Positions 1 through 56,265 of a DNA stretch of 56,265 nt are shown one piece after another. The notes under the pieces are model-generated. The model ran no database searches, was not told the origin of the DNA, and was given only the letters and a program-made list of their open reading frames with translations. A program made the position numbers and the translations under genes. The stretch covers positions 1 to 56,265 of the forward strand of contig JAJYWD010000004.1 in assembly GCA_021791655.1 (NCBI GenBank). Direction: 5' to 3'. This DNA comes from Nanobdellota archaeon. GTDB lineage: Archaea; Nanobdellota; Nanobdellia; Parvarchaeales; Parvarchaeaceae. How positions within the stretch are numbered: the first letter of the stretch is position 1; each line of letters begins with the position of its first letter.

Positions 1-872
1 CCGTCTTCCCCTCATACAAGGGATACCCAGGAGATTATCTCATCCTCCCCGACCAGTCCCACGATTTCATCCTCACCAATGCCTGTCCCAACGGCACGGG
101 GCACTTCTCATCCACGGTGACCGTGTCGTACACCGAAGTCGGTCAGGTGTTCCCGGGGCCCTATCAGTCAACAGGGACGATATCGGGGAGTTCAGTCACC
201 CAATGGCCGCTGTACATGTCTTCGCTGGTCGGCTACTGGCCCTTTGATGAGGGCAGCGGGACTACGGCGAATGATCTGAGCGGGAGCGGAAACACCGGTA
301 CACTAGTTAATAGTCCGACATGGGAAAGTGCGGCCAACTGTAAATTTGGATCCTGTCTAAATTTTAATGGCGTTAACCAATATGTTCAAACGAATGGGCC
401 AGTCTTTAGCGGAACTCCTTCTTCATTTACTATGATTATGTGGTTTAAGAGAACTGGTGCAGCTGCTGCTTATGGGTATGTCCCAATCGCAACCAAAAGC
501 GATACTAGTTTTATTCTTGAGGTAGAACGTGGCGGTGATCAACTTTTCTATACAACATATGGTTGTGTACCAGATGTGCCATTGCCAAATATAGGCTCAA
601 CAAATGTCTCAGACGGGGATTGGCATGAAATCGGAATAGAGTATATCGGTGGAAAGATGTATCCTATTCTAGACGGGCAACTTGGAACGGGTGTTTCTAC
701 TTCTATTTGTTCGGTTTCTGGTAGCGATACCTTCGCATTTGGTGCACAGCCGTCGCAATCTCTGTATTCCGGTGAAAATGAACAAGATATCCGCTACTAT
801 AGCGGCACTGCCCTCTCTGCTTCAGCGATAGCAGCGCTCTACCAGTCTTCCGTGCCGGACTTCGAACACTGA
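1..872 (+). CDS. 3' part of pilin-like/LamG (concanavalin-like) surface protein; starts before the window
   Basis: Frame open from position 3 (VFPSYKGYPGDYLILPDQ...GQVFPGPYQSTGTISG), homologous to the N-module of 37899..38900; then LamG motifs LVGYWPFDEGSG, LNFNG, DGDWH, DIRYY..ALS. Confidence 0.85.
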   Translation, partial: VFPSYKGYPGDYLILPDQSHDFILTNACPNGTGHFSSTVTVSYTEVGQVFPGPYQSTGTISGSSVTQWPLYMSSLVGYWPFDEGSGTTANDLSGSGNTGTLVNSPTWESAANCKFGSCLNFNGVNQYVQTNGPVFSGTPSSFTMIMWFKRTGAAAAYGYVPIATKSDTSFILEVERGGDQLFYTTYGCVPDVPLPNIGSTNVSDGDWHEIGIEYIGGKMYPILDGQLGTGVSTSICSVSGSDTFAFGAQPSQSLYSGENEQDIRYYSGTALSASAIAALYQSSVPDFEH

Positions 873-915
873 TTGCACTGGATTTAAATTTCTTCACTGT
901 AACAGATTTAAAGAC

Positions 916-924
916 TTTAATAAA
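916..924 (+). promoter_or_regulatory. TATA box of cbf5 (probably leaderless transcript)
   Basis: TTTAATAAA ending 21 nt before ATG 945, preceded by purine-rich BRE-like AAAGA. Confidence 0.45.
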
Positions 925-944
925 CCGCCGTCAACCTCTATAGT

Positions 945-1952
945 ATGCCGCTGCCGTTCGAAGGAAAGACACATGAAGTGATCTCTGTTCGTGAAGAGAC
1001 CACGGATGAAAAATATGGCGTATACCCGGAGAAGCGGACTATAGAGCAGAAGATACCCTATGGGTTCGTGCTTCTCGACAAGGCGGCTGGCATGCGGTCT
1101 AAATCCGCAGCAAACGTCGCAAAACGGCTGCTCTCCGTGTTAGGCGTTAACAAGGTCGGCTATTCAGGGACTTTAGAATAATGAAGAAATCCCGGAGTCA
1201 CTGGCCTTTTACCGCTAGCCTTGAACAACGCAAACAAAGCCATTTCTATGCTCTTATTGGGCGGAAAGGAATACGTGGCCTTAATGCACCTGCACAAGGA
1301 AGTAGGCAATGACGAACTAACAACTGCCATTTCGAAGTTCGAGGGGAAAATAACCCAATTGCCGCCGGTTAGGTCCAACGTGAAGAGAGAATACCGGCAG
1401 AGAGAAGTGTACGCGCTTGATATCCTGGAAGTCTCCGGTAAAGACGTTTTACTGCGCGCAGAGGTCGAGTCCGGAACGTACATAAGGAAGTTAGTGCATG
1501 ATATAGGTGAGAGCCTCAAAGTCGGAGCGCATATGTCTGAACTTAGACGCACCAAAGTCGCAAATCTGACCGAAAAGGACAACCTTGTGACATTGCAGGA
1601 CATAGAAGACGCCACCTACTACCGAACAGAAGAGCACAACGACAAGTTTTTGTCATATGTCCTACAGAACATGGAAAAGGCGATAGATTTCATGCCTAAG
1701 GTTTGGGTCTCGGACTTTGCGGTTGATAGCATTTCCCACGGTTCGCCCCTTGCCGTGCCAGGGATGGTGAAAATTAACGACTTTGAGAAAGGAGAAATGA
1801 TATTTTTGTCTACGCTAAAGGGTGAGCTTATAGCTTTGGGTAGAGCGCTCGAGTCTTCTCAAGAAGCAATAAAAATGCACAAGGGGATAATAGTAAAGAC
1901 GGATAGCGTGATAATGCCAATCGGGACTTATCCGCGCTACATCAAATCTTAA
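945..1952 (+). CDS. cbf5: Cbf5 pseudouridine synthase, two exons (945..1176, 1189..1952), 331 aa after splicing
   Basis: ORFs 945..1181 and 1221..1952 are in one frame; removing 1177..1188 restores GYSGTLDPGVTGLLP; also Q.PPVRS.VKR, ESGTYIRKL.HDIG, GAHM.ELRRT and a C-terminal PUA domain. Confidence 0.93.
1177..1188 (+). other. 12-nt mRNA intron (AATAATGAAGAA) with BHB-type splice motif
   Basis: GGGA1167-70 pairs with TCCC1190-93; CTTT1171-74 pairs with GAAG1183-86; 3-nt bulges AG^A and AA^A; cleavage after the second bulge nucleotide gives GAT (Asp). Confidence 0.88.
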
Positions 1953-1953
1953 A

Positions 1954-2042
1954 GGGGTGGTAATATAGCTTGGTCAGTATGCCAGACTAGGGTGCCCATC
2001 ATAGAACTCTGGTAATCCTGGGTTCAAATCCCAGCCACCCCG
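1954..2042 (+). tRNA. tRNA-Pro (AGG) with 14-nt intron at 37/38 (1993..2006)
   Basis: Acceptor GGGGTGG/CCACCCC, D stem ATAT/GTAT, anticodon stem CCAGA/TCTGG, T arm CTGGG-TTCAAAT-CCCAG; spliced loop CT-AGG-GC; body resembles archaeal tRNA-Pro. Confidence 0.8.
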
Positions 2043-2129
2043 GTTTTTGTTATAATCGTCTGCTTCTTTGGATATTTTATGTATGGCCGTGCTACAAAAG
2101 CCTTCAAATAAAAAATTAGTAGTAGTGAT

Positions 2130-2258
2130 ATGACAAAAAAGAAACCCTACATTAACGATAAGATACAAACGTACGAGATGCGATATGCGCACGGTGCCGA
2201 TCTGGCACAAATCATCAGATTAAGCAAGATTGCTTGGTCAGCGTGCTACAGCAAATGA
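2130..2258 (+). pseudogene. Possible N-terminal fragment of a GNAT acetyltransferase
   Basis: 42-aa ORF ...YEMRYAHGADLAQIIRLSKIAWSACYSK*, fitting the GNAT beta1-alpha1 pattern. Confidence 0.4.
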
Positions 2259-2398
2259 AAGGGCGCTTATGTGGTAACACAGCGCCGAGTAATGAATGCA
2301 CCGCTACTGTAGAGGACCTTCGCATTTACAACACCGCTCTTTCCGCCCCAGCGATAGCAGCGCTTCACCGATTTTCCGTGCCGGACTTCGAACATTAG
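2255..2398 (+). pseudogene. Orphan C-terminal fragment of the LamG surface-protein family
   Basis: VEDLRIYNTALSAPAIAALHRFSVPDFEH*; 2349..2398 matches 823..872 at 42/50 nt. Confidence 0.8.
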
Positions 2399-2479
2399 AA
2401 AATAGCACCTACTGGTTAAGGCTACGCTTTTAAACGGCAATGGGGATAATTATTGTATCGGCGAATCTTTTGCCCATCT

Positions 2480-4180
2480 ATGAGAGCACTGTTTAAAAAC
2501 GCGTTGATAGCGACGATTGCGATAATCATAATAGTTATAGTGTCCACTCTTTTCGACTTGAAGGGCACGCTTATGTCTCTCGCGAGGACAAACCCAGTGT
2601 ACCTGCTTTTCGACGTGGCGGCGTTCGTGCTTTCCGTCACTCTGAAGATGCTTCCATGGACGTACCTAATAAGGAAGACGAAATTGAAGTTGGGTTTCTT
2701 TTACAATCTTCTGTTATTATACTCATTTCTAGGCTTCCAGGCCATCCCCACCGGCATGGGTGGGATAGTGCCCCTGAGATACCTAGAGAAGTTCAGGAAG
2801 AATTCAAGTCTTTTCTCCCCTGGGATAGCCTTGTCTCTGATACTTACTGGGTTCGTAGGTCTTGCCATACTCGCCTTGGTCACGTCGATTATCATCTCCT
2901 CGTACGTAGTCTATACAATAACGATACTCGCTGTGACATACATCATAAGTTCCCTTTTCGGGAGCAATCTCTTCCTTTCACGGCTGTTCTCGCTGTTCAA
3001 GCACACAAAGGTAGGCTTCCTGAAAAACGTTAAAAAATACACGCAGACCCTGATTAAGACGAGGGCGTTCTTATCGCAGAAAGACATAATAATAGAAACT
3101 TTCCTTTTCCTGCCCTCGCTGATCACTGAAAGCGCGATAATGTACTTTACTCTTCTAGCGTTCGGCCATGGCCTCCTTTTCGTGGACGTATTGTTCATAT
3201 TTGCCATTTCCAACATAATTGGCTCGATGTCATTGGCTCCTATGGGTTTGGGGGCGATGGATTTATCGTCTATCGCACTTCTACTGCTTTATGGAGTGCC
3301 GGGCATAGTGGCTGCTTCGACCATGGTAATCTTCCGCTTCTTCAATTTTATCCTGCTTATCTTCCTAGGATACGGTGCTTTCTCCATACTGGAGAACCTG
3401 AAGCCCGAGAGGCTCGACTTCGTCTCTGAGGGAGGCAAAAGCCCTTTACTTAACAAAAAGGGGGGCGGTCCGTTGATTTCCGTGGTGATTCCTACGTTCA
3501 ATGAGGGTAAGTACCTCGGAAACATGCTGAAATCGCTGAAAGACCAGACGTATAAGAACTACGAGATCATAGTCGCTGATGGGGATTCGAAGGACAATAC
3601 AAGGGACATAGCGAGGAAATACGGCTGCAGGGTGATAAACGTCAGGAAAAGGGGAATATCCCTCGGGAAGAACGAAGGAATGAAGCTTGCCAAAGGCAAG
3701 ATTGTAGGGTTTTTGGATGCGGACTTGGTACTGCCCCCAACGCTTTTCAAGGCGGTCGTAAACACGTTCATTCGTAATGGAAAAGTTGTCGGAGTCCAGC
3801 CCGTGCATGCCATCGACAAAAAGGAGATACCAAAGAAGGCGCTTTTGAGAATGAGGTTTTTGTGCTGGTTCATAAACACCAACACAAAGTTCAGCTTCGC
3901 CATAGGAAAAGCGGCAGCATCAGCGTGCGTTTTTGTCAGGGCTGATGCACTCAAGAAAGCGGGCGATTTTCTGGAGCACTTAGATGTACTAGAGGACCTG
4001 AACTTGTATTCCAAAATCGCCAAGTATGGCAAGTTCAAGACGACAAAACCGGCTGTCAGAATCTCATACCGACGCTTTCTGAAAAACGGCGCATTTAGTA
4101 CTATGCTAATCTACGCAAGGCACATGTTTCATGCCCTGGCGTCGAAAAAGGTAAAACAGGCGTATGAGCCGGTAAGGTGA
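2480..4180 (+). CDS. Flippase-like (LPG synthase TM/UPF0104) domain fused to GT2 glycosyltransferase
   Basis: Multi-TM N-half with P.GLG.MD and IFRF; C-half ISVVIPTFNE, EIIVADGDSKDNT, FLDAD; ATG 2480 preferred. Confidence 0.85.
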   Translation: MRALFKNALIATIAIIIIVIVSTLFDLKGTLMSLARTNPVYLLFDVAAFVLSVTLKMLPWTYLIRKTKLKLGFFYNLLLLYSFLGFQAIPTGMGGIVPLRYLEKFRKNSSLFSPGIALSLILTGFVGLAILALVTSIIISSYVVYTITILAVTYIISSLFGSNLFLSRLFSLFKHTKVGFLKNVKKYTQTLIKTRAFLSQKDIIIETFLFLPSLITESAIMYFTLLAFGHGLLFVDVLFIFAISNIIGSMSLAPMGLGAMDLSSIALLLLYGVPGIVAASTMVIFRFFNFILLIFLGYGAFSILENLKPERLDFVSEGGKSPLLNKKGGGPLISVVIPTFNEGKYLGNMLKSLKDQTYKNYEIIVADGDSKDNTRDIARKYGCRVINVRKRGISLGKNEGMKLAKGKIVGFLDADLVLPPTLFKAVVNTFIRNGKVVGVQPVHAIDKKEIPKKALLRMRFLCWFINTNTKFSFAIGKAAASACVFVRADALKKAGDFLEHLDVLEDLNLYSKIAKYGKFKTTKPAVRISYRRFLKNGAFSTMLIYARHMFHALASKKVKQAYEPVR

Positions 4181-5094
4181 AAAATATGGACCATACTGAA
4201 AGCAGCGAAATGTGGAAGCAGTTGCACTCCGGTGAACATATATTTATAAGGTCGTTGCAGAACCTCGGCTTGAACGTTCATGTCAGGAAAGCCGACACGG
4301 AACGCAGCGACGAGAGCGGTAGGGTGTATATAAGAGAAAAGGTGACATCCAACAAAATCTTTCTCGCACTAGAAGAGACGAATCATATAATAAACGCAGA
4401 TCTTACCGTGTCCGAGGAGAGTTTCAATGGCTTGGACGCAGCCGTGAAGAAATTCCCTAAGTTGCGATATAATGACCAGAGGATAGAGCCGAAAGATACC
4501 GTGAGGGTGGTGAGAATGGGCGAGTTCGACTTTTCCGCCTGCAAGCATCTTCACGTCAAGAACACAAAAGAAATAGTAATGTTTATGGTGACTGGCTTTT
4601 CGTATCTGCACGGAGAGACCGAAGTCCGCTTTCTGGCAGGCGAACCTGCTATAAGCCACTGCATCAAGCTGCTCTCTAGCGTAATCAAGACCGCTTATGA
4701 CAATAATTTTCAGCCGGAAATCCTAGGCGAAAGGTTCGAGAAATTAAAATCTCTGTGTTCCGAGTCCGACGGACGCGCCGAGTCGCTGTTTAACTCGCTA
4801 CTGGAAAGTAAAGGAAACGGAGTGGTGAAATTGAAGGAATTCAGCGTAAACAATCCTGCGAGATCACTGCACAAGTTTCTGGGCGTCCACAAGGCTGGCT
4901 ATCTGATATTATTGTCCGAAAAGCAGATACTGGGGCTAAGGGGTGTAGCTTCTAGCGAAAACCTATCCGTCATCGGAAAGGAACTGAAAGACGAGGAGAC
5001 GTTCATAGGCGATTTCTCGGAGGATCACATAATGGGCAAGGTAACTGATTATAAAAAGGCTGCAGAAATTCTCGATAAATATGGCAGAAAGTGA
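4177..5094 (+). CDS. AlaX-like tRNA editing protein
   Basis: Zn ligands HSGEH and CKHLHVKNTKEI, plus VRVVRMGEFD. Confidence 0.75.
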   Translation: MKNMDHTESSEMWKQLHSGEHIFIRSLQNLGLNVHVRKADTERSDESGRVYIREKVTSNKIFLALEETNHIINADLTVSEESFNGLDAAVKKFPKLRYNDQRIEPKDTVRVVRMGEFDFSACKHLHVKNTKEIVMFMVTGFSYLHGETEVRFLAGEPAISHCIKLLSSVIKTAYDNNFQPEILGERFEKLKSLCSESDGRAESLFNSLLESKGNGVVKLKEFSVNNPARSLHKFLGVHKAGYLILLSEKQILGLRGVASSENLSVIGKELKDEETFIGDFSEDHIMGKVTDYKKAAEILDKYGRK

Positions 5095-5659
5095 GCAGCT
5101 AGTTTCCATATCTTCTAAGGTAGTCGTGTGTACGCTGTGCGGCCTGTCGAAGTCCAGAACACACGCAGTACCCGGGGAGGGTGGCGACAATTCTAAGTTG
5201 TTAATCCTCGGTGAGGCCCCGGGAAGGTACGAAGACGCTTCTGGCAGACCATTCGTCGGAATGGCAGGCAAATTTCTGGACAAGTATCTCGAGGCAGCGG
5301 GAATAAGGAGGGAAGACGCATTCGTTACCAACGTAGTGAAATGCCGGCCGCCGAAGAATCGCAAGCCTAAAGACTTCGAGATTAAAGCGTGCAGGCCTTA
5401 TCTTTTAGGACAGATAAGATCTATAAGTCCAAGTCTAATTTTAGCGCTAGGCAAAACCGCTTGCGAAGGTCTTGACATCGATGTGGATAAACTTCTACAG
5501 ATAACAGGCAAAATAATGAAGATAAAATTTGGAGGAGAAGATTTTACCGTGCTAGCGGCATTCCATCCATCTTTTCCTATGCGCTTCAAATCGAAACGCG
5601 ACAGATTCCTAGCCGATTTGAAGGCAGCAAAAGCTTATCTGGACAGCGTTCAAAGTTGA
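5081..5659 (+). CDS. udg: Family 4 uracil-DNA glycosylase
   Basis: CxxC.L, GEAPG, GRPFVG.AG, NVVKCRPP.NR, HPS. Confidence 0.95.
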   Translation: MAESEQLVSISSKVVVCTLCGLSKSRTHAVPGEGGDNSKLLILGEAPGRYEDASGRPFVGMAGKFLDKYLEAAGIRREDAFVTNVVKCRPPKNRKPKDFEIKACRPYLLGQIRSISPSLILALGKTACEGLDIDVDKLLQITGKIMKIKFGGEDFTVLAAFHPSFPMRFKSKRDRFLADLKAAKAYLDSVQS

Positions 5660-5844
5660 AATGTTAAAGTAACTTGTGTTTTTGTATATTTTCTGTCAGA
5701 AATATTCAATTTTTACGCGAAAATCACCAAAATTGTTGCCAACGTTTATATGTGATGGGCTTCTTATAGGAGTATGTGCTATGAACGCTGGATTTTTCAG
5801 TCCATGCGTAAGCGCTAAGTCGAAAGAAATGGGGGTATAAAAAC

Positions 5845-6027
5845 ATGAAAGCAAAGTTTGCCTGCAAGGATATTGGGTTGGCGTGTGAATTCGTCGCAGA
5901 AGCACCCAGCAGAGAGGAGCTGATGCCAAAGATATCGGAACACGCAAAGGCGGCTCACGCGATGGAGACCATCCCTGACGACGCCAAGGCGAAAATTGAC
6001 GCAGCAATAATGAAAGAGGAAGAGTAA
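5845..6027 (+). CDS. DUF1059-family small metal-binding protein
   Basis: FACKDIGLACEF...EEL...EHAKAAH pattern; GGGGGT upstream. Confidence 0.85.
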   Translation: MKAKFACKDIGLACEFVAEAPSREELMPKISEHAKAAHAMETIPDDAKAKIDAAIMKEEE

Positions 6028-6064
6028 TCTCTCTTCCCTTTTTAGTTATTGTCTGTGACATCCC

Positions 6065-6365
6065 GGGATACCCAGGAGATTATCTCATCCTCCCCGACCA
6101 GTCCCACGATTTCATCCTCGCGAACGCGTGCCCAAACGGCACGGGGCACTTCTCATCCACGGTGACCGTGTCATACACCGAAGTCGGTCAGGTGTTCCCA
6201 TGGCGCAGCAATATACTAAGTGGCAATTCTTATGCTATAGGACAATATTATAGTACTCACTATTTTAACGACTCCATAACCCAAGTTGAATATTGGAACA
6301 CAACTCTCTCCACCCCAGCGGTAGCCGTGCTTTACCAGTCTTCCGCGTCGAATTTTGAGCATTTA
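6065..6365 (+). pseudogene. Start-less, internally shortened copy of the pilin-like/LamG gene
   Basis: 6065..6199 matches 20..154 (128/135 nt); then a different LamG end (YFNDSITQVEYWNTTLS); 6316..6365 is homologous to 823..872. Confidence 0.85.
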
Positions 6366-6453
6366 ACAACAGCAGCCAATATCGCATGCGTCTCCTGCAT
6401 TCGCCGTGTGTCTAATATATTTATTAATACGCAGACAAGGATTATTCGGTTAT

Positions 6454-7890
6454 ATGTGCGCAGAAAAGATAAAGTACAAGAAGGAAGAGAATATAATAGA
6501 GTGGTACAACACTGTATTGACCTCTGCAGAGGTGGCCGACTTTTCTTCTGTAAAGGGTTTCACGGTCTACAGACCCTACGGTTACAGAATGTGGGAAATC
6601 CTGCGGGATGCGCTCGATTACGACTTTAAAGCAGAGGGCGTGCAGAACTCTTATTTTCCGCTTCTCATACCTGAGAAACTTCTCAAAAAAGAGAAGGAGC
6701 ATGTGGAAGGGTTCGCTCCTGAAGTTGCATGGGTGACCAAGGGTGGGAATGCCGAACTTGAAGAGAAGCTTGCAATAAGACCGACTTCGGAAACTATAAT
6801 GTATGAGAGCTACTCCAAGTGGATAAAGAGTTACAGGGATCTCCCGCTGCTTCTTAACCAATGGAATACCGTCGTAAGGTGGGAGATAAAGGATACTAGG
6901 TTGTTTTTGCGCGGAAAGGAAGTGCTCTGGCAGGAGGGTCACTGCGCGTTCGCCACAAACGAAGAAGCAGAGCGAAACGCAGAAAAAATGATAAGGGTAT
7001 ACGCAAAAATCGTTAGGGAGGTACTAGCCGTCCCCTCTTTGGTGGGCATGAAGAGCGAATCCGAAAGGTTTGCCGGTGCGGTTAAGTCTTATACGATAGA
7101 GACATTCATGCCGAATAATTATGCACTACAGTGCGGGACGTCGCACAATCTGGGGCAGAACTTCTCTAAGTCTTTTGACATAAAATTCCTCGATGAGAAA
7201 AATGAGTGGCACCACGTTTTCCAGACGTCTTGGGGGCTTTCGATGCGTGCGCTCGGCGCCATGTTCATGCTCTATGGCGACGACAGGGGGCTGGTTTTGC
7301 CGCCGAATGTTGCTCCTACCCAGGTCGTCATAGTGCCTATACTCGGAAAGAACGATGAAGAAATATTGAAAGTATCTGCAAAGATAGTCGAAGAGTTAAA
7401 GAAAGAAGGACTAAGAGTACTATTGGACGATCGTACGAACTATACCGCCGGTTGGAAGTTTAATGAGTATGAGCTGAAAGGTGTGCCCGTGCGCATAGAC
7501 GTAGGACAGAAAGAAGTGGCTAGTGGTGAGATAAAATTGAAAATACGATTTACGTCGAGCTCTGAAATAGTATCACTGGAGAGACTCAAGGAAGTAAAAG
7601 CTGTATTGAACCGTGTACAGAAAGACATGCTTGAGAGCTCAGAGCGAAGACTCGCCCGCGTAATAAAAGAAGAGAGAGACAAAGAGTCTTTCATAACAAA
7701 CGTATCATCCGCTGCCGAAATTGCTAAAGTCGCCTGGTGCGGCAGAAAAGAGTGCGAGGCTGGGATAAAAGAGAAAACAAAGGCCGTTTCACGCGCTATC
7801 TCAATCGAGGGAGAGAAACTTATAGACAAGAAGTGCATTTTCTGCGGCAGAGATGCCGTGTGCGATGCATATTTCTCCCAATCATACTAA
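6454..7890 (+). CDS. proS: Prolyl-tRNA synthetase (archaeal/eukaryotic type)
   Basis: EHVEGFAPEVAWVT, RPTSET, LQCGTSHNLGQNF, QTSWGLS, C-terminal Zn site ending in SY; ATG 6454. Confidence 0.97.
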   Translation: MCAEKIKYKKEENIIEWYNTVLTSAEVADFSSVKGFTVYRPYGYRMWEILRDALDYDFKAEGVQNSYFPLLIPEKLLKKEKEHVEGFAPEVAWVTKGGNAELEEKLAIRPTSETIMYESYSKWIKSYRDLPLLLNQWNTVVRWEIKDTRLFLRGKEVLWQEGHCAFATNEEAERNAEKMIRVYAKIVREVLAVPSLVGMKSESERFAGAVKSYTIETFMPNNYALQCGTSHNLGQNFSKSFDIKFLDEKNEWHHVFQTSWGLSMRALGAMFMLYGDDRGLVLPPNVAPTQVVIVPILGKNDEEILKVSAKIVEELKKEGLRVLLDDRTNYTAGWKFNEYELKGVPVRIDVGQKEVASGEIKLKIRFTSSSEIVSLERLKEVKAVLNRVQKDMLESSERRLARVIKEERDKESFITNVSSAAEIAKVAWCGRKECEAGIKEKTKAVSRAISIEGEKLIDKKCIFCGRDAVCDAYFSQSY

Positions 7891-8385
7891 ATGGATTCTG
7901 TAAAATATTACGATTCTATAGCCAATAGCTACGAAGCGCTGTACAGGCGCGAGCAGGAAGCGAAAATACGCACGGCTATTTCGTTGGTCAAACCGCGCAA
8001 CAGCGATAGGATACTGGATGTAGGCGCCGGCAGTGGTATCACTGAGGAGATGTTGCCAGGATTTCATATAACCGCGCTAGAGCCGTCAAATCTGATCGAT
8101 TTACTCGTAAGAAAAGCCAAAAAGGGAGTTACTCCAGTGAAAGAAGAATTTCTTGGTTGGGACTCGAAAGGGGCTTTCGATGTGATATTCTGCATAACCG
8201 TGCTGCAGGACCTGAAAGAGAACGACAGAGATCAGTTTTTGAGGAAAATATTTGACATCTGCAAACCAGGCGGTAAGATAGCAATATCGGTACTGACGAG
8301 GTCTGGAATAAAATTAGACTATCGGAACCCACTTATTGTTAGGGAAGTGGAAAATGACGTGCTGTATATTTTCAAGAAGGCGTAG
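7891..8385 (+). CDS. Class I SAM-dependent methyltransferase
   Basis: ILDVGAGSG, FDVIFC, KPGGKI. Confidence 0.88.
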   Translation: MDSVKYYDSIANSYEALYRREQEAKIRTAISLVKPRNSDRILDVGAGSGITEEMLPGFHITALEPSNLIDLLVRKAKKGVTPVKEEFLGWDSKGAFDVIFCITVLQDLKENDRDQFLRKIFDICKPGGKIAISVLTRSGIKLDYRNPLIVREVENDVLYIFKKA

Positions 8386-8465
8386 GTGTGTTTTTAAGCC
8401 GTGAAAAGCTTATATTCTTTAGAGAGAATATCTATCTATAAAAATAACGTAAGAAAGAGGTTTTT

Positions 8466-8738
8466 ATGGCAGGTCCTACAAAAGGTGAAAAGGTTGATGC
8501 AAAGGTGATAATAGGCAAAACGGTCGTTGGTAAGAGCGGCAAGAAGATAGGCGTTGTGTCAGATTTGGTCTACGAAGTAAGGACTGGGGAGTTAGTATTC
8601 CTCTCTATAAAAATGCCATCCGCATACGCTAAGTCATTCCAGTTCGAGAAGGATGACAACGGAAACGATGAGATACCCTTCAACTCTATAGTGTCGATAG
8701 GCGATTTTGTCGTGGTTGCCGAAGAAGATATAATATAA
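8466..8738 (+). CDS. PRC-barrel protein (CdpB-like, possibly cell division)
   Basis: GKTVV...GKKIGVVSDL...TGEL and IPFNSIVSIGDFVVV. Confidence 0.85.
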   Translation: MAGPTKGEKVDAKVIIGKTVVGKSGKKIGVVSDLVYEVRTGELVFLSIKMPSAYAKSFQFEKDDNGNDEIPFNSIVSIGDFVVVAEEDII

Positions 8739-8757
8739 ATAATAACCCTAGGAATAA

Positions 8758-8973
8758 TCAGGCGGAGTTTTCTATTATAAATGCTTCTATCTTCTTTCTC
8801 TTGGCAAGCTGAGTTATAAAACCTGCGATTTTGTTCCTCATCCTTTTATCTGTCTTTATAAGAGAATCTAACTCCTTCTTATTGTTTTCATAATCGGCGC
8901 TGAACTTATCCTTGTACTCTTTAAGCACATCTATCGTGACCTTCCTTACGGTCTTTCCTCTTACCCTTCCCAT
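8758..8973 (-). CDS. rps17e: 30S ribosomal protein S17e
   Basis: MGRVR...F..DYENNK...KRMRNKIAGFIT. Confidence 0.96.
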   Translation of the reverse strand: MGRVRGKTVRKVTIDVLKEYKDKFSADYENNKKELDSLIKTDKRMRNKIAGFITQLAKRKKIEAFIIENSA

Positions 8974-9038
8974 CCACTATTAGACTTTAATGTAACTATT
9001 TAAAGTTTTTTATTTGTCAAGAGGTTCAGAAATATGAT

Positions 9039-9110
9039 GCCTCGGTGGCTCAGTGGTAAAGCGTTTCCTTGGTAAGGAAAAGAGCGCGAGTCCGATCCTC
9101 GCCCGAGGCT
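9039..9110 (+). tRNA. tRNA-Thr (GGT)
   Basis: GCCTCGG/CCGAGGC, TTTCC-TT-GGT-AA-GGAAA, discriminator T; atypical T loop TCCGATC. Confidence 0.92.
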
Positions 9111-9255
9111 TTTAAATCCAGTAGAGACAAAAGTGCCAAATCATTGACTTATCACCAAATGTTTATTGCTGTACTCGGCAGGTATTTATACTAAACAAAT
9201 AAATTTATCCCGTTACCGCTGAATATTTAAGTGCCAACGTTAAAAAAGTTATAAT

Positions 9256-10176
9256 ATGTCCAGCATTTTTACAATATTTGGTATAACATTTTCCGGCTTT
9301 TTATCTGGTCTTGTATTATCATTCGTGCTAGGGCTGCTTCATGGCGTGACACCAGACGAGCACACCTGGCCGATAACGTTTTCGTATGCGGTTGGCAGTT
9401 ACAGTACTCGGGCTGGTGCAGAAGCCGGACTAGTTTTTTCGCTTGGGTTTACGATCGAAAGGGCCGTCCTCTCCGAAATTTTCTATATCATCTTATCAGC
9501 TTCTTTGGGGGGGGTCGCCTCGTTTTTGCAATCTGCACTATTCTTCGGCATCGTCTACGTTTTTGTCGGATTCGCCATGGCGTTTGCAGGCTATTACATA
9601 AAATATGGTAATTGGTATCCACATATAGAACTGGATCGCTTGGTGAATCTACTAAATAAGGGGTCTAAACACGAATCTACAGATTTTTACAAAAAGAAAG
9701 TGCCGATAAAAATGGCGATAGTGCACGGATTAATCGCAGGTTTCGGCATGGGTGCCTTTGCCTTTATACTATTCTTTACAGTTGTGCCATCGATGCCAAA
9801 CGTGTATGTGGGTTTCCTGCCAGGTGCTTTGTTTGGAGTGGGCACTATGATCGCCCAGATAGGATTTGGTGCGGTTTTCGGAAAATGGATAACCAGCGTA
9901 AAAAGAATAAACAAGCGTGGATTGGAATTCGTAGCCAGGTACATATCTTCGTCTATTCTTTTATATGGCGGAATAATTTTTGTGATAGCTGGCCTTGCCG
10001 TGGTGATGTTTCCTCCGCTTTTGTCCTTTGGTATAGCTACCGGGGTGCGTGTACCAAATTTAGACTATATCGATATCGGGTTCATTTTGGTGGTAATCGT
10101 CGTAGTGGCGCTGGGTGTTATATCCTATTTAAAGGCAATAAGTATAGCATCTAAAAAATTTAGGGTCCCTGACTGA
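9256..10176 (+). CDS. Multi-TM membrane protein, Ni/Co transporter- or DsbD_2-like
   Basis: LGLLHGVTPDEH and VHGLIAGFG His motifs, about 8 hydrophobic segments. Confidence 0.6.
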   Translation: MSSIFTIFGITFSGFLSGLVLSFVLGLLHGVTPDEHTWPITFSYAVGSYSTRAGAEAGLVFSLGFTIERAVLSEIFYIILSASLGGVASFLQSALFFGIVYVFVGFAMAFAGYYIKYGNWYPHIELDRLVNLLNKGSKHESTDFYKKKVPIKMAIVHGLIAGFGMGAFAFILFFTVVPSMPNVYVGFLPGALFGVGTMIAQIGFGAVFGKWITSVKRINKRGLEFVARYISSSILLYGGIIFVIAGLAVVMFPPLLSFGIATGVRVPNLDYIDIGFILVVIVVVALGVISYLKAISIASKKFRVPD

Positions 10177-10189
10177 AAACCGGTGCGTA

Positions 10190-11947
10190 TCACAATCTTA
10201 TTTTTTCTATTCTGCATTTTCCTGGTGGAAGCAATTTGTCTATTTCAGTGGCATCTATCTGTATAAAATAGCGTTCCGCGATCTTCTTAGTTATATCCTT
10301 TATTACAGTGTTTCTGTCCCGTCTACCCGGTCTTATCAGTATGTATTTTTCGCCCGCCCTATATGGGGTGGAGTATGCGTCATATCCGTTATCAGAAAAA
10401 CTGAAGTTTATGAAAATCGCCAAAGGCGCGTTTTTCACGTAGTCCCTATTCCCTTCTATGAAGAATGCACCCTTCTTCAAGGACTCTCCAGATGGGGGCG
10501 TGCTGGTAACCTGTTTGGGTAGGACGAAGTACACATCTGTATTGGATTCACCTGCCTTCCACGCCGAAGAATAAGACGCTGCAAAGGTTGCCACTTCATT
10601 CTTCATTTCATCATCGAGCGTTTCCGTCCCTTTTACGAGACAAAAAGGACTTCCAAATACGTCTGCGTGCGCTATCAAATCGCCGTTCTCAGCGTGCTTT
10701 TTTATAAGAGCCTCGTTTTGATAGGTATCCCGCCCCGCTACGACAAGCCTCCCGCTCGTTGTGAAGAACCATCTATACTTGGAATACCATGCGTCGGTCT
10801 GCTTCTTCTCCAATCTTCTCAGCGTTTTATGAGCCGCGCCGGACTTGGACTTTATCTCCCTTTTTACCCTTTTGATTTTGGTGTAATATTCGGCTATGTT
10901 CTGGTTCAGGTCCTTGGTGATATCGAGTTCAATGTCATTTCCCGTCGCGAATACAAGTTTCTTACCTTGTAGAGTCCAGCCTAGTTGCTTTAGAGTGACT
11001 AATCTTTCATCCAGCGGCAGGTTTGAATCCTTGCTTATTCTGATGACGTTTTCGATATCTAGATATTTGTCGTTCAAGAATTTTGAGACGATTTCGTATC
11101 TCTTAACAAGTTCCCCCAGAAGCGCAACTTTCTTGTCGCTCTTAGTCTCAATTTTCTGGGTTTCCTGCGAGTATAAAGAATTCAGGGCTGTTGCTATGCT
11201 GTCGAAATACTTTTTATCACCGCCGATGTGTGTCATTTCACAGGAGAAGAAACCGTATTGATTTATTACGTTTGGCCTTTTCTCTCTTATGATCTCAGTA
11301 AGTCTTTTATAAAGCTCATCTGACATTTCTGCGTTTAATTCGCTCATCTTTGCTGTCTTTTCTACTTTCGCCCTGAAGCACACTTCCTCCGCGTAGTTTC
11401 CCCCGAGAAGCAGATCTACTGCGAGCGCCTTGACCACATTTTCTCTTTTTGAATTGAGTAGGAGGTTCTTGAATGATGATGGCGAGAGCGCGAAAATGTC
11501 TGGTCCTGGCGCTGGATAAGAATACTTTTCCCCAGAGGCGACTCTCCTGGAGCCGTATTTCCTGGTGAAAAGCGACATAAGTATGTTGCTGTCCTCTGTA
11601 AGCACGATGTTGCCGTTCGAGAAAAGCTCGGCTATGAGCTTTGTTCCATCGAAGGAAAATTCGACAATCCTATCGGAGCCGTGCATTTGTATCTGTATCC
11701 TTCTGCCTGATAGCTGCTTTTTGACAAATAGCGTGAACGGAAAATCAACAGTGTCCTCTGGTTTCTCATTATGAAGCAGAATAGCTTCTCCTGGGATTAT
11801 TTCTAGCCAGTACTCTTTATGCGCGAATATTAGTAGGTAAAATTCGTTCTTTCTGCTCTTTATATTCCTAACTACGCCGCCATCGAGGAAAGAGAGCTCG
11901 TCGACAAATTTCCTCAAGTCGAGGAAATTTAGCGGTGTCCTCCGCAT
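10190..11947 (-). CDS. rqcH: NFACT/RqcH ribosome rescue factor
   Basis: SDRIV, ELFSNGNIVL, WYSKYRWF, AGRD..QNE.L.KKH, HADVFGSP, PPSGE.L.KGAF.I.G. Confidence 0.92.
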   Translation of the reverse strand: MRRTPLNFLDLRKFVDELSFLDGGVVRNIKSRKNEFYLLIFAHKEYWLEIIPGEAILLHNEKPEDTVDFPFTLFVKKQLSGRRIQIQMHGSDRIVEFSFDGTKLIAELFSNGNIVLTEDSNILMSLFTRKYGSRRVASGEKYSYPAPGPDIFALSPSSFKNLLLNSKRENVVKALAVDLLLGGNYAEEVCFRAKVEKTAKMSELNAEMSDELYKRLTEIIREKRPNVINQYGFFSCEMTHIGGDKKYFDSIATALNSLYSQETQKIETKSDKKVALLGELVKRYEIVSKFLNDKYLDIENVIRISKDSNLPLDERLVTLKQLGWTLQGKKLVFATGNDIELDITKDLNQNIAEYYTKIKRVKREIKSKSGAAHKTLRRLEKKQTDAWYSKYRWFFTTSGRLVVAGRDTYQNEALIKKHAENGDLIAHADVFGSPFCLVKGTETLDDEMKNEVATFAASYSSAWKAGESNTDVYFVLPKQVTSTPPSGESLKKGAFFIEGNRDYVKNAPLAIFINFSFSDNGYDAYSTPYRAGEKYILIRPGRRDRNTVIKDITKKIAERYFIQIDATEIDKLLPPGKCRIEKIRL

Positions 11948-11951
11948 AAAC

Positions 11952-12419
11952 TCACGCGAAGTGTGACTGCAGTGTGGTCTTTAGGTTTTGTATATCGTTT
12001 TCAAACGCGGTCTTCCTTTGGGTCAGTACGTCCTGGTTCATCTTGTCGTATATCGGCCTTATCAGTTTCGGCAATCCTGACGTCCATTTGTCCATATAAT
12101 CAAGAATTATGTCCGACACGATAGTAACGGAAACCGTACCAGTCTTAACTTTGACTTGCTTTCCATTCTGCACGGCTGCGGACTCGGTAAGTCCGCGGTA
12201 GTTTATCCTTATAGCCATCTTGTACGCCATATAATCGTCTATTAGTCTCTTTGCGTTCCAGTCTATCGTGTAATTCCCGCCCGCGAACTGCACAAAGGAT
12301 GTTTCCACAGCCTTGTAGCCCAATCCCTTAAGGGCGTCCCTGAAGAAATTATAGAACTTTTGATCATCGAGTACTCCCTCGTACTGGACGGTCGTAGTAC
12401 CCATAGGTATAGTTTCCAT
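11952..12419 (-). CDS. Hypothetical protein
   Basis: 155-aa ORF with GGAGCAGGTG SD-like site, co-oriented with neighbours. Confidence 0.75.
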   Translation of the reverse strand: METIPMGTTTVQYEGVLDDQKFYNFFRDALKGLGYKAVETSFVQFAGGNYTIDWNAKRLIDDYMAYKMAIRINYRGLTESAAVQNGKQVKVKTGTVSVTIVSDIILDYMDKWTSGLPKLIRPIYDKMNQDVLTQRKTAFENDIQNLKTTLQSHFA

Positions 12420-12514
12420 GCTATTTACACCTGCTCCTATTAATTATTGATTAGTTTGGTTTATAACCGTTAATCATGCCCATCCGGCGGTGAACAATCA
12501 CGTGGTATTATAAG

Positions 12515-13549
12515 CTACCATAGATATGCAAGCGCGAAGGCAGAAAAGAGTACTTCCACACCGGTTAGTAGCAGAGCTATCTGCCACTCGTTTAGTCGGC
12601 CAGTTTTCATGAAAATGTGGGTCCAGGAATATATCTTTTCGTGGGGAGAGCGCAGAGTACCGTCTTTCTGTATAAGACCCCACGAATTTGCATGGAAGCG
12701 CTTTCTGGCCTTAAGCAAGAATTCTATTAGCCAGGGTATTACTATTATGGCGCCGAGCACCTGCGCGCCGCTGGTCAGTACGGCAGCGGCAAATCCGCCA
12801 CCAATCAAGTAGGTAAGGCTGTCACCCGGCAGTATCTTCGCTGGGTACTTGCCATAGTAAAGGTAAGCCGCCAGCGCCGCCACGAAGATTGTCGATGTCG
12901 CAAAACTCGTATATTCCTGTATGTGATAAGTAAATACGGATAACGCCCCAAAAGCCACCAACCCCATCTGTGCAGATATGCCGTTAAGCCCCTCAAGCAT
13001 ATTGAAGGCGTTCGCCGAAAATACAATAGCCAGTGGTACTAATACAAATGCATACAGAAACTGGTTGAGGTAGATATATCCTATGTGTGGCAATAGCAGG
13101 ACCTGCGGACCGAAATTTATGGTCAAGAGTGGAAGTGCGGCTATCAGTGTCAATAGCGGTTTTTGCCACTGTTTTATGCCACCGTTAAAAAGCTTATAGT
13201 TACTCACTATCTTCCTGATATCCGCTCTCGAAGTTCTCACCGCGCTTCCGGACACATCGTCTACAAAACCTATAAAGGCTATCGAAAGGGCTGTTAACAG
13301 TGTTATAACAAGTATTTCTGCGTTTATGCCCACACCAATGTAGTTCTGTGCCAGCGTCAGAGCCAGCAGGCCCACGAAGATGCCGATCATCATGACTATC
13401 CCTCCGCTGGTAGGCAATATGGGCCTGTTTTTCTTGTTTATGTCCTGCGACACCAAACCCAGGCTTATGAGCAGGGGTTTTACAAGAAAGCCGCTCAGGA
13501 AAGTCGCTATGAACGTCGCTATCGCAGCTATCAAAAGTTCGACAAGCAT
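12515..13549 (-). CDS. UDP-GlcNAc:dolichol-phosphate GlcNAc-1-P transferase (AglH/MraY family)
   Basis: DINK..RP.LP..GG, GFVDD, ANAFNMLEGLNG, YPAKILPGDS. Confidence 0.9.
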   Translation of the reverse strand: MLVELLIAAIATFIATFLSGFLVKPLLISLGLVSQDINKKNRPILPTSGGIVMMIGIFVGLLALTLAQNYIGVGINAEILVITLLTALSIAFIGFVDDVSGSAVRTSRADIRKIVSNYKLFNGGIKQWQKPLLTLIAALPLLTINFGPQVLLLPHIGYIYLNQFLYAFVLVPLAIVFSANAFNMLEGLNGISAQMGLVAFGALSVFTYHIQEYTSFATSTIFVAALAAYLYYGKYPAKILPGDSLTYLIGGGFAAAVLTSGAQVLGAIIVIPWLIEFLLKARKRFHANSWGLIQKDGTLRSPHEKIYSWTHIFMKTGRLNEWQIALLLTGVEVLFSAFALAYLW

Positions 13550-13610
13550 AACTTTATTTGCCTGTAGTCTATTAAAGACTTTAATCCTTCCAAAATTAAA
13601 CTATGTACAT

Positions 13611-13683
13611 AGCCCTGTTGTGTAGCGGTCAAGCACGCGGGCCTTTGGAGCCTGAAACCCCGGTTCGAATCCGGGCAGGGCTA
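13611..13683 (+). tRNA. tRNA-Gln (TTG)
   Basis: A1-T72 acceptor AGCCCTG/CAGGGCT, CGGGC-CT-TTG-GA-GCCTG, CCCGG-TTCGAAT-CCGGG. Confidence 0.96.
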
Positions 13684-14471
13684 AATTTGGTAAGGGATAA
13701 TGCCATCTTTGGGAAATGGCACTAATTATTGGTAATTTATCACGCAAAAGTATAAAAACTTAGGTGATGTAAAAATACTGCGTATTGGACAATTGAGGTC
13801 TGTTATTACAACACGCATTTTTATTATTATTTGCCATAGTATTTACCAGGTTATTTTTCATAAGTTAGCAGCACTACTTCCGATTATACAACATTAGCGA
13901 GCTTAAGAACCGGCACCGTTGCATTTACAACTCTATTCTTATTTGTTGTATAGTGTATGAATATTTTGCCCACTTTATTACAAGGATAGCCTTCTTTATA
14001 GCGTACCTTTTCATTTAAAATAAGCTGTAATGTATCAAGGAGATAGTACTTTAATTATGGTTAATATTTACAAAAAATTCTCGGTCACCTTAATTCTAGG
14101 GGCATTGTGGGCATAACTTTTATGGCGATATACTGCTTTGTTACTATCGCATATGTAAATTATGTGGGCAAATAGTAAATAAATGGGAGATATAGAGAAA
14201 CTAAACTGTCCATTTTTCAATGGGTTTCCGACTAGGAGTCTCTTATACTTAGTAGTAAATCTTACTATCATAAATCTGCTAGTATTACATTGGCTCAAAG
14301 GCTTATATTAAGCGCCGTTCTTCCTGTAATTATAATTTAAATATAAGTGTTGGCAGCAGTTATAGCGTTCTGGGCATCGATTTACAAATTTTAAAAATTA
14401 TAGTCTGAACATTTTTAGAACCGGGGCTATGCACCGATATACTTATATATTGATAGCGGTATAATATTTAA

Positions 14472-15629
14472 GTGTCTACATCAAAAAGATCAATATTAAT
14501 CGTAGTGGTTGTTGTAGTAATCGTTATAATAATTTTCTTCTTAATGCAGATAATAAACCCTTCATTTTTAAATTATTTTATATCTCTTCCAAGTAGTACG
14601 ACGCCACCAAGGATTACGACTACCGTAGCGCCTTCCATAATCGCCAACATCTCCGTAGGGAAATCTCCAAACTACGCGACTTACGACCCGAGCAATAATT
14701 ATGTATATGTTATGAATGCACTGTCCGGCACAGTCTCAGTGTTAAGCGGTACCTCCGTAATCGCCAACGTCACGATAGGCGGTCAACCAAGCTTTGCAAT
14801 CTATAACCCCAGCAATAATTATGTATATGTCACAAATGGACGGTATATGGTCTCTGTACTAAGCGGCACTTCCATAATCGCCAACATTTCCGTAGGGCAC
14901 ATCCCAAACTCTGCTACTTATGATCCTATCAATAAATACATATATGTCCCGAATTTGTTGTCCAATACGGTCTCAGTAATAAACGGCACTTCTGTGATTG
15001 CCACCATCCCAGTAGGGAACGCGCCGTACGGTCCGGTCTATGACACTGTAAACGGATATATTTATCTAATAAATCAAAAGGATGACACGGTCTCAGTAAT
15101 AAACGGCACTTCTGTGATTGCCACCATCCCAGTAGGAGCTAGTCCAAGTTCCGCTGCTTATGACCCAAACAATGGGTATGTGTATGTCACAAACGCTGGC
15201 TCTAGCGCGGCTTTTGGTACCGTCTATATATTAAATGGTACTTCTGTAATTGCCAATGTCACGGCGCCAGACGGCAGCCTACCCTCCCTTGTAATCTATA
15301 ACTCTCACAATCACTATGTATACGTCGCGAATTTTAACTATGAAACTGTCCCCACCATCATCTCAGTGTTCAAAGGTACATCTGTAATCGCCAACGTCAC
15401 AGTAGGGACGGGGTTGGTTTCCATAACTTACGATGCTAGTAACGGTTACATATATATCCCGAATAGCCTGTCCAACACGATATCAGTGTTAAGCGGCACC
15501 TCTTTAATTGACAACATTAACTTAGCGGATTCAATGTATTCACTTTATAACCCTAGCAACGGTTATTTATATGTAACTACATACTCCTACTCCTCAGAGG
15601 TAGGCACAGTCGCTGTGCTAAGGGTATAG
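14472..15629 (+). CDS. Membrane-anchored YVTN/YncE-type beta-propeller surface protein
   Basis: N-terminal TM; about 8 repeats of ~40 aa (YDP.N.YVYVTN..S.TVSV..GTSVIA.I.VG). Confidence 0.88.
   Translation: MSTSKRSILIVVVVVVIVIIIFFLMQIINPSFLNYFISLPSSTTPPRITTTVAPSIIANISVGKSPNYATYDPSNNYVYVMNALSGTVSVLSGTSVIANVTIGGQPSFAIYNPSNNYVYVTNGRYMVSVLSGTSIIANISVGHIPNSATYDPINKYIYVPNLLSNTVSVINGTSVIATIPVGNAPYGPVYDTVNGYIYLINQKDDTVSVINGTSVIATIPVGASPSSAAYDPNNGYVYVTNAGSSAAFGTVYILNGTSVIANVTAPDGSLPSLVIYNSHNHYVYVANFNYETVPTIISVFKGTSVIANVTVGTGLVSITYDASNGYIYIPNSLSNTISVLSGTSLIDNINLADSMYSLYNPSNGYLYVTTYSYSSEVGTVAVLRV
14967..15136 (+). repeat. Identical 50-nt direct repeat (14967..15016, 15087..15136)
   Basis: acggtctcagtaataaacggcacttctgtgattgccaccatcccagtagg twice, 120 nt apart. 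Confidence 0.92.
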
Positions 15630-15868
15630 ATAAGACTGTCTAGCTGCAGGATCTCACTGATTCCAAATATCTTAAGATTTAAAATTAGTCCAATATCTCG
15701 GATATCGCATTATCCCGCTAAATTAGATAAGTGTTATACAGGTACTTGAAGAGAAGCGGCTTAAGAAATCAGATTTTATAGTCACTGAGAACAAGGTAAA
15801 CAACCGTACTATCCACTCGCTGAATATAACGAATTTTAAAATTTAAATTTCCGCCAATTTTAATTGAC

Positions 15869-16388
15869 TCAATCAGCTGTCGATTTTATTATTTGGGTTT
15901 TTGCATTCTCTGCGCTAGTAAAAAGCAGCGCTTTTATTACTAATTTTTTAGCTGTTTCTATATTATTTTTCTGGTCATCTACAAAAAGACATTCATTTGC
16001 TGATAAAAGATTTTCCCCAAGTAATTTTTCGAAGGCTAGCCCGTCAGGTTTCACGAAACCACTCTGCTAGAAATAATATACTTTTTTGGATAGTTTCTAA
16101 AAAATTCGAAGTCCGTTTTATAATAATCTGCGCGCTCAGCGAGATTATTCGAAAGGATAAAAAATTTTATATAATCTAGTTTAAGTTTTACAGCGAATTC
16201 TATCATTTCCTGTGCCGGTTTCTCCGACTGAACTAGAAATCGAAGAGATCTCCCTTACTAAGATTTAATTTCCAATCCTTTAGATGGGGTATCCAGTAAC
16301 TAAAGGCGTCGCCGGCGTCCGGTTTTCTAACTATAATCATTATTTGTTTTAGCGCCGCCATGAATTTATCTTGCTGTATCCCAAATCA
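15869..16388 (-). pseudogene. Decayed HAD-superfamily hydrolase
   Basis: Reconstructs as ...LFDF*FS/fs/EKPAQEMIEF...FILSNN...VYYF*QSGFVKPD...LFVDDQKNNIETA; two stops, one frameshift, N-terminal DxD motif not found. Confidence 0.75.
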
Positions 16389-16494
16389 GATATATATTCA
16401 CACACATTCACACACTTATCATAGTATCCGATATCAAAGGACCGTACGACCGTATCCGGTCAACTTATAAAAACACAGCCGTCTTCGGTATTGT

Positions 16495-18204
16495 ATGAAT
16501 CGTATATATTACGGACAGACAGACAGAAAAATTCTACTAATCAATTCTAAACACTCACAATCCGCCCTCGAGTACATGATGACCTACGGCTGGGCCATCC
16601 TTATCATAGTGATAGTCGCTGCATTGCTTTATTCGCTCGGCATTTTCAATCCGGCCTCTTCCGTAACGGCCGTAGTTGTTACCGGTTTAAGCGGGTTAGG
16701 TGCCCCGCAGGCGGTCTGTCTTCCCAACGGCGTTATGTTGTTACAGTTAGGAAACAGTGTGGGCAGGGTTATAGAGATAACTAGGATAAACGCCATTACA
16801 CAACAAGAGATAACGCAGACTACAACACCGGAAGAAGCGGTACAACCGTCATATTCGCGCGTTTTCTTTATACCTTCCATTTGCCCTCTGCATACAGGAG
16901 AACGTTTTTCTCTGAATGTGGTAGTTACCTACACGGAACCTGGGCAAGTGTTTCCTGGGCCGTACACGTCTTCTGGGACTGTATATGGTGCGGTGGCAGC
17001 TTCAAATCAGAGCACTGTGACCTTCGTTGAAAGTGGCTTACCATATCTGTATCCATGGGCAGTGATTTATAACGGAATAAAATATTTATCCACTAGCCAG
17101 AATATAACAGCCCCTCTTTCGTCATCAGGCAACTCTTCCCTGTTGTTTTCTGTCAGCCCTATTCTGAATAGTAGCGGCATATACAATATAAATCTAACAC
17201 CTTCTCCCGCTTCTGGAAGAGTTGACAGTTACGTTGTTGATGTAACTTTTTCTGGTACTGCGCAGCAGAATACAATTTATGTACCAGGTGAGTTTTCTGG
17301 TGCGGTGTACGCCATAAATACTACTTCATATGCCGTTACTTACATAAAGTTTGGCGGGCATTACAGTGTCATAAATGGGACTCGATACTATCCTAGCTTT
17401 CCGCACGGCGCTGGCATAAGCCCAAATGGAGCGCTAGTTTATGTCGGGAATCGCACAGATTCGGATCTTTTAGTAATAAATACCGCAACAAATTCAAACG
17501 TGTCGTTTTCGACAGTGCCGGGTATAAGTTCTCCCCTGTACACATATGTGCCACCAAGTGGAAACACTGTTTACGAGGCAGGTGGAAGTTATATGGAGGA
17601 AGTTTCACTATCTACAAACACCTTGACTAATACCATATCAGGTTTCTGCAGTGCACACGACTTTAGTGTAATGTCTAACGGTAACGGATATGTGGCTTAT
17701 GTACCGAACGTGGGATGCAGTTCTGTTTCCGTTGTCAATCTGACATCAAATACTATAGTAACGACTGTGACCGGATTCCGGTGCCCGCAGAGCATTGCCA
17801 TTACGCCGAATGGGAAATATGCGTATGTCGTAAACCGAGGCTGCGTCGCTGGCAGTGGTATACTATCTAACGTGTCAGTGTTGTCAACATCTACGAACAA
17901 AATAATAGATGTTATACCTGTAGAGTATGGCCCGACGTTCATCGTGATTCCGTCTAATGGTCCTGCTGGCGGAAAGTACGGCTATGTTACTAACTATGGC
18001 AATAATACCGTTTCTGTGATACAACTCTCGAGCAATAGCGTAATATCTAATATCCCCGTGTGCGGAGCTCCGCATAGAGAGCAGTTTTCCGAGGATGGAA
18101 AGACGCTGTATGTCACGTGCCGTAGCGGATACGTTGACGTTATAAATACAGCCACCAACAGCGTTATAGAAACTATAGCTCTGCCTTATTACTACGGCGG
18201 ATAA
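16495..18204 (+). CDS. Class III signal-peptide pilin-like protein with C-terminal YVTN beta-propeller
   Basis: HS|QSALEYMMTYGWAILII, hinge YTEPGQVFPGPY, VTFVESGLP linker, ITPNGKYAYVVN and YVTN repeats. Confidence 0.88.
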   Translation: MNRIYYGQTDRKILLINSKHSQSALEYMMTYGWAILIIVIVAALLYSLGIFNPASSVTAVVVTGLSGLGAPQAVCLPNGVMLLQLGNSVGRVIEITRINAITQQEITQTTTPEEAVQPSYSRVFFIPSICPLHTGERFSLNVVVTYTEPGQVFPGPYTSSGTVYGAVAASNQSTVTFVESGLPYLYPWAVIYNGIKYLSTSQNITAPLSSSGNSSLLFSVSPILNSSGIYNINLTPSPASGRVDSYVVDVTFSGTAQQNTIYVPGEFSGAVYAINTTSYAVTYIKFGGHYSVINGTRYYPSFPHGAGISPNGALVYVGNRTDSDLLVINTATNSNVSFSTVPGISSPLYTYVPPSGNTVYEAGGSYMEEVSLSTNTLTNTISGFCSAHDFSVMSNGNGYVAYVPNVGCSSVSVVNLTSNTIVTTVTGFRCPQSIAITPNGKYAYVVNRGCVAGSGILSNVSVLSTSTNKIIDVIPVEYGPTFIVIPSNGPAGGKYGYVTNYGNNTVSVIQLSSNSVISNIPVCGAPHREQFSEDGKTLYVTCRSGYVDVINTATNSVIETIALPYYYGG

Positions 18205-19224
18205 TCAGCTATATTTTAAGGAACTCGCAGCTCTTGCTCCATTGTCGCCCTGCACAACGAAACTATATACGTCAGGAGAAAGGGGCGTTAAGACTATCTT
18301 TCCTCCTCTAAATGCAAACTCTCCATTGAACTTTAAAGTTATATTCCTTTCTGCAGATAGCACATAACCAGAGATAAGGTTGCTGCTGGAATTTACCATA
18401 TACATGGTCCCATTTTCTGATACTACGAAACTTATCACCCCTAAGTTATTTGGGCCGAGTCTAGACCCGCCACCACCGCCGGACCCATTTCCTGGCCCTT
18501 GGCCCAAATTATTTCCCGCTGAGAACGGTGCACCGGACAGAAACACATATTTTAGTGTTGCTGGATAACTAGATACGTCTCTGACCGTTATCGAAATGCT
18601 TTGTTGACCATTTGCGACACCAAATGAACCATTTACTATGTAAAGTTTAGGCGTTAGCGATTCAAGTGCTAACGACTGCTCATTAGAAAGTCTTTGTATT
18701 TTTGATGTTGTATTAAGCGCATAGTTTGTCAATGCCGCGACTGCTGATGGTTCAAAGTAAAAATCTGTAGAGTTCTGGGTAAATATAGGTATTAGCGATG
18801 GCGATAAGCTTATTAGAATTGCGTTTCCAGCCCCACCGGAAACATTGACGGAGATATCTTTTTCGAATAATGTTGTAACATTCATACCTAATATATTGGT
18901 TTCTACCCCAGATACCCAGATAATAACTTCGCGGACATCAGCCGCTGACGAAACTGGAAATTCTGTTAATACCTCTGTTTTGTTTATTAGCGTTGCCATG
19001 TCGATTTTTCCGCCATAACTAGAATTAAACCAGTGCGGATGTGCGCCGTTCATGCTAATACTAACGCCGCTGTAATACAAAGTCAAATTCTGCAGGTTAG
19101 TGGGTAGGTTAGACGGATCCGTTATTACAACCGCCACATTTGTATGCGTATTTAATATAAAAATATAAACGAGGATTACAATTGCAATCGCGGCTACCCC
19201 GATGTATATATACTTTATGTTCAT
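18205..19224 (-). CDS. Membrane-anchored secreted protein (DUF4382-like)
   Basis: N-terminal TM followed by V.ITDP; Asn/Ser-rich with Gly linker. Confidence 0.65.
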   Translation of the reverse strand: MNIKYIYIGVAAIAIVILVYIFILNTHTNVAVVITDPSNLPTNLQNLTLYYSGVSISMNGAHPHWFNSSYGGKIDMATLINKTEVLTEFPVSSAADVREVIIWVSGVETNILGMNVTTLFEKDISVNVSGGAGNAILISLSPSLIPIFTQNSTDFYFEPSAVAALTNYALNTTSKIQRLSNEQSLALESLTPKLYIVNGSFGVANGQQSISITVRDVSSYPATLKYVFLSGAPFSAGNNLGQGPGNGSGGGGGSRLGPNNLGVISFVVSENGTMYMVNSSSNLISGYVLSAERNITLKFNGEFAFRGGKIVLTPLSPDVYSFVVQGDNGARAASSLKYS

Positions 19225-19347
19225 AATCTTACAAAAAACAATATACGTTTAAAAGCGTTGTTTCTCTGCATACCAACATTTTATGATAAACCGGATTTAG
19301 TCTCCACACGCGAAAGGCTTAAAAACTATGAGCTTCGTGATTAGTGA

Positions 19348-19863
19348 ATGGTAAAGTTGAGAGCTGCGAGTGCTTACAGAAAGTTTAAGATCCCATACAC
19401 TAGAAAATCTAAGTACAAGAGCAAAAATTATGTTAAAGTCGCACAAAGCTCCGTTATAACGCAGTATACCTCTGGTAATCTCTCACACAAGTTTGGCAAG
19501 AAGATCTTGGTGCTGTCTACTAGAAACATCCAATTGAGGGAGAATGCGATAGAATCTGCGAGGGTGGTAGCTAATAAGTATCTCACCGATAATATCGGCG
19601 ATCAGAACTTCCGGCTGCAGGTTGTACCTTATCCACACCACGTGCTTAGAGAACACAAGCTTGCTACTGGCGCAGGGGCTGATAGATTCTCATCCGGTAT
19701 GCAAAAGTCTTTTGGTAAGCCAGCGGGATTTGCCGCTAGAGTACTAGCCGGCAGCAGAATATTTGAAATCCACCTTGAAAACGACAACGTAGAAAATGGT
19801 AAAGTTGCAGCTGATAAAATAAGCAAGAAACTCGGCATCAACACGCGGTCCGTCGTGCTCTGA
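19348..19863 (+). CDS. rpl10e: 50S ribosomal protein L10e/uL16
   Basis: AIESARV.ANKYL, PYPHHVLREHKLATGAGADR.S.GM..SFGKP. Confidence 0.97.
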   Translation: MVKLRAASAYRKFKIPYTRKSKYKSKNYVKVAQSSVITQYTSGNLSHKFGKKILVLSTRNIQLRENAIESARVVANKYLTDNIGDQNFRLQVVPYPHHVLREHKLATGAGADRFSSGMQKSFGKPAGFAARVLAGSRIFEIHLENDNVENGKVAADKISKKLGINTRSVVL

Positions 19864-19871
19864 TACATAAA

Positions 19872-20393
19872 TCAAAAGAAGTCTTCTTCGTTCTTTTCTT
19901 TCTCATTTACGTACCTGAACAGTACAAACAGTAAGGAGGAAAGTCTGTTGAGATATTTTAGGACTACGTCATTTTTTATCCCCGCCGCTACGGCTTCCCT
20001 TTCCGCCCTTCTTGCAACGGCTCTGCATACATTTATGGAAGTCGAACTTATGCTACCGTTTGGATAGACAAATCTTTTTATGTCCTTTATAAATTTGCCG
20101 TAGTCATCTGTCTTGCCCTCTAGGAACGAAACGTCGCTCTCTGCCAGACGCTTAAGCGCCAGCTTGCCGGCGGCTTCATAAGCTACTTCCGAACTTATAG
20201 TGTACACCGCAAGTTCGATGTTTTTGAGAAGTCCTTTTATCTCTTCGTAAGTGCATGCGCTTTCCGCCAATCCCAGAAAGGCGCTAAGTTCGTCGAGCGT
20301 GCCTATAGCATTTACGATTGGCTCGCTTTTTTTGTGTTTCTTCTCGAAAGTGAATGTGTAACCTTTGTCGCCAATGCCAGAGTAGTACTTCAT
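19872..20393 (-). CDS. PduO-type cob(I)alamin adenosyltransferase
   Basis: Y...GDKG.T, GTLDEL.AFLG, CRAVARRAER, YLNRLS..LF. Confidence 0.92.
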   Translation of the reverse strand: MKYYSGIGDKGYTFTFEKKHKKSEPIVNAIGTLDELSAFLGLAESACTYEEIKGLLKNIELAVYTISSEVAYEAAGKLALKRLAESDVSFLEGKTDDYGKFIKDIKRFVYPNGSISSTSINVCRAVARRAEREAVAAGIKNDVVLKYLNRLSSLLFVLFRYVNEKEKNEEDFF

Positions 20394-20746
20394 TGGTCCT
20401 CTTCGCCCTTTTCCTCAGCGGGGTTTTTCAGCAAATAATACTTGGCTTTTCTCCTTATTGTGTCCAGATACACCCTGAACATATCGTAAGAGAGGTGGTA
20501 TACGACGGCTTTTCCCCGCCTTTCTGAGACAAGGATTTTACCGAACATCGGTGACACCAGGTTGTAAAAATGCTTTTTCCCCTTCTGCGAATTAAGGTCG
20601 ATGTTTAAGAACTGTGCCAGCTCCTCCCTGCCCACTTCATTTTTATCCCTTATGAAGTTTATTATCTTCTGGCCATCGGCATGTAGCTTCATGCTTTTCG
20701 GGTGGTTCCCGTAGATTAACTGTAATAAATCGTCCATAACAAGCAA
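20390..20746 (-). CDS. Hypothetical winged-helix-like protein
   Basis: REELAQFL helix and ERRGKAVVYHLS wing. Confidence 0.6.
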   Translation of the reverse strand: MLVMDDLLQLIYGNHPKSMKLHADGQKIINFIRDKNEVGREELAQFLNIDLNSQKGKKHFYNLVSPMFGKILVSERRGKAVVYHLSYDMFRVYLDTIRRKAKYYLLKNPAEEKGEEDQ

Positions 20747-20785
20747 GATAATAAGTTACGTTCTAATAAGCTTATCTTGGTTTCG

Positions 20786-22216
20786 TTATTTTTGTACCTG
20801 TAATCTTAGAGCTAGGGCTTCTGCGTGTGCAGTAAGTGCACGCAGGTACTCCGCACCGGACCATATCAGGTCCTGTATCGGTTTCCCGCCGTTGTTTTTG
20901 AGCAGATTGTCAGGATCGGGATTTAGCAGAGCCGCGTCTATGCTCTCCTGTTCCGGTATTGAGAAATCGTTTTTCGAAAGCAAGTTGTCCTCTATGTATT
21001 TTATTATCTTCCCGGATTTTTCAAGCTCGCCCCTCTTAGCATAGTAATAAGCGAATTCCGCTCCTAAAAGTGGCCATGGTGCCCCCCCAAAGTACGTATC
21101 ATTTTTGAAGCGTTTCGGTATCAATCTGTACTGCTCTTCTTTGTCGAGCCTGAACATGTCCTCTTCCAGTTTCCTTATTGTGTTGTTTTCTATCGTTTCT
21201 CCGGTATCGTGTCCAAACAATGAAAATATGAAGATCTGCCCGCTCTCAACCTCTTTCAACGGCTCCGAAGCAAAGATTATCTTACCATTTACGTCGACTG
21301 CCTTCTCCTCTTTTGCTCTGTACAATACACCGTCCCTTATGAAAAGTTGCTTCATGAATGCCTGCGGTCCCCCCGGATAACTTTTTTCTATTTCTTCCCT
21401 TATTGCTGTTTCATCGAGTTCTGCATCCGTCGCCTTTGCTATGTTTATCGCAGAGTTTATTCCCGCAGCTATCGCAGCAACATCATACGAGTGCAATTTT
21501 GTATTTTCTATCTCCCATGCATTCGAGCACGGGCTCTTATATGTCTTTATCATGTACCTTATGAATTTAGTGGCGTTGGTTTTTAAGAACTCAAGTTGTT
21601 GCTCTATACCAGCCTTCCCGAATTCTTTTAAATGCCTCTCTGTGGCCAGTAATAGTAATGGCAGAGAATCATACTGTCTAAGCCAGCTGTCCTTTGAATC
21701 CTCGGTGTCGTCTGTGTGGTGTAGCTCCTCTACTGAGAAATAACCACGATCCTTTCCATATCTTGCCGGTATATGATTTCTAAGTTTTTTGAAGTTCTCA
21801 TCGCGGATATCGGTTGCCAATCCCATCTCTAGGTTTTGCATCTTGGCGCCTACGACCGACCACATGAATTTTATAAGTCTAGTGGATGAACCCCTCGCCG
21901 TTTCATAAAGGTCTATTCTGTCTGGCATGTATTTGCTCACGAATCTTGCTGTGTCGGTCATGGATATCGATGTCATGGACGAATCCCTGAACCATGCAGC
22001 GGAATACCAAGTGTACGTTGGTGAGGCCTTCATGAACCCCTCTTCGTCTATCTTTTTATCAATGTGGCAGAGGACACCCTCTAGGACTTTGGCGTGTTCG
22101 CCAGCCAAGAATTCTGTGCTGTTTTCTATGATATTTTCTAAATCGAGTTTTTGGTTTTTGTTTAATACAGCTTGCCCCGCGATAATAGGTTCCCGGAAAG
22201 GCACTGTTTCAGCCAT
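20786..22216 (-). CDS. GH15-like glycoside hydrolase (glucoamylase/trehalase fold)
   Basis: ASP, Y..AWFRD, QYD, AWE, D.Y.GG.PW, PEQ, L.WS.AEY. Confidence 0.8.
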   Translation of the reverse strand: MAETVPFREPIIAGQAVLNKNQKLDLENIIENSTEFLAGEHAKVLEGVLCHIDKKIDEEGFMKASPTYTWYSAAWFRDSSMTSISMTDTARFVSKYMPDRIDLYETARGSSTRLIKFMWSVVGAKMQNLEMGLATDIRDENFKKLRNHIPARYGKDRGYFSVEELHHTDDTEDSKDSWLRQYDSLPLLLLATERHLKEFGKAGIEQQLEFLKTNATKFIRYMIKTYKSPCSNAWEIENTKLHSYDVAAIAAGINSAINIAKATDAELDETAIREEIEKSYPGGPQAFMKQLFIRDGVLYRAKEEKAVDVNGKIIFASEPLKEVESGQIFIFSLFGHDTGETIENNTIRKLEEDMFRLDKEEQYRLIPKRFKNDTYFGGAPWPLLGAEFAYYYAKRGELEKSGKIIKYIEDNLLSKNDFSIPEQESIDAALLNPDPDNLLKNNGGKPIQDLIWSGAEYLRALTAHAEALALRLQVQK

Positions 22217-22308
22217 ATGATTACTAGAGTTAATGTCCTATATAACCCTTACACTTTGTCGGTCACAGCGCGCCTATTTATAACATAATATTTACAATAT
22301 ATACCATA

Positions 22309-22923
22309 ATGGGCATTACCGATTTGGGCAGTATCGTAAAGAATAGCTTTGTCATACTTTTTAGTGACAGCTTGATATTCGTGGTCGCTGTCATATACAC
22401 TGCAATAATCGATGTGGTCTCCTTCTTCGTTTCCCCGTCTACGGCAATCCAATTCACAGTTTTCTATATTTTGCCGATTTCGTTCTACGCAGTGCTTTCA
22501 ATCTTGTTGGCTACATACGTGGAAGGCGTGATTATTCTGAGAGTATACAAGGGTCGAAAAGCCCGTTTCGTCGATATCTCCAAACTTGTTATAAACCGCT
22601 ACCCCGCATTGTTGGCAACAAATATCCTTGCGTCAATAATTGTGTTTCTAGGGACAATTGCGTTTGTAATACCTGGTGTGTACCTCTTTGTGAAACTGTT
22701 TCTAGCCCCGGTGGCCGTACTAATCGACGGTGACAATCCTATAGACGCCCTACGCAAGAGCTGGGCTCTCACCAATAAAAAATGGTGGGATATCTTTGCC
22801 ATAGTCCTGGTAATGGGGTTGATACTTGGATTGATAAGCTTCATTCCGTACGTTTCCGCGTTCATAGCGTCTGCCTTTATCATTACTATGTTTTACGTCT
22901 TTAGGGCTGCAAAGAGAAAATAA
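22309..22923 (+). CDS. Conserved membrane protein
   Basis: FVIPGVYL..KL.LAP and DALRKSW.LT..KWW pattern; several TMs. Confidence 0.75.
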   Translation: MGITDLGSIVKNSFVILFSDSLIFVVAVIYTAIIDVVSFFVSPSTAIQFTVFYILPISFYAVLSILLATYVEGVIILRVYKGRKARFVDISKLVINRYPALLATNILASIIVFLGTIAFVIPGVYLFVKLFLAPVAVLIDGDNPIDALRKSWALTNKKWWDIFAIVLVMGLILGLISFIPYVSAFIASAFIITMFYVFRAAKRK

Positions 22924-22926
22924 GAA

Positions 22927-23397
22927 TTATCTGCTCTTTCTGTGCTTTCTGATTCTTTTAAGTTCTAGTACAGATACTATGAATATTATGAATATAGACG
23001 CATGGCCGATCGTGCAGGCCTCGCAAATTTTGCCAACCAAGAATATCTCGGTGTAAATCAGATACAGCGCAACGCCCGAGAGTGCAAGTCCCCCTCCTGC
23101 CAAGGTGGAAATTATATACTTTCTTAGTTTCGCATCTGAACTTGATGCATAGATTATAGAAAGCACCAGAGCCGCCGAAAACAGGGCGATGCCATAATAA
23201 TACAAGCTTACACCGAAAAGCTTTGAGTACACGCTCTCAAGCACGGGCGTGCAGTTTACGTACGAAGTTATTGCTGGACACGCGCTTCTGTAGCCCGCAG
23301 AGACAACGTCTGCGAGCCCCATTGCAATGAGACCGACCAGCGAGAAGATGATGTTTATCTTGGCATACAGACTTATCACTTGTGTGCGCATAATCAC
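22927..23397 (-). CDS. Vitamin K epoxide reductase (VKOR) family protein
   Basis: C...NC..VL.S.YS..FG and ICEAC (CxxC). Confidence 0.92.
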   Translation of the reverse strand: MIMRTQVISLYAKINIIFSLVGLIAMGLADVVSAGYRSACPAITSYVNCTPVLESVYSKLFGVSLYYYGIALFSAALVLSIIYASSSDAKLRKYIISTLAGGGLALSGVALYLIYTEIFLVGKICEACTIGHASIFIIFIVSVLELKRIRKHRKSR

Positions 23398-23927
23398 ATT
23401 TTTTTATTTATAGTCGACACTAATATTTTAAGGGCGTTATCAATTTCCGGTATTTTCTTGGCGCCTGTGCACACAATCTTTCCGGTGCCGAACAGTAGAA
23501 ATGTTATCCTAGAATTGACAAGCTTATAGACCAGTCCCGGGAATTGCTCCGGATTGTACTCAGTTTCGTCGACGCTATAAGCTATCTTGTTCAGGTCTAG
23601 CGGCTTGTTTAGATTGCCACTCGCTACTATATTCTGTATCTCTATTTTCCAGCCAGGTTTTACGTTCACGCCTATCTTTCTCAGTTCCTTCAGAAGCCTG
23701 TCCATTGCGTTGAGTATGTCTTCTTTGGACCGGCCGCCAGTGCAGACGAGCTTTCCGCTGCCGAATACTAAGAAAGTTACATGCAGATCGGGTATTCTGA
23801 AGACCAGTCCCGGGAATTGCTCCGGATCATATTGGGTGTTTGCTAGTCTTTTTAGTTTTTTTAGTGGCACCTGCACCTTTAGCGAAATGCTGGCTACTAT
23901 GTTTTCTACTTTATAGAGCTTTGCCAT
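23394..23927 (-). CDS. tbp: TATA-binding protein
   Basis: Two repeats of NIVAS, Y.PEQFPGLV, FG.GK.VCTG. Confidence 0.98.
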   Translation of the reverse strand: MAKLYKVENIVASISLKVQVPLKKLKRLANTQYDPEQFPGLVFRIPDLHVTFLVFGSGKLVCTGGRSKEDILNAMDRLLKELRKIGVNVKPGWKIEIQNIVASGNLNKPLDLNKIAYSVDETEYNPEQFPGLVYKLVNSRITFLLFGTGKIVCTGAKKIPEIDNALKILVSTINKKM

Positions 23928-23992
23928 AATACAAGTAATAATACTAACTATAAATACCCCTATTTAAACGTTCATCGCGAGCGCACCAGCGC

Positions 23993-26900
23993 TCACCGAA
24001 ATATCGATAACACGACATTTTTGTTGCCTATTTTCAGGTCCTGCGTCTTCATCAGGCTCCCACTTTTCGAAAGCGAGCTGTTGGTTTTGTCCTTTACATA
24101 ATTTGCGATTTCCTTTATCTCTGGCGCATCAAGTCGTCCATCTATTGCTATCTCCACGTTTATCTTGTCTTCTCTGGAGAGCCCAAACTCCTTTCTCGCA
24201 TTCTGGATTGCGTGAACTATCTCGCGCTGTAGCCAAAGCGACATTATGCTATCGTCTGCTGATGTGTCTAGTGCTATTTGTGTCTGGTCCCCGCTTACGA
24301 CTTCCACGCCGCTGCTTTTTGCCTTTATGTTGAGGTCACTGCTGAGGAGGCTATATTTTTTGTCGTCTACAACTAATTCTATTACGGATCCAGCGTGTCT
24401 CAGTATCGTTTCCTTTGTAAGTTCTATAAACTTGCTAGTTATGCTCGTAAGTTCCTGGGGAGAGTGCTTCTTTCTCAGGGCTTCGAAGTTAAGACCTATG
24501 TCGAACGCATTTTCATCGAAGCGATACTCAATGCTGGCTGCGTTGACAAGCTTTTTCAGCACATCCTCGCAAATATCTTCCTTTTTGACGGATAGGAGGC
24601 TTATCTTCTTTAGCGGCCTTCTCAGCGGGAGTTTCAGTTTATCTCGTGCCGAAAGGACATCTTGGACAATCTTCGTAGTCCTGTCCATGTTCTTCTCCAG
24701 ACCCGCGTTTATTATGTCCTCTCTCGTGCTGGGGAAGTCAGAGAGCAGTGTACTGCCTTTTTTGCCGATGGCTTTCCAAGTATCCTCCGCTATGAACGGC
24801 GTGAATATTGAAAGCACCGCTAGCATTTCCTCTAACACGGCGTAAAACGTTACAAAAGCGCCCTCATCTAGGTCATCAAATATTCTGTCCTTTACGAGCT
24901 TCACGTACAACCTGCTGAAGTCGTTTATGACGAATTCCATTAGTGTATTGGCTGCTACGTCGGGTCTGAAGTGCTCCAGTGCTGAATCTACCGCTTTCTT
25001 GGTCGTGTTCCACTTGGAAAGCATCCAGATGTCCTCGGTCTTGAAACCCTTTGCTTTTATTGTATTTGGCCTTTTGAAAAATACTTTTGATGATTGAAAC
25101 AGCTTACCTAAATTATAGACCGTGTTAAGGGATTTTGTCTCATCCGTTAGCCCCTTGAGCGAGAATATAACTTCATCCTCAAGTTTGTGCCTTACCAGAG
25201 CCATCCTAAGTGCGTCCCTGCTGTAGCCCTCCTTTATCAATTGGCTGGGCGGTTTGTAATTACTCTCACTCTTCGAGAGCTTCCTTCCATCCTCGCCCAC
25301 AACAAACCTGTGCATCAACACATCTTTGTAAATCGCCTTGCCCCAGAAAAGGAACCCTATGACGAGGAGCGAGTAGAACCAGCCCCTTATCTGGTCGTTT
25401 CCCTCGCATATAAAATCTACCGGCAGGAGAGCGGCCATTCTACCCTTGTCCTCTATGCTAGCAAATGAGGCGGAGCCGGAATCTATCCATACATCTATTA
25501 CATCCTTTACTCTGCGCATCACCCCCCCGCATTTTTCACACTTTATCTCGATCTTGTCCAGTGTCCCCTTATGTAAGTCTGCTACGGTCTTCTTATTACT
25601 CCTTTGCAGCAGTTCGGTCTTGCTGCCAACAACGGTTATTTCCTTGCAGGTCTCGCATTGCCAGATCGGCAAGGGGGTGTTCCAGTATCGCTGTCTCGAT
25701 ATCACCCAGTCCTGGCTATTGGACAGCCACGCTTCGAACATCTTCCTTGCGCCTTCCGGCGTCCAATTCACTCCGTTCAACAGGCCTGCTAGCTCTTTTC
25801 TTATCTTGCTTACGCTTATGAACCATTGGTCACTTGCCCGCATTATTAGTGGTGTTTTGCATCGCCAGCAGTGTGGGTAGTTGTGTAGTACCTTACCTGC
25901 AGCTACGAGATCCCCCCTTTCTTCGAGGAAATCTATTATCTCTGTATTGGCTTCGGATACGTTTTTTCCGTTCAGCCATCCGGCACTTTCATCATAGGTT
26001 CCGTCTTCCTTTACTGGCGATAGCAGCGGTAGGCCATTCTCTATGCCTATCTTGTAGTCAGATTCTCCGTGTCCGGGTGCAACGTGCACCAGTCCGGTGC
26101 CTTCATCGATTTCAACGAATGGGACGCCCTCTTCAGATGTAAATCTGCTGCCGTCTATTATCTTAAACATCTTAGCCGCGTTTTCTTTTACCTGAGGAAT
26201 ATCAGAAAACAAAGGTTTGTATCTAAGCCCGAGCAGATCCTTTCCATCCAATTCTTTTTCGATTATGTACTTTACGGAAACTTCGTCTAGCACTTTTTCT
26301 CTGTCCTTTGCGATTATTACAGTTTTTCTGTCTATCTTCAGTTCATAGTACTTGAACGAGCTGTTCACGGCAACAGCTTCATTTGATGGTAGGGTCCATG
26401 GTGTGGTCGTCCATATCAGCAGGTTCCTGCCGTCCTCTAGTTCAAATAAGACATATATCGACGGATCCTCCTTTTCGTAATATTTGTCCCGTATTTCGTA
26501 ATTTGACATCGGGGTGCCGCATCTGGTGCAGAACCACGTGGTTTTGAAACCTCTGTACAATAACCCCATCTCATAGGCCTTTTTTATCGTTCCCCACTCA
26601 GAGTCGATGAAATGGTTTTCGTACGTTTTGTATGGGGGGTTGTAAAACCAGATTAGGCCGTAGTCCGTTATTATACTGGTGTTCAGTTTTATGTACTCTT
26701 CAACGTAATTTTTGCACTCTTCTACGAACTTTTCCTCGCCCACTGTTAACAGCTCTTTCTTGTTCTTTATGCCCAGCTTTTTTTCTACCGCTACCTCTAT
26801 TGGGAGGCCGTGCGTGTCCCAGCCTGGCTGCATTTTTACCTCGAATCCTTTCATTAGTCTATGTCGCAGTATTATATCCTTGAGAAACAAATTTAGAAGG

Positions 26901-27061
26901 GTTCCCTCGTGTATTTCATTGGTTACAAACGGAGGCCCGTCAAGGAAATAGAACTTACTGCCACCTCGGTTCTTTTCGTTAAGTTCTTTTATAACATCCT
27001 TCTTTTTCCAGCTCTCTAGTATCTTCCTCTCCGTTTCTGCGCTCTTGTAAAAGTCAGCCAT
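23993..27061 (-). CDS. ileS: Isoleucyl-tRNA synthetase
   Basis: DGPP, HEGT (HIGH variant), GWDTHGLP, WTTTPWTLP, GTGLVH.APGHG, DWVISRQRYW, KLSKS. Confidence 0.97.
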   Translation of the reverse strand: MADFYKSAETERKILESWKKKDVIKELNEKNRGGSKFYFLDGPPFVTNEIHEGTLLNLFLKDIILRHRLMKGFEVKMQPGWDTHGLPIEVAVEKKLGIKNKKELLTVGEEKFVEECKNYVEEYIKLNTSIITDYGLIWFYNPPYKTYENHFIDSEWGTIKKAYEMGLLYRGFKTTWFCTRCGTPMSNYEIRDKYYEKEDPSIYVLFELEDGRNLLIWTTTPWTLPSNEAVAVNSSFKYYELKIDRKTVIIAKDREKVLDEVSVKYIIEKELDGKDLLGLRYKPLFSDIPQVKENAAKMFKIIDGSRFTSEEGVPFVEIDEGTGLVHVAPGHGESDYKIGIENGLPLLSPVKEDGTYDESAGWLNGKNVSEANTEIIDFLEERGDLVAAGKVLHNYPHCWRCKTPLIMRASDQWFISVSKIRKELAGLLNGVNWTPEGARKMFEAWLSNSQDWVISRQRYWNTPLPIWQCETCKEITVVGSKTELLQRSNKKTVADLHKGTLDKIEIKCEKCGGVMRRVKDVIDVWIDSGSASFASIEDKGRMAALLPVDFICEGNDQIRGWFYSLLVIGFLFWGKAIYKDVLMHRFVVGEDGRKLSKSESNYKPPSQLIKEGYSRDALRMALVRHKLEDEVIFSLKGLTDETKSLNTVYNLGKLFQSSKVFFKRPNTIKAKGFKTEDIWMLSKWNTTKKAVDSALEHFRPDVAANTLMEFVINDFSRLYVKLVKDRIFDDLDEGAFVTFYAVLEEMLAVLSIFTPFIAEDTWKAIGKKGSTLLSDFPSTREDIINAGLEKNMDRTTKIVQDVLSARDKLKLPLRRPLKKISLLSVKKEDICEDVLKKLVNAASIEYRFDENAFDIGLNFEALRKKHSPQELTSITSKFIELTKETILRHAGSVIELVVDDKKYSLLSSDLNIKAKSSGVEVVSGDQTQIALDTSADDSIMSLWLQREIVHAIQNARKEFGLSREDKINVEIAIDGRLDAPEIKEIANYVKDKTNSSLSKSGSLMKTQDLKIGNKNVVLSIFR

Positions 27062-27110
27062 AACTAATGCCCTTTCAAAAATTATCTTAAGTACTATACA
27101 CCAATAAAGA

Positions 27111-28007
27111 TTATAAGGTTTTAAGCGCTTCGGCTATGTCCTTTGAGATATCCACTACTTTAACGCGGTCATTTGGGATGGTGTTACTGCTTATCACCTG
27201 CTCTATTCCAGCATTTTTTATACTCTCGTAGCAACCCTTCACCATGAGTGGATGTACAACGCAGGCAATGACTGCCTTTGCGCCGAGCCCGTGCACTGTC
27301 CTAGCAGCTAGCGCGAGCGTTTTTCCAGTGCTAACAACGTCGTCAATCAGCACAACATCCCTACCTTTGAGCTTTATGTGTGGTATGTCCTTTAACCGAA
27401 TTTCGCCCGTGTTCTTATCCCTGAATTTGTCAAGGTGTAAAGTTTCCATGCCCGTGGCTTTGGCGAAAGTTTCTGTTTTCTCTATTGCACCCTCATCGGG
27501 AGCAACCGCTATCGGATTCTTTAATCCCCGCGGTAGTGCCTTTGCCAGTCTCTTTATCGGTTCTATGCTTATGTGCTCTCCGTGGAACATTTTTATCGCT
27601 TTCTCATTGTGCGGCGTGACCGTAATTAGGACATCAGCACCGTTTGTGTGCATCGCCTCTAATATTACTTTTATGCTCAAAGCCTCGCCATCCAAGAATC
27701 TCTCGTTTTGTCTCCCATATGCGAAGTACGGGACTATGGAGATAATCCTCTTAGGTCCTTGATTTTTTATCGCCTCAAGCATCAGTAGCAGTTCGATGAT
27801 GTGTTTTTCCTGTGGCGGATATGTTGACTGCACGAGGATCACGTCCTTTCCCTCTAGTTTTGACGGTGCCCTTATGTAAGATTCGCCATCTGGGAATACC
27901 CTGCTCGAGACTTTTTCTAGTTTTATGTTTATTATTTTCGAGAGTTCCTCGTCTATGCCGTTTGTCGCGGTGCCTCCAATTATGACACTATCGGTTTGGC
28001 TTTGCAT
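27111..28007 (-). CDS. prs: Ribose-phosphate pyrophosphokinase
   Basis: FPDGE, PYFAYGRQ, APDEGA, LIDDVVSTGKT. Confidence 0.96.
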   Translation of the reverse strand: MQSQTDSVIIGGTATNGIDEELSKIINIKLEKVSSRVFPDGESYIRAPSKLEGKDVILVQSTYPPQEKHIIELLLMLEAIKNQGPKRIISIVPYFAYGRQNERFLDGEALSIKVILEAMHTNGADVLITVTPHNEKAIKMFHGEHISIEPIKRLAKALPRGLKNPIAVAPDEGAIEKTETFAKATGMETLHLDKFRDKNTGEIRLKDIPHIKLKGRDVVLIDDVVSTGKTLALAARTVHGLGAKAVIACVVHPLMVKGCYESIKNAGIEQVISSNTIPNDRVKVVDISKDIAEALKTL

Positions 28008-28012
28008 AGCAA

Positions 28013-30619
28013 TCAGTCGTGAGACAGCAGAAAGTCCCCCTTGTCTTCTACCACCTTGTGCTCTTTCGTAAGCAACGCTCTTATGTTATCACTTTTAGGG
28101 TACCCTACGCTTATGCTCTTGCCGCTTATCACTACAGCCCTCTCCCCGGGTGCCTTTTGGGCGTTTTTTAGTACCTTTATCATTACGCCGGCGTTTTCCA
28201 CATCGGTGCGCAGTGCTATGGGATCTTTTTGATCGGACTTTATTATATTATAATATAGCCTTTCTTCCTCCGCGCGTTCATACAGTTCCCTGTATCTTTT
28301 GTAGTCAGAGAAGAACCTGTTGGCAGTTTTGTATATCTCTTCGTATTTTACGCCCCACAATCTGCTCAAGCTTCTGGCTGTCTCATCCAGGCTCTGGACA
28401 TAAGCTATCGCTGGCCTGTATGCTGCAAATTCTAGTCTCACCACCCCATCCTGTATTCTCTCGCTCTTCATTATTTTTATCAAGCCCACCTGTCCCGTTC
28501 TGTTGCAGTGCAGTCCGCCGCAGGCTTCCGCATCATAAGACCCTATTTTTACAATCCTTATGTTAGCACTCGGTGCGGTTCCGCCCTGATAGATATTCAT
28601 CCCGTATCTGCTTTCCGCTTCTGTGCGGCCCATCACTTCAGACGAGATTTCCATATCCGAGGCAACCACATCGTTTGCTAACCTCTCTATAGCTAGTAAC
28701 TGCTCGTCCGACAGTTTGTCATAGTACGTTATATCAAGCCTTGCCGAGTCCACATCCTTCTCCGCCCCTGCCTGGTTTACAAATTCGCCAAGAATTTTTT
28801 TCGCTGCCCTGTTTATTATATGTGTAGCGGTGTGGTGGCGCCTTAGTAACTCTCTCCTTTCCGAGTCTATCTTTAGCTTTACCGTATCCCCGATGCCCTT
28901 TTTAATTTCGCTATCCAAAAAGTGCACTATCACGCCATCGTATATCCTGACGTCATTTACTTTTACGCTATCGATATAGCCGCCATCAGGCTTCTGTCCA
29001 CCCATTTCGGGATAAAATATGGTCTTGTTTAGTATTATTCTGTGAGCGTCCAATTTCTTTACCATTTTCGCGCTGGTTTCCAGAAGACCCTCATTGTAGA
29101 AGAGCTTTTCTGTTTCCTTTATGTTTGTGGTGTCGACGCCTATGCCGGGTCCCCTTGGCGTGCGTCGTCTGTTTATTTCTTCCAATTCTTCCGGTGGCAG
29201 TTTGATCTCGGCCCCCATTTCCTCCGCTTTAGCCTTTATTTCCTCCCTTGTTATGCCGTGTGATTCGTACAGAGTTCTGATTTTATCATTGCTTATCGCG
29301 CCCCCCTCTACCAAGGATGATAAAAGTTTACTGTTCCTCTGTTTGAACTCGGAATAACGCCCCGTTTCTTTATCCATGACCCCGTTTATATCGTAATCGT
29401 TAAGCTCCCTAAACCACCCACCGAATTCCCGTTTATGTTCTTCGATAAGTTCGTTCAGATCCACGCCGAGTTCGTTCCTCTCAATCAGATTAAGCGATCT
29501 CCTTATCAGTCTCCTGATGTTGTATCCGCCGCCAACGTTGCTAGGGAGTGCGCCGTCGTGTACGCTAACCAGGATAGTTCTTGCATGGTCCGCCACCGAA
29601 TAGACGGCCTGCATACGCCTTAAGATCTTAGCGACCGCATCCTCTTTTGCATTTAGTTTACCCGCGATTTCTTTTATAACGCTGCTAAGCGGCACCGAAT
29701 TGAAATCCGTTCGCCCTGTTAATCTGTATATAGATTTTATCTGCTCTTCTTTATAGTCGATACCCGCCTTGTTTTTTATCAATTCTATAACTCTTGGGAA
29801 AGCAGCCTCATACACGGTTGGCGTGCCGCCGCTTAACCACGCCCAGCGCTCTAAGCCCGCACCCATGTCTATTGTTTTTGTGGGTAGGTCTTTCATGCCG
29901 TTTGCTTCCAGTTTGTACCGCATGTAAACCTGATTTCCAAGTTCCAATCCACCAGCGAAGAATTCGAGGGAATTCCCGGCGTAGCCCGCGCCCACCCAAG
30001 CGTCTTCAACGTACGTCAGTTCGTCCTGCTTTATGTACAGCCCGTCGATCAACCAGGTGTTTATGTACTTTATAGCCTCATCTGCGAAGTATGTTTTCTT
30101 TTTTTTCGTATTGAACGCAGCTTCCTCTGCCATTATGAAACTAGTAAGGTGTCTGCCACTCAAGCCAATATTTTCTATGTCATTGAAGCGCAGGCAAATC
30201 TGCGGTATTACGAGCGGATTCGCTGGAGGCTCCGCTTCACCATTTATTACATATGGGGCGAAATCGTCTATGGCTGCCTCAACGAAGAAAATGTCGTCCC
30301 GCCATCTCGCCACCACGGGGTAGCGTTTTATCTCTTTATGCCCGAATTTAGAAAATACTTTGCTGAACCTTGTCCATATCTCTTGGTATCTCATCTTGCT
30401 AGCGCTTATGCGCTTATATAGAAAAGAGTAGTCGCCAGTGCACTCAACGTCGCCGCACGTGTCCCTTTTGTTCACGCTCCAGAAATTCTTCTTGCAGACA
30501 GAACACATATATCGGTTATAGCCCATTGCGGTTAGCGATTCGAACGGTACGAATTTCCTTGGAGTCTTCCTTATGCTGGTGATTATCGACTGTTTTAGCC
30601 CATCGGAATTCATATGCAT
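28013..30619 (-). CDS. alaS: Alanyl-tRNA synthetase
   Basis: RYPVVARWRDD, GLELGN, DMGAGLER, HHTATH, ACGGLH. Confidence 0.97.
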   Translation of the reverse strand: MHMNSDGLKQSIITSIRKTPRKFVPFESLTAMGYNRYMCSVCKKNFWSVNKRDTCGDVECTGDYSFLYKRISASKMRYQEIWTRFSKVFSKFGHKEIKRYPVVARWRDDIFFVEAAIDDFAPYVINGEAEPPANPLVIPQICLRFNDIENIGLSGRHLTSFIMAEEAAFNTKKKKTYFADEAIKYINTWLIDGLYIKQDELTYVEDAWVGAGYAGNSLEFFAGGLELGNQVYMRYKLEANGMKDLPTKTIDMGAGLERWAWLSGGTPTVYEAAFPRVIELIKNKAGIDYKEEQIKSIYRLTGRTDFNSVPLSSVIKEIAGKLNAKEDAVAKILRRMQAVYSVADHARTILVSVHDGALPSNVGGGYNIRRLIRRSLNLIERNELGVDLNELIEEHKREFGGWFRELNDYDINGVMDKETGRYSEFKQRNSKLLSSLVEGGAISNDKIRTLYESHGITREEIKAKAEEMGAEIKLPPEELEEINRRRTPRGPGIGVDTTNIKETEKLFYNEGLLETSAKMVKKLDAHRIILNKTIFYPEMGGQKPDGGYIDSVKVNDVRIYDGVIVHFLDSEIKKGIGDTVKLKIDSERRELLRRHHTATHIINRAAKKILGEFVNQAGAEKDVDSARLDITYYDKLSDEQLLAIERLANDVVASDMEISSEVMGRTEAESRYGMNIYQGGTAPSANIRIVKIGSYDAEACGGLHCNRTGQVGLIKIMKSERIQDGVVRLEFAAYRPAIAYVQSLDETARSLSRLWGVKYEEIYKTANRFFSDYKRYRELYERAEEERLYYNIIKSDQKDPIALRTDVENAGVMIKVLKNAQKAPGERAVVISGKSISVGYPKSDNIRALLTKEHKVVEDKGDFLLSHD

Positions 30620-30731
30620 TTTAATAAAGCGACAATATTGTGATTATTCCCTCGGATTTAAATCTGCATTGTTGGCAGTAACGTACTATATAGCATTCTC
30701 ATTGCGATTATGTGAGTCGATGGATATTTAA

Positions 30732-30815
30732 CGTCTTGGAGAATGCAAACTCTGCTTGCAGTTTCTCGAACCTTCAGCGGTTCCAGACGCCATGCAATCA
30801 AGTGTGCTTGATTGC
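30732..30815 (+). promoter_or_regulatory. Putative structured 5' leader RNA of mdh
   Basis: Closing stem CGTCT-G/CAGACG around hairpins GAGAA-TGCAA..TTGCA-TTCTC and GAACC..GGTTC, then GCAATCAAG-TGTG-CTTGATTGC. Confidence 0.45.
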
Positions 30816-30884
30816 TTAAGTTCGAAATCCTGTACTAATCCATTTGGTGCTCACGTTTTTATTTTGGTGATTACTTTATTTTTC

Positions 30885-31811
30885 ATGTCTCGTATATCTT
30901 TTATAGGCATAGGAAGAATAGGACAGACAATCGCTTACGCTGTTTTGACCAGCGGCTTTGCGGACGAAGTAGTTCTTTACGACCGAGATGCGGAAAAAAC
31001 GGATAAGTTTAAGCAAGAGCTTCTTCATGCATTAGCCACTCTGGAAGTAAAAACCAAGATTATCACAACTTCTTCACTCGGGGCTGTGGATAATTCTGAT
31101 GTGGTGGTCATAAGCGCGGGCATACCGCGTAAGCCGGGCGATGATAGGAGGGACTTATTTAAGAGGAACGCTTCCTTGATGAAAGAATTTGCCGAGAGCC
31201 TACCAAAAACTAATCCAAATGCGAAGTACGTTATGGTATCGAACCCAGTGGACATGATGGCTTCGGTGTTTATGAAATTTTCTGGCAAGTTCATAATAAG
31301 CAGCGGCACGCAGGTAGAAACAATGAGAATGCGCTCGTTCATAGCGGAAAAATTGGGCATACCAGTGACTAAGGTTGACGGCTTTGTTGCTGGGGAACAT
31401 GGCGATGCAGCAGCGTTTTTGTGGGACACCGTCACAATAGACGGCATTGAATTTGACAAGATGGCCAATGACAAACTGAGCAGGACTGAAGTTGAGAAGT
31501 ATGTTAAAGAAGTGGCCGCTCAGATAATAGCCGTCATAGGGTCTACTACGTGGGGGCCGGCAACAGTAATAAAAGACATAGTAAAAGCCATAATCACGAA
31601 CGAAAATCGGGTCATGAGCGTTGCGGTACCAGTGAAATATGACGATGAGACAATACACATAGGCATCCCGACAGTCATAGGCAATGAGATAGGCCCGTCC
31701 ATAGAGCATTCGCTTTCAGAAGAAGACGTGGCAAAGTTGGAGAATGCAAAGAAAGAGGTATACGCCGCTTACAAACAATTGCTAGACGATTTCCTGGCCA
31801 GCACCAAATGA
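30885..31811 (+). CDS. mdh: Malate dehydrogenase (LDH-like family)
   Basis: GIGRIG, AGIPRKPGDDRRDL (Arg specificity residue), NPVD, GEHGD; ATG 30885. Confidence 0.88.
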   Translation: MSRISFIGIGRIGQTIAYAVLTSGFADEVVLYDRDAEKTDKFKQELLHALATLEVKTKIITTSSLGAVDNSDVVVISAGIPRKPGDDRRDLFKRNASLMKEFAESLPKTNPNAKYVMVSNPVDMMASVFMKFSGKFIISSGTQVETMRMRSFIAEKLGIPVTKVDGFVAGEHGDAAAFLWDTVTIDGIEFDKMANDKLSRTEVEKYVKEVAAQIIAVIGSTTWGPATVIKDIVKAIITNENRVMSVAVPVKYDDETIHIGIPTVIGNEIGPSIEHSLSEEDVAKLENAKKEVYAAYKQLLDDFLASTK

Positions 31812-32447
31812 CATTTCTTCCAGAAAACCCTGTACGGTCCTTTGAACGCTCTTGCTGACTTCCTCTTCCGGCTTATCCCCGTTTATTACTCTGAAATTAA
31901 AGGCCTTAGAAAGCTCCAGATACTTGTCTCTTACGGCTTTAAGCACGGATTCCCTTTCGAAGAGTTCCGCTTCTTTCCTGTTGTGGTTTATTCTATGCAA
32001 CGCTACTTCCGCCGGTATATCTATATACAGTGTCAAATCCGGTATCCTGAAGTACTTAAGGATATCATAAAGCATCTCTTTCTTTACGCCGGAAGAAGTG
32101 CCGTAAGCAATTGTAGAAAACATGTAGCGGTCTGATATCACTATCTCGTTGTTAGCGAGGTGCGGTTCTACTTCCCGGTCTATATGGTCTGCGCGGTCGG
32201 CCCAGAACAGCAATTGCAGCGCTCTCTGTGACACTACCTTCTCCTTCCTTAACACGCTTCTTATGAATAATCCCGCATCACCGGAAGACGGCTCCTTTGT
32301 GCTGTAAACTGTATACCCTCTGTCGCACAGGTACCTCTCTAAGTTCTTCATTATAGTCGTCTTGCCGCTGCCGTCTATCCCTTCTAAAACTATGAAAAGG
32401 CCTTTTTCGTTGGGTTTTTCTCTTTTTGGTGCGCTGTCGTCTTGCAT
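31782..32447 (-). CDS. tmk: Thymidylate kinase
   Basis: EGIDGSGKTT, KEP, ADR.DH, SDRY..S..AYG. Confidence 0.96.
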   Translation of the reverse strand: MQDDSAPKREKPNEKGLFIVLEGIDGSGKTTIMKNLERYLCDRGYTVYSTKEPSSGDAGLFIRSVLRKEKVVSQRALQLLFWADRADHIDREVEPHLANNEIVISDRYMFSTIAYGTSSGVKKEMLYDILKYFRIPDLTLYIDIPAEVALHRINHNRKEAELFERESVLKAVRDKYLELSKAFNFRVINGDKPEEEVSKSVQRTVQGFLEEMSFGAGQEIV

Positions 32448-32581
32448 GTTTAAATTTAATTAGCCGCGTTAATAAACTTTACTACCTTTTATAGTGTTTT
32501 TGGCGTCCCAGATTGCATTTTCTTTTTTGTAACACAGTGCGTATCCGTAAGTGCAATATACTAAAAACGTCACATCACCGT

Positions 32582-32830
32582 ATGGAACGCAATGACGAAC
32601 TTGTACTATAGTTTCATGACATAAGAAAAGAAGACACTCCGCTCGCGGGGCGGGTCTGCTAACTTAAGTGAGATCATCGGTGCCACAAAAGCGCCGGTAC
32701 CGAATGGATTTTCCATGACTGCGCACGCGTTCAACGATTTCATTAAGATGAATAACCTGGAAAGTAAGATAAACGACGTCCTAAAATGCATAAATGAGGA
32801 GAACAGCAAGCAATTAGTCTGTGCCGGACT
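32582..32830 (+). pseudogene. ppsA: Truncated phosphoenolpyruvate synthase N-terminus
   Basis: MERNDELVL*FHDIRKEDTPLAG/fs/SANLSEII...PVPNGFSMTAHAFNDFI; stop, frameshift and truncation. Confidence 0.82.
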
Positions 32831-32846
32831 TAGAACACTGAATAAT

Positions 32847-33143
32847 CTATCCCTTGTTTTGCATCTCTTGTATTTGGGCTGTCAGTGAATCGATTGTTTT
32901 ATCTATTGATTTTAGTCTTATCTCAAGTATCTGTATCCTGTCCCTTAGGCTTTCGGCTATTTCCTTCTTGTCCTTGCTCATAAGTATCTGACCCACAAGT
33001 TCGTACAATTTCTCCCCCTCTGGCACTTTGTCTACCTCTTCAAGCGTGTGTTTGGTTTCATTGTACTGCAGTTGTAGGGTCTGTTTCTGGGTAGTGCTGA
33101 CCTGCAATTGTTGCCTGAGTTTCTCAAAGTCCTCCTCGTTCAT
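32847..33143 (-). CDS. pfdB: Prefoldin beta subunit
   Basis: Coiled coil with LYELVGQILM hairpin; L37ae-RpoP-Pcc1 context. Confidence 0.92.
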   Translation of the reverse strand: MNEEDFEKLRQQLQVSTTQKQTLQLQYNETKHTLEEVDKVPEGEKLYELVGQILMSKDKKEIAESLRDRIQILEIRLKSIDKTIDSLTAQIQEMQNKG

Positions 33144-33370
33144 AATGAATTCATCTCACTGAACAGCTTTATACTGTTCATACAAGTATTAACTATCGAG
33201 CGGGCTATATTAATACTCTTAGATTTTACTTGTATTCGAAGGGTACCTTTATCTATGGAGACCTTGGTTTCGACTTCGTCGTCCTTTGCTGCTATGTCAG
33301 AAAGCCCCGCGAGTGCGGATTCCGAAAAGTCCTTATCTCCCTCGAGTTTTATGTCAACTGTGAGAATCAT
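33140..33370 (-). CDS. pcc1: KEOPS subunit Pcc1
   Basis: L.I.V.S..I..ARS.VNT pattern; position between rpoP and pfdB. Confidence 0.75.
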   Translation of the reverse strand: MILTVDIKLEGDKDFSESALAGLSDIAAKDDEVETKVSIDKGTLRIQVKSKSINIARSIVNTCMNSIKLFSEMNSL

Positions 33371-33511
33371 CTAAACAGCCTTTACGTGCCGACCGCCCTC
33401 TGGACGCTTTTTCATGAGTATCCTACCGCCGCAGTATTGGCACCTGATAGTTTCTTCTACTTCCTTTGACTCTATCGTAGCACTGCAGTAGAAACAAGTG
33501 TATTTAGCCAT
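33371..33511 (-). CDS. rpoP: RNA polymerase subunit P (Rpo12), not in ORF track
   Basis: MAKYTCFYCSATIESKEVEETIRCQYCGGRILMKKRPEGGRHVKAV* (46 aa). Confidence 0.93.
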   Translation of the reverse strand: MAKYTCFYCSATIESKEVEETIRCQYCGGRILMKKRPEGGRHVKAV

Positions 33512-33512
33512 A

Positions 33513-33710
33513 TTACCTTATACTTGACACAGACAGCGAATAAGCATTATCGGCAATCTTGAGACCGCACTTTTTACAAATCCAAATGCCACTGCTAGCC
33601 CTCCTTATTGATAAGCGTTTGCATCTGGGGCATTTATACTTTTTGCTCCTCATTTCCTTTATAAGATCTAGGTCTTTCCTTACGCTTACGCCGTATCTTA
33701 CCGTGCGCAT
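33513..33710 (-). CDS. rpl37ae: 50S ribosomal protein L37ae
   Basis: RYG..VRK, CPRC, R.SSGIW.CKKCG. Confidence 0.95.
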   Translation of the reverse strand: MRTVRYGVSVRKDLDLIKEMRSKKYKCPRCKRLSIRRASSGIWICKKCGLKIADNAYSLSVSSIR

Positions 33711-33760
33711 AATCCAACCTTTAAGTCCTTATCATATTTAAGCGTTTTTTGCATGTTTAT

Positions 33761-33930
33761 AAAGTGTGAGCGGGAAAACCCACGCCATTCAGGGGTGGGA
33801 TGAGAGCAAACACAGAAAATGGAAAACATAAATAGCAGAAGTGGTAAAATAACAACATGTTGACAGCGTACAAGTTCAGGTCGTATCCGAACGAGGAGCA
33901 GAAAGAGACGCTCTCATGTGGAGACGTCAC
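33761..33930 (+). mobile_element. Internally deleted IS200/IS605-family element with tnpB 5' stub
   Basis: Follows TTAT; end hairpin CCCAC...GTGGG; MLTAYKFRSYPNEEQKETL from 33857; ends in GTCAC. Confidence 0.85.
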
Positions 33931-33952
33931 ACCTTTGTTTTCATAATAAAGT

Positions 33953-34903
33953 ATGCAAAAATTTATTATACTTGCCGTTGTAGTCGCCCTAGTTTCCGTA
34001 CTTCCAGTGCATGCGTTTAACTATACCGGCACTTATTCTGCCATAAATGTGACGAACGTAATAGTGCCACAACTGTACGGTAATTCTACGATAGACGTAA
34101 CGTATAATTTTTCAGTGTTAAACGCGCCGGCTACTGTTTACGTGCCGATACCCGGAAATGCGTACAATATACAGTTTTATGCAAACGGGGTACAGACCCC
34201 GATTAGGGAGACGACGACAGGCAATCATACACTAGTAGCCATAAGTGGCATAAACGTGCAGCAGCCGCTTACTCTCTCGTTCTCTTATAAAACAGACATA
34301 CCTTCCAGTGGAAACATTTTTAACTACACCTTCAATTTTACCGTCTTCAGCTTCATAAGCGCACTGAATGTAAACACGATCCTGCCACAGGATTCTTTTC
34401 TGCCGTCGGGATGTAACCCCAGTTGTAAGTTCTATCAAGATCGGGGCGCCATAACCGTATCGTGGCGGTCTTTTAATCAGTCGTACAGCCCTTCACAAGA
34501 TTATTCCTTCGTTGTTCCGTTCCACGTTTCTTATTCTTGGACATCGTCATCAGCGTCTCAAGGGCTGCTCGGTGTCCCTTACTACATACTAGCGATAATC
34601 GCCGCTGTTGTGATAATAACGGTATTGTCAGTTCTTCTCTTCCATAGAAGACCCGCAGTCCGTGCAGACCGGCCGAAAACAGCGCCACATAAAAGGTCCA
34701 GTCCTTTCCTTTCCCTCCTGAACACGGATGAAAAGAAACTATTGTCCTTCATAAGATTCGACAAATTCAGGACACAAGGGGAAGTCATGAAAGAGACTGG
34801 CTTTTCGAAGTCAAAAGTGAGCAAGATAGTTTCCAAACTTATGCGTTACAGGCTGATAAAAGTGATGTACGATGGCAGAGTAAATAAGCTCAAAAGAAAG
34901 TGA
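33953..34903 (+). CDS. Membrane-anchored protein with extracellular domain and C-terminal HTH (COG2512-like)
   Basis: Signal peptide, beta-rich domain, TM, then LNTDEK...TQGE...TGFSKSKVSKIV. Confidence 0.82.
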   Translation: MQKFIILAVVVALVSVLPVHAFNYTGTYSAINVTNVIVPQLYGNSTIDVTYNFSVLNAPATVYVPIPGNAYNIQFYANGVQTPIRETTTGNHTLVAISGINVQQPLTLSFSYKTDIPSSGNIFNYTFNFTVFSFISALNVNTILPQDSFLPSGCNPSCKFYQDRGAITVSWRSFNQSYSPSQDYSFVVPFHVSYSWTSSSASQGLLGVPYYILAIIAAVVIITVLSVLLFHRRPAVRADRPKTAPHKRSSPFLSLLNTDEKKLLSFIRFDKFRTQGEVMKETGFSKSKVSKIVSKLMRYRLIKVMYDGRVNKLKRK

Positions 34904-35250
34904 ATATGCTAAACAAGCTCAAGGGCTACAGAATAGAGCGGAAAATACGGTTGCTGCTTGAAAAGGGCGGCTGGGAAGTCGTTAGGTCTGGCGGCAGCCT
35001 TGGCATTTATGATTTAATTGCATTCAGAGATGGGAAATGTCTGTTTTTTCAAGTAAAGTCAACGAAGAAGAACAAATTCTACTATTCTGGTTATTCGAAA
35101 GCTAGGTTCGTAGGATTTCCTTTCCTTTTGGTGGTAGATTTTGGGAGAAACGTGATAAGGGTAATGGAACCCAGCCACATCGTAGACAGATCTGCGGGCC
35201 TCGACATACATGATTTTCTGCATAATCTGCGTGGAAACAGTTTCCAATAG
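34900..35250 (+). CDS. hjc: Holliday junction resolvase
   Basis: KG...ER, G..VVRSGGS, DLIA, QVKST. Confidence 0.9.
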   Translation: MNMLNKLKGYRIERKIRLLLEKGGWEVVRSGGSLGIYDLIAFRDGKCLFFQVKSTKKNKFYYSGYSKARFVGFPFLLVVDFGRNVIRVMEPSHIVDRSAGLDIHDFLHNLRGNSFQ

Positions 35251-35379
35251 TTTCTCAGGATACTTTTAATAGACACATCTTTAAAGATTTATTATAATTA
35301 GATTATTGAGCTTGAGTGTAACTCGGACCTCATCGCTCAATAATCTATTTATTTTTATAATCTCCTTTGTTTTCTTTAC

Positions 35380-35553
35380 TTACAACAAGGCTTTAGCAGC
35401 GGCTACCGCCGCTATTATTATTACTCCCAGAAATATGACTATTTTCGGTTTTATCGTTATTTTGCTCTTGTACTCCGAATAATACTGAACTAGCCCACCG
35501 AATGAGTTGGGCATTGTAGACTGTCCATGTTTTCCATTTAATCCCCATTTCAT
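35380..35553 (-). CDS. secG: Preprotein translocase Sec61-beta, not in ORF track
   Basis: ...MPNSFGGLVQYYSEYKSKITIKPKIVIFLGVIIIAAVAAAKALL*; start codon uncertain. Confidence 0.85.
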   Translation of the reverse strand: MKWGLNGKHGQSTMPNSFGGLVQYYSEYKSKITIKPKIVIFLGVIIIAAVAAAKALL

Positions 35554-35567
35554 ATTCAAATCTTTAA

Positions 35568-36104
35568 TTATGCTTTATTATTAAACTTTTCTACGTGTAG
35601 TATCTCCTTGAGTTGCGGTACTGACATATCATACTGCCGTTGCTCTGTACTGGCATACCCTATAGGTATAATGCCCCGGATTATATACTCTTTTGGTATA
35701 CCCAATAGATCCTTTATCTGATCCTGGTCCGGGTTCGCTATCCAGGCGGTACCGAGGCCAAGCTCTCCGCACAACAAGAATAAGTTCTCTATAGCCATAG
35801 CAGCGTTTTCCGCGCACAAAAATCCGGCGTCTTCCTCGCCAAATACTGCTGATATCTTCCTGGGATCGCAAACCGTAACCACAAAAATCGGTGCACTGTC
35901 TATTTTTGGCGTTAGCGCAGCCCTGCTTATCGCAGTTTTCATTTCTTTGTCGCTTACCACGATAAATTCGTATTCGTGTATGCTCCCAGCTGCGGGTGCA
36001 AGCCTGGCTGCGTCTAGAACCTTTATTATTATTGCATCGTCAACGCCCTTGTTTGAAAATGCGTAGGTGGTTTTCCTGTCCTTTATAATCTCGTACACGC
36101 CCAT
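35568..36104 (-). CDS. Nitroreductase family protein
   Basis: I..R.T...F, AARLAP, AIENL.L....LGLGTAW, IPIGY. Confidence 0.92.
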   Translation of the reverse strand: MGVYEIIKDRKTTYAFSNKGVDDAIIIKVLDAARLAPAAGSIHEYEFIVVSDKEMKTAISRAALTPKIDSAPIFVVTVCDPRKISAVFGEEDAGFLCAENAAMAIENLFLLCGELGLGTAWIANPDQDQIKDLLGIPKEYIIRGIIPIGYASTEQRQYDMSVPQLKEILHVEKFNNKA

Positions 36105-36158
36105 AGCAACTATTAGAATTAGTCACCTTATATTCTTTTGATGCATTTTTATTTGAAA

Positions 36159-36242
36159 TGGACCGGGAGGGATTTGAACCCTCAGCCTCCGCCATTTTCG
36201 ATATCTTGCGAAAGCGGCGTCATGCCGTTAGACCACCGGCCC
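36159..36242 (-). tRNA. tRNA-Ala (CGC) with 12-nt intron at 37/38 (36195..36206)
   Basis: G3-U70 in GGGCCGG/CCGGTCC; loop TT-CGC-A[AGATATCGAAAA]T; central helix TTCG/CGAA. Confidence 0.93.
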
Positions 36243-36361
36243 CTGCACTAAAGAAACACAAAGCTCAAATTTAAACAATGAAAAGACGTGGAATCATTGC
36301 ACAAATAGCGTTTTACTGACACAATGCAGATACATTTAAAACGTATGAAGTATGTTCTTAT

Positions 36362-36408
36362 AAAGTGTGAGCGGGAAAGCCCATGGATCCATTCATGGGG
36401 GATGTCAC
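36362..36408 (+). mobile_element. 47-bp IS605-derived miniature (single hairpin)
   Basis: Same TTAT|AAAGTGTGAGCGGGAAA start as 33761; hairpin CCCATGGA-TCCA-TTCATGGG; ends GATGTCAC. Confidence 0.8.
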
Positions 36409-36446
36409 CTTGCTCTCGTTTTGAGTTAATGGCTTAATTTTGGTAT

Positions 36447-36896
36447 ATGGCAAGAGATTCGTTATACGGGCGCTTATCTGATGAGATTCTGCTTTATATC
36501 TTTTTGGGTTTCGTGCTAGCGGTTGGAGCGGCCAGATTATTCGTTCTGCTGTCTAACGGGGTGAACTTTGCGCTGGACGGAATATATATACACCACCTTT
36601 TCTTCGGTTTGGGTATAGTGATGTTAAGCGGAATCCTGTCATTTGTCCTGTACGACGCTAAAAATAAGGAGCTTTATAATAAATACCGCAAGTTTCTCGC
36701 CGGATTTTTCGGTTTCGGCGCAGGTCTTATAACCGACGAAGCCAGCCTCTTGGTGACGGTTGGCCAGACGTATACGCTGCCAAATTATTACAGTAGTATA
36801 AATTTCTATTCGGAATTGTCGGTAGTCGTAATACTGTTTATAGCCCTATTACTAAGAGAAGTCATGCGCGTGCGTTCTATTAGACAGTTAAGATAA
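36447..36896 (+). CDS. Conserved membrane protein
   Basis: About 4 TMs with IHHLFFG and GFG.GL..DE motifs. Confidence 0.78.
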   Translation: MARDSLYGRLSDEILLYIFLGFVLAVGAARLFVLLSNGVNFALDGIYIHHLFFGLGIVMLSGILSFVLYDAKNKELYNKYRKFLAGFFGFGAGLITDEASLLVTVGQTYTLPNYYSSINFYSELSVVVILFIALLLREVMRVRSIRQLR

Positions 36897-36929
36897 GTTT
36901 AAATGCTAAGGTTATCGTAATAACAAGAT

Positions 36930-37340
36930 ATGATAATAGACGGAGACGGCGCGGTGTTGGGTAGGCTTGCTTCTCAGGCTGCAAAAGCCGCACTGGAAGG
37001 GGAGAATGTAAACGTAATAAATGCGGAGAAAATAGTGATAGTCGGGGACAGGAACGTGATAATCAAGAAATACATGGGGAGAATAGAACTTGGGACGATG
37101 TCAAAAGGCCCGTTCATACATAGGACCGTCGAAGGCATAGTGAAAAGAGCTATCAGAGGCATGTTAAAGCGAAAGAGCGTGAGGGGTATGGATGCTCTAC
37201 GCCATGTAAAAGTCTTCAGGGGCATGCCGCCAGATTTAAACGATAACGAGAAAATCAGTGTGTCACATTTCCGTACGGATAAGCCCGTGCACAGGATGTC
37301 GATTGGCGACCTTTCGAACGTGATAAAATACCAAGGTTGA
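36930..37340 (+). CDS. rpl13: 50S ribosomal protein L13
   Basis: IDG...VLGRLAS, NAEK.VI.G, IRGML. Confidence 0.96.
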   Translation: MIIDGDGAVLGRLASQAAKAALEGENVNVINAEKIVIVGDRNVIIKKYMGRIELGTMSKGPFIHRTVEGIVKRAIRGMLKRKSVRGMDALRHVKVFRGMPPDLNDNEKISVSHFRTDKPVHRMSIGDLSNVIKYQG

Positions 37341-37342
37341 TT

Positions 37343-37738
37343 ATGAAGAAGAATTATTCGGTAGTGTCCAAAAGGAAATCAACAGTGGCTACCGGCGTCA
37401 TAAAAGAAGGCAACGGTGCAATATATGTAAACAGCAAGCTGTTGTCGTCCTTTTCCAATAAACTATTCCGACTGATTGCTATGGAATCGTTGGCTATCTC
37501 GGGAGGTCTAGACAAAAAGTATAATATTTACATAAAAGTGAGCGGCGGGGGAGGGATGTCAAGGTCACAAGCAATAAGGGCGGTAATAGCTAAGGCGCTG
37601 TCACACAAAGAGAAGAGCCTAAAGAAGAAGTTCTTAGAATACGACCGAACGCTGTTAGTGGACGACAAAAGGAAGACCGAGCCGCAAAAGCCATACCGCA
37701 GCGCAGCCCGTGCACGTAAACAGACTAGTTATCGTTGA
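37343..37738 (+). CDS. rps9: 30S ribosomal protein S9
   Basis: KRKS.VA, V.GGG, YDRTLLV.D.R..EP.K, ARA..Q.SYR. Confidence 0.96.
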   Translation: MKKNYSVVSKRKSTVATGVIKEGNGAIYVNSKLLSSFSNKLFRLIAMESLAISGGLDKKYNIYIKVSGGGGMSRSQAIRAVIAKALSHKEKSLKKKFLEYDRTLLVDDKRKTEPQKPYRSAARARKQTSYR

Positions 37739-37834
37739 AGAGCCTTTCAATTTATATGTCAGTAAACATGTAATGCGTTTCTCACACAATGCTATAAATC
37801 ATCCCTCCATAAATCCTCTGTATGGCAGGCAGCC

Positions 37835-37850
37835 GCGGATCGCGATCCGC
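37835..37850. repeat. Perfect 16-bp palindrome
   Basis: GCGGATCGCGATCCGC upstream of the gene at 37899. Confidence 0.8.
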
Positions 37851-37898
37851 TCTCAGTAAAAGGAAACGTATTAAACCGAGAGAGTACATAGTGATGGT

Positions 37899-38900
37899 AT
37901 GAAGCCGGGGTCCTCCGTATATATTACAGACAGAAAAATTCTAGCAGACAAAAAATCCCAATCCGCCCTCGAGTACATGATGACCTACGGCTGGGCCATA
38001 CTCATCATAGTCATAGTCGCAGCCGTCCTCTACAGCCTGGGTATATTCAACCCCACCTCCTTCGTAGCCACCGAATCAGTCAGCGGATTCGCAGGATTAG
38101 GCAGCATACAGGCGCAGTGCTCTGCCGGGGGTTTAGAAATGAGCATAGGCAATGCAGTCGGGTCTTTGATAAATATAACGGATGTAAACGTCACCCTGAA
38201 CGGGCAGACGTACATAAACCAGATTTTCCCCGATTATTCCTCGTATCCGAGCGCGTATCTCATCTCCCCCGATCAGGAGAGTTCATTCATACTGAGAAAT
38301 GCATGTCCTAATTCAACCGGAAGGTTTTCAGAGACCGTGACGCTCGCGTATAAAGAGCCGGGCCAAGTATTCCCGGGACCTTATCAATCCACCGGCACCA
38401 TATCCGGCAATTCTGTACGCCAGTACGGAAGCCAGGATCTTATAATCGTTCCAGATTACCTAGGCACTGATAATGGTTCAGGCGGTTGGAGCGACAATCA
38501 GTATGGTTCCTGCCTAGTACAAACGGTAATCCCCGCCTCAAATGGGTTTTTGGGCTCTAAAGTAGAGAGCTTCATTGGACCCGCTTCATGTGGATCTAAC
38601 GGTGGAGGTGGTAATCGTGCATGGGCTATATCTGGAGTACAAACCGCACAATTTGAGAATACTACTCCTCCAACCACCTATCTGATTTCGTTCTATTACC
38701 GTTCTAACGTTTCTATCTGCGTTAACGATCGTGATATGTGTATCAAATCAATACCAGCCAATACAGGCAATGCAGAATATGTCCAGGTTCCTTACACTCC
38801 TACATCAAGTTACCACCCAGGTGGCGATGATTTATTGCTTTATAGTGGCGTCGCCAGTTGGTTCCAGGTCAATCGACTACAAATACTGACCAGTGGATGA
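37899..38900 (+). CDS. Class III signal-peptide pilin-like protein with unrecognised beta-rich C-domain
   Basis: KKS|QSALEYMMTYGWAILII; hinge GQVFPGPYQSTGTISG; Cys-containing C-domain unlike its paralogs. Confidence 0.88.
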   Translation: MKPGSSVYITDRKILADKKSQSALEYMMTYGWAILIIVIVAAVLYSLGIFNPTSFVATESVSGFAGLGSIQAQCSAGGLEMSIGNAVGSLINITDVNVTLNGQTYINQIFPDYSSYPSAYLISPDQESSFILRNACPNSTGRFSETVTLAYKEPGQVFPGPYQSTGTISGNSVRQYGSQDLIIVPDYLGTDNGSGGWSDNQYGSCLVQTVIPASNGFLGSKVESFIGPASCGSNGGGGNRAWAISGVQTAQFENTTPPTTYLISFYYRSNVSICVNDRDMCIKSIPANTGNAEYVQVPYTPTSSYHPGGDDLLLYSGVASWFQVNRLQILTSG

Positions 38901-38992
38901 TAAGCTACCGACGACTTTACGCTAGGCTAGTCAAAGCATGCACATTCTAGTATAAGCATTAAATTTTAAAGTTACAATATAATTAAAGATGC

Positions 38993-39318
38993 ATGATTAT
39001 AGACGGCTTTCTTCTTCTTGCGGTAATGTTGGCGGCCGCTGGTGTCCTTTTTGTGTCTGCTTAGTGATAGAACGGGTTTTAGTGGCCCTAAAAGCAAAGA
39101 CAGAGGGCATGGCGCGGCGCCGGTAGAGAGCGTGAGAGGACGATAATGTCCACAAGGACGTGGGGTTCGAGTATTATTATGCGCTTATTTTCGTTCTCAT
39201 AGAGGCTCTATTCATTCTGCTTTTGCCGTGGGCCCAAAAACCAGAAAGCACTGGGGCTGCCCATCTTTATGTGGGTGGCCACTCGACGGCAATGCAAATG
39301 ACTACGCGGAAACGGTAA
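38993..39318 (+). pseudogene. nuoA: Decayed NADH:quinone oxidoreductase subunit A
   Basis: TM MIIDGFLLLAVMLAAAGVLF; frameshifted PVES; VGFEYYYALIFVLIEALFILLLPWA matches NuoA TM2. Confidence 0.7.
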
Positions 39319-39388
39319 TAACGGCGTTGCATCCAACGTGCAGTGGACGTCCCCTTAAGATTTTTAATCCTGAAGTCTTTACTAACTA

Positions 39389-39844
39389 ATGGCAAAGTCA
39401 CAATCCGCCCTGGAATATCTTGTAACGTACGGCTGGGCGATACTCCTGATAGTGGCAGCGATAGCGATACTTTATGCGCTGGGATTTTTCAATCCGTCAA
39501 GCTCCATCTACAAGACCACGGTGATATCCGGATTTTCCGGCGTAAAAGTAGCCTCCGCATTTGCGAATTCATCCATTTTCCAGTTCGATGTACTGAACGA
39601 GGCGGGTGTTTCGGTTTCTCTGATAAATTCTACTCTTACGATAGACAGGCAGAATTACACGTCAATAACGTGCACGGACATGTACATTTCAAACGGCCAG
39701 AACTCCCCATGCAGCCTGTCCATAGCTCTTGGGAACGGGACGGAGGTGAACGCAGCGCTGTACATTTTTTACCAGGTCCCGATAACGGATAACTCGTTCA
39801 GGACGCTGGAATCCGTTGGAAGGCTGACCGTTCCTGTCTCGTAA
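39389..39844 (+). CDS. Class III signal-peptide pilin-like protein (no appended domain)
   Basis: MAKS|QSALEYLVTYGWAILLIV. Confidence 0.88.
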   Translation: MAKSQSALEYLVTYGWAILLIVAAIAILYALGFFNPSSSIYKTTVISGFSGVKVASAFANSSIFQFDVLNEAGVSVSLINSTLTIDRQNYTSITCTDMYISNGQNSPCSLSIALGNGTEVNAALYIFYQVPITDNSFRTLESVGRLTVPVS

Positions 39845-39857
39845 TCTATACTTATTT

Positions 39858-40973
39858 ATGGTCAGGTCTGCGAAAAGTGTTATGGGGCAATCGATTCCTC
39901 GTGATAAAAAGTCCCAGTCAGCCTTGGAATACATGATGACCTATGGGTGGGCCATCATGATAATAGTCATAGTTGTAGCTGTCCTCTACAGCCTTGGGAT
40001 TTTCAACCCATCTTCGTCAGTCCCTAGCACGACGGTCGTAGGTTTCGGCGGGTTAAACGGCATTACGGGAGAGTGCCTGAGCAACTCCGGCCTGGTAATG
40101 CAGGTTGGCAACATAGAGACTTACAACATAAATATAACGGCCGTCAATTACACCATAAATACCGGCAGTTACAGCATATCTCCCAATAGCAAAACATCGG
40201 AGATAACTCCCGATGGCACTACCTTCCTGATTCTTCCGAGCGCGTGCCCCGCAGCCGGCGACCGCTTCAGCGTTTATGTGTCTATAACTTACATTGCCAT
40301 CGGCGAACCGCTGGCGACGCCAACCACGACTTCGGGCACCATAAGCGGCACGGCTATAAGTCAAAAATACGTCGGGAGTTTTGACGGGTCGACTTCTTAC
40401 ATACAAATAAACAATATCAATCTCGGAAACACAATAACAGTAAGCTTTTGGGCGAAGGGTTCGAATTATGACGGTAGAATACCGTTCTCTGTCGACAGCA
40501 ACTTATACGGGACTTTGGGACCGGATGTATATTTTGCATGCGGCATGATAAACTGGAATAAAGGAAATGGCTGTGTTAACAATTTCTCAAGCAGTTCTTA
40601 TCCCAATTCAAACTGGCATAACTTTGTTGTAGTAGACTCGTATTCTGGGAGTTCTGCTAAGTTATACGTTGATGGTAAGTATGTCGGGTCTGCCGCTTCT
40701 TACTTAGACCCAACTTCGACCAATCGCTTTATAAGAATAGGTGCATACGCTGCCGGCGGTTATTATTTTCCGGGTGACATGGCGGGAGTAACCGTTTACT
40801 CTGTCGCATTGTCAAGTTCGCAGATTTCTACTGTATATAGCGGAGGGTTCGGCGGAGCACCGGTGTTGGATGCGGGTCTCGTGGGTTGGTGGCCGTTGAA
40901 TGATAACGCTCTTGATTACAGCGGGATCGGTAACACGGGCGTGGCCACGGACGTAAGCTGGGTCGCCACGTAA
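39858..40973 (+). CDS. Class III signal-peptide pilin-like protein with LamG domain
   Basis: KKS|QSALEYMMTYGWA; FDGSTSYI, TVSFW, WHNFV, KLYVDG, LVGWWPLN at the C-terminus. Confidence 0.9.
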   Translation: MVRSAKSVMGQSIPRDKKSQSALEYMMTYGWAIMIIVIVVAVLYSLGIFNPSSSVPSTTVVGFGGLNGITGECLSNSGLVMQVGNIETYNINITAVNYTINTGSYSISPNSKTSEITPDGTTFLILPSACPAAGDRFSVYVSITYIAIGEPLATPTTTSGTISGTAISQKYVGSFDGSTSYIQINNINLGNTITVSFWAKGSNYDGRIPFSVDSNLYGTLGPDVYFACGMINWNKGNGCVNNFSSSSYPNSNWHNFVVVDSYSGSSAKLYVDGKYVGSAASYLDPTSTNRFIRIGAYAAGGYYFPGDMAGVTVYSVALSSSQISTVYSGGFGGAPVLDAGLVGWWPLNDNALDYSGIGNTGVATDVSWVAT

Positions 40974-41132
40974 ATAAATATCTAGACCCGTATTAGGCGC
41001 CACTTACCCAGCGAAATATCATAACTGGTTTATTAAAAATTTTCACCTGCGCTTCAAGTAGCGAAAAATACTAAATTCCAAAGTAAAGATTTAAATAAGC
41101 CGATTATTCATAGAACCTTTATCGATGTTTTT

Positions 41133-43331
41133 ATGGGACAAGAACTTGCCGGCGGTAGGATCACCCTTGACCAATTTCTGGAGAACGATGAGTGGTGGGA
41201 GCACAACTTCAAGGACACGTCCCAATTGCCCCTTGCATTCCTGCGTAGCCAGTCAGATCGGGCTGCAGACGTACTATTCGAATATGACCCTTACAATAAG
41301 GTGGTGGGGCACGAAAAAGAGAAGGCGGCATCTAGAGCGGCGATTAACGGCGTAATAAAAACATACCAATACATAAGAAAGCGCTGGAAGGAACTGAGCG
41401 ATGCCGGCTTTAAGGAGAACGATCCTCCGGGAAATTGTATAATAGACATCATTCGCGAAGAGGTGCCGCCCATGCCGATGTTCATAAGGATAGGCGATTA
41501 CGGCAGCAGTAAGTCCCTGCAGCAAAAGTGCGAGGAAGAGTTTCTTTTTTCTGAGAGGAAAAAATACGGATTGACTGGATATGACTATATAACGAGGCCG
41601 GACAAGGAGTCCCCGTTAAAGTTCGTGCTTGAACAGAAATCTGCCCCTCTCGGTCAGGAGGAAGTCGCTAAACATTTCGAAAAGAAAGCTAGGCGCTCTG
41701 CTATAAAGAAAGGACTGAAGCTTGCTACCATACTCGGTGCGGCCGGAGCGATGACAGCAGCGTTCGTAGATTTCATAGTTCAGTGGTGGAGCATAGCGCA
41801 GTTTTTCGGTTATGACGCCCTGGAATGGGTGGTGGGTAACCTGATGGGCGAATTACCGTACGTTGAGAGCACGGTAGTGATAGCCGGCATTCCTGCCGGT
41901 TTGGCGCTTGCTAACAGTTTCCTGCACAAGAACGAAAGCAAGGACCCGAGCTTATTGTCTACCGGTAACGAGATGACCACGCCGTACGTCGGTCACGAGA
42001 CGGTCGGCAACCTGAGGGGGGAATACATGTACAATCTAGACGTCTCGCCACAGTTCAAGTTGAAGTTGGGCGATATACTAAAAGCTAATGAAAAGATCTT
42101 CGTGATAGAAAACTTGCACTCTCTTCCTGGCGACGTGCAAAAGAATCTCTCTCAGATAATAGAAGAGAAAACTCTGGACGTGGCCGATTTGCCGAGGGAG
42201 TACAGAAAATTCGTATACACGCTAATATCAGCCAGCATAAACACGGAGAAGTTGCCCCTGATAATAGAATCACTGCAGAACAGGATAAATTACGCGGACA
42301 TCCAGCACGTTATGAACGACATAACTAGGGACGAAGAAGTGGTTTATGAACTGCCGGATACCAAGACATCTATAGCGATAGATACTGGCGGAGGGACCAA
42401 GAGAAACCTCAAGAATGAGAGGCATCTGGCGTTGCTGTTGGCCGATATAGTTGATCGCGTCGGTGGAAGACCGTGGAGCAAGGACGCATATGGGGAATTC
42501 GTTGATTACTGTTCAAGGCTTGCCGATAGCTCTAATGAGTTGCACATAAGCAGGCGCGTAATACGACTGCCAAAGAAAGCTGAAGAGTTTGCGGAGATGG
42601 AGCACAGCCCTTACGTTAAGCCGCAACACGTACTAATGGCGGAGAAGGAATCCAAATCGATTACTCAGTTGGTAATGAGCAAGAAGCTACAGGATTATAC
42701 TATCGAACAGAACGTCTCTCTTAGTGGCGATGCAAAGATCGGTAGGGTCAACGTGCTTTTGAGTTATCACGACGATTTGCTTAAGGGTATGGAGCAGGGC
42801 ACGCCTAAAGAAATCTATGACTACATACAGACGGAAGACTATGTGGGATATGTGGTGCCAATAAATGCATTAGCAAAGCGTGTCAGAGGAAAAGGATCCA
42901 AGCTTGAGATAATAACTAAAGACAAGACGATTGACAGAGAGAACCTTAAGAACTCTCTAAGAGCCTTATTCCTGAGAGAGAATGTCGATCTTGACAAATA
43001 CCAGATATTCGTTTCTGTCCCCTCACTGAAAGACGACGAAGCGATTCTTGGCGGCGCTTACTCCGCGGTTCGTTCCGCCGTAAGTGGCAAGCCGATCAGG
43101 CAGGACGTTTGTCTGGCCGTAAAGCTTTCAGAGACCGGCGATATAACGTCTTTGCCGAGACTGAACTCTCGACTGTTTTATTTGTCGGGAGCGCCGAAAG
43201 TGATAGTATCAACTCACGATATGAAAAGCAAGGTTGAAGATCCAAGCGGGAGATCTTTGTACAAAGACATAAGTTTCAAACCTACCCAGTCACTCAAGGA
43301 ACTTAACGAATACATTGAGGGAACCATATGA
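41133..43331 (+). CDS. Divergent membrane LonB-like protein with degenerate catalytic motifs
   Basis: VVGHEKEK, GDYGSSKS, TM insert, GDILKANEKIFVIENL, IGRVN, SAVSGKPIRQDV. Confidence 0.8.
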   Translation: MGQELAGGRITLDQFLENDEWWEHNFKDTSQLPLAFLRSQSDRAADVLFEYDPYNKVVGHEKEKAASRAAINGVIKTYQYIRKRWKELSDAGFKENDPPGNCIIDIIREEVPPMPMFIRIGDYGSSKSLQQKCEEEFLFSERKKYGLTGYDYITRPDKESPLKFVLEQKSAPLGQEEVAKHFEKKARRSAIKKGLKLATILGAAGAMTAAFVDFIVQWWSIAQFFGYDALEWVVGNLMGELPYVESTVVIAGIPAGLALANSFLHKNESKDPSLLSTGNEMTTPYVGHETVGNLRGEYMYNLDVSPQFKLKLGDILKANEKIFVIENLHSLPGDVQKNLSQIIEEKTLDVADLPREYRKFVYTLISASINTEKLPLIIESLQNRINYADIQHVMNDITRDEEVVYELPDTKTSIAIDTGGGTKRNLKNERHLALLLADIVDRVGGRPWSKDAYGEFVDYCSRLADSSNELHISRRVIRLPKKAEEFAEMEHSPYVKPQHVLMAEKESKSITQLVMSKKLQDYTIEQNVSLSGDAKIGRVNVLLSYHDDLLKGMEQGTPKEIYDYIQTEDYVGYVVPINALAKRVRGKGSKLEIITKDKTIDRENLKNSLRALFLRENVDLDKYQIFVSVPSLKDDEAILGGAYSAVRSAVSGKPIRQDVCLAVKLSETGDITSLPRLNSRLFYLSGAPKVIVSTHDMKSKVEDPSGRSLYKDISFKPTQSLKELNEYIEGTI

Positions 43332-45238
43332 CAGACGACCAGAATCAGTCTGACGCCGAAACGGCTTACAAAAGCGCGGGAAAGGGTTTAGACCTGGGCG
43401 GTCTGCTATACCTTGAGTTGGACTCTAAACGACTAAGTCGCGCCCTTCGCTCTATTTATAGGGACGGGGAGAGACTTGGGAATCTGGCGGGATTTGCAGT
43501 AAACGCACCCTTGCCCGGCGCCGCATCAATAATAAATCACGCGTTGCCGGAGAAAATCATCGGCGGCAGCAGCTGGGTGTGGAATTCATCAATATTCAAC
43601 AACAGCGGTCTGGAAGCCGAATTGCACGAATATTCCCACGCACTCACGAATAACATACTTTTTGATCCCACCCTCCATCAGAATGTCCAGGTGTACGTAA
43701 ATAATGTACTTAGTAATACCACTGTCCCGATAGGCAGCGTGCCTTATTCTCAGCTAGGTCTACCCCCGGCAGTCTGGAGCGTGACTAACAGCATGTGGGA
43801 AAATTTCGCGAGCGAATTTCACAGCTCTGGATTATTCAAGGCGTTGTTGGACCTTCTAGATGGTAAAGACACGCAGGTCCTTCCAGGTTCTACCAATGCG
43901 ATAGGCGAGTTCCAGTTCTTCAGCCCAGATAAGCTTGTGTGCAACGGCATGATTGTACCGGTACAACAGGGCCAGCAAATAGTGCCACAACCGATAATAG
44001 ACCCAAGCTCTTGCGTGCTTCATACGCAGACCCACGCGCTCGGCTCCGTACTTGGGGAATTCAATGACAATATGCTGGTCTTCGCAGGCGGGACCATGGG
44101 AGAAATGATATTCCTTGGCCTTACTCCCTATCTTATCGGTAGGATGGTGAAAAAGAAGTCGCCTTTCGCCGGAGGCTTCGCACAGATGTTCTCGTTCGGA
44201 TCTTACATGAACGCGGTTTTCTATCCTGTCAACAGTGCTATAGACTGGACCAGAGGAAATACTTCGTACGGTGGCGACTGGCAGGCGATAATGCAGTATA
44301 CTGGTGTAAACCCGTGGCTGCTTGCGGGCACTGTTGCCGCAATTTATCCGACTGCGGTATTGGGATTATACCTCAGGGATAAGCGCAACAGGGAAGCGGA
44401 AGCCAGGAAGGGGGCGCTGGAACGACTGCTGTCTACTGATATGGTGGCAGTAGAAAAAGTGGACAAGCTCATAGCCAATTATGGCTCAGAAATACCGCGA
44501 AAAGCAATAAATCTCCCGAAAATAGGCAGACTAGAAATGAGCGAGCTACCTTTGGTAGACAAAGTGCTCAAGTTGCGTAGTAGCAAGAAAAAAGACAGCT
44601 TGTCGCGTTACAAAATATCCGGATACGGCAGCCTCGAGGAGAGCAAGTCTGCCCTGATGGAACAACTGGAAGCCGCCGAGACCGTAGTGCAGAAGATAAA
44701 GATAAAGAGAGAAATCAGAAAACTCAAGAAGGTAAGAAAGTCAGTACTTGACCACGTTTTAATGGATGAAGACTTGGGCGCAGCAGCTGACAGAGAGGCT
44801 AAAGTCTATGGCGTGTTATCAGACGGATACTTGGATTTCAAATACGACCCGGATGGATTCTCTAGAAATTTGGAGGACAAGCTAAATGCCCAAAAAGTCA
44901 ACATGCTGTCAAAACTTGTTTCGTACGTTACAAAAGGCAGGATCGGCGCGGAAAGAGAGCAGCCAGAACCGTTCACAGTGGATCAGGAAGGTTTGAGAGA
45001 TAGACTATCTGAATATTACGAAAATCCAAATCAACCGGGCCTTTCCGTGATTTATGGTGGGGGCGCAAAGAGGGCTCTTGCCGGCCCGGAACTAGACAGG
45101 CCAGAAAAGCTGCGCAGACTTAGCACTCTTCAGAGCCTGCTTTTGTGCGTTACTGACAATGCCGAGGCCGCTTCGCTGAAAAAAGAAGTAAATTCCTTAA
45201 GAAAGGATTTGGGCTTAGAAAACATATCCTTGTCTTAG
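43328..45238 (+). CDS. Membrane protein with HExxH motif (M50-like metalloprotease) and charged C-terminal domain
   Basis: LHEYSHAL, VFAGG..GE, GGDW, several TMs; ATGA overlap with the upstream gene. Confidence 0.6.
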   Translation: MTDDQNQSDAETAYKSAGKGLDLGGLLYLELDSKRLSRALRSIYRDGERLGNLAGFAVNAPLPGAASIINHALPEKIIGGSSWVWNSSIFNNSGLEAELHEYSHALTNNILFDPTLHQNVQVYVNNVLSNTTVPIGSVPYSQLGLPPAVWSVTNSMWENFASEFHSSGLFKALLDLLDGKDTQVLPGSTNAIGEFQFFSPDKLVCNGMIVPVQQGQQIVPQPIIDPSSCVLHTQTHALGSVLGEFNDNMLVFAGGTMGEMIFLGLTPYLIGRMVKKKSPFAGGFAQMFSFGSYMNAVFYPVNSAIDWTRGNTSYGGDWQAIMQYTGVNPWLLAGTVAAIYPTAVLGLYLRDKRNREAEARKGALERLLSTDMVAVEKVDKLIANYGSEIPRKAINLPKIGRLEMSELPLVDKVLKLRSSKKKDSLSRYKISGYGSLEESKSALMEQLEAAETVVQKIKIKREIRKLKKVRKSVLDHVLMDEDLGAAADREAKVYGVLSDGYLDFKYDPDGFSRNLEDKLNAQKVNMLSKLVSYVTKGRIGAEREQPEPFTVDQEGLRDRLSEYYENPNQPGLSVIYGGGAKRALAGPELDRPEKLRRLSTLQSLLLCVTDNAEAASLKKEVNSLRKDLGLENISLS

Positions 45239-45274
45239 ATTACAGGCGCAATTCCGTTTCTCTCAGAAAGAAAA

Positions 45275-45346
45275 TGGACCCGGAGGGATTTGCACCCTCA
45301 CCGTCACGAGCTTCAGTCGTGTGCCCTCCTGTTGGGCGACGGGTCC
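45275..45346 (-). tRNA. tRNA-Phe (GAA)
   Basis: GGACCCG/CGGGTCC, CACGA-CT-GAA-GC-TCGTG, T loop TGCAAAT. Confidence 0.9.
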
Positions 45347-45387
45347 GCAGATTAATCTATAACTATCAAGCCATTTATTAATATTCC

Positions 45388-46428
45388 TTACTTAGTCGCC
45401 AGAACTATCCTGCAGAACTGGTTGTTTATGGACGAACAGTCGCTCTCTGTAAATGTAAGGTAAACGTTCAGGAGCCTGAACGATATGCCGCTCAGCAAGC
45501 CCAAGAGCAGCGAACATCTTTTTTCCTCCAAATCATCAGCATAAAGAGCATTAAAACTGTCATAAATGTCCAGCTCTTTTAGTGTCCCGTCCTCGTTTTT
45601 GGTAGAATTTATTTTCCCTGCTCCTATCATAGGTGACAGTGCCTCGAAATCGGATAGGCCGTATTTTTCATTCAGCGCGTTCATGTCGTACATGGCGTAG
45701 TGCTTTGCTATCTGGAACCCCGTCTCCCTCTCTATCCCGTAAACGCCCGGCCCTATCAGCCGTCTAAGCTTGCTGAAAAGATATGGAAACAGAACAGCCG
45801 GTATTATCTCGGAGTCCAGTCCATTTAGTTTCACTATGCTGCCTATCCTTGTCAGCTCTATGTTTTCCGTATTTTCTTGCTTGGTGTATGCGCTCTCCGA
45901 CTCGATGTATGTGAACTGTTGCTTTTCCTCCAGTATCTTTACCGAGAACTGATCAATGTCAGAATTGCCTACGCTCTTGCACCTCACTTCGTCCGCCTTC
46001 GCGTCCCTTTTGTACGCCATCCTATACATCGCTTCCAGAAGGCCGTCTGCCTGAAAGCAGGAATTTACCGATTTAAGTTCGTTCAGGCCGGAATTGAATC
46101 CATTTTCAAGGTTGACTAACTGCGATGCTGTGTCTTTCGATACTATTCGGATCCTTCCAAGGCCCATATCGTTTATAAGGTATGATATCTCCTCGAATAC
46201 TCTGTCCTCGCCGCCCTGCCTTAGGCTCTTGTTTTTCTTCAAATCGCTGAAAAAAGAGTAAAACGCCGTCGCTATTGCCTCCTCAAGTATGGTTTTCGTG
46301 GCGAGACCGAGTATCTTGCTTATACTGTTTTGTATGATTTCCAGGCTGCCCCTTTTCAATATCAGCACGCGCAGACCGTTCAAAAGGTAAATACCCTGCG
46401 TGTTGTCATATGACAAGCGTGTGTCCAT
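45388..46428 (-). CDS. Tandem V4R-domain protein
   Basis: Two repeats with G.G.I, C....GLL and E..C (MGLGRI..SCF.ADGLL..EVRC; GAGKI..RC.LL.GLL..ESDC..C). Confidence 0.78.
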   Translation of the reverse strand: MDTRLSYDNTQGIYLLNGLRVLILKRGSLEIIQNSISKILGLATKTILEEAIATAFYSFFSDLKKNKSLRQGGEDRVFEEISYLINDMGLGRIRIVSKDTASQLVNLENGFNSGLNELKSVNSCFQADGLLEAMYRMAYKRDAKADEVRCKSVGNSDIDQFSVKILEEKQQFTYIESESAYTKQENTENIELTRIGSIVKLNGLDSEIIPAVLFPYLFSKLRRLIGPGVYGIERETGFQIAKHYAMYDMNALNEKYGLSDFEALSPMIGAGKINSTKNEDGTLKELDIYDSFNALYADDLEEKRCSLLLGLLSGISFRLLNVYLTFTESDCSSINNQFCRIVLATK

Positions 46429-46578
46429 CTATTAGGATTCAAGTGCAGATTTATTAATCTTCTTGGCTAGCGTCCTTCCATGGCGCTCAAGATGTTGTTA
46501 ATATCCGCAGTTTATTGTAGTTTACTTTTAAATATGAGGGATGCTAAAATTAGGTAAAGCCCGTGGAGAATAATTTGT

Positions 46579-47448
46579 ATGTCCAATGAAGTAAAAGACG
46601 GTACTAACCCGCATTTCAAGATAAGGCTGGTAAATATAGTATACATTGCTATCGCGATAGTCGTTGTAATCGGCGTAGTTGTGTATGTCCTTTCCACGGC
46701 ATCGGGAGGCACTGTCTCCGTAGGAAATGGTTGGACGTACATAAAGGGCGAATCCGTCCTCTCTTCGGACGGAAAGGTCGATTTCTATTCTATGGGCCTG
46801 CAATACTGCGAATACTGCGCGGTTGAGAACTACGCCATCTTCGAGGCCCTAAGCAACTTCGGGGACTGGACGTATTACGGAAAGCCAATAAACCTCTCAT
46901 CTATAGACCCGCTTAACGCTTCGTCCCAGCCGCATGACAACGCAATTCTGTATCAGGCTGAAGAAGGGGACTGGACGCTTTACCTTCTGAACCCGCACCT
47001 TTCATACTATTCCCAGTACGTAAATTTCACACTGACCGAATTGAGCTATAACAACGGCTCAAACTTTATGAGTCCTACAATGGGTGAGGCGCCCTACGTC
47101 TCTAAGTATAATCCGGATATAGCTAGCCCATTCTCGGTGGTCGGTGGCAATTTCTTTGAAATCGGTGCCGTAGACAGCCTTGTGTCGAGCGGCGTCCCGA
47201 TACTTTTCAATGAGTCTGATGTTACGGGCTATAGGTATGGTGCCCCGATATTCGGCGGGTATCCCCCAGCGTACATATTCTCGCAGCTCAAGCAACCCTC
47301 CTCGGTAATAGCAAATGGCATAAACACGGAAGCCGCTTATATCTCTGCGGTCCTTTGTTATGATCTCGCGTTATCTGGTAAATCCACGATGCCGCCCGTG
47401 TGTTCGTCGTCTGATGTGCAGGGTTTGGGTATAAGCAGTAAAGTATAA
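46579..47448 (+). CDS. DUF929-family membrane-anchored thioredoxin-like protein
   Basis: TM; DGKV, CEYCA.E...I..ALSNFG; C-terminal A.LC...PPVC. Confidence 0.82.
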   Translation: MSNEVKDGTNPHFKIRLVNIVYIAIAIVVVIGVVVYVLSTASGGTVSVGNGWTYIKGESVLSSDGKVDFYSMGLQYCEYCAVENYAIFEALSNFGDWTYYGKPINLSSIDPLNASSQPHDNAILYQAEEGDWTLYLLNPHLSYYSQYVNFTLTELSYNNGSNFMSPTMGEAPYVSKYNPDIASPFSVVGGNFFEIGAVDSLVSSGVPILFNESDVTGYRYGAPIFGGYPPAYIFSQLKQPSSVIANGINTEAAYISAVLCYDLALSGKSTMPPVCSSSDVQGLGISSKV

Positions 47449-47544
47449 CGCTTTAAGCACCGCCTAAAATGAAAGTATTTAAATCAGTTTATTTCATGGT
47501 ATAACATTAAACTAGAGTTTGCGCTAAATAACAAGCAAATAACC

Positions 47545-47946
47545 ATGTCCGATTTAGAGAAAGCGACTGATAACGTTTCGAGAGATCTTTTCAACGCAGA
47601 GACAAAACACATTTATCTTCATACGAGCGCGCGTAGCTTCGATACGCTAGGGACAGTGTTTGCGCAGTTAGTCGGAGAAGAAATTAAGATTTGCGGCAGA
47701 TATAGCACTATTGCTTCTGTTGAAGCCACGACTAGTGTATGCCAAGAGGTACCAGTTAGTTACTACGACAAACATAAAACTACCGAAGATGCGTGGAAAG
47801 GATTTGAAGCTAGCAAGAAAGATACCTCTATCCGCAGTCTCGAATTGAATCTACCATTTTATAACCGTAATAAGTGGCATGCAATCATCAGAGCATTTGC
47901 CAAAGAATTCGGCGTTACCATAAGCGTGTACTGCCCGCCGTTCTAA
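47545..47946 (+). CDS. Hypothetical protein
   Basis: 133-aa ATG ORF, no recognised motif. Confidence 0.6.
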   Translation: MSDLEKATDNVSRDLFNAETKHIYLHTSARSFDTLGTVFAQLVGEEIKICGRYSTIASVEATTSVCQEVPVSYYDKHKTTEDAWKGFEASKKDTSIRSLELNLPFYNRNKWHAIIRAFAKEFGVTISVYCPPF

Positions 47947-48065
47947 TAGCGCTGTACACCAAGTTAAGTTTCAACCGAACCAATGTATCGCAGTCTTATC
48001 CAATTTTTGTACAAGAAACGGCTTTCCTAAAGCTTAAATATTATTACTATCCTATAGAGGTGAAT

Positions 48066-48539
48066 ATGACAAGATTAGATTTGCTTCTGGATAAACTGGT
48101 GCCACGAAGGAAGTCAAAGGTGGAAGACAGAGAGACCTTCAAAATAAGTCTCGATAATTTTGATGTTGGTGTGGTAGATATACTAAATCTCAAGGGCAAA
48201 GGGTATGCTGTGAGGTTTACGGACCTTGGGCACCCAAAAGACAATATAAACGTGTGCTACAAGAAAGGCGAGCCAAAGGAAGCGTGCGGTTATTGGAGCT
48301 TTGAGAGCACGCTGTCGGACGCCTTATTGACCGCGGAAGCAAAGTGGAAAGAATACTTTGCGCCATCCGATGTAAATCCGTTCACAGACATAACCGAGGA
48401 CGAGGTAATCCGAAAGCACATAGACCGGATCACATTCTCCAGCAAAAAGGCATACCTTGATGTCGCACACGATAACACCAAATCTATGGACGTGTACTTA
48501 AGTAGCGTGGAAGAGCGGGTCTTAAAAGCGCAAGGGTGA
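48066..48539 (+). CDS. Hypothetical protein
   Basis: GAGGTGA SD before ATG 48066, preferred over 47874. Confidence 0.65.
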   Translation: MTRLDLLLDKLVPRRKSKVEDRETFKISLDNFDVGVVDILNLKGKGYAVRFTDLGHPKDNINVCYKKGEPKEACGYWSFESTLSDALLTAEAKWKEYFAPSDVNPFTDITEDEVIRKHIDRITFSSKKAYLDVAHDNTKSMDVYLSSVEERVLKAQG

Positions 48540-48837
48540 ACTTTGTACTGCTCTAGCACCAGAAGTCTTCCTAAGCCAATAGCATGAAAACAACAAGAAC
48601 TTCAGGCATCCACAATTTCTGCCGTCGTACCAGATAACTTTAAGGCAGGTGCGTCTGGCAATGTGCGGGATCGCTAAATCCATCCTGCCGTAATCTACTT
48701 TCTGTTTTTCCTGCTCCTCATGTATCTTCTTATATAAAACGCGCTTAGCGGTACCAAATTTATAGCTGCCAAGGTTGCAATTATAAATACTTAACTTCTT
48801 CTCCCCTTTGTGGGTTCTTAATCATACGATTAAATAG

Positions 48838-50550
48838 ATGGAAATTTTAAGTCTGCATATGGAGGAGGACACAGAAATCAAGAAAATAGCCCTCAAGAAC
48901 GCCATGGAGCACGGCGGCAGGGCGGAAGACGGTGCGATTCTTTCTAAGGTTATAGGTGCCGACAAGTCGGTTTTGAAGGATTTGAAGACGCTGCGTGCAA
49001 AAGTAAAAGAAATGGTGAATTACGTCAATGGTTTATCGGATGCGCAGCGAGCGGAAGAAGCAGAAGAACTGGGGGTAAACATTGCAACCTCCGCCAAGGC
49101 GGAACCCAAGGCCGAATTAAAAGATCTGCCCAATGTGAAGGGGAAAGTCGTTCTAAGACTGCCGCCCGAGCCGTCCGGCTTTATGCATCTCGGGCACGCC
49201 ATATCTGGGATGATAAACTTTCTGTACAAGGAGAAGTACAACGGTAAACTCTGGCTCAGATTCGAGGATACGAACCCGGTGCGGGGATATCAGAATTTTA
49301 TAGACGACTTCAAGAGCGGTTATTCATGGCTGGGCATAAAATGGGACGAAGAAAAGTTCATAACCGATGACATGATAAAAATTTACGACTATGCGGAGAA
49401 ACTTCTAAAAGAAGGCAAGCTATACGCGTGCTCCTGTCCCGAAGAAGATATTAAAAAGAACCGAGCCGGCGGCACCCAGTGCGCGTGTAGGAATCGCCCC
49501 GTGGACGAGAATCTTGAGCTGTTTGATTTGGCAAAGCGCGGGAAAAAAGAGCCGAAGAGTATGGTGATAAGGCTTGTCGGTGACATGAAGAGCAACAATT
49601 ACAGGTTCAGGGACCCGAACATGTTCAGGATTGTTCGGACCGATTACAAGCCGTTCCATCTGTGGCCGACTTACTATTTTGCAAACGTGGTTGAGGACTA
49701 CCTGTGCGGCGTTACCCACATACTTCGTTCAAATGAATTCGATCCCTTTGTGCAGTCCTATCTTAGGAAGCTGCTTGAATTTTACGAACCGATCACGGTA
49801 CAGTTCTCGCGCTATAATTTCAAGGGAGTCCCTTTTTCAAAGCGTGTGCAGCGTCGTCTTATAAGCGAAGGCAAGATAAAGGATTATAACGATTTACGCC
49901 TGCCCACCATAAAGGCGATAAGGAGGCGTGGCATACAGCCGGAAGCGATAAAAGAATTCACACTGCGCGTCGGATACTCGGGGAGCAAGCACGAGTATAC
50001 ATGGGACTTGCTGTTAACTCTCAACAGACGTCTTATAGACGAAAGGGCAAGGCGCATGTTTTTCGTACCGGATCCGATAAGGCTGGAAGTGTCGGGTCCT
50101 AATCCCGGCGAGGTGCGTTTGCTTAACCACCCCTCCTCGGACCGGGGTAGCAGGATATTGAAGGTAAGTAATGTGTTTTTCGTCGATAGAAACGACTTTT
50201 CTGAGATAAACGGGGGTGACATCATTCGTCTTAAAGATCTGTTTTCCATAAAAGTGAATAAAAAAGAGGATAATGCACTGAAAGCAGAAGTGTACTCCGA
50301 AAAGCGTGTAGGCGCTGAGAAAATAATACAGTGGGTTTCATCCGATAATACTACCATCAAGGTGCAGGTAATCGGTGAATTGCTTAATCCTGACAAAACA
50401 TTCAATGAGAACAGTCTTATGGTAAAGGAAGGCTTTGCAGAAAAGACAGTGGAACTTTTGAATGAAGGAGACATAATACAGTTCGAGAGATTTGGCTTTT
50501 GTAGGCTGGACAATAAGGCTGGCATGGAGTTCATTTTTATAAGTCGCTAA
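48838..50550 (+). CDS. gltX: Glutamyl-tRNA synthetase
   Basis: PPEPSGFMHLGHA, LRFEDTNP, THILR..E, FSKR, RRRGI, QFERFGF. Confidence 0.97.
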   Translation: MEILSLHMEEDTEIKKIALKNAMEHGGRAEDGAILSKVIGADKSVLKDLKTLRAKVKEMVNYVNGLSDAQRAEEAEELGVNIATSAKAEPKAELKDLPNVKGKVVLRLPPEPSGFMHLGHAISGMINFLYKEKYNGKLWLRFEDTNPVRGYQNFIDDFKSGYSWLGIKWDEEKFITDDMIKIYDYAEKLLKEGKLYACSCPEEDIKKNRAGGTQCACRNRPVDENLELFDLAKRGKKEPKSMVIRLVGDMKSNNYRFRDPNMFRIVRTDYKPFHLWPTYYFANVVEDYLCGVTHILRSNEFDPFVQSYLRKLLEFYEPITVQFSRYNFKGVPFSKRVQRRLISEGKIKDYNDLRLPTIKAIRRRGIQPEAIKEFTLRVGYSGSKHEYTWDLLLTLNRRLIDERARRMFFVPDPIRLEVSGPNPGEVRLLNHPSSDRGSRILKVSNVFFVDRNDFSEINGGDIIRLKDLFSIKVNKKEDNALKAEVYSEKRVGAEKIIQWVSSDNTTIKVQVIGELLNPDKTFNENSLMVKEGFAEKTVELLNEGDIIQFERFGFCRLDNKAGMEFIFISR

Positions 50551-50590
50551 GCCTTTGATGAAGTAATTCGAAAATACGCTATTATCTAAT

Positions 50591-50806
50591 TTATATAACG
50601 ATTTGATTCTGGTCTGCCCACTCAAGGAGCTTTATGAGATCACCAAGTTTGTACTTGCGGGCCTCGTCCGGTATGCTTTCCAGTATCCTGTCGAGCCCAG
50701 GTATATAGCCCCTTATCGCGCTTGGCACTACGGCGTACGCTTTGACTAGTGACGTAAGTATGACTTCAGCATCCTGCGGAGATATATCGGTTCCTGCAAA
50801 TCCCAT
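50591..50806 (-). CDS. Hypothetical protein
   Basis: 71-aa ATG ORF filling the gap. Confidence 0.65.
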   Translation of the reverse strand: MGFAGTDISPQDAEVILTSLVKAYAVVPSAIRGYIPGLDRILESIPDEARKYKLGDLIKLLEWADQNQIVI

Positions 50807-50817
50807 AATACACGTGG

Positions 50818-51042
50818 TCAGTAGTACTTATAATACTTGCCCATTTTCGATGCTAGGACACCAATTCCAAAAACCACCAGACCCACCGCAATCAGTATAA
50901 CCGATATTATAAATGGGTCGATTGAAACAGCTCCGTACGCAGAAGATATATTATTGCTAAGGTACGGCACATCCAAACTCAGCACGGGTATTACGCCCAA
51001 AGCCACTATTATAAGTCCGATTACAACCAACAGCTTTATCAT
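50818..51042 (-). CDS. Small 2-TM membrane protein
   Basis: Two hydrophobic helices and a basic C-tail. Confidence 0.7.
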   Translation of the reverse strand: MIKLLVVIGLIIVALGVIPVLSLDVPYLSNNISSAYGAVSIDPFIISVILIAVGLVVFGIGVLASKMGKYYKYY

Positions 51043-51111
51043 ATTATTTATTATCCGTATCCTAATTTAACCTTTCTTTACCCTTTTATAAGAGGCGTAT
51101 CATTATTTGTT

Positions 51112-51618
51112 ATGTTCAAAAAGAAATGCTCGTTCTGCGATCAGGAAATCGACAAATCGTGGAATTATTGTCCCAAGTGTGGCGCAATGCTTAAACCCGG
51201 AATGCAGCCCAATGCGCAGGACATAAATAAGATCATGCAAAAAGTCATACCGTCTCTTATGGGCAGCATACTGGGCGGTGGTATGAACACCATTTTCGGC
51301 GGAGGAAACACGGGTTTCGGCGGCCCAAGAAGAAGCAATGAAAAGGCGTTTAATGAGGCAGCACCGAAGGTCGACGAAGTTATGGAACCCGAAGACTTAG
51401 TTTCTATAAGTGGCGGGGTTATAACGCATGCGATTCATCTGCCAGGCGTGAAATCAAGAGACGATGTGACCGTGAGGAAACTTGGCAGCTCGATAGAGAT
51501 AAGGGCTCTCGCTGGTAAAAGACTGTACATGAAAATAATAAACAGAGAAAGCGGAGAGAATGTAATGTCAGAAGATTTTAATGACGGAGATTTGGTTATA
51601 ACATTAAAGAAAAAATAA
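51112..51618 (+). CDS. Zinc-ribbon plus Hsp20-like domain protein
   Basis: CSFC..W.YCPKCG; EPE, I.LPGVKS..D, SIEIRA, G.L.ITL. Confidence 0.8.
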   Translation: MFKKKCSFCDQEIDKSWNYCPKCGAMLKPGMQPNAQDINKIMQKVIPSLMGSILGGGMNTIFGGGNTGFGGPRRSNEKAFNEAAPKVDEVMEPEDLVSISGGVITHAIHLPGVKSRDDVTVRKLGSSIEIRALAGKRLYMKIINRESGENVMSEDFNDGDLVITLKKK

Positions 51619-51666
51619 ACAAGAAAAATTAAAATAAAAGAAATAAAAAGTGGTTTATCTCAGTTT

Positions 51667-51807
51667 TTACTCGCCGTCGCCAGTGTCTTCTTCGTCGCTA
51701 AGGTCTTCGTCCTCTTCGAATTCGTCGTCATTCTCTCCTACGCCCTCTCCCTCTTCGAGGTTGTCGTCGTCCTCAGCCTTTTCCTTTTTCAAAGCCTTTT
51801 TCGCCAT
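51667..51807 (-). CDS. 46-aa highly acidic micro-protein
   Basis: SD AGGTGA before ATG 51807; MAKKALKKEKAEDDDNLEEGEGVGENDDEFEEDEDLSDEEDTGDGE; T-rich tract downstream. Confidence 0.7.
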   Translation of the reverse strand: MAKKALKKEKAEDDDNLEEGEGVGENDDEFEEDEDLSDEEDTGDGE

Positions 51808-51957
51808 ATTTTCACCTGGATGTACGCACATGTGTTTTTTTACGCGCGTGCATCTTATCCTTAAGAAGAGTTGTGCCATTTATAAAGCTTTTGCACGCTT
51901 TGCCGTTGCGACGTGCGTTTATAATCTATATATTATATATTATACAAAGGATTTTGT

Positions 51958-52260
51958 ATGCTATCGAAGCACAACAAATACGCGTTCATTGAGGATTACC
52001 GCGCCCTCGCCCAGCTGTCAGAGGCCTCCTTTGACACCGACAAGCGACTATCCGACAGGTATGCATACATAGCAAAGAAGATTTTCCTGTCCCAGCGGTT
52101 AAATCTGAGAAAAAATGAAAAGGCTTTAATATGCAAGAAGTGCAATAAGATACTTATACCCGGAAAAAGCTGCAGTGTACGCATCGAAAGGGGTTCGGTA
52201 AAGCGTATATGCCTTAATTGTGGGTCGGATAAGAATACTGTGTATGGTAAGAGCATTTGA
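51958..52260 (+). CDS. rnp4: RNase P protein Rpp21
   Basis: RY...A.KI, ICKKC...LIPG...VRI, CLNCG. Confidence 0.9.
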   Translation: MLSKHNKYAFIEDYRALAQLSEASFDTDKRLSDRYAYIAKKIFLSQRLNLRKNEKALICKKCNKILIPGKSCSVRIERGSVKRICLNCGSDKNTVYGKSI

Positions 52261-52675
52261 CGTCGATCAGGACAAGCTGGTTCACGCTTTGGCAAAAGAG
52301 CTTAAGGATTCTAAGATACTAGTGGCCGTGCCGTGGGCTAAATTCGTGAAGACTGGCGTTTCCAGGGACCGTCCACCGGCTACGGACGCTTGGTGGTATG
52401 ACAGGGGGGCCAGCATTTTGAGGCACTTTTATACCGACAACAAACCGATGGGGGTCGGCCGTTTGCGCAGGGTTTACGGGGACAAGGAAAAGAACAGGTA
52501 CAGTGGCAGACATTTTAAGCCGGCCGGCGGTGCTGCAATAAGAAAAATACTGCAGCAGCTGGAGAACGGCGCCCTTATCAAGAAGATAAAAGTGGAGAAC
52601 CATTTTGGCAGGCGGATAACCCCGAAGGGGGTTTCATTCGTCGATAATGCCGCTAAAAAACTCGGTAACATATGA
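52244..52675 (+). CDS. rps19e: 30S ribosomal protein S19e
   Basis: PWAKFVKTG..R.RPP, WWY.R.ASILR, IRKILQQLE, GR.ITPKG; ATG 52244. Confidence 0.97.
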   Translation: MVRAFDVDQDKLVHALAKELKDSKILVAVPWAKFVKTGVSRDRPPATDAWWYDRGASILRHFYTDNKPMGVGRLRRVYGDKEKNRYSGRHFKPAGGAAIRKILQQLENGALIKKIKVENHFGRRITPKGVSFVDNAAKKLGNI

Positions 52676-52977
52676 GCATGCAATTTGATCAGATGCCATC
52701 GGATGAGATGGAGCAAAGAAAAAGGTTCGAAAAGGCACGTCAGGAGATACTCGTCAAATACCTCACCAAGGAAGCGAGAGAGCGATTGGCCACACTGAGG
52801 TACGCCCATCCAGATCTTGCAGTTTCGGTGGAAAGCATGATAATACAATCCGCAGTAGCGAATCAAATAAAAGGCGTTATAGACGACAAAAAGCTGAAAG
52901 AGCTGCTCACCGCCATAAACGAAAGCAAGAACGAGAGCAGAGTGAACATAAAGAGGGATACGAATGAGCCGCAATAA
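52672..52977 (+). CDS. PDCD5-like DNA-binding protein
   Basis: LT.EARERL, P.LA..VE, IDD..LK.LL. Confidence 0.92.
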   Translation: MSMQFDQMPSDEMEQRKRFEKARQEILVKYLTKEARERLATLRYAHPDLAVSVESMIIQSAVANQIKGVIDDKKLKELLTAINESKNESRVNIKRDTNEPQ

Positions 52978-53110
52978 GTCCGCCTTCAATAAGAGGGCAC
53001 TGATAAAAAGGGCGAGAAGGAGCAGCAGGCCGCCGGTTTTTGCGCAACTCAGGAAATACGGCACCAGACGAATAGATAGGTCTAGGCTTAACAGGAACGT
53101 GGGCAGGTAA
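52964..53110 (+). CDS. rpl39e: 50S ribosomal protein L39e, not in ORF track
   Basis: MSRNKSAFNKRALIKRARRSSRPPVFAQLRK... (48 aa) between PDCD5 and L31e. Confidence 0.85.
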   Translation: MSRNKSAFNKRALIKRARRSSRPPVFAQLRKYGTRRIDRSRLNRNVGR

Positions 53111-53111
53111 T

Positions 53112-53375
53112 ATGGCTGAGCAGAGAATAATGACAATAGGTCTAAGGGGTGCGCTGGAAAAGGGCCCCAGATACAAGAGAGCGGCGTACGCATCCAAGTT
53201 TGTTAGGAGTTTTGTTAAAAAGCACATGAAAGCAAAGGACGTGCGCATCGAAACTGCTGTAAATGACATGCTGTTTAAGAATGGTATGAAGAATCCACCG
53301 TCTAAGATAAGAGTGTCATGTTCGAAGGACGACAAGAACGTCGTAAGGGTGAGTATTGTAAAGGTTACGGGGTAG
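53112..53375 (+). CDS. rpl31e: 50S ribosomal protein L31e
   Basis: R.KRA..A...VR.FV.KHMK, G...PPSKIRV. Confidence 0.95.
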   Translation: MAEQRIMTIGLRGALEKGPRYKRAAYASKFVRSFVKKHMKAKDVRIETAVNDMLFKNGMKNPPSKIRVSCSKDDKNVVRVSIVKVTG

Positions 53376-53382
53376 GCAAAAC

Positions 53383-53823
53383 ATGCAGAACAACACGACC
53401 GGAGACGAGGAGGACTTGAGCAGGAAACTTTTAGAACTCGAATACATAAGACGAGAACTCGAAAATTACATAGGCGCCCTCGGTTCTCTGCAGATCGCGC
53501 AGGAATCTTTTGGTACGGCCCTGGTCGGGATGGATAAGCTCGGTGCATCCGGGAAGGAAATCCTGGTGCCGTACGGTCAAGACATCTTTTTCCCCGGGAC
53601 CATAACAGACACTGCTAATGCATTTATCGGGCTGGGAAACAACGTATTCCGTAAGCTTCCGGCAAGCGAAATAAAGGGGAAACTCAAAAAAGACTTGGAG
53701 GCAGTGACTTCCAACATCGAGAGAACCGCAGAAGTGATAAACAAGTTACAGGAACAGGGTAAAAGTATAGAAGAAGAAACGAATATAATTTACGAACGCT
53801 ATAGAAATGAAATGAAGCAGTAG
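53383..53823 (+). CDS. pfdA: Prefoldin alpha subunit
   Basis: EILVP.G and IGLG hairpins between coiled coils. Confidence 0.92.
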   Translation: MQNNTTGDEEDLSRKLLELEYIRRELENYIGALGSLQIAQESFGTALVGMDKLGASGKEILVPYGQDIFFPGTITDTANAFIGLGNNVFRKLPASEIKGKLKKDLEAVTSNIERTAEVINKLQEQGKSIEEETNIIYERYRNEMKQ

Positions 53824-53897
53824 TTCCTGAAACTTTGGGTGTGCAAAGGCTACCACTTTCAATAAATAAGTGTTAGGCTACTGCAGAGTGAAATGAT

Positions 53898-54899
53898 ATG
53901 TTCGATGCGATAAGGAAAAAACTGAAAGATTCACTGACAACTCTACAGCAAACTTTTTCAAAGGTTGACAGATTAGAAAAAGAAGCAAAGGCAATAAGGC
54001 TGGAGGAAAGGCAGCCGGAGGAAGAGCGTGAGGAAGGGGTAAAGAGCCGCTCGCTTCTGAGACATAAGATCACAGAGAACGAAATATCTCGCGTTTACGG
54101 CATCATAAGTGACGCCATGCTGGAAAACGGTGTAGCTGCTTCGGTCTTGGAAGAAATCCATAAGGATCTTTTGATAAAGCTTCACGGGACCGAGGTGCCG
54201 GTTCTAGGCGTAAATAAAGCCATAGACATTGCTATCAGGGATTCGATTTTGTCGATATTGATAGAAGAACCAAAAGATAAATTGTTGGAGAAGATTAAGT
54301 CGAAAAAACCATATGTTATCCTTTTCATTGGGGTAAATGGCGCAGGCAAGACTACTACAATCGCTAAGGTCGCGAAATTCCTTATCGACAAAGGTCTCAA
54401 GCCGGTGGCAGCAGCCGGAGATACTTTCAGGGCAGCATCTATAGAGCAGCTGGAAATCCACTGCAGAAAACTCGGTATGGATATTGTCAAAAGCAAATAC
54501 GGTGCAGACCCGGCATCTGTCGCGTTCGATGCGATTAGCCACGCGAAGAAATCTAACTTAGATGTGGTCTTGATAGATACGGCCGGCAGGAGCGACATTA
54601 ACAAGAATCTAATAGAAGAACTAAAGAAACTTAAAAAAGTAAGCAAGCCAGACCTTACCATATTCGTGGGCGATGCGCTTACCGGGGCTGATGCTGTGAA
54701 CCAGGCGAAGATATTCGATGGCGACATCGGAATAGACGGGACAATCCTTTCGAAATCGGATGTGGATAAGAAGGGCGGCGCGGTGCTCTCAATTTCTTAC
54801 ATGACCAAAAAACCAATAATCTTTCTGGGTACAGGCCAGGGGTACGACGATCTTATCCCCTTCGATAAAAAGAAGACTGTAGAATTTATCCTTCCTTGA
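53898..54899 (+). CDS. ftsY: SRP receptor FtsY
   Basis: GVNGAGKTTTIAK, DTFRAA, DTAGR, KGGA, GTGQGYDDL. Confidence 0.97.
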   Translation: MFDAIRKKLKDSLTTLQQTFSKVDRLEKEAKAIRLEERQPEEEREEGVKSRSLLRHKITENEISRVYGIISDAMLENGVAASVLEEIHKDLLIKLHGTEVPVLGVNKAIDIAIRDSILSILIEEPKDKLLEKIKSKKPYVILFIGVNGAGKTTTIAKVAKFLIDKGLKPVAAAGDTFRAASIEQLEIHCRKLGMDIVKSKYGADPASVAFDAISHAKKSNLDVVLIDTAGRSDINKNLIEELKKLKKVSKPDLTIFVGDALTGADAVNQAKIFDGDIGIDGTILSKSDVDKKGGAVLSISYMTKKPIIFLGTGQGYDDLIPFDKKKTVEFILP

Positions 54900-54921
54900 G
54901 GCAATCAATCTAGAATGTCCA

Positions 54922-55257
54922 TCACGGTAACTGGTACGAAATAGAATACGTGTCGCCGGATATGACAATTGCACTCGTACTGCTGAAATTATACTGCGGG
55001 AAGTAGGTGGAGCCAAAAATGCCAACTACGTCGGAAAAAAAGGCCGATGCGCCGCCGGTTGCACCCGAACCCTTTAGTGCCGTATACTGTTTTAGCAGGT
55101 TTTGGGATGTCCCGAGAGCAGCAGACGATGCGGTTTGTATGGCGTTGATGTTGGCATTGGTCACAAGGTTCGCATACTCAAAGTTGAACAATTCCAGAAC
55201 AGCCAATACCACCAACAGCAAAAAGAACAGCGTTACAAATTGTCCCTTTGCGTCCAT
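54922..55257 (-). CDS. Small pilin-like protein (class III signal peptide)
   Basis: MDAKG|QFVTLFFLLLVVLAVL. Confidence 0.65.
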   Translation of the reverse strand: MDAKGQFVTLFFLLLVVLAVLELFNFEYANLVTNANINAIQTASSAALGTSQNLLKQYTALKGSGATGGASAFFSDVVGIFGSTYFPQYNFSSTSAIVISGDTYSISYQLP

Positions 55258-55321
55258 AGAATTTATAGTGATGCCAGAATTTATAAGTGGCGACTGAATA
55301 CTAATCTTAGCGTTTAATAAT

Positions 55322-56265
55322 ATGAGCGAAGAAAATACCGATCAAATAAACATGTTCAAAGAGCTTCTGTCCGACGGCAGTACGGACTCCATAAAGGAGT
55401 TCAACATTAAAAAGAGGATATTGACTGCGAAGTTACATCTCGATGTAGCACCCAAGAACAGTGAGATAATGGCTACGCTGTCCGAAGACGAGAGGGCCAC
55501 GTTCGGTCGCTTGCTAAGGTCAAAACCCATCAGAAACCTGTCCGGCGTGTCGGTTGTTACAGTCATGACAAAACCCTTCCCTTGTCCGCACGGAGTGTGT
55601 GTTTTCTGTCCAGGAGGCCCGCGTTACGGCACACCACAAAGTTATACCGGAAAAGAGCCAGCGGCGCGAAGGGCGTCTAGGAACCACTATGACCCGTACA
55701 GACAAGTCAGCGCAAGGCTGAAACATTACACATATCTCGGTTATCCGCCGGATAAAATTGAATTAATAGTGATAGGCGGAACCTTTACGACGCTACCTAA
55801 GGATTATATGCGTGCGTTTGTGACTGAACTTTATCGCGCACTTAACGACTTTCCAAGTTTTAATCAGCGAAAAGCCACGGGTACGTTGCAGGAGGAGAAA
55901 AATGAAAACGAACGCGCGAAAGCCAGATGCGTAGCCTTTGCTGTCGAGACAAAACCTGAGCGGTGCAAGGAAGAAGACATAAAGCTTTTGCTGGAACTCG
56001 GGGTCACAAGGGTAGAGATTGGCGTCCAGAGCCTTTTTGATGATGTCCTTAAATTCGCTAACAGGGGACACGATGTCAAGGACGTTGTCCAGGCCACGTC
56101 TTCTCTCAGACAAAACGGTTACAAGACGGGCTACCACATAATGCTCAATCTCCCGAAATCCGACATAGACCGGGATAAGGAGACCATCCGTAGAGTTTAT
56201 GAGGACGAAGACTTCATGCCAGATTCCCTGAAGATTTATCCAACGCTCGTGCTTGCGGGCACCGG
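55322..56265 (+). CDS. elp3: Elp3 tRNA U34 acetyltransferase (radical SAM), runs off the window end
   Basis: KPIRNLSGV, CPHGVCVFCPGG, PQSYTG.EPA, GGTF, TRVEIGVQS, NRGH, LKIYPTLV. Confidence 0.95.
   Translation, partial: MSEENTDQINMFKELLSDGSTDSIKEFNIKKRILTAKLHLDVAPKNSEIMATLSEDERATFGRLLRSKPIRNLSGVSVVTVMTKPFPCPHGVCVFCPGGPRYGTPQSYTGKEPAARRASRNHYDPYRQVSARLKHYTYLGYPPDKIELIVIGGTFTTLPKDYMRAFVTELYRALNDFPSFNQRKATGTLQEEKNENERAKARCVAFAVETKPERCKEEDIKLLLELGVTRVEIGVQSLFDDVLKFANRGHDVKDVVQATSSLRQNGYKTGYHIMLNLPKSDIDRDKETIRRVYEDEDFMPDSLKIYPTLVLAGT

What the first reader, a model, noticed from the sequence alone, without database searches (positions are those of the whole stretch)
945..1952. Minimal 12-nt spliced intron in the catalytic Asp codon of cbf5 in a probable DPANN archaeon
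Seen: the gene reads TTA G[AATAATGAAGAA]AT CCC with two in-frame stops. The RNA forms an exon helix GGGA/UCCC, a 4-bp central helix CUUU/GAAG and 3-nt bulges AG^A and AA^A. Standard endonuclease cleavage yields exactly GTLDP. Established: cbf5 introns at this codon occur in Crenarchaeota (Aeropyrum, Sulfolobus) and are cut by the tRNA splicing endonuclease. Inference: I know of no DPANN example, and this intron is near the minimum possible size. Pipelines would call it two ORFs or a pseudogene. It makes Cbf5 expression depend on tRNA splicing.
Basis: partly seen in the sequence, partly recalled or inferred. Interest (0 to 1): 0.9.

Follow-up and report, generated by a model that had tools for sequence, protein, structure and literature searches.

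The report
Twelve-base spliced intron in cbf5
The gene for the RNA-modifying enzyme Cbf5 in this tiny-genome (DPANN-type) archaeon is interrupted, inside the codon for its catalytic aspartate, by a 12-base insert that folds like the organism's own tRNA introns and is very probably cut out of the mRNA by the tRNA-splicing enzymes, which extends a rarity known only from Crenarchaeota to a second large group of archaea.

Summary
Confirmed. Window 945-1952 (+) is a full-length cbf5 (NCBIfam NF003280, 336.8 bits). It is broken by 12 nt (1177-1188) between the first and second base of the catalytic Asp codon, with TAA and TGA in frame. Removing the insert gives GTLDPG.

The insert, with exon bases, forms helix GGGA/UCCC, a 3-nt bulge, helix CUUU/GAAG and a loop. 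That is the layout of this genome's own 11-13-nt tRNA introns.

It is not an artefact or a pseudogene:
- 24 of 33 species genomes of the genus carry it and 9 read GTLDP uninterrupted.
- 42 of 401 genomes of the class and 5 of 251 of a second DPANN group have 12-34-nt inserts at the same site.
- 367 of 368 helix cells pair, with compensatory exon/intron changes.
- dN/dS is 0.06-0.13 on both sides.
- EndA and RtcB are present.

Splicing itself is inferred, because no RNA data covered the locus.

The 5' "bulge" sits in a loop closed by at most one pair (a relaxed motif). The EndA is a single alpha-type gene. Three metagenome contigs hold 11-nt versions, so 12 nt is near-minimal, not the minimum.

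The site is the one published for crenarchaeal cbf5 introns (16-44 bp). I found no DPANN report.

The parts
945..1176 (+). cbf5 exon 1: codons 1-77 plus G1176, the first base of the catalytic Asp codon
   Evidence: dN/dS among congeners has a median of 0.13.
1177..1188 (+). 12-nt intron AATAATGAAGAA with in-frame TAA (1179-1181) and TGA (1182-1184). Inferred 5' cut between 1176 and 1177; 3' cut between 1188 and 1189.
   Evidence: Same-site inserts in relatives. Nine congeners lack it and read GTLDP.
1189..1952 (+). cbf5 exon 2: AT of the Asp codon, then PGVTG through to stop TAA 1950-1952
   Evidence: dN/dS median 0.058.
1167..1170 (+). 5' strand of the outer exon-exon helix (GGGA; Gly codon plus first base of the Thr codon). 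It pairs with 1190-1193.
   Evidence: 184 of 184 cells paired; pair 23-71 is GC in 32 rows and GU in 14.
1190..1193 (+). 3' strand of the outer helix (UCCC; last base of the Asp codon plus the Pro codon)
1171..1174 (+). Exonic strand of the 4-bp central helix (CUUU; Thr positions 2-3, Leu positions 1-2)
   Evidence: Compensatory changes with the intronic strand: UA 30, CG 15, AU 1 at one pair; UA 40, CG 5 at another.
1183..1186 (+). Intronic strand of the central helix (GAAG)
1175..1177 (+). 5' splice-site triplet A-G^A, followed by loop 1178-1182 (AUAAU). A1178 and U1182 can form one closing pair.
   Evidence: The A...U or G...U ends of the inner 5 nt are kept in all 12-nt introns seen.
1187..1189 (+). 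3' three-nucleotide bulge A-A^A holding the 3' splice site
1954..2042 (+). Context: an intron-bearing tRNA gene 2 nt after the cbf5 stop. A tRNA-Pro at this place is conserved in the genus.
36159..36242 (-). Comparator in the same window: tRNA-Ala(CGC) with a 12-nt intron of the same 1+5+4+2 layout
   Evidence: layout parsed by hand from the sequence

Best explanation
The 12 nt are an archaeal bulge-helix-bulge-type intron in the cbf5 pre-mRNA.

Structure. In the transcript the codons for G-T-L-D-P fold with the insert into a mimic of a pre-tRNA anticodon arm that carries a canonical 37/38 intron. The parts are a stem GGGA/UCCC, a 4-bp helix between exon CUUU and intron GAAG, a 3-nt bulge AA^A on the 3' side, and AG^A at the start of a small loop on the 5' side.

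Mechanism. The tRNA-splicing endonuclease EndA cuts after the second nucleotide of each triplet. RtcB joins the exons, which recreates the GAU codon of the catalytic aspartate and an uninterrupted Cbf5 reading GTLDPG. Unspliced mRNA ends at TAA/TGA after 78 codons, so active Cbf5 can only be made when the tRNA-splicing enzymes have acted.

Shown here: the sequence, the fold, conservation with compensatory changes, purifying selection on both exons, and presence of EndA and RtcB.

Inferred: the cleavage, the ligation and any regulatory meaning.
For: 1. Identity and site. This is the same inter-nucleotide site as the crenarchaeal intron (PMC2738675, sections 7-8).

2. Not an artefact. 24 of 33 species genomes of the genus have exactly 12 nt here. 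The other 9 read GTLDP uninterrupted, which is exactly the predicted spliced product.

3. Wider spread.
- An exon-only pattern that leaves the insert free hit 43 of 401 genomes of the class. 42 of these lie in cbf5, in 11 GTDB-style families. The reversed-pattern control hit 1.
- The same pattern hit 5 of 251 genomes in the phylum of a MAG titled Aenigmatarchaeota, with control 0. All five lie in cbf5.
- Lengths over the 47 genomes: 12 nt (27), 13 (2), 14 (1), 15 (5), 16 (4), 18, 19, 21 (1 each), 22 (3), 23, 34 (1 each).

4. Structure.
- On 46 distinct junctions, 367 of 368 cells of the 8 pairs are standard pairs. 21 cells are changed on both sides.
- 0 of 500 shuffles reach the observed percentage paired, the observed number of cells changed on both sides, or the observed covariation score. 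Slid partners pair in at most 62.8% of cells (41-row version).
- RNAalifold finds the same helices unaided.
- Exon/intron helix variants seen: CUUU/GAAG, CUUU/AAAG, CCUU/GAGG, CCUU/AAGG, CUCU/AGAG, CUCU/GGAG, CACU/AGUG.

5. Synonymous constraint. In family f1, intron-bearing genes use GGG 29/29, TTA 29/29, GAT 29/29 and CCC or CCT 29/29. The 10 intronless genes use GGG 0/10, GAT 6/10 and CCC or CCT 3/10.

6. Both exons are under purifying selection. dN/dS medians are 0.13 (N part) and 0.058 (C part) over 38 pairs. 16-nt versions shift the frame, so they must be removed.

7. Machinery.
- One EndA gene in each of 33 of 33 genus genomes. In the own genome it is cut by contig ends C16/C4.
- RtcB scores 514 bits. 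Nop10 is present. There is one cbf5 only.

8. Same layout in the genome's own pre-tRNAs. ARAGORN finds 7 of 31 tRNA genes with introns of 11, 12, 12, 13, 13, 37 and 52 nt. tRNA-Ala(CGC), two tRNA-Leu and tRNA-Gly(CCC) show stem, 4 bp, NN^N, short loop, 4 bp, NN^N, stem (parsed by hand).
Against: - No RNA evidence. The three RNA runs listed held none of the stretch, and nothing could be laid.
- The 5' splice site is not in a closed 3-nt bulge. There is no stable h' helix: the inner 5 nt fold at 0.0 kcal/mol. The MFE prefers a fifth pair, A1175-U1182.
- The only EndA found is a 172-214-aa alpha-type protein. It is colinear with the M. jannaschii homotetramer (1a79, E 8e-32). It lacks the 5-residue insert seen in the ARMAN-2 enzyme, and no beta subunit was found.
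- Kaneta et al. 2018 (PMC5829648, passages) say alpha4 enzymes were regarded as strict for the full motif.
- One of the 46 junctions (G550) has a C.A mismatch in the central helix.
- The junction set was gathered with patterns that fix GGGAC and ATCC. Three of the four outer-helix pairs are therefore imposed by the search.
- All genomes are assemblies from metagenomes.
- 2 of the 5 whole-structure measures do not exceed the shuffles. 'Pairs with a change on both sides' was reached by 274 of 500 shuffles, and 'further standard pair types' by 500 of 500. In the 41-row version the figures were 228 and 484 of 500.
Confidence: 0.88

Rival explanations
1. Inactivated gene: the 12 nt are a disabling insertion and cbf5 is a pseudogene, or is made only as a dead 78-aa fragment.
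For: There are two in-frame stops. Gar1 was not found with PF04410 in the own genome. DPANN genomes are reduced.
Against: - The same insert is kept in 24 species of the genus with no other stop or frame break.
- dN/dS is 0.06-0.13 on both sides of the stops.
- The full-length match is above the equivalog cut-off.
- Helix positions co-vary.
- Synonymous sites around the insert are frozen only where the insert is present.
- Nop10 is present.
Confidence: 0.03
2. Recoding at the ribosome: stop-codon read-through, or a translational hop over the 12 nt, with no RNA splicing.
For: The stretch sits in a stable hairpin next to a stop codon. That is superficially like known bypass sites (recalled, not tested).
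Against: - Read-through would give GTLE-x-x-RN-P, without the catalytic Asp.
- A GAU codon only exists if G1176 is joined to A1189-U1190 in the RNA.
- No matching take-off and landing codons in frame can be read.
- The 13-, 14-, 16-, 19-, 22-, 23- and 34-nt versions change the frame.
- What is conserved is helix geometry, not codons.
Confidence: 0.02
3. Split enzyme: two separately translated polypeptides (78 aa and about 243 aa) assemble into Cbf5.
For: Two ORFs are listed. Split genes are known in Nanoarchaeum (recalled).
Against: - The second piece has no start codon at PGVTG. The first listed start (TTG 1221) lies 10 codons downstream, inside the conserved core.
- The catalytic Asp would be encoded by neither piece.
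- Nine congeners have the uninterrupted gene.
- This does not explain the co-varying helices.
Confidence: 0.02
4. Assembly or sequencing artefact in this one record.
For: The genome is a draft of 28 contigs. The raw DNA reads were not seen.
Against: - The same site and length occur in 23 other species-level genomes of the genus.
- Variants occur in 18 more genomes of the class, in 5 of another group and in 3 metagenome contigs.
Confidence: 0.01

Closest known systems
cbf5 pre-mRNA intron of Crenarchaeota (Aeropyrum, Sulfolobus, Desulfurococcales; Watanabe 2002, recalled from the reference lists; Yokobori 2009, PMC2738675, sections 7-8 read)
   Same: - Same host gene.
- Same insertion point, between the first and second letter of the catalytic Asp codon.
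- Predicted cuts between the 2nd and 3rd bulge residues.
- Mostly relaxed motifs.
- Presence and absence are patchy among close relatives, and the intronless alleles equal the spliced product.
   Different: - Lineage: two DPANN groups instead of Desulfurococcales and Sulfolobales.
- Size: 12 nt here, and 11-34 nt in relatives, against the published 16-44 bp.
- The crenarchaeal case was tied to a hetero-oligomeric EndA. Here only one alpha-type EndA gene is found.
- Splicing is shown by cDNA and enzyme assays there and not here.
- Intron sequences could not be compared: the figures and supplements of that paper were not available to me.
Canonical 37/38 bulge-helix-bulge introns of archaeal pre-tRNAs, including those of this genome
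   Same: - Geometry: stem, 4-bp helix between exon and the intron's 3' end, 3-nt bulge on the 3' side, cut after the second nucleotide on each side.
- Length class of 11-13 nt.
- tRNA-Ala(CGC) at window 36159-36242 has the same 1+5+4+2 layout.
   Different: The host is an mRNA with no tRNA body. The stem is made of Gly/Thr and Asp/Pro codons and has only 4 pairs. A further 3-pair exon helix lies outside a 3x3 internal loop.
HVO_1309 mRNA intron of Haloferax volcanii (named in the review PMC10485636, passages)
   Same: An mRNA cut by the tRNA-splicing endonuclease in an archaeon outside Crenarchaeota, and one without a hetero-tetrameric enzyme.
   Different: Different gene and lineage. I did not read the primary paper or compare sequences.

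Membership tests
Archaeal BHB-type intron (EndA substrate) | 4-bp central helix flanked on the 3' strand by a 3-nt bulge and an outer helix | tested here: met
   CUUU/GAAG, AAA, GGGA/UCCC. 367 of 368 cells paired over 46 junctions.
Archaeal BHB-type intron (EndA substrate) | A second 3-nt bulge on the 5' strand, closed by an inner helix h' (strict hBHBh') | tested here: not met
   In the 12-nt form AGA opens an 8-nt loop. At most one closing pair (A1178-U1182) is possible, and the inner 5 nt fold at 0.0 kcal/mol. Longer relatives do have an h': complementary ends of 3 nt (GUG/CAC) read in the 16-nt form, whose inner segment folds at 0.0 kcal/mol on its own; 4-5 folded pairs in the 22-23-nt forms. 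The window's copy is therefore a relaxed (bulge-helix-loop) member.
Archaeal BHB-type intron (EndA substrate) | Cuts after the 2nd nucleotide of each triplet give a functional product | tested here: met
   Removing 1177-1188 restores GAT and GTLDPG. This is identical to the 9 intronless congeners at these codons.
Archaeal BHB-type intron (EndA substrate) | EndA and an RtcB-type ligase are encoded in the genome | tested here: met
Archaeal BHB-type intron (EndA substrate) | Cleavage and ligation demonstrated on RNA | not testable with these tools
   No RNA run held the stretch.
cbf5 intron as described in Crenarchaeota | Lies in cbf5 between the 1st and 2nd base of the catalytic Asp codon | tested here: met
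   against PMC2738675 section 7
cbf5 intron as described in Crenarchaeota | Size 16-44 bp | tested here: not met
   12 nt here.
cbf5 intron as described in Crenarchaeota | Host has a hetero-oligomeric (alpha-beta) EndA | tested here: not met
   Only one alpha-type gene was found. No second hit with PF01974 or PF02778 at E <= 10, nor with jackhmmer over 6548 ORFs. A very divergent beta subunit cannot be excluded.
cbf5 intron as described in Crenarchaeota | Common descent with the crenarchaeal intron (sequence likeness beyond the pairing) | not tested
The paper's figures and supplements were not readable.

The most novel reading that the evidence does not exclude
The Asp-codon intron is not a crenarchaeal oddity. 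It is a recurrent or very old feature of archaeal cbf5.
- The G-T-L-D-P codons themselves form an anticodon-arm mimic (GGGA...UCCC). Short inserts that pair with the Thr/Leu codons therefore become spliceable there again and again.
- Such inserts are then trimmed to the physical floor of 11-12 nt.
- They are processed by a plain M. jannaschii-like alpha-type EndA, with no beta subunit and none of the known specificity loops.

This would break the proposed link between archaeal mRNA splicing and hetero-oligomeric EndA. It would also make Cbf5 synthesis a read-out of tRNA-splicing capacity in many DPANN archaea.
Probability: 0.4. Interest if true: 0.75.

Novelty: new member of a known kind. Interest (0 to 1): 0.62.

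Why it matters
- Rarity. Protein-coding introns removed by the tRNA-splicing endonuclease are extremely rare. The 2023 review I read in passages counts two genes, with cbf5 limited to a small group of related archaea.
- New spread. The same intron, at the same nucleotide, occurs in at least 47 species-level genomes of two DPANN groups. The co-variation is as clean as for a curated RNA family, and lengths go down to 11-12 nt.
- Annotation. cbf5 in these genomes will be called as two ORFs or a pseudogene.
- Enzymology. An enzyme that looks like a strict homotetramer must handle motifs with no inner helix, both in mRNA and in the genome's own tRNAs.
- Evolution. The data pose a clear question: is this parallel gain at a predisposed site, or an ancient intron with many losses? 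The Cbf5 tree needs at least 4 well-supported changes.

Tried and rejected
RNA evidence. The look-up of sequencing runs listed three RNA runs (X1-X3) with a share of 0.00. Read laying laid 0 contigs. No RNA holder was listed, so this says nothing either way.

Beta subunit of EndA. None was found with PF01974 or PF02778 at E <= 10, nor with jackhmmer of a congener's EndA over 6548 own ORFs.

Gar1. PF04410 was not found in the own genome. The model also missed one of the four archaeal controls.

Other mRNA introns in this genome. My own scan looked for ORF-breaking inserts of 10-30 nt with the same 4+4-pair geometry. It gave 26 hits, cbf5 among them, against 19-35 hits for seven altered-bulge controls. 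A looser first version gave 321 hits. There is no enrichment, so nothing can be claimed.

Shorter introns. A scan of metagenome contigs for 7-11-nt inserts gave 105 stretches, roughly the chance level by my own estimate.
- With flanking Cbf5 codons required, 3 true 11-nt cases remained (L137, L175, L224).
- None remained at 10 or 9 nt.
- L201 and L229 are intronless look-alikes.
- Inserts of 7 and 8 nt were checked only with the downstream filter.

False pattern hits.
- G082, G262, G210, G162 and G261 are not in cbf5.
- G333 is an intronless gene read in another register.

Unplaced stops. One search reported stops inside cbf5 of G028, G132, G212, G065 and G117. These are not at this site; the junctions there are intronless. 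I did not locate those stops.

12-bp virus insertions. Yokobori et al. mention 12-bp insertions in an archaeal virus. The lengths found here are not multiples of 12, so I dropped that link.

Rows left out of counts.
- One search left out L032, L033 and L038 (Ser in place of Thr) and L119 (frame break).
- One search used 19 of the 24 twelve-nt genes of the genus. It kept 38 of 171 pairs: those with ungapped, equal-length segments and C-part dS of 0.05-1.5.

Not seen. The supplements and figures of PMC2738675, which hold the crenarchaeal intron sizes and sequences. They could bear on whether 11-12 nt is new for cbf5 and on common descent.
Full report
**What is there.**
- Window 945-1952 (+) reads as one gene interrupted once. 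From ATG 945 the frame runs to GGG ACT TTA G, then AATAATGAAGAA (1177-1188), then AT CCC GGA GTC ACT GGC.
- In frame the insert gives E, TAA, TGA, R, N. Without it the text is GTLDPGVTG.
- Read through with X at the two stops, the product matches the Cbf5 equivalog NF003280 over residues 11-334 (336.8 bits, cut-off 242). It carries DKCLD, TruB_N, TruB_C_2 and PUA.
- The genome has one cbf5, plus Nop10. Gar1 was not found with its Pfam model.

**Fold.**
- The RNA of 1150-1215 folds at -22.6 kcal/mol (z = -3.65; 0 of 200 shuffles as stable). The fold holds GGGA/UCCC, a 3-nt AAA bulge and CUUU/GAAG.
- The MFE adds a fifth pair (A1175-U1182) and leaves a 6-nt loop.
- There is no stable inner helix, only a possible A1178-U1182 pair. 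This is therefore the relaxed bulge-helix-loop form, not a strict bulge-helix-bulge.

**The organism.**
- The assembly has 831,740 bases in 28 contigs at 98.7% completeness, with 45.7% G+C.
- Its class holds several hundred species with genomes of 0.3-2.1 Mb.
- The nearest named Cbf5 relatives (47-53% identity) are MAGs titled Candidatus Woesearchaeota, Aenigmatarchaeota or 'archaeon'. The Woesearchaeota-titled ones nest among 'same class' genomes in my Cbf5 tree.
- 'Probable DPANN' is thus supported by inference. The lineage's own name is not given by the tools.

**Relatives within the genus and family.**
- All 33 species genomes of the genus have cbf5. 24 carry exactly 12 nt at this point; 9 read GTLDP without interruption.
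- The 12-nt consensus is A-A-NNN-T-GAAG-AA. Only the three loop letters vary, except in G042, where exon CCUU pairs with intron GAGG.
- In the sister genera of the family the insert is 16 nt in 4 of 5 genomes. This form shifts the frame, and its inner ends GUG/CAC can form 3 pairs. It is 15 nt in 1 of 2.

**Relatives across the class and beyond.**
- I searched with a pattern that fixes only exon letters and leaves 9-39 free letters between G and ATCC. It hit 43 of the 401 class genomes searched, of which 388 had given a cbf5 match by protein search. The reversed control hit 1.
- 42 of the 43 lie in cbf5 and one is an intronless look-alike. They fall in 11 families.
- A first pattern that also constrained the intron's 3' end gave 42 hits: 37 true and 5 outside cbf5, with 4 control hits.
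- In the phylum of the Aenigmatarchaeota-titled genome G405, 5 of 251 genomes have the insert (12 nt in three, 15 nt in two; control 0). All handles in that search were new, so it is a different group from the own class.
- Their Cbf5 clusters with the Aenigmatarchaeota-titled sequences (SH-aLRT 98).

**Structure across relatives.**
- On 46 distinct junctions the eight pairs are standard in 367 of 368 cells.
- Pair 28-63 is U-A in 30 rows, C-G in 15 and A-U in 1. Pair 29-62 is U-A in 40, C-G in 5, and C.A once. Pair 30-61 is U-G in 29 and U-A in 17. Pair 23-71 is G-C in 32 and G-U in 14.
- None of 500 shuffles reaches the observed percentage paired, double-sided cells or covariation score. Sliding the partner drops pairing to 62.8% or less.
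- Two other measures do not exceed the shuffles. 'Pairs with a change on both sides' was reached by 274 of 500, and 'further pair types' by 500 of 500.
- Caveat: the patterns fix three of the four outer pairs. The intronic strand of the central helix was free in the second pattern, and that is where the compensatory changes lie.
- RNAalifold, given only the alignment, returns the same eight pairs and bulge. It adds a 3-pair outer exon helix made of invariant coding letters.
- The ends of the inner segment are complementary in 22 of 24 distinct class introns, counted by eye on the sequences printed. In that call's stand-alone folds, the 22-23-nt forms make 4-5 pairs. Segments of 11 nt or less, the 16-nt form's GUG/CAC among them, fold at 0.0 kcal/mol. 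The complementary ends shrink to one pair in the 12-13-nt forms.

**Selection.**
- In the family, intron-bearing genes use GGG, TTA and GAT in 29 of 29 and CCC or CCT in 29 of 29.
- The ten intronless genes never use GGG. They use GAC in 4, and CCA or CCG in 7.
- These synonymous letters are frozen only where they must pair.
- Among 12-nt genes, dN/dS is 0.13 (N part) and 0.058 (C part), as medians of 38 pairs. Both sides of the stops are therefore translated as a constrained protein.

**Machinery and in-genome parallels.**
- Each of the 33 genus genomes has one PF01974 gene with a 172-214-aa frame. In the own assembly it is cut by the ends of contigs C16 and C4.
- A congener's 177-aa protein aligns almost without gaps to the M. 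jannaschii homotetramer subunit (1a79, E 8e-32). It lacks a 5-residue insert present in the ARMAN-2 enzyme. No beta-like paralogue was found.
- RtcB is present.
- ARAGORN with introns finds 31 tRNA genes, 7 of them with introns of 11, 12, 12, 13, 13, 37 and 52 nt. Rfam adds an intron-bearing tRNA at 1954-2042.
- I read four of these by hand: tRNA-Ala(CGC) at 36159-36242, two tRNAs that ARAGORN labels Ser and Val but that read as Leu(UAA) and Leu(CAA), and Gly(CCC). All have the cbf5 layout: stem, four exon letters paired to the intron's 3' end, NN^N, a 4-6-nt loop, NN^N, stem.
- The cell must therefore already cut such loop-type substrates. This lessens the weight of the published view that alpha4 enzymes need the strict motif (PMC5829648, passages). 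That paper also notes alpha4 enzymes in DPANN lineages with many disrupted tRNA genes.

**History.**
- On a Cbf5 C-part tree of 75 rows, intron presence needs at least 7 changes. Well-supported branches alone force 4.
- Three clusters stand out: a clade of 22 twelve-nt genes and a clade of 7 intronless genes within the family, a separate clade (SH-aLRT 98) of 10 intron-bearing genes from 7 families, and the second-phylum clade.
- Gains and losses cannot be told apart without a rooted species tree.
- The site coincides with the crenarchaeal one. This may be because GGG-ACN-YUN-GAU-CCY is self-complementary at its ends (my inference), or because the intron is old.

**Size.**
- Inserts of 9-11 nt were allowed by the pattern but not found in the 652 genomes searched.
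- A metagenome scan for 7-11 nt gave three real 11-nt cases, in L137, L175 and L224. Each is followed by a 200-aa piece scoring 268-290 bits on the Cbf5 model from position 68. None was found at 9 or 10 nt.
- Twelve is therefore one above the shortest seen. That floor matches the 11-nt tRNA-Gly intron of this genome and the 11-nt lower bound for archaeal tRNA introns quoted by Yokobori et al..

**Literature.**
- Read: PMC2738675 (outline, sections 7-8 and passages). Read in passages: PMC5829648, PMC12397907 and PMC10485636.
- Searches: 'cbf5'+'intron'+'archaea' (122 papers, 25 listed), the phrase 'cbf5 intron' (2 papers), DPANN+intron+protein-coding+bulge-helix-bulge (2 papers), and cbf5+DPANN (1 paper). 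From their titles and abstract openings, none concerns a cbf5 intron in DPANN, and I opened none of them for this point.
- This covers only the held library.

**Verdict.** This is a real, conserved, structure-constrained insert. It is almost certainly a spliced mRNA intron of the known cbf5 kind, now seen in DPANN archaea, at near-minimal size, and in a lineage with only an alpha-type EndA. The splicing step remains to be shown on RNA.

Noticed in passing
window 1954-2042 (+): A tRNA gene starts 2 nt after the cbf5 stop. Rfam scores it at 52.7 bits, but ARAGORN misses it even with introns allowed. By my parse it has a 14-nt intron and an anticodon loop reading CUAGGGC, i.e. anticodon AGG. The tRNA at the same place in congeners reads CGG (tRNA-Pro), with or without an intron. 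An A34 tRNA-Pro would be unusual for an archaeon.
   Followed up: partly
G000:C12:59621-59719 and C12:60408-60506 (own genome, outside the window): ARAGORN labels these intron-bearing tRNAs Ser(TGA) and Val(CAC). Cutting at the bulges gives anticodon loops with UAA and CAA, and both have long variable arms, so they look like tRNA-Leu with 13-nt introns. The Leu(UAA) junction is very like the cbf5 junction.
   Followed up: partly
G000:C16:21520-21813 and C4:1-261: The only EndA gene of the assembly is cut in two by contig ends: the N-terminal domain lies at the end of C16 and the catalytic domain at the start of C4. This suggests the two contigs abut.
   Followed up: partly
L137:1436-1481(-), L175:4471-4516(-), L224:386-431(+): Three metagenome contigs carry cbf5 with an 11-nt insert at the same site. 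L175 is very G+C-rich (central helix CCCU/GGGG), so it comes from a quite different organism.
   Followed up: partly
L119 (G031:C60:1800-3400): The cbf5 of this same-class genome is intronless at the Asp codon, but it changes frame by +1 within about 22 codons after it. This is either a frameshift or an assembly error.
   Followed up: no
L120 (G548:C6): The cbf5 C-part frame runs on for 504 aa without a stop, about twice the usual length. This could be a fusion or a lost stop.
   Followed up: no
window 3-872 (+) and 2234-2398 (+): Two ORFs flanking cbf5 end in nearly the same peptide (...ALS-A-x-AIAAL-x-x-SVPDFEH). The second is only 54 aa, so it may be a remnant or a repeated C-terminal module of a surface-type protein.
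   Followed up: no
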